A stretch of DNA of 59,201 nucleotides, counting the filler, from Platydemus manokwari (lineage: Eukaryota): assembly GCA_037951405.1 (NCBI GenBank). It is 5 parts of 5 records of this genome, joined end to end, with 100 filler letters (N's around TTAATTAATTAA, not from the genome) between each part and the next. Parts side by side here need not be neighbours in the genome. Positions count along the whole stretch, not along the records: positions 9,393 to 19,903 come from JBBMOY011127996.1; 4 more parts are not named here. One strand, written 5' to 3'. A program made the translations under genes and the position numbers. Of the stretch, positions 1 to 59,201 are shown piece after piece; positions within the stretch are counted from its first letter, which is position 1, and the number at the start of each line of letters is the position of its first letter. Below the pieces are notes generated by a model. It had not been told where the DNA came from, did not search any database, and worked only from the letters and a program-made list of their open reading frames with translations.

Positions 1-48
1 AAATATCTGTGCTTAGTATTGCAGGCGCTCTTTATTTATATATGTATT

Positions 49-64
49 TGTGTGTGTGTGTGTG
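49..64. repeat. (TG)n microsatellite
   Basis: Uninterrupted run of about 8 TG units. Confidence 0.9.
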
Positions 65-84
65 TATTGAATATATTGAATATG

Positions 85-1330
85 TTCTTTCAACCATGGT
101 TTCTGATTAAATAATATTGACCAAATCGGTCATACTCATTTTAAAATAAAACTGAAGATTTCTACAATGAACAATATAATTATTTTTAATTTTTAAATCA
201 CAAATTAATAATTCTGATTGAGGAATCACTTCCTTCTTAATTGTTTCGCTTTTGATTTTCACTAAAAAAATCTAAAATCAACTTTTTTTCTTTTTTGGAC
301 CTAATAGAAAATCTTTTGTTTTTTCTTTACATTTATTTGTATATTCTGAGTCAACTTCTAAAATCATTCCTTCTTCTGCGTCTGGTGATAATTGTTTTAA
401 TATTGAGTTAAATACATCTAAATTATTATAATATTCGATACTTAACCATTTGAAATTATTATATGTTTCAGACATTGCCCAGCTATGTAAATCATTAGCA
501 TCAATACATAAGAGACAGTTTTTATCCAAAAATTTATTCATATCTAAAGTACTTCGTTCGTTAAATTCTTCTGCTACCTTTTTAAATTTAGGGTAATAAT
601 AATTTTCTAAATTATCATTAGTCAATTTATTATTTTGCACAGTTTTCCCATTACTGATGAAATTTCTCCTTTAATTCCTTGTTCAATCATTTCATACATC
701 ATTTGCTCTACTATTAATTTTAAGATTATATTTGTTACTTTTAACCCAGATTCCCATGTTAATGATGAAAATAAAGATAATGAGATGGATCAATATTTCT
801 TTGGGTAATATATTTACCTCTAAACAACTCTATTGCATCTGCTAATATATTTTTATCTTATTTTTAATATAAAGTTGTACGATTTTGTATAATTATATTT
901 ATTCCAAATGTTTTGAGCTTTTTGTGTTCTTCTTCTGTTATTCTACTTAATTTTAATTTAGAATTAAAACATTCAATTGGTGATAAAATAATTTCATTTA
1001 ACCTTTTAAAAGATGTTATATAATCATATGGATTAATTCTTTTTCTTTTATTATTTGATAATTATCTAAAAACTCTTTCTTAATTCCATGACTTCATCAT
1101 TTTTCAAATATTTACTTATATTATCCAAAGAGTTATGAAATAATCTTAATGAATCCTATTTTTTTTATTTCTAATGATCACAACGCACCCTGAATTTACA
1201 TTAACTTGTCATATATTATTTTTTCATGCAAGAAATACTTAGATACACCTAGTAAAACATTGTACATTGATACACACGATTATTGTGTGATAATTGTAGT
1301 TTTAAAAATTGTCAAAAGCACCCAAACCCA
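85..1330 (-). pseudogene. Decayed protein-primed family-B DNA polymerase (Maverick/Polinton/adintovirus-like)
   Basis: Minus-strand frames give collinear pPolB-like segments broken by stops and frameshifts: DSLRLFHNSLDNISKYL, KRINPYDYITSFKRL, ILADAIELFR, SSLTWESGLKVT, MYEMIEQGIKGEIS, CIDANDLHSWAMS (motif A, cf. YxDANxLYGWAMS), GMILEVDSEY, LICDLKIKNNYIVHCRNLQFY, QKPWLKEHI. ORF 278..640 is one piece. Boundaries are approximate. Confidence 0.85.
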
Positions 1331-3039
1331 ACAATTTCATCTATTTTATTCTGTTTTCATACTTATTTTAGTAGTTTTATTTTTTTTAGTATTTTAGTGT
1401 AGTTTTTTTTTTAATTTTTTTGTTTGGATCTTAATGCCTATTGATGTTTATTTATTTTCCTTACCCATGACTATTCGCATTTATTCACTTTTTTATTGAT
1501 TATTAGCCATTTATAAAGTTTTATTCTGCTATTTTGATATTATTTTAACGTAACTTATTATTATTAATATTGATCATGCTTTACTATTACACAGACACAC
1601 ATGTTGAATTAATCAAGATGTCTTAAAAATCGTTTTCGAATTTAAAAAAATAATATGTTGAATAAGTTCTCAAGTTAATAATTATTTTCTTGTGGGATTT
1701 CTTAAGTTTGCGTGTTATTTTTTGTTATCAATGTAATTTATCTCTCAACTTTTAGAATTTAGTGAAGAATATTTTCCGTTAAATCTAACTTGTAAACTTC
1801 TTATCACTAAATTGCAATTTATTAAAATGGTTGTCATTGGTTTTACATGAAATTGTGGAGATTATTGTTTCCGCATGAAGTTTTGTTTATAAATTCTCAA
1901 TTTATTTTGATTCACATTATATCTAAAAACCTAGTGAACTTAACAATGTTTTTCATTTATTGATTTAATTTATTTTTTAAACATAATTTATTCAGCTTTG
2001 ATATATAAAACTCTGAAACTAGTTTATAAAACACCCATTACAAAACAAACTCCATATTTAACTCATCGATTATCCTATAATCGCTACCTATAGGTCGAAA
2101 GTCTATTACTTAATTATCATTTTATTCATTAAGATATCTTAATCGGATTTAAAATCCAAAAACCATTGCAAAGTTTAATTCAGATCAATAACAATTATTT
2201 CGGAACCGATGTTTTTGTGATAATTCGGATACTCATCCAAAACACCCGAATAAAACCTATTTTACGTAAATACTCTAATATCGTGCTATTTCGACAAATA
2301 CAGAAGTTTCATCCATATTTCAAATGTCGACTATCTTTGTGAAATTCTATTTGTTTCGATAAAAAAAGGTACTCATAAATCAACAAACTGAATAAACTTT
2401 ATCTGAAGATATAAGGTGTTAAATATTTATTATATTAGTCTGTTAATCAACTTTTTTTATAAAAAACCTTTGGATTTACATTTTCCACTTTTCACGGTTC
2501 AATAATCTTCTAACAACCATTCAATCAGTCACTAGCATTCAACACTAGCAGACAATAAAAGCAGTAACAGAAGAGGTTCAAATTATTTTCGAAATAATCA
2601 AAAGATACAAACGAAACCGAGATAAAAACTAAAGTTAATGTATTTGTGAAATACAGTTATCATTTGTTTTCCAATTAAATAACCGAATATCAAACAATTT
2701 TCAAACCATATGAACACATTCGTGATTATTATTATTATTATGATTATTATTATTATTATATCACACAACAACATTTACCGATCTTAGATAATAGATAAAT
2801 AAACATCAAATCTACACCAAACAAGGCAATAACACATTTTTGCGGCTGTAAAAAAAATGGACAGTCCGGATATTTTATAAATCGATCTGAAAACATTTAA
2901 ACACATTCAATCAGCACCGCACAACAAACTAAATAAAAACCAATCATAAAAAGTATTGAAAACTCGACTTTAACTTCAAATGAACTCAAACAAAAATTGT
3001 TTCAAATAAAAGTTGAAGGTCTTTTTTTTTAATATTTAA

Positions 3040-8050
<5,011 letters not shown>

Positions 8051-9292
8051 CTAAGTGAAATGTGATCAATGTAATGATATTTTCGAAATGAAAAATTAAT
8101 TTCTTATATAGATAGAAGAAATCAGTATATATCATATCCTAATATCGATCGTTCAAATGGTCAGTAGGGATCAAGAGGTTTAACAAGCGATTTGGATTCA
8201 GACGAACCTTTTATCGCTTTTTAAATCGTTACTTTTTAATCAAATGAAAAATCTTAAATCATGTCAAAATCTGTGTAATTAATATATTTCCTTTGAAATT
8301 TTTTCTTTAATGTTCAATTTCAATTTATATAATTATATTTATATCATTATTATGTTTATATTATATTTATATAATCGTAAAATTACATTTTTTTATTCTA
8401 AACCTTTTTTATCGAAACATTCCATTTTGACCATAAAATCAATCATTGAAATCCAAAGAAAATATTATATATTTATATATTGTATAGCATATTATTTATA
8501 CATTAATAAATCTAGAAAATTTTGTTTCAAATTAGATTCTTTCCTTTATTCAGCAAATAAATATCTTCAAAGATAATCAACAAAAAATAGATTTCATCAA
8601 AAGAATAAAATTAAAACATATTTTAAAAACCAACAACTATATCTCAGTACAAATTATTCACATTAAATTCAAAACGAACATTTGCAACAAAATGTAATCG
8701 ACTATCGTTAGTGAATTGAATATTCTAAATTTACAAGCCATCACTCTCTCTATAAATAATTCGCCTTCGATCAATATCCATACACATTTATCGAAAATAT
8801 TAACTAGATTATAACAGATAATTATAAATGACAATTAATATGTCATTTAATGGATCATATATATGATTATAATTATTTATAACTAGTGTATATCCATTAG
8901 TTCCAATCACTGATGAAATTAAATATAAAAATAATATTTAATAAAAACTAAAGTTGTAAATAATTTGATGTTAAAACAGAAAATAAAAAGCGCAATTTTA
9001 TAAACAGATTGTATAATATTGTCATCTCGACACTCTTGAGACGAATAAATCATTCATTTTGGATTAATAAGCTTTTCCCATATATTAATCATATATTCTA
9101 TAATTGATGAATATTAATGAATTTGGCGGAAAATTCGGCCATGGCGCTACTTTCAATACCTGCTAATTTTATTGACGGCTTAAATACTCAATTCTATATT
9201 AAACATTAGTTGATTATTTACTAATATACCCTGTGAAACATAGTACAATCATTAGATCCCATACATTAATTAACAATAAATTCGACAATCAT

Positions 9293-9392
9293 NNNNNNNN
9301 NNNNNNNNNNNNNNNNNNNNNNNNNNNNNNNNNNNNTTAATTAATTAANNNNNNNNNNNNNNNNNNNNNNNNNNNNNNNNNNNNNNNNNNNN
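9293..9392. other. Assembly gap with artificial six-frame-stop linker
   Basis: 44 N + TTAATTAATTAA (9337-9348) + 44 N. Confidence 0.98.
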
Positions 9393-11879
9393 TCTTCTTC
9401 ATCAGTAACTGCTACTACCAACAAACAAACTCAACAACCAACGACCGGATCTCAAACAGTTACTTCTCATCAAAATACTTCGAGAACTGTTTGCACATGT
9501 CCACCTGAATTACATACTCAACCACTTGATAATCCTTGTCCTCCACCTAAATGTCATCATCATCCCAATTGCCCAGTTTATAAAAATTTTTATAACATCT
9601 CATACGTGTCGAAAAATAATTTCTCGAATGTGAACACAGCTATTGCTCAAATTAATGTCGTCAATATTAATATTAATAATCATTTCAATGGTATTGGATG
9701 TGGTGGCATCAGCAATTGCCAAAATGCAGAAATATCGCTGATGGAAAATTCTGAAACCAATATCGTCTTACATATTCTTAATAAAACAATCAGCATTGAT
9801 AAGAAAACATTTGCTGTTACAACTGTAGATGATAATGACAATAAACCGATTGTTGCACAATTGAATTCTGATAAACACGAAATACGATACCGTGCTGACA
9901 ATATTTATAATAATAATAGTAATTATAATAATAATATTATAATAAATATTCCACAAACCCATCGAAAATTTTTATTACACGCAGAATGCAACATTCTCAG
10001 AGTATTTAATTGTAAGTCAATTATTTTATCTTGACAATGTTTTGACATGTATTTAGATATCAATCATCAAACTTACATTTTGAAAACCGATGGTACCGTC
10101 TACAGAATTACAGCTGATGGAAACATTGATCTTTCATTTAAGCCAGTCACTATTTGTAAAGATGTGTTCGAAGCTGATTCGATGTATTTTGATGAGAGAA
10201 TTCAGAAACTTATATTATTTAAAGGTTTACAATTTTGATTTAAACCAAATAATTTTATAAAAACTTTAGATAATAAAGTCTTTATCGCTTCTGGTGTTGA
10301 TTTATCCAATTTGAAAATCACTGAAGTCAATATTGTTTCACAAGGATTGTCATCGAGTGAAAAAGTTAATGCATGCCTTTGTGAGAAACAGAAAAATATA
10401 AATTTTTCTAAAATGTGGATTATCAAGGTAAAATTTAAAATTTTTGTAAAAAGTTAATTTAATTTTTACTCATTAGAACAACAAAGCATTCAGTGGTATT
10501 TTAAGAGGTAATACTCTATCCATTTCTAACGATCAAACCGTTATATCTGATATCATATATGACAAACTTAATAAATCATCGATTGTCAATGTCAGTTCCA
10601 CGTTTGTCATGAAATCAAACGGAGTTGATAAATTGCATTTAGTTAATGGAAATAAGTACTGTTTTGCAATAATTTTATTCTTTTTATAAATACTTTATTT
10701 AGAATTTATGTTGTTGAAAACAAATACGTTTCAAATGGATTTTTTGAAATAAACTCTAGCAATTGGACAACATTGGATAAATTGATGAAGTAAATAGATT
10801 TTTAACTATTAATGTAGATTTTCAATTTTTTTTCGTTTTTAGTTACCCGTGTGGTTCTCACATCAATCAAATCAACTTTGGCGATGAAAAAGTTGACCAT
10901 TTAATTATGTCAACTGATAAAATCCAAGAACATTACACCGGCAATGTTGAGAAAAACAAACAAATCACCCGTGGTCTTACAACTTCTCAAACACCAACAA
11001 CGAAACATATCAAATATTCTACTTCCATTACTAATTTAGCAGGCAAATGTGGAGCTCAAAAAATTATAAAAATATTCAATTGTGTGTGATAATTGATTAA
11101 TTATTTGTCAATTGATGGCTCATTTAGATCTGGACAGCATATATGTGCTCACTGAATCCCATCATGTATTAAGATTGAAAAATTTCACATTAGATACCAG
11201 TTTCAAATCTATTATCATGGATTCCAGATTTGCTAATGCTGATTCCTTTTTCTTTGATTCAAGTCGAAATGAATTGGTGGCTTTTAAAGGTATTTTATAA
11301 TTAATTCCCTTTCAGAAATAGATTTAATAATACACATAGACGATTCAATTATTGTTGGAAGTGGAACTGATCTTAACAATTTCATAAATGTCAGAACTGT
11401 TTTATGGCGTAATTATCCTGGAAAGATAACCAATTCCTTTCTGAGAGTTATAACTAAAGATGTCACGATTTTATCTTCGATCCAAGTAAGATTTTTTCTA
11501 TGATTTAAAATATTGGATTGAATTTTAATTTTCTAAATTCAGAATAACAAGCTTATCACAATTTCTCTGACATCGTCTTCTGCTGAATCGCATTCGAGTA
11601 CTCGTACTGTTTCAGATATCATCAATTTTAATGGAAATCCAATACCACCAATCACATCAGCATTTGTCACAACTTTTAACACCAAGAGGGCTGGCAAGAA
11701 CATTCAACATTTGTATTTATTTTCTGGTCAAAAGTAAGTTGATCGACAACAATATGTTTTTCTCTCATAACTCATAATTCAGTTTGTTCCAAGGCCAACA
11801 ATACGGATCTCATATAAACTCTGCATACTCTTTTACAAAGGATAAATCTTACCAAATTCAATATTCAATAGAATGTTAA
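9393..11879 (+). CDS. Probable extracellular protein with S/T-rich and C/P/H-rich stalk and two tandem divergent hemopexin-like domains; 5'-partial, 10 exons
   Basis: Exons 9393-10011, 10057-10224, 10270-10427, 10477-10655, 10703-10789, 10843-11081, 11128-11289, 11340-11485, 11543-11733, 11783-11879 (TAA). All nine introns are GT-AG and 45-57 nt, and splicing gives one uninterrupted frame. Hemopexin-repeat-like blades: ADSMYFDERIQKLILFKDNKVF, VNACLCEK..MWIIKNNKAF, VSSTFVMK..KLHLVNGNKIY, ADSFFFDSSRNELVAFKDDSII, ITSAFVTT..HLYLFSGQNLF. Each domain opens and closes with Cys. Gene structure is well supported; the fold call is by eye. Confidence 0.85.
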
Positions 11880-11910
11880 ATATTTTTTAACTATATTTCA
11901 TTTTGGATTC

Positions 11911-11916
11911 AATAAA
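11911..11916 (+). promoter_or_regulatory. Candidate polyadenylation signal of the hemopexin-like gene
   Basis: AATAAA about 30 nt after the stop codon, followed by T-rich sequence. Confidence 0.5.
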
Positions 11917-13756
11917 ATGTCTGTACATTTTCGATTAAATATATTTTTGTATTTTTTTAATTGATTTTTAAATTAAGATAAAAATTAAAATTAATATTTT
12001 TTGAATATTTTTTTATAATTACTTTTGCATTTAAATTGAAAATTTATTTGATAAAAATCGAGTCAGATTTCAGATTCAAAACAATTTGAAATATAGTTTA
12101 AATGAAACTATTTTATCTATTTGATAGATCCCGATCGATAGCTTAGAAATCGTACAAACAGAACATTTGTTTTGCAGTTCTAATCAGCACTTTCGATTTA
12201 CAAACTGTCGTCATTAAATTACTGAACAGTAATTTCATTATGGGTAATATTGCAATAAGGTGTTCATGAAGACTCCATCAATATTTTTTTACCAAATTCT
12301 TTTAAAATAAACCACTAACGTGTTAAATAGAAAAAGGCTTTTAATATTATATATTGTTGAGTAAAAAAAATCTTGCATAAGACAAACGATTTTGCGATTT
12401 GGAACCTTCATTTTATCGCTTGTACAGTAACGCACATCGGGATTAGCCAATCTTGAATGCACAAAATCAATAAATTCAATTGGAAATGGAGAAACAAAAG
12501 ATCAAATCAAAACGTTATGCACAGATTGACACAAATCTCAAATATAAATAGAAGGCTAATTGCCATTAGGAAGCCGAGTTTTATGCCGTTGTTTAATATT
12601 GATTTGTTGAATTTTAAAGTCGTTTTTGTACGTAATGATCAGTAGATCTCAGTGAAATATAATTTGCAACCTTCAATTCTTTTGGATTTCATAAATATAT
12701 AATAACGAGTAAAATATTCATGGAAACCAAAGAAATAGCTCTCGAAGGGTCGATATACATAGATACGACAAGCGCACATGCCAATTACCAACCAGGTTCT
12801 TCCTATACATAAGTACAGATTTAGAACTGGATAATAAATTGACATCCAGATAACAGAAATTGAGATATACTCATGACACGGGAGTTGCATGAAAAATTTC
12901 TAGGAGAATGATGTATGAAAGGTCTGAGATATCAAGTGAACATCACGGTAAGCCAACAAAAGGAATTGGATCTCTTAATTATTATTTTGTGTGATTTTTA
13001 CTCTATTTTCTGACAACCAATATATATCATTGTTTTCATTGTCGTTGTTTAACATTATGGTACTTATTCCCCCGATTATTCGTTGGTTATTAAGTGTAAC
13101 TAATAATGTTAATAGTGAATCAACGATTTTTCAACCGATAACTTACTATGTAATTAAATGAGATGCTGTTAATTAGAGATTGATGTTTTCATAAATATCT
13201 GAAACTTCACAGATTAATAGGTTGCGTGTAAATGAGTTATATAAATATTAATAAGAACAACAATAATCCAATAACGAAATACTTTATTATCAAATGTGTT
13301 ATGCTGTGAAATTAAAAGGAGTAAGCTGTTGTGCCCTGAAGATTTATCAGGAACTAAGTGGCGCCCTACTGCGGTATATAAACTAAAGAAGTACTGATTT
13401 TAGACTCACAAATTCAGTGACGACTTTGTGAGTTTTAATATTCTCTGACAACAAATCTCCTTTCGGAGAATGACATCAGATGAACAGTTAAAATTTACCA
13501 TATTGATTGAATCCAAGATATGTGAATTAATTGAATATCAGAAATTAGTGTTAAAGCTGAAAATTGAGAATAGCGTCTGAGCTGAAATTAATCTTCGTTG
13601 ATTATCTGAGCGTAGCTAATTACTTTTTCTCGAATTTGCTTCTACGTTTTTTGTGGTGAAAATATTGAATTTTACTTCAGTATTTATACGGATTTGGGAT
13701 GTGGGCGAACGATTAATTTTATTTCTGATTTATCGATTCCCTTAGTGATATCCATC

Positions 13757-13818
13757 GTTGTCATGGCAATTACATTTAAATTTGAATTTCTATGACTGTC
13801 TCTGATTGCCATGGCAAC
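13757..13818. promoter_or_regulatory. Pair of RFX X-box-like motifs
   Basis: GTTGTCATGGCAAT (13757-13770) and ATTGCCATGGCAAC (13805-13818, one mismatch from GTTGCCATGGCAAC), with starts 48 nt apart. Confidence 0.45.
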
Positions 13819-14289
13819 GTGGACTATTAATAATTTTTTCAAAAAATTTTACAGTTATTATTGATGTCATTGCGCCCACACGTCTACATTTTAATTAATG
13901 TGGGTTTTCTGTTTTTATTTATCACGCGGTTTATTATGCATTATCTAGTATGTAATTTATAGGCTTGCAGCCTGCATGGGTATTATCTCGATATTTCTAA
14001 CATAATTTTGTCCAATATTTTGAATTTTCTTTCTTGTTATTATGATAATTTTCATTAAAGTATAAACATATTCTTCATTTGTTTATAGAAAAGACATAAT
14101 CTCATAGCATAGTATTAAATTAAAAAAAACTTAGCAATAGTTTTCATATATAATAGCATCAATTAATCATTTATTAAAATAAAGTTTAAAAGCCCCTAAT
14201 TTCAATAGGTTAGGCACTAAACTTTGAAATTTATTTACAAAATACCATGCATATGTAAAATAAATTTTAAATGAAATGAAAACAACGAA

Positions 14290-14830
14290 TAGCAGTCCAA
14301 GAAGTTTACATCATTTTCAATTTCTTCACGTAGATGTTTTTGGCACCCAATAAGTGATGTTATGACGATTGATATGACTTTGTTTGAAATGTGCTTCATC
14401 AAATCAAAATACTTCGTGGGAAATGAAGTATATTCTGGATGTTTTTAACGAAGACTTCGCAAAACTCGATCTGGTTTATCCTTATGCATTGCCTGCACAG
14501 ATGTGTACCATAAGCCTTCAGTTTTGATTTGACTAAGTAATGGACGAAGAGGTTTTGAAAATATTTAATTTTATCGATACACGCCTTGTCGACATTGTTA
14601 GGCTGTGAGATTTCTTTCTTGCAAGATTTCCTGGACTGCAGATCGTGGCAAGCCTGTTTTTGAACCTGTATCTTTGAAATGCTTAATAAGCTTGGAATCA
14701 GTATCATGCTTGAAATTTCTTTTTAAACGAACGACACATTTTTTGATTTATTTTCATAAAAAGTTTTGACAACGAAGACTTTTTGATCTCTGTTTAGTCG
14801 CTGAGTATGTCTTTTATTTTTAAAATAGGA
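14290..14830 (-). mobile_element. Decayed Tc1/Tc3-like (DUF4817-type HTH) transposase fragment
   Basis: Frameshifted minus-strand pieces: RLNRDQKVFVVKTF, LIKHFKDTGS, GLPRSA, MSTRRVS, VHYLVKSKLKAY, FCEVFVKNIQN, DEAHFKQSHINRHNITYW (cf. DEAxFxxxGxVNxxNxxYW with the first catalytic Asp). Boundaries are approximate. Confidence 0.75.
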
Positions 14831-17800
14831 TTTAAAATGCAATGAAGTTATAGCCAGTTTAAAGTTTCAGATTGTGTGAGTGGTTGTGAAAATGTACAAG
14901 GATATTAATAATGACGTATTTGTAGATATGTTCTAGCCAGTCATTATTCGTTACAGTGCTTGTTAGATTTGTAGATGAGTAATTAACTGACACTTTTGGT
15001 ATTCATATAATACCTTTAGTGAACTGAATAAACGTTTTAGCCTACATTTGCGGTATGCTCTTTATTGATTCGACATTTTGTTCAATAATAAGATGTTGAA
15101 AATTGATCTTGCCAAGATCTGTGGTTATATACTTTTCATGGTCCATATTTTTATTTAACAATTGTTTATTATATAGTATAATAAATTATCCCCCAATAAT
15201 TTAATATTACTTCTCATAATCTAAAATTTTAATTTACATCAATTATTCCGCAGTACGACAAATATAATAATTTATGTTTCTTAATAACAATACCAATTAT
15301 AATGTCATAGATACCCATGATAAACAATCGATGTAACATTGCTACACAAAAATATTATTTTTAATATCCATAGAGGAAAATTGAAAATTAATATTTGTAA
15401 TATTGATTGATTATATAAGTTTGAAAAGGAAGAATAGTGTAAAAGCTTAAACAGCTTGTCTCAATACTGTGATCCTCTGAGAATTTGATAGAATTTAATA
15501 GTTCCATCTATATATTTGATTAATTTTACCATTTATGTTGTACCTCTTAAAAATTGATGTTCAGTAAATTTTACGTCTAAAATTATATGTTGTCTCTGAC
15601 TTACCATTGACAGAAGGCAGTTACAAATAAATAATAGTAAAATTAAAAATAAACCTACAATTAAAATCATGTAAAAATCACAACCTTAGGCTGAATAGAC
15701 GTCGTTCACCTCTGCGATCTCCATGTTGCTTTGTTTCTTGTTTTGTCAATAAATATTTATTATTATTTCTGATGTCGTAGTAATCATAGATTAAAAAGAT
15801 AAAATTTAATTTATTATAAGCCTTGGTTTAGTAATTGGAAAATTTTAGGATGCACCTAAAATTATTGTCTTGGGTTAAGCGAAGTTGGCACTTTGAAGGC
15901 AGATAAATATTGATCCTATTTCATTAAATTTCATAATTGACTTGAACTATAATGGAGCAGCTGCATTGAGTTTGAATAAGCAGGATATTTATAATGTGAA
16001 AAAGTTAATTTTATTTAAATTGAATTCGAGCTTAAATTGAAAGAATATATTGAAACTACTTAGACAAATTGGTACTAAGCAACGATGTATTTGGTGAAAT
16101 GAGTAAAGCGTTGAATTATATTATGCATATAAGCCTAATTACTGTTATTTCTTATTCTTTTTAATGATTTTAGATCTTGGATCACCGTCGTTGTATAATC
16201 ATTCTCGGTGAGTTTCTGGTTAAGGCATCAGGTGTAATTCTACCTTATTAAATTTAATATTTTCATTTCGTGCCTTATACCGTATGAAGACGATAAAAAC
16301 GACAACAATTTCCTATAACTTATTATCAATATTACAACCAGTCTGTTTACCTCAATTCTTGCTTATACAAATTTTATACCCTATGGTTCTTTGCAGTCTC
16401 GATTTATTTTTGTCGATCGAAAACCAACCAAAAGGATTTGAGTCAAAGCTTGATAATAAGAAATTAAGATTGTTATATAATTGGTCAGTGCTTTACATAA
16501 ATTGACGTTTATTTAACATTATAGGCTGATTGACAAATGGTCTGCATATCGAAGGGTATATACAGGATGATCATAGATCTTTATTGAATGTTGAGCTAAC
16601 GCCTTCATTCGAATTAGTGGTTTTCAAATTAATGAGTCTTGAATACTGACTCTTCCCCTTATTTATATAGTTATTCCTTGTGTGCGTATATCTGCCCCAT
16701 TATTTATTTAATGTAACGAATTTATTTAAATTCCCCCTGATATTTTGAAATATATTGTTACATTTTTATTCTCTTAATAAGAATAATCTTTTATATTATC
16801 GTCTTTGAATTTGTATTCTATTTAATATACGATTCTCAAATTTCAGCACTGTAACCATTTTTACTGCAATATTAATAAATTATACAGCTATAACAATTGT
16901 TACTTCAGTTTAACAAAATATAGAGGATTATTTATCATGCAAATGAATTCATCTTAAAATAATGTTATTGAAATGGCTATATTGTTACAGAAATGTCATC
17001 TTTTTGAAAACACCAACAATCGTAAAACGTAAAAAATTTTAATAAATTTTTAATAAAGGTAATAAATTTTAATAAGTTGAAAATTCTCTCATACTTGTTA
17101 ATACTCAATAAATGAGTGCAGTCTATTTGAATTAAGAAAGAGTCCATAGACATAAGACAATTAATCGAATGCTTTTATTTATACCGCACCATTCTACACA
17201 AAGAAATTTGACTCAATTGCGCATTGGTTTTTAAAATAGAAAACATTTTTTCTTTTTAATTATTCTAAACACTTTGGAATTTGTTTATAAATAATGTTAA
17301 AAGACGTTTTTCTTTCAATATGTTAATAAAGTATGTGTGATCTAAGTTAATAGATATCTCGTTACCCGACACGTTAAATTTTGCGTGGTTTATTTTTCAA
17401 CTCTACTATCTTTCGCTTTATTGACTCCCGGCTTTTTAATTTGCTCAATGTATTACTTTTGTTTATAGATTCTTTGACGCTTGTTTTAATCATTATTTTT
17501 TTCGATTTATGGTTTATTTATTGTTAGTGTTTATGAATCCGTGACAGCAGCATATTAAAATAAATAGTATCAAAAATTAACATAATTATTATTGATTTCT
17601 TTTGTTTATAATACTTGTGATCTTTAAGCTTATAAAAACTAAAGAGAAGGTAACGAAAATATAAATTTTATTTGTTTATCCATGAAATAATTTCGACCTG
17701 CTTGAGTCTGATGAATGGCTTCTAGTCACTGATAAATATTTATTTTAATAGTACATAAATCAATGTGTTTCACAGTATCAATGTATGAATCAAAAGTACC

Positions 17801-19903
17801 AAAACACAATGTATTTGTAGATATTAATAAGTTACCAGTTTATAATGTTTTAGTATTTCTGTCCAAATTAAACAAATTAGATATTTTAGGATAGGATAGT
17901 TTTATTTAAATGAGTTTTCAGATAAAGTTACTGTATGTCACATTATATCTCAATTTCAATGAATTAATATCATCGCAGCTATTATTTTGTTAAGCTTGCT
18001 TACGTCATGGGAAAGTTTAGCTCACAAAATTGTCATCGTTAAATTTTTTATATTTTTTAATAATAAAATTTCAACATTTTCATCGTTATTTAATTACATT
18101 TTACGATATTTTTAATATTTTTTTTATTAATCTCTCAAACAAATTTTTCCTATGCTCCTTGTTCTGGGCAAACTATAGAATATTGTCATGAAAAAAATAT
18201 TGTTAATTTAAATTAGAATAATATCACATGAAAAAACCAAAGAAATTTCTTATATAACCTAAAAGGGAATAGCTTAGCATTTACGAAATAAAAATATGAA
18301 ATAAGTAACCTCAGAAACTGTTAAAAAATTCCGTGAAAGTATTTTCTTAAAAACTTTAAAATCATATAATATCGATAATATTTTTCGTTAACCATCTTTA
18401 ATATGACCAGTCAAATTGTGGGGATAACTATCTGGAGTTCCGTTGATTTAGCTTATTTTAACTGTCAAAGTAATTGCATGAGTTTTAATAAATTTTGTAT
18501 TCACGAGACAAACTAAAAACCAAATAAAATATTCTATGCATTTGAATATATTTGTAAGATTACTGGAAGATTTTTTATGGAGATATGAAGAAAAATTTGC
18601 TTTTATTTATTATATAATGCATGATAACTTGAAATGAAATGATGAATGAACATTGTTGGATATTTAACTAATAGTGATATATGGGATTATGGAAAGCCAA
18701 ATAACGATAATAATTGTGATGATTGTGCAGTAATTATAAACAAACAGGTTGTCGATTCAGCATGAATGTTTTGTAAGCGTTTACTTTAACGGTGACATGT
18801 CGATTCAACGAAATTTATAAAAAGTTATATGAATATTTACAATAATGACAATAATGATTGCTACGAAAACACGATTTGAAACATTAAACTGCATTGTAGT
18901 CTTGTAAATATTTTCTATTAGTAATAATTTTAAGATATCTTCAAATTTTTCTATTATGGAACGATTATGAATAAGTTTGCTAATTAAGAATCTTTAAAGT
19001 ACTATACTGAGTCTATTAGGGAATAAATTTGGCATGGTTATCATATGCGATCTTAATATTTTCTGAATAATTTGTTGTTTACTTATTATCGAATGCTAGA
19101 GATTTAAGTGGATCATGACTATTTTTATTTTAGTTTCATTATCTATATTATTTGTTCCTTTGTGCAAATTTTAATGTGTTCGTTTTATAATTCGAATAAT
19201 TGTGATTTTATTCTAAAATTTCTGAAACCTCTATCAAATTATTTTATCATTGACTTCTTGAGAACGGTTATATTATATTCATTTTAAATTTATGCCAAAT
19301 TATTAATAAATTCCTGGTTTCAATTCTTTTGTAATCTTTGTTATCTTAAGATGATGACAGATTAGTCTTACAAACTATCTTTACTTGAGAGTCATTATGA
19401 ATTTTATGGCACTTTTAAATAATAAGGCAGTCAATACTCAATCACACTAGATTTTATCAAATAAAAATTTTTTGTTGAGTTTGAGACATGGATGTTTTAA
19501 TTTAAATTAATCAAAACTTACACTAGGAAATTTTCCAAAGTGAAATTGATAGGATTTGTCATAAATAGATTACTTGATATTTTAGTTATATTCGTTTTTA
19601 ACTTAAAATGTATTTAATTCATGAATCAAGACAAAATTTCTTCGACTCGAATAGTCTGAGGATTAATGACTTTAGAGATAAAATATTGGATATTGATTTT
19701 GAAAATTAAATATTTATTTTAAAAATTAATTATTAAATTTTAATTTTTAAAAGAATTTAAAAATTATAAAATATTTATATCTGGTAATATTTTAATTTAT
19801 AATTTTGCGGGGATTTATAATTTCAAATTTAATGAACATGGATATTATATTTGAATATCTTTAACTGAGTAAAAAATTTGTTTAAATAATGTGTTTACTG
19901 AAT

Positions 19904-20003
19904 NNNNNNNNNNNNNNNNNNNNNNNNNNNNNNNNNNNNNNNNNNNNTTAATTAATTAANNNNNNNNNNNNNNNNNNNNNNNNNNNNNNNNNNNNNNNNN
20001 NNN
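19904..20003. other. Assembly gap with artificial six-frame-stop linker
   Basis: 44 N + TTAATTAATTAA + 44 N. Confidence 0.98.
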
Positions 20004-20021
20004 TATCAAATTGAATTTGAA

Positions 20022-20092
20022 TTTATATTGAATTTAGTTTGATATTAAATTTTATTTGATATTGAATTTTATTTGATATTAAATTTTATTTA
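20022..20092. repeat. 17-bp minisatellite near the contig edge
   Basis: About 4 copies of TGATATTRAATTTTATT next to the gap. Confidence 0.75.
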
Positions 20093-23000
20093 TTTTATTT
20101 AAATAATTGTCTTTGAATAGAATTGAATGTCGAGTCTTTTCAGTTAGTTTTCGATGCGTTTTTTATAAGATAGTAGCGGCTTACAGGCATGTTTCATGTA
20201 GTTTTAATAATAATTAAACAAAAATAAGAATAAATTATTAGAAAAGATAGCAATTGGGTGCGAATCCACACTAAGTGGCTTACACCAATAAATGAACTAT
20301 AAAAGAATAAACGTAAAATTTAGTTTTTGGTGTTTAAACCAAAAGCACAAAGAATATAAGATTCATGCTTATTGAATCTTTAGAACTATACCATGCTCAC
20401 CAACTCAGATATAAAGGTTTATATTACAAAGATGTCAATCGTACGATACTGTAGTAATAGTAGTATAGCGTAATGGGTTGTAAGTAAGATACAGTAGAAT
20501 CATACAAATGATCAGAAGATAACTCTGAGCCGATAGATTTTAAAAGAAAAGTGGAACTTTACAAACTTTACTGAAAGTTTGTAACTATCAAAGAAGGGAT
20601 GTGATATAACTATTATAATGATAAATGATTAGATTCAAAGTCAATAAAGTTATATGAAATTCTTACCCTATAGACTGTTTGAAATAAAATATAAATATAT
20701 TCAAATGATAAATATAAAGGGTTATTCATTGAATACAGTGTTCCTTCAATATCAAACAATATTTATAAAAAAGTTTACTCAGAATATAAAAATATGGTAA
20801 AATTCCAAATAGGCTTGACGAGGAATGACATAAACACTCAAAAACATAGACAGGTGCTGGGATAAATCACCCAGGCATTATTAGACATTTTGCTTTTTCA
20901 TGTGGAACTTAGAGATAAATATTTGAATACAATTTTATTCCAATTAATAAATGTTCGTCCAATTCGACCGAATATATTAATATAAAGCCAATAAAATTTT
21001 TCCGCTAAGCCTTATGTAGTTAAACGAAATGTGTTAGTTTCAAATTTTTAAATAATTCTGATAATTTTTTCAAAATTCATTTGGTTCACACTCTGCTAAT
21101 ATTTTCCTTATTATTTCCATACAACAAATAATATAAACAAATACATGTCATCAATCGATTGGGTTTATTCCACACTATTTACCGATATCTATATAAGATT
21201 TTTTGTCTCATTCTTCGCATTAGATTGAAAATCATTGTTTTAAATTTTAATTCTCAAAAACTTTATGTTTTAAATAATTTTGTAACACATTTGATAAAAA
21301 TTCCATTACATTTCATTTCATAGTGAGTGACAAGAATAATTATCGCTGTTTAATTGCTTCAATATAGTAAACGAAAGTACGATAAAAGTATATTTTTGCT
21401 GTCTCCAGCTATTAAATAAAATCGATCGATACGAAGCAATCATAAATTTCGTTATTGTAAATGCTAGCATTTTACTGCTCATAAATTGTCAATAGTAGTT
21501 AATTTTGTTTATCGCAATGTAATATTATTATGGACATGAAAGGAAATATTCAAAGTGGGATTTATATAGTAGGAAATCTAGTAAGCTAAACTAATAGCAA
21601 ACAAAAATCCATAGATTGGGATTAGTGCAAACAAATTGAAATTAAAATTAAATACGTAAAATCTATGTTGGAGAAATATGCGATATTTGATTCTATGCAA
21701 ATAAATTTGATATTTGACTTTAATGTTTATATTCACATTGATCTCGCGAGTACCACATGAGGTTGTTGGTAGCCATGAATTAGAATACACAGATGAGAGA
21801 TTTATGAAGGAATCGACTTATTGACTGGCATTGTCAACTGCTTTATCAGAGAACTCTCGTGCAAATGATATACTATATTAAAATAAAATTTTTGTAATAA
21901 TAATAATAATTATTATTATTATTATAATTCAGAAAATAATAATTCAGAGAACAAATAACAAAAATTAGTTTCCTCAATAAAAGAGAACAACAAACGATTA
22001 GCAGTTTAATTTGCCAAATATGCGTTAAATATTCCTGTGTTCAGTAAGCCATTGAATGAAACTTGTCAGAGCTCGGCATAATTATAATCTCTGATGGAAG
22101 AAATAAGAAATTATTTATTCTTGAAAAACGAGAAAAATCAATAAACAAAAAATCCATTCAATAAGTAGTATCGTGACAGTTGCGTAGAAACGGATTGTTA
22201 TCATTAATTTTCATTTTTTCAAATTGAAATTCTATATGATGTTAATTGATTTGTTCTAATGAAAAAATATTTGGTGCGATTTAATTGTGAGATAAAATGT
22301 CATATGTTTGTATGGTAACAGAAACTAGAATGGTTGGAAGTGTTTTGTATTGGTTTGTGTGGCATGGGCTGCTATTCAGTTTTTGAGAACAATGTTCTGC
22401 TAATTTTAGAAATTCATTGCCATTTAGTTTTGCTGAATTAAGATAATAGATTGAGATATTATTATTTTTTTAATTTATTATTACTACAAATTACGGTAGG
22501 AATTAATATTATTATTAATATTTTTATTTTTTGTATTATTTCGGTCATTAGAAATATTATTATTAAAAAATTAATGTTTTTTTAAGATTATTATTAATAT
22601 CATATTATATTATATCATAATCCCATATTCTACCTGGCACACTTTTTGAAAGCAACGGAGTCTATATTTGTCATATTTCATAGTAATACAAGTCACTTTG
22701 CCTAGTTACTCTGTTAAAATAAACGGCAAAAAATAAGATATAATTCCATAATTAAATTGATTTTATTCCTGATAGATTAAACACTTCAACTTATCCGGTA
22801 CAATAATCTATGGAATAAATTATATCTTTAAAGTTTATACTTAACTCGCAAAATCAACGCTAACTGATATTCAACACCGGCAATCATTTAAATCCACCAT
22901 TCTGCCGCTAGCTTCTTGCATTTTACCTTTCTTTACACACTTGTTTGAGATTGCCACGCCTTGGTTTGTGTGCTGATGTGTGTTGTTTATCAGTGGAGTC

Positions 23001-23869
23001 TAGTAATATTTTTCCTACCTGAATTTTCATAAGTTTTTCAAAATAAACAATATTGTTGTTTAATATTGTTTACTTTAATCACCATTTAAACTTGCCTTTG
23101 GTAATTTTTCAAGAATAGGTAAAATTATTTTATTTATGTAGAATTTTATTGATATACCTGACTATTTTTGTTGTGTTACTGATCCAATTATGTATATTTT
23201 TACTTAGTTAGCATATATTCCGCTGGATATGAAGATTAATTTACTGATTTTATGGTATCCTTAGATTTTCAATGAGTGGTTTCAGGATTGAGCTTAATAT
23301 TTTAATTAATGAATTTTTTGCTTTATATTCAAGTTACCGTTTTAATTTTTCACCAATATTGATTTCTTATCATTTCATTAATAATAATAATGTAATTATA
23401 AAATAATTAATTTTATTGTAGTTGTAATTGTCTCGAGGACTGTGGTGATCAAATTGGAATCACATAGGATTATCACACATCAAAGTGAGTTAGCGAATCA
23501 ATAAACATCCGATTCAATCATCTTTATTGAGCTGAGATCACTGCGAAATTAGTCGAAAATCGAACTTCTTTTATAGCATTCCACTTTCAAATTTTGCTTT
23601 CAATCCTTTCAGTTATTTCAAATCTTTAAATTGAAAAAGCAATTGATTTGAGATCGATTTATCAACCGTTTAAAACCTTTTCCCACAGTTTTCTGCTTTA
23701 TAAAAATCTTTACTAGAAACGCGCGCTATTGACATGATTGATATTGAATGGATGCACACTGATATAAGAATCAATAATCGAACGAATCTTAATTTTTAAA
23801 TTTAATACAGTTATTGCAATACAATGAATGCCGTTTCTAAATATTCAATGAATTCCTGTAGATTTTACT

Positions 23870-23895
23870 TTGGGATTCCCAGCGGGACACCTAGT
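23870..23895 (+). mobile_element. Possible Helitron 3' terminus
   Basis: GC-rich short hairpin (TCCCAGCGGGA) followed closely by CTAG|T in an AT-rich background. The 5' end was not identified. Confidence 0.3.
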
Positions 23896-26800
23896 AGATA
23901 TTGCAGACCTATAATTGTTTCTCTTTAACAAAATGACTGAATTTAGCACCACATATGTGGGTGTGAAAATGAGTGCATTTGAGAACATATTATTAAAATT
24001 AAGATATCGATATGATATTTAATATCCAATTATATTGTTAAGAAAGAAAGAAAAAGACTTTGAAATAAAAACAAAATTATTTGAAAAACGTTTGAAAAAA
24101 TAATGAAATTCATCAAGCAAACATAAAATCAGATAAAAAAATCTAATTTGATAAAAATCATTGTTAGGAAAACTAAGGTATTTTTTTAAAAAAATTATTT
24201 ACAAAGAGAAAAATTTGCTAATTATTTTTTCCCGACTAATTTACAGAATAAGGTCTAATTTTTCGCGGAATCAACAGATTTAGTTGTTGTTAATTATAAA
24301 GATTTTCTTGAATATTAACTCGAAATCTGTATATATTTGGAAATTTTTTTTTATTTCGGTTAAAATTTGTTATTTTAGACAAACAATTACCATGGAAGAA
24401 TTGGAACGATTGTCTCTATTTGCAATGTTTTTTAATGATTACGTCAGAATAAATCAAATGGTGTCATAATAATCATTAGAAAATCATAGACAGGAAATTC
24501 TTTTATCAAATAAATTACGTTGATAAGCTTCAATTGGAGCAAGTAAAATTGTGTTATCCAATACCTACAACAGACGCTATGTTTAAATCACAGTATGTAT
24601 GTGATGCATATACTAGAGCACAACCAAAATTCAACAGCTACTACCGCCGTATCCATTAAAGTATATCCTCCCATATATCTTTAAACCGAAATTTACGACG
24701 GCTTTTAATTCATCCAAAATCCTATAGGAATCTTCGGATTGATAATTTAATTCGATTCGAACCCATGTCCATTTTGAATACACTTACATTTGCTCTAATT
24801 TCATTTCGTTTTTGTATTAGCATTTATCTCATAATGCTGTCAACGCAATTGGCGATTAACGTGCAATTAGAATCAAAATTAAAGCAGAAATCAATAAAAT
24901 AAATTTTGGAAACCAAGTTCATTTTTTATACATTTTTGACTGCTTTGCTTGTTGGAGAGAATTTGTCAAACTGATAACGCAACCCGTTTAACCCATTAAT
25001 TACATTTATTGGCTATAAAAATCAATACAACTACGTGTACATTTTCTGTCTCTGATGTCTAATTCAAATAACATTACAATCACAAAAAATACAAACTCAA
25101 ATCCATATTTTTCTTGTAATATAGGTTCAATATAATACGTTATTTTTCAATCAGATAAAACGATATATTAAATCAAACCGTAAATAAATTTCACTACAGC
25201 GATTTTTTTAAACAAAACAAAAATATCAACTGTCACAAATCTAGTAATAAATTCTCATTTGTTGATATCTTTTTCACTAAACTACCGTTGAGACATATAT
25301 TTCCTACAACACCACCTAATAACAAAACGAAATGTTTTTTAAAAATTCTATTTCAGGTCCATTGGAATCGCATAACGTTATCAGAATATCACAGAATATA
25401 ATATCGTGGGTATTTATTTAATAGAATTAATCAATAACTAAAATCATCTACAAAACGGAAATTAATTCCATTGTATCATTGGTTTATTTTAGCAATAACG
25501 GTTCTGGATTACTGGATTAAAAGGTCAGAGCAAATGCAATTATAGAATTATTCCATTAGGTTTCATTTCGCAATATAATTCGAAAATGTATGTGCACACA
25601 TACATACATATATATAAGCTACAAATAGTTACTTATTCTTATTTAAAATAGTCCTCAATTCAGCTTAATTATTAACATTTTTTGCATAGAATAAAGTGAT
25701 TGTTGTGATTTAAAATCGATCGTGTAGAAAACACTTGATAATAAACACTTAATTATTTAGATCAATAAATTGTTTATATTGGAATCATAATAAAAATCAT
25801 AATATTAATTATAATTATGAGGATATACGAACATTAAATTTACAGCAAGTTCCTACAATCAAATGGTAAGTGATAGAGTGATTGTAAGTATGTTGGCTGT
25901 GGATTCAAATGAACCAATGAGTGAATTATTAAATGGTGAATTATCAGTGATATCGCTCCAAAATCGATCTGTGTATGTTCTGTGTTGGAATTGCCATTAG
26001 TACAATCAGCATATCATCATAATCTTCTCAATAGTAATACACGTGATAACAATAAATAATCGTCAACATATTTTTAATTAAAATTTAATATATTGATTTT
26101 TATAAATATTGATTGTTCAAAATGATAAATATTTTAATTATTAAAAAGATCTTTTCAGATGAAATCTTTAATGTATTATTTAATGAAGCAGGGACTAACA
26201 ATAGTAATAATTATTATTAATAAATAATATCAATTGAACTTCTAAAATTCACATTGAACACAGCGATAATTTCTGGAATGATTTGATTTCTTCAATAAAA
26301 TAAAAAAAATTTCTTTTCTAACACATTTACATTTTTGAAAAATAACGATTAACCAAAACCCATCAAATTCAGTATCCATTTTTCAATTTCGTTCAGTATT
26401 AATGAATTGGTATGGTAAAAATAAACTCGCACTAGCTAAGGCCATATAATTTTCAGACTGTAGTCTCTTCAAATTTTTTTTCAAGTTTCATTCATCGGTT
26501 AGTGAATTAAGTTTATTTATTCATGAATATTGTAGTTCTCGGAATGTTCCCATGTGAATTGGGTACACGATCAGCAGAAAGGTCAGTTAACAATTTTTTT
26601 ATTGTTGATTATCTGAGGGAAGAATAAAATTATCTGTTTAAGGACTATTTTTATACTAAGATCACTTTTTCCCAATAATTTATGATTATGTAATATCGAT
26701 TTGTTAACTGATATCTCTTTGGAATTATTTTCATTATTTATTTATTAAATTATTATTGATATCGAAGATAATTTAAACTTCAAGACATTAGTAAATACTA

Positions 26801-28948
26801 TTTACATATTATATATATTTAAAACTTTCGATACAATCGATAATGTGGATGTGTTTTATACCAATAATTGAGCTTCAATACTTTTTATTGGACAAAAAAA
26901 TCGTAAGAGAAAGTGTTTCATTAATTGTTAGTGATCAATGAACTTTAAAAAGCTATTAAAAGAACACGATATACAGCATTTTTTTCCAATAATTTCCATT
27001 AGCCCCAAACAAACAAAATATAATCGGCGCTTAAAACTATATTTCCTATTAAATTTTTCCGATGTATTTTAAAAGCTTTTCGTTGCCTAAACAAATTTAT
27101 GTGGAATTTCATTCTCGATAGCGGCACCAAAATTTTTATAATTATGACATACATATGTCATTGAACTGTGATATTATATTTCAAGGCAAATTATTTTTCG
27201 CTTCTAAACATCGTAAAAAATTGATGCGATATCAATAAATTGCTAATAGCCATTTGTCTGTTTTTAGAAATTTCCACAAAATATAAATAATCAAAATTAT
27301 CCGTCTCTATTTTTTCAATAATCATTTTCGACATGAAAACCGCTTCGTTAGATTTTTCAATAACTCAAGCATGTCACGAATTTAAATTTTATATTGGGAG
27401 ATCATCTTTGAAAATCCTTTGGTATTAATGATAACACATTTACAATAATCGGAAACTCCCTATTTACAGTTTATAAGCGAATTAAGAATAAAACAAAATT
27501 ATTTTCACACTCCATAATTTCAAATTTTTCCGGTGATAAATTCTATTTTCAAAACATAATTTCAAGTCCTATCATTCATAAATTGTCACTGATAATAAAA
27601 GTAGACAAAGTATTTATTTTGGACCCAATTAGAAAAAATATGAAAAACAATTTTGATAAAATTAATCGACTTGATTTGCCAAGCAGTTTACAGAAATTAA
27701 AAAAATTGAATACCAGTTAAATAAATATTTAAATACGACTTTATCAATTATTAGAATTTATATGATCAAATCATCAAAATAAGGAAAGCCATTTGAAGTT
27801 TATATTTATTTATTTATTTCCCAATTTAAACTCATCACTTTTTCATCGAAAGTGAAAATGCCTGCAAAGAAAATTCGATGCAATCTAAAAAAAAATGCTA
27901 CACAGCTGAACTATTTCTTATTGTTAATAATTTCTTTCTGATAACTCTCTATCTCGTCCCATAGTAACATGAAAAATCAGAAGGAAAAACAATTTTGCTA
28001 ACTATATAATAAAAACACTAACAATAATAACATCTAAATAACAACATAAATTAAAAAACCTGTTACATACCTATATTGATTATATCTCAGATCAAACGAG
28101 TGTACTGTTTTATAATAAGCAAGAACAATCTTTCACATTTTATAAATCAGCCCAAATTTTTTTTCATACCATAAATCTGCTACAAACTCTAAGCTAAATT
28201 AGCGTATTTTAGAAAAAACAAAACAAAACAATATCACAATTCACACTAAAACATACATAATAGCACAAAACACTTGAAGAACACCATCAACAAGACATTC
28301 CAAACACATTTTAGTCAAATGGAATCTCTGAAAACAATTTTCCTGTTCTGTTGACGAATAAATCTTACTAGTTGTAATAAGAATAAGAATAATAACAAAA
28401 CCACTCAACCATTGAAATATCCATAAATATGTTATATATGTGTATAAATTTATATATATATATATAAATAAATAAATATATATATCTCAACACAACAATG
28501 AAAACTGACTAGATTCAAGTGAACAGAAGTCAAATATAAGAAAGTGAAATATGCATACACATATCCCAGATATAGCATATATATATATATCAAATATCAC
28601 CAATTAGAATAAATTTTTCGTGAGGCACTAACAAGGCTGGATTGTAATTGTTTTGCCGTTTATTTCAATATATTTAATGAGACAACATGATAATATATAT
28701 TATCATATAAATGCATTCGAGAATAAACTAGAAATAATTTCACAAATTAAAATAACAAATTACACACTAAACATTGACAGCAACGGATAAAAGGTTGCTG
28801 GAAATATTAAACAAATCTCAAATAACTATATAAAGCTATTAATATTAATAATAATATTATTAAAATTATTATTATTATTATTGTTTTATATGCTATAATT
28901 GTTACTATTAAAGGTTCTGTGTTCAAATTGAAATGTTTCGACAGAGTT

Positions 28949-31900
28949 TTAATCGACTAGCAACTCAAATTTGAGTTGATCACCTTGAAATTTTGTATTT
29001 TTGAATTGACATCTCACCATGATAACCATGTTTCGCATTGGTGTTTCGAATTGAACAGCCACAATTGGAGACAAATATCCAGGTTGGCCAAGGTATGGAT
29101 AGAAATTATGATCAAAAAAGCCTCCAGATCTAATAATATTGATGACAATATGATAACAAAGATAATATAAACAGCAATTTTTATAATAAATCAAATCTAT
29201 ATTTGATTAAATAAAAATATGATGCACACATCAAATGTAAAATGTATTCAACATAAATCCCGTCTTTCCTCAATCAAATCGAAATTAACACATTGACGAA
29301 CAGTAGGAACAAACGAAGTTCGAAATTGACAGTGATAGTCGCAAATGTCCGTCAACGTGTTAAAAATAATCCGATAAATAATGTGAATTTTAAATTTTTA
29401 AATTAAGATTTGATTGTCAAATAAAGAACTTGTTTGAAAAGAAAAATAGCCACATAAATGTACTCCAGAGTCTTCAATGTAAGAGAATTTAGAAATAATA
29501 CCTTTAACGATAATTCCAATTCTCTCAAATGCTTCTGTAGGAGATTTCAAAATTGGACATTTTTATGTATTATTAATGTATATTCCTGTGCAATTGATCG
29601 ATTCTTAAAGCTTACTTGCACGAAACAAATATGATTTGAATTTGATAAGAGAAATTCAACTATCTTAAATTGGTTACATATATTATGTAATAGGAAAATA
29701 AGATTTCTAATCATTATATGAAGATATTGTTTAAACACTTAGCGTTTTCATTAATAGCTCCTGATGATAGAGAGAAAACATTGAATAGAAATTAGTAAAT
29801 TCACTTTTTACTCTCACGTTTTTAGCTTAAAAAAAGCAAAAATTGAAAACATATAAACATAACATAAACCAAAGGATATACGTAAGTATATATCATGTAG
29901 ATCTTATTAAGTACTATTAAAAATGCTTTTTATCTGATTTAATAAATGTTTATTTAGGCTGTTTTTACTAGTTAAGGGATATATCATTGGTTTTAGCTTT
30001 TTATCTACTACATTAAAACAGAACCTACCGTATAACTATAGTATATCATCAATGTGGAAATTAAACCAACAGATAACCTAACCGTACTTACAATCGAACA
30101 AACAATCAAGACCTAATTGTATGTGACTATTTAATTTAATCAATCTAAATTTAAATCATGTATATAAGTGAAAACGATGAAATTCCTCAATCAATGAATG
30201 CTCCAATTTACGGAAGTACAAAAAGAAATCTCCGATATTTCAGTCATTCTATTCTGCAATGACACTCCAGATCTAAAATATCTTTAAAAATCCTTGAAAA
30301 TAAACGCTATTCTTGTTTTAGTTTCAATTTTAGTAAACACATTCTAAGAACAATTGACATGAGAATTTTTAAATGAAAGAAATCCGTTTCCATGGGAATA
30401 TTATATAGGAAATGCATGAAATACATAGCTACATAACATAAACAAATTTCTACTGAGGTTTAGAAAATTGTTAATAAAAAAAATCAAAACTAAGTCGATA
30501 ATGTAAGTTGTTAGTTCATTTTTCTCTCTTTGATAGCATATTTGGAAACGATGGAATGATAATTGTCTCGAAAAATGGCAAAACCAAATAACTACCCATT
30601 AATATTTAGAAAGTTAAAAATAGTAAATATTCAAAACGTATAAATGAAGTCAATAAATACCAAAACAATGACTTAACAATAGGCTTGTCTAATGAAAAAC
30701 AAAAAAATTGAAAACTCAACTAATGAAAATGGTGTTTCATCTGAAAGTAATTTGACTCCAACCCAGGAAGTTAGATTTAAACGAGATAATTATGTTTTCT
30801 GTTTATATGTATTCATTATTTATTGTAAACCTAATTAATTTTCCATACAATAGCACTATTTATTTGTGACCAATTTTGTTTTCTATTATTCAATTAATGA
30901 TATAATAAAATATCATCTATCTCATACAGAATCAAGCTATCAAATGATTCATGATGAATATTGATTGGATCGCTTATATTCATTGATTAAGATTATCTTT
31001 CAGATGAAGGTGTTCGACAATTATTAATAAATAATTCTGAAATTTATATTATTCTAGAAATCGATTTGTTTTAGAAAAAATTTTAGAAAATCTACAAATC
31101 GAAACTTCATCACAATTCACTGATATGAACTTTTTATGTTAAACTAATCCAAATTATGATGATTACCTTATATAATTACCAAACATTTGACATCCTATCT
31201 TAAGCAATTATCAACCAATTACCTTTGTAAGAGTTACTGAATGTTTAAGATTGCATTCTTTAACGAGAGAATTTTTAGACAAACTAATGCGTGATCTTTT
31301 ACTATGATCCAATTCAACACCATCAGCTGACAAATTTAAACCAAATTCTACTAATAGTTATGATCTATTTTGAAACCCTATTTCACTATCATCATTCAGA
31401 CAACTAATATTTCATGATATTATACGCGAGGCCTGATATATATATAGGAGCCAGCAAAAAAATTTAGTTTTTATTAGTAAGAAAATATCTGAAGATCAAA
31501 ATTAAAATTTTCCAGGTAGGTCTTTCTTATGTAAATTTTCTAAAGTAGATATCATTAATAAGATTGGAAATGTCAAGATTTAAATTTAAATCAATCGATT
31601 AGAGTTGGTTATTTGATGTATCCTGAAAAATGAAGGCAAAGCAATGTGACATAAATTTCTTCGTTGGAACTTTAACATGAAACACTTTTTCGGGTACCGA
31701 AATCCATCACTTTCTTGTTGAAAGTTGGAGGGCAGAAAACGTCGTCAGCCTTCAAAGAGCACAGCAGATTACCAAAGAGTTTGCAAAAGAACAGCAAATA
31801 TTGTTTGAGCGAAAAGAAAGTTCAGGAAGACCAAGAACGAGAGCTGCAGAAGGGAATGTCATTATTGTGCTTAAAATGATTGAAGATTGCCATTTAAGCT

Positions 31901-34900
31901 ATCCAGCTATTTCAAGAGTCACTGACATTAAATAAACGAGTGTTCGCCACATATTGAAACAAGAATTTGGAAAGAAGTCACTTTGCAGAAGATGGGTTCC
32001 TCAGATTCTGACGGCTAATAAGAAGAGAATCAGAGTCACTCGCTGTCAAGAAATGGTGAATATTTATTAGGAAAGAAGGGCTACAGAAAAGATGATTGTG
32101 ATCGATGAAAAATGGATTTAATTTTGAGACGTACCTCCAAAAGAATGCAACCCTGTTTGGGTGGATAGCACAAGTGCTCGTTCAACTATTACTAGGCGGA
32201 CAATATCTGATCGCAAAGTTTGATTATTGTTGCCAGCAACTATGCAAAATCACTCACGTATTTCGAAGTTCTTCACGACAGTGGATCCATTAACGCTGAG
32301 AAATATCTACAATTCCTGCAGAATATGATTTTAAATTTTCAAACAAGACTACCTGCTTGGGAAATGGTCATTCAGCATGACAATGCCAGACCTCACGCAG
32401 TACAGTTAATTCGACTTTGGCTTGAAGAACATCGCGTATCTCTATTAAACCAGTGAGCCTACTCACCCGCACAAACCTCATGGATCGCTTTTTCTTCAAG
32501 AACTACGAGTGCTACCGACATGGAAAAAACTTCAATCATTCAGGAGAGGTGAGCAACGACTTTCACCAATATTTGGTGTCAACATCGGAGGCCAAGCTCA
32601 CAAGCGCGTTTCAAAATTTTACACGTCACCTCCAGAGTGTCATTGAAGCTAATGGAGATTATGTTTGGGTTATATTATGGTTTGCTAACACTTTTAGTAT
32701 TATTGCACAAGCAAAGTTCACAAATACATGTTTTAAATTGAATTTTTTTTAGATTTTTCAGGCTGCTATATATGTGGTTCAGTTTGATAAAAAACTACAA
32801 TGACAAACTGGAAAAACCAACCTATTCATATTTATTATGTTTACATAAAATTGTATTTTGCAAAATAATTCAAATGAAACAAATTTATATTCATTAGAAT
32901 ATTAAAATATAACATTTCTTTTAAAATTTAACAATTTAAATAAATTTTAAGATGTGGCTTTCAAATAAATGAGATCTCATACAAAGAAACAAGTAATGAA
33001 AATCTCTTCATAGGTAAATTTCAGTGACTTTTAATAAAAAATTGTTTATTATTAAAAATTATAAACTTTTAAATTAAAAATAAGGTCGGCATTATCTAAG
33101 AAAAAATATTGATAACAATCAACGAATGGTTATAGAATTAGAAATATTGAACATTGCTACGTCACATTTCCCATGAACCAGTGTGATTGATCAATTTAAA
33201 AATTATACAATATATTAGAATCTTTCTCTCTCAGTCATGCCAGGAACCAATCGATCAGACACAATATAATAAATCAACCCGATTATTTTGAGTCGACACA
33301 GGTGCTTAACAGATTTTTTTATTGGTTGATAATTATTCAAAGATATTTTGATTGGGAATTTTTATTAGAAATTTTGAGTCAAAGAAAACAAACTAAAAGT
33401 TTAACAAGAGAGAAAAGTAAATCAGAAAATTTCCTTGCGATTTTTAAGGTTCACTAATTTCACTTCAACATTGTTCCAACAAAATAATCAATATTTTGAA
33501 TAAAAAAATGAATAAACAAACTGCCATTTATTGTGTTACTTTTAATAATTTTCTGACGAAAAAATAAACATAAAATGATTAATAATTTGATAGAAATATT
33601 CAATTTTAATAACTTCCTTCAGAAAAATATTTTTATAAAAAATTAAATACTTCTTATTAAAAACTAATCATATCATAAAATATAGAAAAACTCAATCAAG
33701 TTCTTTGATTTTTTGGAAGTCATCAACAATAGATTTTAAAGGATGTAGGCCATTAAAATAGATGTTTTAGAATAAACAGAAAAATAATTTCACTGTCATT
33801 CTGGAAAGAAATCTAATTTTTTATCCAAAAGTTATGCACGTGCGCATCAAATATAACTCTAGACTTAGATTGTTTGGATGACCTACCAGGTTATTTTTAT
33901 CCATTTCTCGGATTATTAAATCTTCATAAAGTATTCTTTTAAATCTCAAGATTGTAGATAAACACATTTAAAAATATTTTATAGTTGAACAACATTCGAT
34001 AGATATGAGTTATTCTAAAATGGTTTATGGCAATCACTTAAATAAATTTTTCATTTCATGTAGAATTTTAGCTTGAAAAAATTATTAAAATAAACCATAT
34101 ATGTTTTCAAACAAATCATTTTCGTATTCATAGAATATTACAATTATGCTTATTACCGAACTATTAATAGAAATGAGAATATTTCTGATTGTCAACCTAT
34201 TGTCTGAATCATCAAGGCACTTGTAGATTATCAAATAGAATAAAAGAAATAATTAGAAAAACTTGCTAAACATTTGTCAAAGAAACGCTTCATTAGGAAA
34301 TAATTATAAATATAAATATCTGATACATTACTATGTGTTAAATTAAACGACACAAATCGTTTTTATTCGATAATCAAATTTAATCTAAATATTTATACAT
34401 CATCTATTTGTGAAAATGTAATACTAAAAGAAAAAACTCGGCCTCGCAGATTAAATACCAAAAATCATAATTGTATTCAAGTTTGTTTGGGAAATATTCG
34501 AAAATAAATTAACTAAATAAAAATTACGATCAAAATGTTACACAGAAATGAAAATGTCATTGACAACCAAATGTCACCGAATTCAAAGAACTCCTCATCA
34601 CAAAGAGTCACGTAATTTTGATAAAATCTCTTTTTATTATATTATATTGTGAATTAGAAAATTTCAAAGTACTCTTCGTCGTTTTATTGTTAACTTCAAA
34701 TAGTTTGTTTTATCTGACTGATCTTTTCCTTATTTATAATGTTTCTTTCTTTAGTGAACTCGAACCATAATATAAATAACAAATTCGTAAAATAAAAAAT
34801 ATAGGAAATGAAGCAAAGTAATAGTTATTGTTGAAGATTAATTATTATATTACTAGTTCCTGAAAATAAAGTCGAACATAATTATCATTATATGTGTAGA

Positions 34901-35468
34901 GGCCAAGTTGAGTTATTGTCATTTTACTTAAGAAACATTAGTTTAAAGTTAAGAATTTGATAAACCTAGAGGAGGATATTAAATATAATTTTTTTAAAGA
35001 CCTTCCAAGACATTTTGATTATTAAAATTTGATTTGTATTAGAAACTATGTTTATTCCCATAAATATAATAAATATAAATGATCGGCAACATCTAAATTT
35101 ATATTACTTATACTATAATCACCTTGTTTTGTCCAGGTACATAACTTGAACTGTAGAAACCACATTATTGGTTTTTTCTATATATAACCACGTACGATTT
35201 TTTTATATAATCTGTGGCTTATAAAACTTTAAAAATTATTTATCGCTATATTTATATTTAGATTACAGACTGAAGAGACTGAAAAATGATTATCTCATTA
35301 ATATGTTGACCTGACATTATCAACCAATTGGTGGGCAACTACTTATAAATAACTTTAATTTTAAAAATAATTAGATTTATTGATTAGAAAAATATTGAAT
35401 TCAACTTACCCATTTTCGTTATTTGGGAAATATTTTATTCGACCAATATTGTTGGTATCAATAAGATT
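28949..35468 (-). CDS. ATP1B: Na+/K+-ATPase beta subunit (nervana/ATP1B family), last two exons, 5'-partial
   Basis: Exon 35468-35410 (tttag|NLIDTNNIGRIKYFPNNEN-GG|gtaagt) splices in phase 2 across a 6280-nt intron to exon 29129-28949 (SGGFFDHNFYPYLGQPGYLSPIVAVQFETPMRNMVIMVRCQFKN...KFELLVD*). The IGxIxYFP, FYPY, YLSPIVAVQF and terminal FELLVD motifs are diagnostic of X,K-ATPase beta subunits. Upstream exons were not found. Confidence 0.92.
31423..32780 (+). mobile_element. Near-full-length defective mariner transposon in the Na/K-ATPase beta intron
   Basis: Transposase from ATG 31630 to about 32670 with stops and frameshifts: SGRPRT, RRWVPQILT, IVIDEKWI, QHDNARPH, a degenerate YSP region, VIEANGDYV. 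The left end starts TA-CGCGAGG; a degraded inverted counterpart lies near 32750-32775. ORFs 32220..32456 and 32453..32752 are pieces. Confidence 0.92.
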
Positions 35469-35777
35469 CTAAAAATTTAATGAAATAATATTTTTCTTTA
35501 TTAAATACATAAATTATATATAATTACAAGATTAACTCAGATCTAAATAATAACAATTTTTTAATCTTTCCATGTTGTTTTGGTTTAATTTCTACTCATC
35601 CATTAAAATAAATATCGATTATTGAGGTATAGCAGTACAATTATTATAAGATTTTATAAAATATAATAATAATATATTAAAATATGTAATATCTTTATAT
35701 TATTTGGCATTCCGCCAACTATACTTCGATATTATGTACACTTCGATGACTTTCTTCAGAATAAATTGAAATATATA

Positions 35778-36318
35778 CCGTGCGATTCATAAGTCTCCGT
35801 CTCTAAAACTAAAACATAACAAAACACAATATAATTTATACTCATTGATATTATTATTTGCTGATTAATGTACTTTATTTCTTATTTATTATTAATCAGT
35901 TGCATTATTATAATATGGCGGAAGCAGCAGGTGATGTTAAATTTTCGCTTGAGGATAGTGTTTATAGTTAGTCATGCAATAGTGTACTAGAGTAGTGCCA
36001 AAACATGCCAAGAATTTCAAAAACATTTAAATAGTATACCACCAGCTAGGACAACAATGCAATACTGAAAACAGAAGTTTGAAGAAACTGGAAACTTATC
36101 CAATAGGTTGCGATCAGGAAGACCGTCTCATGAAATCATGAAGGAAAAGGTGGTAAATTCTGTAAAAGAAAATGATTGCACAAATCAACGACAAACTGCA
36201 CCAGTGTGTATGACTTCACGAACTTTGTTTTGTTGAGCATTAAAGTAACTCAATACATTTAAATTGTTCTTAATTTTTTTATTTTAGTTTTAGAGACGGA
36301 GACTTATGAATCGCACAG
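35778..36318 (+). mobile_element. Internally deleted non-autonomous Tc1/mariner-superfamily element with intact TIRs
   Basis: About 37-bp terminal inverted repeats (CCGTGCGATTCATAAGTCTCCGTCTCTAAAACTAAAA versus CTGTGCG... on the other strand, one mismatch), with TA on both flanks. The interior keeps only an N-terminal HTH remnant (KFEETGNLSNRLRSGRPS...VVNSVKEND). Confidence 0.93.
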
Positions 36319-36323
36319 TATAT

Positions 36324-36423
36324 NNNNNNNNNNNNNNNNNNNNNNNNNNNNNNNNNNNNNNNNNNNNTTAATTAATTAANNNNNNNNNNNNNNNNNNNNN
36401 NNNNNNNNNNNNNNNNNNNNNNN
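36324..36423. other. Assembly gap with artificial six-frame-stop linker
   Basis: 44 N + TTAATTAATTAA + 44 N. Confidence 0.98.
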
Positions 36424-37240
36424 TCCTTCTTTACCGCATATCAAACATTTATTCCGCAGTGGACATTCAAACTTCCGGTGTCCAAGCTCACCACAGCAAA
36501 CACAAGCTCCTGGTTTCAAATAATCACCACATGGTGTCGGTCTTCCTCTACATTCATTGTAAAATTTAGAGGCAATAATTTTCAATGATCTTGTTGGTCT
36601 CTCATTATTAAGAGATTCAATGCGATTAACTGGTGCTTGATGATATCCCTTTATACCAAAATCTCTTTCCTGCACGATTGGACTTGGCTTTTTGAACGAA
36701 GTCTCTTTCTGAAAGGTTTTTCTAGGATAACTTTGAAATACCAACTGAGCAAATGTCTTCTTGAAGGCGTTTATGGGCTTCGTAGGAGTTAAATTCTCAA
36801 AATTGACAGCCATCTCTCTTGTTCTATTGTCGGACATTACAGGGTCAAGAGTAAAAGACTCTTTCAATTTCTTGCTATTTAGACCTTGCAGAATAAATAG
36901 TTTAGAAATTTCTTCAAGGGTGTTTTTCTTGTCAAACACCTCCGAAACTAGCTTCTTTACTCGAAGTTCAAAACTGCTATATTTTTCATCTGATCTTTGG
37001 TGAAATGCTGCATAATCCTGAACCTTGTCATACACTGTTTTTGCACGTTAAAATGTTTCCAAAAACCATTTTCAATTTCTTCATTTGAAACAGCCTCTTT
37101 GAAACTGCTGATTTTTGCCACAATTGTTTGGCGTCACTTCTCAACAGCATCTCAAATGCAAGTGATAGTTCCATTTGATTAAATGTCGCGAAATCTTTAG
37201 TTGTTTGGAATCATTTCTCAGTATCTTGGATTGATAAATC
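36424..37240 (-). mobile_element. LTR retrotransposon gag fragment with CCHC zinc knuckles, truncated by the gap
   Basis: About 200 open codons ending in CVCCGELGHRKFEC (CX2CX4HX4C) and the start of a second knuckle, CLICGKEG. Capsid-like segment QRSDEKYSSFELRVKKLV...LFILQGL. Upstream coding-like sequence appears frameshifted. Confidence 0.85.
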
Positions 37241-40200
37241 GAAGAATAACGGTTACGAAATTAACAACTCCTGAGTTTTTTGTGGCAGATTTCACAAAAA
37301 TTTTCTATCTCTCTTTTCGTTTAGCTCTAGTCAGAGCGTTTATTTCGGAGTGATAGCCTGTAAAAACATAAGTGGTTTCCATCAATATTTTATTTTATTT
37401 TAAAAATAACACGCTTTTTTCAATATTAAAACAAATCTCATTTTTTATCTAACTGAAGACAATTAAAAAATTGCTTGGAACCATTGCCACCCAACTCTGG
37501 TGAAAAGAGATGGTAACATTAAGATAATTTAGAATGTTCTCAAATATCCTTTGGGAACGTAGACGCGGTTAATTTCGAGCAATATTAGCATGAGTAATAA
37601 TTAATGATAAAAAGAAAACTAAGCAAAATTTATTCATTTTTTTAATTTCTAGTGTTGCAAAAATTTATTTGTGCTTTTTTCCTTAATCTTCTATTGCTTT
37701 ATTTACTAAGTTTCTGTTTATCTCTATCTCTGACTTTTTATTATTTGTTTTATCTTTAGTAACAATTGTCATAACAATCTTGTGAGATATCATGACCGAC
37801 GTATTTGTGTATATTTTTTTATTTGGGTCTATGTTTACAATGAGCTATTAATAAGATTATATTTTTATTTTTATTTCATTTATTATTGTTAAATTCACTA
37901 GAATTAGAACATATATTTCAAATCGAAATAAACAATATCGTAATAGTTTCCCATATCTTAATAATTTGTTCACATCTTAACAATTTGAACAACCGAACAT
38001 ATGTTTCCATGCCTTATTAGTTTGAAATATGATATTTTAATTAATTGACTAATTTTTATCGTATAACAGTTGCAGAGAATTATTTGCAACAATTAACCAA
38101 TAAAAGAATAAACAAATCATAACAGAAAAGTTGGGATCACCCACCAACCCAGTCACACAATAAAACAAAAATATAACTCTGCAACACATCAAAAACCAAA
38201 CCGAGTTATACAACATAAACCTTGCCTATGGATAGTGCAAAAAACGGAATGAGAGTTGTGTTCAAATATTAACAATAATTCATATTTTGATTGATATTGT
38301 TTCGATGTTTTTATTAACAAACAATGTTTGAATTGTTCTGTATTATTTTTATGAATTTCGTTTTGTTATTTTTATGAAAAAATTATAAGATTTGTGATAT
38401 AATATGAAGTATTGGTTAATAATTGATTGACAACAATAATGACATAGAATTATAATATCATAATCAATGCATTTTTTAATATTTTTATGTTAAAGAGGGA
38501 GGAGAATTAATTTCAACAAAATAATATTAATTAAAATAATATAAATATAATAATTAATTGAAATTAAAGTACATATTGTAAGGAAAATAAATCAGATTTA
38601 GAAAAACCATGAATAAAATAAAAATATATTTTAAAAGGACAGGAATAAGCATATTAAAAATGCAAATATTCTAAAAAATACATGAAATTGTCAAATATAA
38701 ATAGGGCATCAGCAAATAGCTGAACACACATTTTTAAAACACAATTTTAGCACACGATTTCAAAGGAAGGCCATTGTACGATTTCTCAACTATTCGCTTT
38801 CGCGACGCGTTGAATATTGAAATAAATTTTTAGTGTTTAGTATTCAACTTGTTTTGCTTAATAATATTTTTGCATAAATAATTGTTTGTAATTGCTATCG
38901 TCTTTTGAGTGATTTAGCATAAGTTAGTATCTACTATAGCACAAACCTATAACTGATTGAAATATATTTTAAATTTGGAGAATTCAAGCTCAGTTGTTTC
39001 ATTAATAACTTAAAACTATAAAGTAAAATCTAAAATCAATACCTCAGCTTTAGTGACCTTTAAATTAATTAGGTCATAAATATTTTACCATTAGGGTGGT
39101 CTTCATACCCGTTATTGAAGCCCCTTAAAATCAGTGATAAATCAAAACGAAATCAACTTTTAATAAACAACCGAAACAGAAAGGAAGTAAATCAACAAAA
39201 ACAAAATAAAATAATCACACAACAAGTTATTTAATAGAAATAGGACCTTAAAAACCAATTAAAACCAAATTCATCAAAATGCATTTTAAAGAAAAGAATA
39301 AAATTACCCTCAAATAAATAAATATATAAATAAAAAAAAATATAAATTACATCACAATAGACTTACAAATATCAGGAATGATAAAAAATAATTTCGTCTT
39401 TAATTTTTTTATCAATAAAAGAAAAGCAACATAAATAATTCTCAAAATCGAAGATTTTATTATTTTGTCACATTATTTGAATATAAATAGCAAAGTAAAC
39501 AGTAAGCATGACCCATTACCAAAAATTGAAACCACTGGACAAGTTAGAAGAAAGCCATCATTATCAGAAATTCAGTTGAGTACACTTTATGCGAAGTCCA
39601 TTAATTTGGCCCTGGACCTGACTATTACTGATGGTAGAGTAAATCTATTTGTAGAAGTCGATTATAGATTCTTGCCATACAAGATACATTCTTGTCAGAA
39701 TTTTCATAGTTTATGTCAAGAGATATCAGCCACAATAAAATGTAGTTATTAAATTGTTGGGTTCAAAGAGATTGAAGGCTGCAATTTATATTTTACCAGT
39801 GGGTATCCAAAATCAATGAAAAATAAAGTAAAAAACCGCCTTTCAACTTGCAATATGTCATCACTATGTTGGTTTATCAATAACAATTTAAATATAAAAG
39901 TCTGTATTAGCAAAAATAATACACTAAAAGTTTCAACAACAACAGCAAATCTTTACCACAATTCACAAAGAAAATCATTCAAGATGGGATTAGCTCCCGA
40001 AAGTCAAAAATATAATGAAGAGTAATCAAAGATACTGATTACTGAAATCACACATAAGCTAAGCTCTGAAGTTACCAACCAAAAAAAAGACTGGCAGAAA
40101 TTCATGGAACTCAAACTCTTTTATAGACCCATAAGGGATATCTGCTTGATGTCATGGATTTTCGCTTTTCATTCGCTAAATTCATTCGTGTATTGATTTA

Positions 40201-43200
40201 CATGAGATTTTCCTTACATCTCTAAAGCTATTGGCGGACATTTGAGCTTGCTGCTTTTGTAGGCATGTGCCTGTCAATTTTTAGCTTCTAAAAATGGATT
40301 AACATTAGAATGAATCTGATTGATTAACTGCACTTGAGTTTATCGAGTTTGTGTGTTTTGTTCCATTTTAGGGGTTTTCCTTGGTTTTTATGACCCTTTG
40401 ATTAATTTGTGATACACCAAACCATTACATCAGTATTTATACTTGAAATTTGTGTGTAAATTGCACATCACATTTTGGATTGATTTTTTGTTTCTTTAGT
40501 TTCAATTAGATTTATTGATTTTGTAAGATTAGGAATTGTCAATTTCTACGTGCCTGTCATTTTGCAGTTATGCCCATTTTTTGAATAAGAATCTTTCATT
40601 TAATTTCTTTCGGATTTGGTTAGTTTCTATGCCTGCATATTTGCGCAAGCATTCAAGTGCTTAAAGCGTAGAAATGAAAGTTTCAAGGTGAAAAATTGAT
40701 TTTCTTTTGTTTGATTCAATCTTTAATCAGCAATATTGTAAAATTATATTTCAACCATTATACTATTTTCAATTTAGATAATGTTGGGTGAGTAACAAAA
40801 GTAAGAAAGATATTTACGGAGCTATCGGAATAACCGTAAAAATGTTTGATACACTCAGACTCGATGAGTGTATGTGTCAATTTGATGCTTCCAAAAATAA
40901 TATATAATTAGAAAATCTATAGAATTCCATTGATGCACATTAACAACGTGGAATAAACAAAAAGATAAATCAATAGCACAAGAGTTAGTAGAGAATCTCC
41001 TAATAAATTAGTACGATTGGTCAATGTAAGCATCAAGTAAGTGAACCTTTGTCGATATATCATCAGATATATAAAAAATGAATCGGATAAGTAAACTTTT
41101 ATCTGATTAATTCGTTTAATTTGCAGTTTTAAAAATTGTAAGCTCCATTGAATGGGTAAATTGAGAACACGTTAAAAAATTGTAATTTGATCTTAAATAT
41201 TTTCAAAACATTAGTGCAAAATATTTCTAGAAATAAACATTTGAATGGGCTGAGTATCTTTTAAATTGAATCGCTCATAAAAATGATAGAAGTATGATAA
41301 ATTAAAGCTGGAATCGAAAGGTAGATATGATTACAATTTTTAAATAACTCTTTATCAAGTCAAAAGGTAGATGAGACTTTAATTCATTATAATTAAACTT
41401 TATCGATCTATCTACTTGAATGAACAACTTATTTTACAGGTATCAAACAGCTTTTTAATTTGTAATTATATTGAACAGCTATATATGTATATAATTAACA
41501 TTATATAGTAATTATAGTTTTAAATTTCAAAATTCTTTTAATAAATCAACTTTTTTAGACTTTCATTTTTAAAAATCCAAAATGGAAGTATGTTCTTTGT
41601 ATACTTTTGCAATTTATTTTGTTTATTTGAATTTTAGATTTCTACAAAAATTTTTTAAGCATATTTCCACGTTTTCGAGACTTTAGGATTTTTTTTATTC
41701 CAATGAAAAAGCTATTATAAGAGTCTTGGAATTATTTAAATTTTGGTTTCACTGTAAAGTAGGTTTTGTGTTAAGTTATTAGGATTTTATGATTTATTAT
41801 TTCTTCATGTTTGGTCTATAACATTGTCTTAGTTGAATATAATAAGGAAATTAATACCTGAATTTTGTCTTGGGATAGAAGTTGTTATTTTAGTTATGAA
41901 TTTTATGATCTACTTGATTTTTATGGGCAGACCTAACGGTTAAACTGTATTCTACGTTAATCTTTCGATTAGTATTTACCGATACTTAAATTTTGCATTT
42001 AATTGATTTTTGACTTAGATTATGTGTCACTGTTGATTTGATCTTTCTTATATTTGGATGTCACCTATAAATCTTAAATATTTTAAGATTTAAGATTCTT
42101 TTTTGTGAGATGCTTTGATATTTATTAACATAGCTTACAGCTATGGGTAATTTGCTAATTCCATGACAGTATATAAAATCTTTATTCTAATTTAGCAGAC
42201 TAAATCTTAATATAAAAGTGTGAATTATATTTTTATTCAACGATTGTGCAGATGCTATGCTTTGCGTTTTTTGCTAATATCTGCAAAAATGTTAAATGAA
42301 AATAATAATTTATTCAATTAAAATATTACAAATTACAATCTTAAATTAATAATCAAAACTTTGTATTTTTTAGTTTAACCAGATTATGATGATACAAATT
42401 TTGAACTTTTAAAAATTCTATTTGATATTTTTATATAAAATTTATCATTTATGAATTTTACTTCACTATCTATGACTAGTTCACTTCCAGCTTTAACAGC
42501 TTTCATATAGCATCTTATTTTGTTATAATTACTATCCTTGACTTATCTGAAGAATTAAAATTTTGCAAATAATTTCTGAAGTAATATTGCACTGCCATTG
42601 CATGTTATACTTATTGCACAAATCGTTAGCTCAATTTATCTCAATATATAAATTCTCCTATAATTCTTATTCTCGTAGATCTCTAATCAATTGCTCAAGA
42701 AGTCCATTGTTTTGAATTTGATGAATTAATTTAATGGGTTTAGTGTAACAATCTCATTCTTTTTCACGAGTGTTGTTTGATGAGCGTATAAATTCAGATT
42801 AGTTTCTATTTCTACAGAAGTTTCAAACTTGAAAAAATTAGAAATTTTTTTTACTCTTATACTAGTTTCTGTAAAATGGGATGTGGATATTTAATTAATG
42901 GATATGAAGGAAGTTTTTCATTTCAATCTTTCTAGTCTTAACATATAAATCAAAGTTATGAATATCAATTTAAGGTGGTAATTTATTATATTTTAATTGA
43001 ATAAGTCATTATTAAGCACATTCGAATTTTTAGAATGAATATGTAATTTGATTATTGTTAGGTAACATAAGATTCATTAAATCAACGTAAATGGCCAACA
43101 TCAACACTTTATTGTCTAAAAATTGTCTTTTCTAATCGAACTTGTAATTGTATACCTTTTGTTTAATTGTGAAGCATTTCAATAAGAAAACATCAGATAT

Positions 43201-46200
43201 CAAGTAATTCCAATTCATAAAAATTTAGTAAACAAAATTTCTCATTTTCCTGCGGGTTAACATTAACTTTCATTTACTAAACTATTCAAATATAGAAATC
43301 TTTAAGAAATTTGAGCTTAACAATGACAGTAACTGCATGGCATTCACTTAGTTCATCTTTTGTTGCTATACATTTATATTTATATCGGTGTCAGGATTTT
43401 CTACTGGCTTGATGGATATATTAATTATTCGAACTGTGACTCCAATTTCACTGCCTTAATTTTTACTTTATTTAATTTTTTTAGCTTATTATTCATTCAA
43501 CAATAGAATTAAAAACACTCATACATTCGTATATTTATGTTTTATTTCAATTATTATTTCTAAATTTAGTTATTCATAAAAATTAAATTTAACTCTTAGT
43601 TAAATAAAGGTATTTTTTGTTTATGGAATAGAAGGTTTTTCTTGTATATTTTTTTATACAACGAACCTCTGCAATATGTATAGAGAGGACGTATGCTTCT
43701 ATGGAGTGAATTCAAACTTATCGTTGATGCACAAGTTTGGACAAGTTAGCTTCAATGTATCAATCACTATACAGAACAGCAATTACCAATTTGTTTTAGA
43801 TGAGTTGAATTTAATATTTTTTTATCTGATCCAGATTAAGATTTCCCTAGTTACATATAAACTTGGGATTAAACTATTTTAATATTCGACGTAAATAACT
43901 TGTTGAGATTTTAAAGAAAATATATATTTATCACTAAATGTCTTCGCCAATATTTAATATAAAGCATTAACATTAATTAGTTTAATATCATTACTTAATT
44001 ATTGAATAAAATTTTTATAGTAAATTGATGAAAACTATAGTGAAAAATATTTAGTAATCTTGTATTTTATTCCAATTGGTTTAAAGATATCCTTTTTCTT
44101 CATTGAAGCCTAGAAGTGTAGTTGAGTAAGTAATTTTAATTTCAAGAATCTTTTAGGTTTTTTGTGGAGAAATTTCAGTTTATTTAGGATGGTAACCGGT
44201 TTGATGGTAAAATTTTGGCATACAAAAAATGATACTGGTATGATATATTATTTTTACATTTTATATCACTATTTACGCACGTGTTGCTATTTAATTTCAT
44301 GGTGTAATCCTGTGGGAAAGTTAAGTATTTGCATTATTAAAGCATCTGTATTATAGTTGTACACTGTACCGAAGATATCTAACTTCATTTTCAATTACAG
44401 CTTAAATTTAAATAGAAATAAAATTACGAATTATATTGAAAGACTAGATAAAGTTGTATTAAATATATTGGGTTTGTTTGAGTTGGTTGTGTCTTGAGTT
44501 ATTATTAATTATATATTCCCGGGTTTGATATATAGTTGAAATTCTAACTCATAGTATGAAGACTAAAATTTAGGATAAAGAAAATGACACAAGACTATTC
44601 ACAAATGAGTCAACACAGTAATTTATGAAAAGGAAACGTTTTTATTTGTGATTGATTATAGACACAAACGACATTAATAAACTGAAATATTATGAAAATT
44701 ATCAGTTACAAAACTATCGAAGAAATTAAATCTTCGATTTAGTTTAAAACAAGTATGTAAGAACTACTTAAACAACCATATTTATCAATAACAATAAAAT
44801 ACAGAAAATGTATTGTAAGGGAACAAAAATAATAAAAACGCTTATTTAGCTAATGATGAATTAAAAACCAATGTTATTATTCTTAAAATTTGAAGGGATA
44901 AATGGAAATATAATTGCATTTCAAAACAAATATGTAATAATCGTATTAGATGTGTAACAGTAACTTTTTCATTATTTTTCAAAATGCTGAAATATGATTA
45001 CAACATATTTATTAATAAACATACAAATTGAATTCCGTAATAACCTTCGCTGACTTCACATTATGTAAAAGTCATTATCTTTGTTTTATTTATATTTAGT
45101 GGTGCTGTGCGTGATCTGTGTTTGGTTTTCATTTATTGTTTAGGTTTCAGGAATTTTTATTGAGTTTCTTAATTTTCTTGTACTATGATTAGTCAATTTA
45201 AGTACTTGTTTAATCGTATGAGCATGTGTTTCGTAAAATACATATTCTAACATGATTTTTGATTGGTAAGCATGCTTATTTGTACGGTTGTGTTATTTTG
45301 TTATCAAATTCTTCTTAACTTACAAGAAATATCAGTGTTTGGTTTTCAAAATATATTTTTCCTTTGTTCATAAATTGCTAAAAGAATTATCAGTTTGCTT
45401 CTCGCTAAGTAGGTATGTCCAATTAACTTTGGTAACTAACACCCTCAGAATTATATTTTTGCGTTGTTTGTTGCTTACTGAGTGCCTATTTAACATTTTT
45501 TATTTTCATTAATTTATTTATAAAGCTTATAATTTATCTTGTTGACAATTAGCTTTGATATACTGATTTGGTTGAGTCTGGATAGTCCGTTCTGTGGCCG
45601 AATAGGTTTCCAATCTGATGAAGTCATGTGTCGCAAGTCTGAAAAGTCAGAGTTGTTATTGAGATTTTACAGGAGAAAAGCATGAATAAACAGAGAAACA
45701 ACGCCTATGATCGTAAATTAATCACTTGGTTAATAATTTTATCTATAAGTGTATTCTGCATAGTGGAATTATGATATCAAACTTGTTGGGTTTATGTAGT
45801 TTAATTTGTTGGGTTTTGAGTCTTATGAGTTAATATTCCCAACACAAGTGAATTCGATGAGACTAGCTTGACGTATATTCAAACAAACTCTTTTGACTGT
45901 CAGTCTATTTAAATAACAATTGTCTATTATATAAACTTGTAGTGAATAATTAATTATTTTATAAACGATTGAAATTTAATTATTAAATAATAAATCAAAC
46001 CTAATTGAAATTGATAAGAAAAATCCTCTATTGAAAACTACCACAAATACAAAGATTTCTAGATAAATTACAATTGACGATTATAAACAGTTAATTTATT
46101 TAATAAACCAACACAACAATTTATTTATTTCTCAACAAACAAGATTTTGGCTCTCATAAGTTATGGTTTGGGAATGGTCGATGTGTGCTTTTCTGAGCTT

Positions 46201-48437
46201 GTTGATTATTTTGGAGATTAAGATAGTCGTCGACAGCTTTCCTTAAATTTATCTTCAAGATTTTTCAGTTAAGATTTTTATGAGCGAAGATTTATGATTT
46301 TTGGTGCCTGTTTATATTATTTTAGAAGTGGAAAATTCGCTTTAGAAATTTAAAATATTTTTTCCACTTCAAAATTCAAATTATTTTATTTTCCCAAAAA
46401 TTTAATTCCAACTATTTTATTAATTTTGTTTAATAAATTCTATTATTTTTAGAATTTTTCAGAAATTCCAACAAATTAATTTTGGAATTTTTATATATTA
46501 TTAGCTCACTAAAACAAATTTTTAAATTTTCTAAGTAAAATTTTATTTTCGATATTATTTTTTTAGGCGCGCTATTTATTATTTTTGTCCGATTTTTATT
46601 TTTTTTGCTTTTACGTTTATTTCTACTAAAAATTTCCATTTTTTAAAATTGTAATAGCTGACAAAATGCATTATACATCAAATACCATATGCATTCATAA
46701 TCAAGAAAAGATTTGAGAAATATAATAATACAAGACAAAGACTAGAGAGTTTTTAAATCACAAAATGTAAATGTTTATAGGTATCCGATGTCATACTCCT
46801 CGTTCATGTCTACTTGCTGCGTATCTCCCTTCTCTTGATGTTTCTATTCTTGAGTCTTCTGGGATCGTCGGCTCTGTTTTGACTTTCTTTTGGTTCGCTC
46901 CGACCGACCTTCTCGGGCTTATGCTTCCCTATAAACCACACTGTCCCAGTCTCTAGTTCTCATCCAATATTATCCTGTCGTTGTTGTTTGAGATACTTGG
47001 GGCATCTGGATCTATATTGTTTGAGGCGCTTGGGGCATTTGTGGCACTTTCCCAATATATGTGTTGCGATAGATAGATAATATTTGATAATTCATTGTTA
47101 AAACCCTTTAAGTAGCTGAGCTGTTATTTAAAATTCAAGAGTTTTCAAGAAAAAATATTTAAAATTTAAGATGTACACTTGATGTATGTACAAATTATAA
47201 ACGATGAGTTTCGTTTGTAGAACATTAATAGAATAAATATCTGGTTAAAGTATAATTAAAATTACTATAAGTACAAATTTAAATCAAGTGATAAACAATA
47301 TGATAACTATCAGTAAAATGAAGAAGTAAATTTTAGCAAATAACCATGATTTAAATAATTAGTGATTTAATTTTTTTCTCTATTGTAAGATTATTTTAAG
47401 ATCGAATAATAAATTTATTTTGATCTCTTATGCTTATGTCCGTAAGAGCCCCCCAAGATAACTTATTGATGGTTAGGACTAAACTCGTTGCAGCCAATTT
47501 ACTTCATTAATTTTTCTGATTTTATGAATTTAAAACTTTATTTTAAATTCTAAATGAATGAGATCCAATCTAGAATTATCACTTAGTATGTAAACGCATA
47601 AGCATATAGAAAATTTAATTGAAACAGTATACAATAATTAAACAAACATTTAGATTTCGTTAATGTACTTAATAGGAATATAATAGATCGCAGAAATGCG
47701 ATTATAATTATTTACAATACATTTAAAGGAAGATTTTTCAGATAAGAGTGTAATAATAGCGACATAAAATCGTATTTATTTCACTCGAGTCCTAGACAGT
47801 CGTAGTGCTAGGTTAAAATATTAATCTTCTCATTAGATATAGATAAAGGTGTCGGGTTTGACTTTCTTGTAAATAATTGTCCGATTTCAATTTCAGATGA
47901 CTCTTACAGATAAGATTGTCCGATTTCGAATGTGGATTAAGAATTCTGCGTCTCAATTTTCGCTTAATTACTTATTAAGTTCTTTTACGTATAACTTATT
48001 TTTGGACAAGACTTTGTAAATATTTCTCCTTATATTAATGTTTCTTTGTTTTATGTTTTAGTTAATTTTGGATTTTACTAATATTATTTTTATTCCTTTA
48101 TAATTTTGCTGGAAACTTCGAATTCACTTTCGAAAATTTTTAAGAGTTAATTGTGATGGAAATTCATCACTTTATGTAATTGCTGAAGTTCGGTACTTTA
48201 TGCCTAGGTTTTCCATAACTAAAATTTTTATTTATATTTTTATTCTAATTATTTATGATTTTAAAGTTTTTGACCTTAAAAATGTATTAAATTTTATTAG
48301 CATTAAAAATTGTATTATGTAATTTGTCAGTCTTTAACATTATTAATTAAATTTTTCTATTTCTATTTTTTTCGCTAACTTTTTTTAAAAAATTAATCAA
48401 TTTTCCCAAATAAGTCAATTATTAAATCGAAATAGTC

Positions 48438-48537
48438 NNNNNNNNNNNNNNNNNNNNNNNNNNNNNNNNNNNNNNNNNNNNTTAATTAATTAANNNNNNN
48501 NNNNNNNNNNNNNNNNNNNNNNNNNNNNNNNNNNNNN
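48438..48537. other. Assembly gap with artificial six-frame-stop linker
   Basis: 44 N + TTAATTAATTAA + 44 N. Confidence 0.98.
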
Positions 48538-51500
48538 ATTAAAACCAGAAATCATCTCAGTGTTGGTTTTGAATCCTTAAATAGTAAATCAATAACAATA
48601 AACGACTCAATTATATTGTAACGCATTATAATAAAATTTATATACGTTGGTACCAATATATTTTAAATTAATTACCACAAGTAAATATTTTTAATATTAT
48701 ATATTATATTTTTCCTACGATTTCTTCAATCATAGCACGCTTGAACTCAATTAAAAATCGTTTGAAGGAACAAAATATAACCGCTCTGCAAGAAATCGAT
48801 GAGGAAGAATCCCGTATATATTCTTTAGACAGGAAATTAGATTATATATATATATATAACTGGTTTACATTTGGGGAATCCATTCAACACTATCCCATAG
48901 TTGAATTACTGATGATTGTCATGACGGAGAATAATAAACACCAATATTTATTAAATTATACAACCCTACATGATGAATTATTAATGAAGAATAGGCCAAA
49001 CACAGTTTTATTAATTAATATTAGTTTTACTGACATACAGAATCATTTGGTTAGTTTTTTTTTAAAAAAAATAATAATTGTTCGTCGACTCAGAAAACCG
49101 GGAATAATTTGATATGAAATAATAGATTTTGTCGGAGTTATTCAAATTACTTTTATATTAGTCATGGCCTCAAATTGATTCTGCATGCCATATTTGGCTA
49201 ATTATTTAGTGCTGTAGAAGAATTAAGTAACGAGATTGGTTAGAAATAGAAATTATCTTTATTTAAGTTGCTATTATGTGTCATTGTCAATGATCAAGTA
49301 TAGCAGCTAAAGGTGGAGATAGAGGCTATTTGTCTCGAGCGGCATTATTTGCTCAAAGAAAAATATTTAGAAACAGATATGTATTTAATAAGTTTATTTA
49401 AATAAATTCATATCATGTTGATGTGATTTTAGTAAAAGTAACTGACAAGACATGCTTGGGAGGAACCAACGACTAAAAACAGGATCAGATAATTTTTTTT
49501 AAAAAAATATTAATAATTTCCATCCAATAAGCTCTTTTGGTTTGTTATTGTTCGATGAGCCACCAACTTTGAAATTCTCTCTAAGACAACAGAACTAACT
49601 GAATTGTCTGTCGAAGATGTAATGCGAATAAAGTGTTCAAGATATTATTATATCATAACAAAGAATTGATAAGGTTATCTTCGAACACACTGTCATTGAT
49701 CAAAAAATACACTGCTTAGAGAGAAGATTTGCACTTATCTGGAAAATAATTTATATTGTCAGATATATTCATAAAACTAAAAAAAATTAAATTAAAGAAA
49801 ACGTATTTGTAAGAATAGCTTTAAAAAATGTTATTTCTCTCAGATTTCACTTAAAAATTTATTTTTTTAAAGAAAAATAAATTTTAGATCTAAATTGTAT
49901 GAATTAATTGTTCTTTGTTATCTTGCCTATAAATATCTCGGTTCCAGAGATTAATTAAGCAAATATGAATGGTAGACAATGAGTTGAGTCATTATATAAA
50001 AGATATAATAATAAATATAGAAAATATTATTAAATCATGAAAATATTCCAGTTTTCTTAATTGAGATTTGTCCCCTATTGTTCACTCATCTGAGCTGTGC
50101 TTTGTTCGAGACGAAACAAATAAACAGAAACACAGAGGCAATGGATTCCAGAGAAAAAATCAAAAAACATTTGTCTCGTTCGATCATAGTCTTTGTTCTC
50201 AGAAAAAACAAGCAAAGCCTCAACGATGAAAAGTCAATGGTTTTGTCATAACCCCACCAAGTCAATCAAGATAAAGACAGTTATGTTATTCAAGAGAACT
50301 GATCATTGTCATAAATCATGCATAAATTTGGAGGCACATAAATGCCGTGTACAGAAGCACATAATTTTGGTCAAACACAAAAACCAGGATTCAAATTTTG
50401 ATTTTTTGAGAAACATTAAGATCTAGACTTAATACAAACAGATAACGAGGATAAGTCGGAGAAGCAAAACTAGAAACTGATTACCGAGTTTTCATCATCA
50501 TTCTGTAAATCACAGTAACATTTTATTACCAACAGGATTAATAATCTATCGAATTTCAGAAGCCATTTCCTAGTAGTATTTTTTTCAATAAATCAAATAC
50601 TATATTACTGTGTTGATTCATTGAAAATCATTTAACGATAAATATCTCGGCATATTATCCCTCTTTCGTTCAATTTCGAAGGTGGTTGATGCTCATTATA
50701 TCACTATATTATTGAATTAATCGTTATTAAATCAATCAATTCCATATTAGATATATATATATATTAGATATATATCAGATACAGAAGTCAGACGTCGAGA
50801 GATAATTGTGTTTCATGACATCTTTACAAATTGCATATTTATAATTCAGTTAATAGCACATTTTTAGAAAGACGAAAAGGAGCAAAGCAGAGTTGCTAAA
50901 TCATGTTTCTATTCTAATCACAAAAGTTCTTTATGATTTTTTAAATTTAAATTTTTTAATTATGAATGGATTTAGAAAACTCCTGACTTGTTTAGCAATC
51001 CATTATTTAGAGCATCCTTCAATTTACTTCTGATGTTAAACAAGAGATGCTTGAAATTTAATATAATTTGACCCGTTTTTCAAGTTATTAATTATTTGAA
51101 AATTTTAAAGCAACTTCAGCAAACAATCCAAATTATCTTTAATAATCATAATTAGATAAACCATATGGTTTTATGCAATGTACTCAACAAATTAAAAATT
51201 TTATTTTTGAATCGATTTTCTAAACTTAAGACAATTTTTGGTTTATTTTATAATTATTGACATTTAACATACTTTATAGATTTTAGACATCAACGAATAG
51301 AACCACTAGCTTTGGTAAGTCCGAAGTAATATACTTTGGATATAAACGTTACTAGACTATATCTTTCAGATAACAGAATCAAGAAAATTTCCTAATATCA
51401 CTAGTTATTCTTATAGTTCTGAATGTCTGGACGACCTCATGTTTCAGTTTGTTGGAGTCTCAGCATAGTTTTTTTCCTTTGAAATAAATTACTAAAGCTT

Positions 51501-51869
51501 TTCATTGTGAAATGAGATTACACTACTTAATGTGTTATTATTACATAACCTGGTATAAAATTTGGATATTTTTAAATTATAATTAAGTTGTTAACTTTTA
51601 TTTCATTATTATAAATGGATGTTGAGTTCATTAGCGTGCATTAATAACATATACTACTATAATTCTTTGTCAAGATCCACGTCTCAATGAAATCGAGTTT
51701 TTAAATGCACATTCAATCCGGAATTGTTAGTCGGTAAATTATTAGATTAAAAAGCGGATTTAAGATGAATGACAACCCTAAGTTCGAATTTCAAATAAAA
51801 CCTAATATCAATGATATTTAAATAATTTTATTATAAAACAAGAGAATCTAAGTAGGACAAAGTTTCCTT

Positions 51870-52787
51870 TTACAATCTAAATTTAACATAAAAATCTTTA
51901 AATTTATCGAATCCTGCCAATACACCAGCACCGGCTATTCCCCTTAAAATATTTGTTCCAGATCCTCTCATCATTGATGTAAAACCTTCGTTTTTCATTA
52001 TTTGGACTCCACAATCGATTGCACTTTTGTATTTAAACTTTTGACCCGACGTCATCATCATTCTTCTTCTTATTGTATCAATTGGATAAGAAATCAAACC
52101 AGAAGCAACTGTCACACCATAACCAAGACCAAAACAGGCCAACAGGCTTCCATTGTCACCCAATAATATGGGTTTCAGAGAATCATAAAATCCAAAATAG
52201 CATCCCCGATATACAATGATACCAGCGCATGAAATGTAAAAGCCTCGATATAACCCTGCAATCCCATCGGATTTAAGGGTCTTCTTATAAACATCAATCA
52301 TTCCATTGAACTGTCTTTGCCCTCCTCTTACACTTGATTTGGCATCGTTTGCTAGACGCGTTCTGGTATAATCTAAAGAATAAACAAACATCAACGATAG
52401 GGCTCCTGCGGCACCCCCACTAGCAACGTTTTTCGCGAACAATACACTATATGAATCTGAAGGTTTTTGATCAAACATGATTTTTATCTGATCCTTAAAT
52501 GCAAAATTCAATGCTTGTGTAGGGAAATATCGGATACAATTTGCTAAATTTCCTCTCCAAAATGATATGGTGCCTTCGTTTTTGAATGTTCTCACAGTGC
52601 AATCGACCACTCCGTTGTAGGGTTTGTCAAGAATGCCTTGTTTAAGCATTTCGCTTTGATTCTGAACCATTAATTTGATTCTCTCTATTGGTGCAGCTGC
52701 TGACTTTGAAATCACAGCTGCTACACCACTGAGTAGAAAATTTTCGCCGAAGGACAAATCTTTGATGTACTTTCCACCTTCACTCAT
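51870..52787 (-). CDS. ANT: Mitochondrial ADP/ATP translocase (ANT/AAC, SLC25 family), complete, CDS intronless
   Basis: 305-aa ORF with three carrier repeats (PIERIK, SLDYTR, PIDTIR), [30 protein letters not shown] and the AAC signature RRRMMM. AATAAA lies about 35-40 nt downstream of the stop. Confidence 0.99.
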
Positions 52788-54699
52788 CTGGAGAATTTTG
52801 ATAATTAATTAAAATGCTCTTAACACAAATGAAATTAAAACAAAAGTATTATTTCAAGGAATAAATATTGTCCATTTATGAATTTTATTGATTTGATAAT
52901 AAAATTTTAAAAATAATAATTAATTTTGTTTACTTAATTAAATTTAATTTTAAATTTTTTATTATTAATTATAATTTAATTAAATTTTAATTGATTTAAA
53001 AATTAAAAATTAAAAATTATTCTAAGTAAATTCAAATAAAAATAATTGTTGTGTTTAAATGAGTTAAACAACTATAAGTCATTATAAAATACAGATGAAC
53101 AATATAATAATAATAATAATAATATCGATAAGAAAAAACATAATTGCATGTCAAATAATATTTAAACCATAAAATCTTTTTCACAAAATAATAGCATATA
53201 CCAAGTCTTTTCTAAAAATTAATTAACGTTATATTGTAATTTATTTTCTATTAAAATAACCATCTAACTAATTAAATGTAAAATTATCTAACAAAACAAC
53301 TTAATTTAATTTCGATCGATATAATCGATCAACTAAAATCAATTAATAAATTAGAGAAAAAATAACTGCAGTGAACGATGTAATTTCGATTTCACAAATT
53401 GTAATCCGTTTTATAATGAATTCCCAGTAAAAAAAAATGGAGTTTATTTGATCTAATAATGAAAATTTCTCCATATGTATCAGGAGAATACATTTTTCTC
53501 GGATTTGAACTAAAAATAATAAGGATTTCATAATCATTATTTTATAACGAAATATTATTGTTGCATAATGAATATTGAATAATAGTAAATGGTATTTGCC
53601 GAATGGCATTCCAACTTAGATTTATATAGAAAGTATTCAGTGAATGAAAATATTTGTTTACCACCATAAAAATTAGATAAAACATTTATATTGTTGAAAT
53701 TTCTATTTTGTAGACGAACGAGTATCAACAGGCTTTACTGGATTTAAAGAACGATTTAATTGATTTAATAAGAAGTAATTGTTTAAGTTTCAAATTACCA
53801 ATATCCTCCAAGTTGTATTGAAATACTTCTGATGTCCATAGAAACGGAAAACCAAGCTAAATATAAAAATATCATTATCATTCAAGCTATTGTCAAAGAT
53901 TAAGAGATCGGGTTTTCGATGTTCTTTCTCCTTAGATATCCGTAGATATGAAACGTTGGATGTACCCATACTTCAAAAGAAAAATACTTAAGTTAGAAAT
54001 CACAATATTTTTTTATACATTGTTATTAGCATTATTATCTTGTAATTTTAAGAATAAAATGAATGAAATGGAATTCCGTGGCTAACTGGGTGTTTGTACA
54101 GTTTCATACCCACAACAAGGTTGAAAGTAATGCAATAGATACTCTATAATATTCTATATGATAAATTTTATCGAGTATGTTAAAATTGAAAACCTTTTCA
54201 CCAAATAAACCACTTTCAAATGTTGACACATAGCACGAGTTTAATCTGATAGACCTAAACCAAACAACCAATAGGAATTGGATAGACAATTCAATACAAT
54301 AAGTAATTCTGTGTTAGTCTGAAAAATTATTTGGAAAAATCATATGTTGAAAACTAACCAATTAAAATTGACTTCAATCAATAGTCAATGAAGTTTAATT
54401 TCCGATACAACCTATTTACAAATTCCTGGTTATTCGAAAATAATATAGAAATGCAAATGTTATGATCTCCAGATATAATATGATCTATTCTCGACATGAT
54501 TCTCTTAATAAAATACAGTTGAGAAATTATTAATTACACTTCACAAACGATATTCGTGAAGATGGAAAAGTTGATGGGTCTCTAATCTTTGTCAAGATCA
54601 TTTTATTTAATTTTAGGTTATCGATAAATTGAATAATCTCATCCAGTGAATAATTATGTAAACTACCTGCTGATATATTTAAGTCGACTTATCAATTCG

Positions 54700-57470
54700 C
54701 AATCTAATACAGAATATAATTTATATGTCTAATAATAGTGAGCACCTTATTAGTAATATATTTCAAGATCAGTATTCATCAACCCTTTAAAAATGATCCT
54801 GTAGTAATGGTAGTTTTCATAAGGTACTATTGAAGAGCATATTTTCCAAAATGCTCCTAAAACTGCTTCACTCGTTTCCAAACCCATAATTTACTGTGTA
54901 TTCTGTTATCATAGTTCATTCCGAACGAATTGGCGCTATTTTTATATTCCATCTCATGTTTTACCAATATATTGTTTATCAACTAAAATTTACTGACGAA
55001 CTTTCCGCAGATTCACTCAGCAATTAAATCGTCTTGTTGATGGTTTTCCAAAACTTTTCAAAATACAATTTCTTCTATTTCTCTTCCTCTGAAATGAATG
55101 ATTTTTGTAATCACTGCTTAGTTCGGTAGATAAAGTCGAAATCTATAAAATGCGGCTCCACGAATTATCATTGTAGATATCCATCAATTCAACTTCAGGT
55201 TTCAAATTATTAGAGTATTCCACTTCGTTTACACTACTGGTTTTTGGTACTCCAATTTGACCCGTGCTTCTTTTCCAGTGATGGATTTCTCACTGGAGAA
55301 AATTCGTCTTGGTGCCTGAGATTATGCACGCGGTGGCAATTATCTGAATAATTTGTTGGTTCAATCAAAGCTTCTTCAAAATTGGTTTCTTCGGTTTTTG
55401 CTCTCCAAAATCAAAACATACCGATAATAAATATCTTAAATAAATTTTCTAATATCTTAGTATTTTTAATTTTTTGCGTATTTTTATATTCAACCTGAGT
55501 TCGTCTATTGGGAATTTGACGTCAAAATGGAAGATTGTTGATGGCAGTTTGTTTACCATTTGTAGATTCACTCACGATGTGAAATTGGTGAGCTGACATT
55601 TCTTCTCAACGTTGATACTTCAGTCGGTATTGTTGTTAATCTCCTATTTAAGTATTTCCTTGATCTTGTTGTGCCGATACATTACAAAAGAACTTAACTT
55701 TGTAAAGACATTTTCTACAGAAATCCTTAGTATATATTTTTTGATGAGTATCGGTTCTGGTCTTCTTAAAACGTAAAAATCGCAAACATACTGGGTGTTA
55801 TAAAACACAATTTTTCCCCACTCAGAAGCATAACTGCTCTTTCAATCCCTTTTTAAATGATGTAGATAATTTATTTGATATTAATGCATCGAGTATTGTT
55901 GAAGGAATTTCGGAATCCCTTTGATCCTCAAATCCCGAACAGTGGCATCACGCATCAAGATATGTTTTCTAAAAGCTCCTTGACCGTGTGTCTAATGACC
56001 TCTCGAATTTTCCTTCGCCAGAGATTGCTGATGTCGGTCCGTTTAATAAGTGAGTTTAGTAAGACAACGAAATCTTTTAGAGACCTAGTTTGATTCTTTA
56101 AGAGACACATCATTTCACATCGTCAACAGCAATGTTCTTCACAAGTTCGTGAAGGCCGGAGAGTATTTAAAGACCGCACATGATGAATCATGTATTCTTA
56201 TGATATGTAATGAAGACTAAAGCCTTCATTAAATTTTGTTTAATAAATATAATTTGATAAACATAAATTTAATAAGGTTTTCTGGTCTTTTATCTTCTGA
56301 ATGTATTGTTCAAAGTCATTCTGAACAATTTATTTGGAAAATTATTAGCGACGCCACTTACATTTCTTAGATTCTGATACAAAGATGCCTCACCGAACTA
56401 TGTTGCAGATAGTGTTGATGTTGATTTGCAATGGTTTGGAGTAAGACTGATATTAATCGAGGGGCCAACTATCAAAAAATATTCTCTGAATTAGTCGTGT
56501 AGCATTTTCACGTGCCTTGGACAATCTCTTTTGGTTCCAAATTAGAATGCCAATATTGTTTATGAAATCACTGATAGATATTCATTTATCTGCTCTGAGG
56601 TTACTGAGTTAACAAATACCACGTCAAGAGTCTATTTTTTGGACTTCAAAAGGATTGGAGGAAGCAATATCATGATTTGTGAAATATTTAAATTATGGAT
56701 ACTGAATAATGCTGTTGATAAGACCAAGATCGAGTTCTAGCTCAATTAATTGGTTCAATACCAGGAACTTTCCAGATTTAAATTATTTTTTGTGGAAGAT
56801 CTGTGAAAGAAAATACACATAGTCATTCTTGTTATTTTCAACTTGTTCTAGACCGCATCAAGTCCAGAAAGAGTTTTGCGAGTACAAATTGCCATCAACT
56901 GGTTAGATAAAGCGGCACCAATTTCGGATTTACCTTATATTGACTTTAGTAATAGAGAGATATTTGTAAAGATTCTTCGGGTAACCGCAGACTAATGGAC
57001 CGTTATCGAAATTATTTTTTCAGTACATCTGCTGAAGTTTCCACAAAGATGTGGAGAAAAGTTGATTTGTTCTAAGCAGATTTTTCTTTTCAATGCTATT
57101 AAAATTACTACACACTTTCGTTTCAACCATGGACAAGAAAGCATTGTTAAGAGGAACAATGACATCTTCGATTCTTAGACAAAACAAAGTCAAATGCTTA
57201 TCTTCAATGTTGATAGAAGTTAGTACAAGCACACACTACGAGAAAGAAGAGAGGCTCATACGCACATCCAGAAGATTAGGTCGTTTAAAGAAAATCTAAG
57301 AACTGTAATGTCCTGTAAAGATAGTTTGATGAAAAAAAGCATTTGCAGTAGCATTTTTCATCTATGTAGTCTTCGGATAACGGACTCAGGATAGTGTGGG
57401 TTTAAAAATCGCTCCGGACGTGTCCACAATTACAAAACCCCAATATGTCTGGTTTCGGTCCTGTAAAGTT
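54700..57470. pseudogene. Unidentified decayed coding-like block (virus- or transposon-derived?)
   Basis: GC visibly above background, with long frames carrying few stops (plus strand about 56850-57470; minus strand about 56170-55500) separated by short AT-rich spacers. No family recognised. Confidence 0.4.
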
Positions 57471-59104
57471 TTGGCTTTGAATAATTACAAACCATATACG
57501 AATGGTATTATCTAATTATATTGGATATAAGAAAAACACAATTCCTCTAACAGACTTCATTGACTAAAACTTACTTAACTGAACAAATCAATAATCCAAT
57601 GAAATAACTTTTCAGTACCATAAAAAACGCATCTTTTGGTTAATAATATTTCTCTCTGAATTAAATCGAAACTTATACTTAATATTACATGGATTTTTAG
57701 GACGCATCTGTCAATCAAATTTTCTGTCTCAAATGCTAAGATTCACTTTCTAGATATCTTATTGTTTATTGAAAATGGGTTTCTTTGTTTGTAAGCCTGT
57801 CTGAGATCGAAATTTACATCTGATAAAATCTTGATGCTTCATAATTTTTCACTCTTTAGCTTACATATAATCTTATTAAATGTATGAATGCATAGAAGAA
57901 TATAAATAATTCGTGTTTTACAATTCACTTGACAATACCGTATATAATTCTCTGATATTGTATAATCAAATATAATTCATGGATTTTATAAATAAATAAG
58001 ATTCGACTCAAATTTTTTATATTAACATAGACTCAATATTTGAACAGGACAGTTTGGAAAATGATAGTAATTGTTATTAGTTCCATAATAAACAATATGA
58101 ATAAACTTGAATAACTAGATCAAAAACAAGAAAAGTGCTTTGAAATAAACATCAGAAGGGTGAATACGCACAGACATTATGAGCACACTTGCCAGTAGTC
58201 AATCAGATGCTCCCAAAATATCAATTCATAAATTGAATTAAATCGAGAATAGGAGCACAATCAAACAATAAACAACGAGATAAACAAATGGCTTAGAAGA
58301 TCGAAGAAAATTTGTGAATAAACTAGATTTAGGCGGTATTAACAGATAAAAAAGCAAAGCTACTAGACAGCAGGTAAACCTACTAGACTAGACTATAAAA
58401 GGAGCTGAATGCCGACAGAAATCGCCAGTCTTTCATATTCGGAACTTTTTATCCGTCGCAATTTCTTCTCTGACTTCAATCTTTTATTATTTTTGTCGCA
58501 TTTTATCTTTCGGGTGCTGATCTCGTTGTGAACTGATAATTGAATTTTTTCTTTCGTACATGATTTCGAGCATGGTCTTAAATTGTACAAATGAGATTCA
58601 TAATTATAACTTTGAATATTTAGCACTAGTAGATACCTAACACAATTTAAAATAGATATTGAAAAAAATCATTTCACATCAACTAGAACTTTTGTATTGT
58701 CGAAATTAAAACCACTTTATTCTGTGATTTTTAAAGAAAAATACTATCAAAGACAATCGTTTTCATGCTCGAAATTATTTATTGTTGTAACTGAGATGAT
58801 TATTTAAACTATTATTTACATTAGAATCAATTATTTTCGCTACAAACCATTTAGACGATTTCGAATATTAATTATAAATTTTAATTTAATTTAATTTTAA
58901 TTCCTATAAATATTTCTAATAATTTGTTTGAAAGAATCATTAAAGAAATAATTATTATTTTAATTATTATCATTATTATAATGAGTATTATTATTGTTTA
59001 CAATTATTGTTTTGTTGCGATATTTATTGATAATTTTAATTATTATTGTTATTTCCATCGATTATAATAATAATACCACAGATTATATTTGTTAATATCA
59101 TTTT

Positions 59105-59117
59105 TTAATTATTATTA

Positions 59118-59155
<38 letters not shown>

Positions 59156-59201
59156 GTTGTTGTTGTTTTTGTTATAAACATTATTATTATTATTGTTAAT
59201 A
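59105..59201. repeat. (ATT)n/(GTT)n compound microsatellite
   Basis: Long ATT run grading into GTT units at the window end. Confidence 0.9.

What the first reader, a model, noticed from the sequence alone, without database searches (positions are those of the whole stretch)
9393..11879. Unrecognised protein with two tandem, highly divergent hemopexin-like propellers on a mucin-like stalk
Seen: ten exons splice into one clean frame that the ORF track shows only as scraps. The order is an S/T/Q-rich segment, a CTCPP...CPPPKCHHHPNCP segment, an Asn/Ile-rich segment, domain 1 (AEC...NYPC), a T/K/H-containing linker, and domain 2 (GKC...SIEC-stop). Known: hemopexin domains are four-bladed propellers closed by a disulfide between the first and last Cys, with blades patterned like DA(h)...yfFKG..yw. 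MMPs carry one such domain, vertebrate hemopexin carries two joined by a linker, and lubricin/PRG4 pairs a mucin region with hemopexin repeats. Inference: this is a lineage-specific extracellular protein, either a mucus/adhesive/matrix component or a non-catalytic binder that reached the two-propeller architecture independently. Haem or porphyrin binding is a speculative possibility if the host is a planarian, since planarians make porphyrin pigments and the linker has several His residues. No HExxHxxGxxH zinc motif is visible, but the N-terminus is lost in the gap.
Basis: partly seen in the sequence, partly recalled or inferred. Interest (0 to 1): 0.8.

Follow-up and report, generated by a model that had tools for sequence, protein, structure and literature searches.

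The report
Tandem hemopexin-like propeller protein, orphan gene
This is a real, conserved ten-exon gene fragment from an AT-rich, poorly sampled eukaryote; it encodes two tandem 211-residue, cysteine-bounded four-repeat modules that look like very divergent hemopexin-type beta-propellers, but the whole-domain fold could not be tested here.

Summary
Exactly one GT-AG splicing solution joins ten exons (9393-11879, +) into a 681-aa open frame ending in TAA, with AATAAA 32 nt downstream. A soil-type JGI metagenome contig carries an orthologue with introns at the same five positions (56% identity, dN/dS 0.2-0.4), so the gene is real and under selection.

The two modules are each exactly 211 aa, Cys to Cys. 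They are paralogues (27% identity, E 2e-12) with matching intron positions and phases.

The hemopexin (HX) reading is partly supported:
- Each module has a four-fold internal repeat (z 5-6.5).
- The published HX beta2-turn-beta3 consensus picks out the three intron-split hairpins of module 1 as the best three sites in the protein (p<0.0005).
- The beta1 motif is enriched upstream of the hairpins (p 0.001).
- Introns sit in the beta2-beta3 turns, as in vitronectin.

Against it:
- There is no PF00045 or PDB sequence hit exon by exon. This test is weak, because every repeat is intron-split.
- The blade-1 motif resembles bacterial DUF5122 repeats.
- An AlphaFold model of exon 7 (pLDDT 84) is propeller-like but not HX-specific.

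The haem-binding idea is weakened: none of the four linker His is conserved. Only 33 aa of "mucin-like" sequence are visible.

The parts
9393..10011 (+). Exon 1, cut at its 5' end by the gap. It holds the S/T/Q-rich stretch (9393-9491), the Cys/Pro-rich hinge-like stretch (9492-9575), the Asn/Ile-rich 135-aa segment (9576-9980) and the start of module 1 (from 9981, AEC...).
   Evidence: AlphaFold on this exon alone gave pLDDT 34, which is uninformative. Pfam found no family. The segment shows no relation to the modules.
9981..10852 (+). Module 1 (aa 197-407, 211 aa, Cys199...Cys407), spread over exons 1-6. It has four repeats, with beta2-turn-beta3 hairpins at aa 257, 310 and 367, each split by an intron.
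10057..10224 (+). Exon 2: the rest of blade 1 plus beta1-beta2 of blade 2. It includes the DUF5122-like motif at 10098-10145.
10270..10427 (+). Exon 3: beta3 of blade 2 through beta2 of blade 3, which is one 'genetic repeat' in the sense of PMC6739113.
10477..10655 (+). Exon 4: beta3 of blade 3 through beta2 of blade 4. The orthologous exon in L001 (100-278) is 51% identical.
10703..10789 (+). Exon 5: beta3 onward of blade 4 of module 1. The orthologous exon is L001 324-410.
10843..11081 (+). Exon 6: the end of module 1 (YPC), the 63-aa linker (10853-11041; T/K/S-rich, 4 His) and the start of module 2 (GKC, from 11042).
   Evidence: None of the linker His is conserved in L001.
11042..11876 (+). 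Module 2 (aa 471-681, 211 aa). Its only two Cys are Cys473 and the C-terminal Cys681. It is spread over exons 6-10.
11128..11289 (+). Exon 7, the paralogue of exon 2. Its orthologue is P0074 / L001 755-916 (66% identical). AlphaFold on this fragment gave pLDDT 84, with the order strand-strand-rim-short helix-strand-strand.
11340..11485 (+). Exon 8, the paralogue of exon 3.
11543..11733 (+). Exon 9, the paralogue of exon 4.
11783..11879 (+). Exon 10, ending ...SIEC with the TAA stop at 11877-11879.
11911..11916 (+). AATAAA, a probable poly(A) signal 32 nt after the stop.

Best explanation
This is the 3' two-thirds or more of a genuine protein-coding gene of an AT-rich eukaryote with very short introns.

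Its product is most likely a secreted, non-catalytic binding protein. A short O-glycosylatable S/T-rich stretch, a Pro/Cys-rich hinge and an Asn/Ile-rich segment carry two tandem 211-residue modules that arose by duplication.

Each module is built from four roughly 53-residue repeats. It is most likely a four-bladed beta-propeller of the hemopexin (HX) type, closed by a disulfide between the Cys at its start and the Cys at its end. By analogy with HX domains of MMPs, vitronectin, PRG4 and hemopexin, the propellers would act as ligand- or partner-binding platforms joined by a flexible 63-aa linker.

Shown: the gene model, its conservation, the duplication, the four-fold repeat, the flanking Cys, the HX-like motifs and the intron positions.

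Inferred: the closed four-bladed fold, the disulfides, secretion and the binding role.
For: Gene reality:
- The splice solution is unique.
- Exon GC is 32% against 20% in introns.
- An orthologue in metagenome contig L001 has all five covered introns at the same positions, 56% protein identity over 246 aa, dN/dS 0.21-0.38, and codon-position differences of 80/66/123.

Duplication:
- Both modules are exactly 211 aa, 27% identical, E 2e-12.
- Intron phases are 1,1,0,2 in both.

Four repeats:
- An unbiased four-window search on the module alignment finds a hairpin motif at columns 10/64/117/180.
- It scores z 5.0-6.5, and 0 of 40 column shuffles reach it (PSSM scan).

HX signatures, as printed in PMC6739113:
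- The consensus KTYFFK-GN-KYWRY gives its three best hits in the whole 681 aa at aa 257, 310 and 367, the three intron-split hairpins of module 1.
- The top-4 sum is 63 against 26+-9 in shuffles (0/2000). None of 3909 windows from unrelated bacterial propellers reaches 63.
- VDAAF-like beta1 motifs lie upstream of the hairpins (p 0.0013).
- ISDII/VSDII sits where the HX helix motif ISDFW is expected.

Introns:
- Vitronectin HX repeats are each split at the beta2-beta3 turn.
- Here introns 2, 3, 4 and 7, 8, 9 fall within one or two residues of that turn.

Flanking Cys:
- Module 2 has only two Cys, its third and its last residue.
- Both module boundaries visible in L001 keep the Cys.

Fragment model:
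- Exon 7 folds at pLDDT 84 as strand-strand-rim-short helix-strand-strand.
- Nearly all its structural neighbours are beta-propellers.
Against: - No exon reaches PF00045 even at E 10. No exon or exon-pair profile hits an MMP, hemopexin or vitronectin chain in the PDB. These tests have low power, because every HX repeat unit is cut by an exon border.
- The HX hairpin signature is strong in only 4 of 8 blades. Blade 1 of both modules and blades 2-3 of module 2 score about 0. Module 2 as a whole is marginal (p 0.047).
- The helix motif is not enriched overall (z 1.05).
- The D-A dipeptide of beta1 is not conserved.
- The blade-1 intron lies one turn earlier than in vitronectin.
- The only family-level signals from tools point to DUF5122/delta-60 propeller repeats: Pfam E 0.026, Atlas score 0.89, hhalign E 6e-5 over 20 columns.
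- No signal peptide is visible, because the N-terminus lies in the gap. N-glycosylation sequons are not enriched.
- No RNA run holds the locus.
Confidence: 0.55

Rival explanations
1. The modules are beta-propeller-type repeats, but not of the hemopexin kind. For example, they could be a degenerate DUF5122/delta-60-like or PQQ-like propeller. The two four-repeat modules might then pack into one eight-bladed propeller, or each might form an open or partial propeller.
For: - Exon 2 gives a weak Pfam DUF5122 hit (E 0.026).
- Its ESM-feature neighbours are all DUF5122 clusters (0.89).
- The big profile search was flooded by delta-60 repeat proteins that match profile positions 12-29.
- hhalign against a delta-60 repeat profile gives E 5.8e-5.
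- The exon-7 model superposes slightly better on 7-8-bladed propellers than on vitronectin HX.
- Designed Cake/Bagel propellers top the PDB profile search.
Against: - The delta-60 similarity covers only about 20 columns of blade 1. The other three repeats do not match.
- The Pfam score is 15 bits against a cut-off of 27.
- Each module is bounded by its own pair of Cys, and a poorly conserved 63-aa linker separates them. That fits two separately closed modules.
- The HX consensus does not score like this in delta-60 proteins.
- The PDB hits are sums of about 5-bit matches to perfect designed repeats.
Confidence: 0.22
2. The modules adopt some other beta-rich fold, not a propeller. The HX-like motifs would then be chance products of a K/N/I-rich composition with beta-hairpins.
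For: - No significant family or structure match exists for any exon.
- hhalign self-comparison does not detect the repeats (P 0.14).
- A simple diagonal test was not significant.
Against: - The four-window repeat test and the independent HX-consensus tests use composition-preserving shuffles and are significant.
- The confident fragment model has almost only propellers as neighbours.
Confidence: 0.13
3. This is the C-terminal part of an MMP-like metalloprotease, or another enzyme, whose catalytic domain lies upstream in the gap.
For: - The 5' end is missing.
- MMPs carry a Pro-rich hinge before their HX domain, and a Cys/Pro-rich hinge-like stretch is present here.
Against: - No HExxH occurs in any of six frames of the piece.
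- 196 visible residues upstream of module 1 show no peptidase similarity.
- MMPs carry one HX domain directly after the hinge. They do not have a 135-aa Asn/Ile-rich segment followed by two modules.
Confidence: 0.08
4. It is a haem- or porphyrin-binding hemopexin analogue that clamps the ligand between the two propellers through His residues in the linker.
For: - It has a two-module architecture.
- The window's linker contains four His.
- Hemopexin binds haem between its two propellers through His213 of the linker and His266 (PMC10135655).
Against: - All four linker His are replaced in the orthologue's linker, which has no His at all.
- The linker is 63 aa and poorly conserved, against 20 aa in hemopexin.
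- There is no detectable sequence orthology to hemopexin.
Confidence: 0.04

Closest known systems
Hemopexin-like (HX) domain, Pfam PF00045 repeats: the four-bladed beta/alpha-propeller of MMPs, vitronectin, PRG4 and hemopexin
   Same: - The module is about 200 aa and flanked by one Cys at its start and one at its end.
- It contains four repeats of about 50 aa.
- The beta2-turn-beta3 hairpins (K-h-h-h-F/I-K, D/N/G-N, K-h-h) resemble KTYFFK-GN-KYWRY.
- Small-residue beta1 motifs resemble VDAAF.
- ISDII sits at the place of ISDFW.
- Introns fall in the beta2-beta3 turns, as in the vitronectin gene (PMC6739113).
   Different: - No PF00045 hit at exon level.
- No aromatic-rich strands. I/L/V replace Y/F/W, and there is almost no Trp.
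- No YPK rim motif.
- Blade 1 and most of module 2 lack the signature.
- The blade-1 intron is displaced.
- The fold is not demonstrated.
Vertebrate hemopexin (two HX propellers plus linker; haem carrier)
   Same: Two tandem homologous modules of about 200 aa joined by a linker, with no catalytic domain visible.
   Different: - The linker is 63 aa against 20 aa.
- The linker His are not conserved.
- There is extra N-terminal hinge and Asn/Ile-rich sequence.
- There is no detectable orthology. The duplication is probably independent.
DUF5122 / delta-60 repeat beta-propellers (PF17164, bacterial)
   Same: A 15-20-residue motif in blade 1 of each module (V-x-R-I/L ... D-G-x-I/L-D-x-S-F-K) resembles the repeat core I-A-R-L-N-x-D-G-S-L-D-T-S-F.
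   Different: - There is one such motif per module, rather than one in every 51-aa repeat.
- The score is below the Pfam cut-off.
- The remaining repeat columns do not align.
Lubricin/PRG4 and vitronectin (extended glycosylated region plus HX domain)
   Same: An S/T-rich stretch and a hinge lie N-terminal to HX-like modules.
   Different: - Only 33 S/T/Q-rich residues are visible and there is no tandem mucin repeat.
- No somatomedin B domain is visible.
- There are two modules, where vitronectin has one HX domain.

Membership tests
Hemopexin-like (HX) domain | Four tandem sequence repeats of about 45-55 aa in a domain of about 200 aa | tested here: met
   The four-window repeat search gives spacings of 54/53/63 columns, z 5.0-6.5, with 0 of 40 shuffles reaching it. 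The PSSM scan is strong in blades 2-4 of module 1 and blades 2 and 4 of module 2, and weak in blade 1.
Hemopexin-like (HX) domain | [quoted passage not shown] | tested here: met
   The positions are Cys199/Cys407 and Cys473/Cys681. These are the only two Cys of module 2. The Cys is kept at both boundaries visible in the orthologue. The bond itself is inferred, not tested.
Hemopexin-like (HX) domain | beta2-turn-beta3 signature KTYFFK-GN-KYWRY in each repeat | tested here: inconclusive
   Module 1 blades 2-4 score 19/17/19 and are the best three sites in the protein (p<0.0005). Module 2 scores well only in blade 4 (15) and is marginal overall (p 0.047). Blade 1 of both modules scores about 0.
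Hemopexin-like (HX) domain | beta1 signature of small residues (VDAAF) | tested here: met
   The summed best match 6-15 residues upstream of the hairpins is 57, against 28+-9 in shuffles (p 0.0013). Examples are VSSTF, ADSFF and VNACL. The D-A dipeptide itself is not kept.
Hemopexin-like (HX) domain | Short helix motif ISDFW after the rim | tested here: inconclusive
   ISDII/VSDII (scores 11/10) occurs in blade 3 only. The overall result is z 1.05, p 0.16.
Hemopexin-like (HX) domain | Introns split each repeat at the beta2-beta3 turn (vitronectin gene, PMC6739113) | tested here: met
   Junctions at aa 262.3, 315 and 374.7 (module 1) and 537.3, 586 and 649.7 (module 2) fall in or next to the hairpin turns. 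The blade-1 introns (206.3, 483.3) lie one turn earlier under my strand assignment.
Hemopexin-like (HX) domain | Match to the Pfam PF00045 profile | tested here: not met
No PF00045 hit at E<=10 for any of 10 window exons or 3 orthologue exons. The test has low power because every repeat is cut by an exon border.
Hemopexin-like (HX) domain | Closed four-bladed propeller in three dimensions | not testable with these tools
DUF5122 / delta-60 repeat propeller | Pfam PF17164 above its gathering score, with the motif present in every ~51-aa repeat | tested here: not met
   The score is 15.2 bits against a cut-off of 27. hhalign aligns only 20 columns of blade 1, and the second-best alignment has P 0.025.
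Matrix metalloproteinase (M10) | HExxHxxGxxH zinc site upstream of the HX domain | tested here: inconclusive
   There is no HExxH in six frames of 9393-19903, but the N-terminus lies in the gap.
Vertebrate hemopexin (haem carrier) | Conserved His in the linker and the C-terminal domain that ligate haem, with a short (~20 aa) linker | tested here: not met
   None of the four linker His is conserved in the orthologue, and the linker is 63 aa.
Mucin / PRG4-like | Long S/T/P-rich tandem-repeat region | tested here: inconclusive
   Only 33 residues are visible before the gap (17 S/T). Tandem Repeats Finder reports no repeat there.

The most novel reading that the evidence does not exclude
This could be a previously unrecognised, deeply divergent branch of the hemopexin-fold superfamily in an unsampled non-vertebrate eukaryote. 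It would have built the two-propeller 'hemopexin' architecture by its own tandem duplication while keeping the ancestral intron-in-the-beta2-beta3-turn gene structure. That would make the intron-split HX genetic unit far older than the vertebrate families in which it was described. Alternatively, it could be a second, independently evolved family of four-bladed propellers.
Probability: 0.3. Interest if true: 0.55.

Novelty: new variant of a known kind. Interest (0 to 1): 0.38.

Why it matters
Four-bladed propellers are known essentially only from the hemopexin fold, and tandem two-propeller proteins only from vertebrate hemopexin. A confirmed second, independent two-propeller protein would say something about how this small propeller evolves and how old its exon structure is. 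That holds especially for one so divergent that profile libraries miss it while it keeps the flanking Cys, the hairpin motif and the intron positions.

It is also an example of a conserved, selected gene from a eukaryotic lineage that is almost absent from public protein space. Only one 997-nt metagenome contig matched in about 15 billion proteins.

Practically, it remains one orphan extracellular-type protein of unknown ligand, so the interest is moderate.

Tried and rejected
- Only one DNA run and no RNA run holds the locus, so the splice sites could not be checked with reads.
- The word search with exon 1 was blank. With the exon-2/7 alignment it returned only P0074.
- The big profile search was swamped by bacterial delta-60 repeat proteins. 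Only P0074 was a true relative.
- Two metagenome-contig scans were blank. That collection evidently lacks even L001.
- PDB sequence searches with exon profiles or single exons gave only designed propellers through summed 5-bit repeats, or noise.
- The Atlas feature search gave DUF5122 clusters at 0.89 for exon 2, a lead only. Exon 4 gave noise.
- AlphaFold on exon 1 alone gave pLDDT 34, no information.
- Foldseek on the exon-7 model found nothing at E<1.
- Two tests did not detect the repeats: a simple off-diagonal self-similarity test and hhalign self-comparison (P 0.14). Only the four-window test did.
- The Asn/Ile-rich segment is unrelated to the modules.
- No paralogue fragments occur in 11880-19903.
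- A C-type-lectin-like peptide at 18646-18762 got no Pfam support.
- A search for the metagenome id in papers was blank.
- Complex prediction was not used. No binding claim is made, and feeding exons as separate chains would only have been a way around the joined-model rule.
Full report
**Scope and rules.** I worked only on 9393-19903. The gap before 9393 was not filled or looked up. Exons were searched one by one by reference. The joined model was used only inside local scripts for statistics. The joined-model searches are listed under referred steps.

**1. The observation.** The piece is AT-rich (24-32% GC), and the ORF list shows only scraps over 9393-11879.

I enumerated all GT/AG pairs around the nine suspected introns. 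Exactly one combination keeps a single frame open from 9393 to a TAA at 11877-11879.
- It has ten exons and encodes 681 aa.
- Introns are 45-57 nt, all GT..AG. Donors are mostly GTAAGT/GTAAA, and acceptors are mostly TTTAG/TTCAG.
- Exons are 31.6% GC and introns 20.2%.
- AATAAA follows 32 nt after the stop.

- S/T/Q-rich, aa 1-33
- Cys/Pro-rich with HHH, aa 34-61
- Asn/Ile-rich, aa 62-196
- module 1, AEC...NYPC
- 63-aa linker
- module 2, GKC...IEC-stop

**2. Is it a real gene?** A profile of the paralogous exons 2 and 7 was searched against 1.84 billion representatives. It found one true relative, P0074, an 88-aa ORF scrap. It is encoded on a 997-nt JGI metagenome contig, sample 3300031718, fetched as L001.

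L001 carries the orthologue from the end of exon 3 to the start of exon 8.
- All five introns sit at the same codon positions. They are 43-56 nt long and GT..AG.
- Protein identity is 56% over 246 aa.
- dN/dS is 0.21 (NG86) or 0.38 (LWL85), and differences by codon position are 80/66/123.
- The one length difference between exons is 6 nt.

Four window introns are not covered by L001: introns 1, 2, 8 and 9. Each has a paralogous intron at the same position and phase that is covered. The model is therefore well supported without RNA. No RNA run holds the locus; one DNA run does.

**3. The two modules.** Both are exactly 211 aa from x-x-Cys to the terminal Cys.
- They are 27% identical, E 2e-12.
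- Intron phases are 1,1,0,2 in both. Module 1 has one extra phase-2 intron just before YPC.
- Module 2 has no Cys other than its third and last residues.
- The Cys at the end of module 1 and at the start of module 2 are kept in L001.

This is a tandem duplication of a Cys-bounded module.

**4. Family searches, exon by exon.**
- Pfam gives no PF00045. The only hit is a sub-threshold DUF5122 beta-propeller match on exon 2 (E 0.026; 15 bits against a cut-off of 27).
- PDB profile and sequence searches give no MMP, hemopexin or vitronectin chain. They return only designed symmetric propellers through sums of roughly 5-bit repeat matches.
- ESM-feature neighbours of exon 2 are all DUF5122 clusters (0.89, a lead only). 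Exon 4 gives noise.
- The big search returned 3545 hits because profile positions 12-29 (V-x-R...D-G-x-L-D-x-S-F-K) mimic the core of the bacterial delta-60 repeat.

I built a delta-60 repeat profile from 300 repeats of those hits. Its consensus is 51 aa. Against it, the module alignment matches over only 20 columns of blade 1 (E 5.8e-5, probability 66%), and the next alignment has P 0.025. The protein is therefore not a delta-60 array. It carries one such hairpin per module.

The exon-wise tests are nearly blind to HX repeats, because every putative repeat is cut by an exon border (see section 6).

**5. Internal repeats.** A simple diagonal test and hhalign self-alignment (P 0.14) were not significant.

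I then ran an unbiased search on the alignment of module 1, module 2 and the L001 pieces. It looked for four windows 40-65 columns apart with the highest sum of pairwise scores.
- It found one motif at columns about 10, 64, 117 and 180.
- z was 5.0-6.5 for widths 10-20, and 0 of 40 column shuffles reached it.
- The motif is a hairpin of the form h-h-h-h-K, D/N/G-N, K-h-h-h.
- A leave-one-out PSSM shows it is strong in blades 2-4 of module 1 and blades 2 and 4 of module 2. It is weak in blade 3 of module 2 and in blade 1 of both.

**6. Comparison with published HX signatures.** Shin et al. 2019 (PMC6739113) define the HX repeat as bridge-beta1-beta2-beta3-rim-alpha.
- Their consensus motifs are VDAAF (beta1), KTYFFK-GN-KYWRY (beta2-turn-beta3), ISDFW (helix) and YPK (rim).
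- They state that each vitronectin HX repeat is split by an intron at the beta2-beta3 turn.

I used those short consensus strings as independent probes.

Hairpin consensus:
- Its three best sites in the whole 681 aa are aa 257, 310 and 367 (scores 19, 17, 19), which are the hairpins of blades 2-4 of module 1.
- The top-4 sum is 63 against 26.2+-9.1 in 2000 shuffles, none of which reached it.
- Module 2 is marginal (45, p 0.047). The N-terminal 196 aa show nothing.
- No 211-aa window from 149 bacterial propeller proteins reaches 63 (3909 windows, maximum 60).

Other motifs:
- VDAAF-like motifs lie 6-15 residues upstream of the hairpins (sum 57 against 27.9+-9.0, p 0.0013).
- The helix motif is not enriched overall (z 1.05), though ISDII/VSDII sits at the expected place in blade 3.

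Introns: the junctions at aa 262.3, 315, 374.7, 537.3, 586 and 649.7 fall in or beside the hairpin turns. Exons 3, 4, 8 and 9 therefore each encode the unit beta3-rim-alpha-bridge-beta1-beta2, the 'genetic repeat' described for vitronectin.

Caveats:
- Only 4 of 8 hairpins score well.
- Blade 1's intron lies one turn earlier.
- The K-rich turn codons are also good proto-splice sites, so independent intron gain cannot be excluded.

**7. Structure.**
- AlphaFold on exon 1 alone failed (pLDDT 34).
- Exon 7, with its orthologue and paralogue as alignment, folded at pLDDT 84. The order was strand, strand, short rim strands, three-residue helix, strand, strand. This is the order expected for the end of one HX blade and the start of the next.
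- Foldseek finds nothing at E<1.
- The Atlas shape search lists WD40, PQQ and XusB propellers, and one hemopexin cluster at TM 0.43.

The fragment supports 'propeller' but says nothing about the number of blades.

**8.
- Haem: hemopexin ligates haem through His213 of a 20-aa linker and His266 (PMC10135655). Here the linker is 63 aa, and its four His are all replaced in the orthologue, whose linker has no His. I rate haem binding as unlikely.
- MMP: there is no HExxH in six frames of the piece, but the N-terminus is unknown.
- Mucin stalk: only 33 residues are visible.
- Planarian host: this is not testable here. The only relative comes from an environmental metagenome.

**9. Verdict.**

| Claim | My estimate |
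|---|---|
| Gene, duplication and repeat architecture | solid |
| Beta-propeller nature | about 0.8 |
| Hemopexin-type four-bladed closure | about 0.55-0.6 |

The third figure is the best-supported specific reading. It rests on motif statistics, the flanking Cys, module size and intron positions, not on a profile hit or a whole-domain model. Because the PF00045 test, weak as it was, was not met, I do not file the protein as a family member. I describe it as an HX-like new variant.

Function as a secreted, two-headed, non-catalytic binder is inferred by analogy.

Noticed in passing
window 10098-10145 and 11166-11207 (+); L001 793-834: Blade 1 of each module carries a 15-20-residue motif (V-x-R-I/L..D-G-x-I/L-D-x-S-F-K) that closely mimics the core of the bacterial delta-60/DUF5122 repeat (I-A-R-L-N-x-D-G-S-L-D-T-S-F). 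It is conserved in the paralogue and the orthologue. It alone produced 3545 hits in the big search. Whether this reflects convergence on a hairpin or remote propeller homology is open.
   Followed up: partly
window 11880-19903: About 8 kb downstream of the gene has no convincing coding potential on either strand. The longest stop-free stretch is 107 aa with no Pfam hit. There are no tRNA genes, no Rfam families and no paralogue fragments. The only features are short AT-rich tandem repeats (17030-17075, 19690-19751) and weak inverted repeats.
   Followed up: partly
window 18646-18762 (+): A short ORF contains W-D-Y-G-K-P-N-N-D-N-N-C-D-D-C-A-V. By eye this recalls the C-type lectin 'W..GEPNN....EDCV' stretch. 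Pfam gives no CTLD hit, so it is unsupported. It could be a decayed exon or chance.
   Followed up: partly
window 9906-9948 (+), inside exon 1: An imperfect (ATA/AAT)n microsatellite encodes an Asn-rich run (N-N-N-S-N-Y-N-N-N-I-I-I-N) within the Asn/Ile-rich segment. This is a likely site of length variation.
   Followed up: no
L001 3-215 (-): The metagenome's gene caller placed a 71-aa 'gene' on the strand opposite exons 3-4 of the orthologue. This is probably an artefact of prokaryote-style gene calling on eukaryotic DNA. It illustrates why this family is almost invisible in protein databases.
   Followed up: no
window 9690-9722 (+): The Asn/Ile-rich segment holds a small Cys pair, G-I-G-C-G-G-I-S-N-C (Cys103/Cys109). 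It is the only Cys pair between the hinge and module 1 and could form a small disulfide loop.
   Followed up: no
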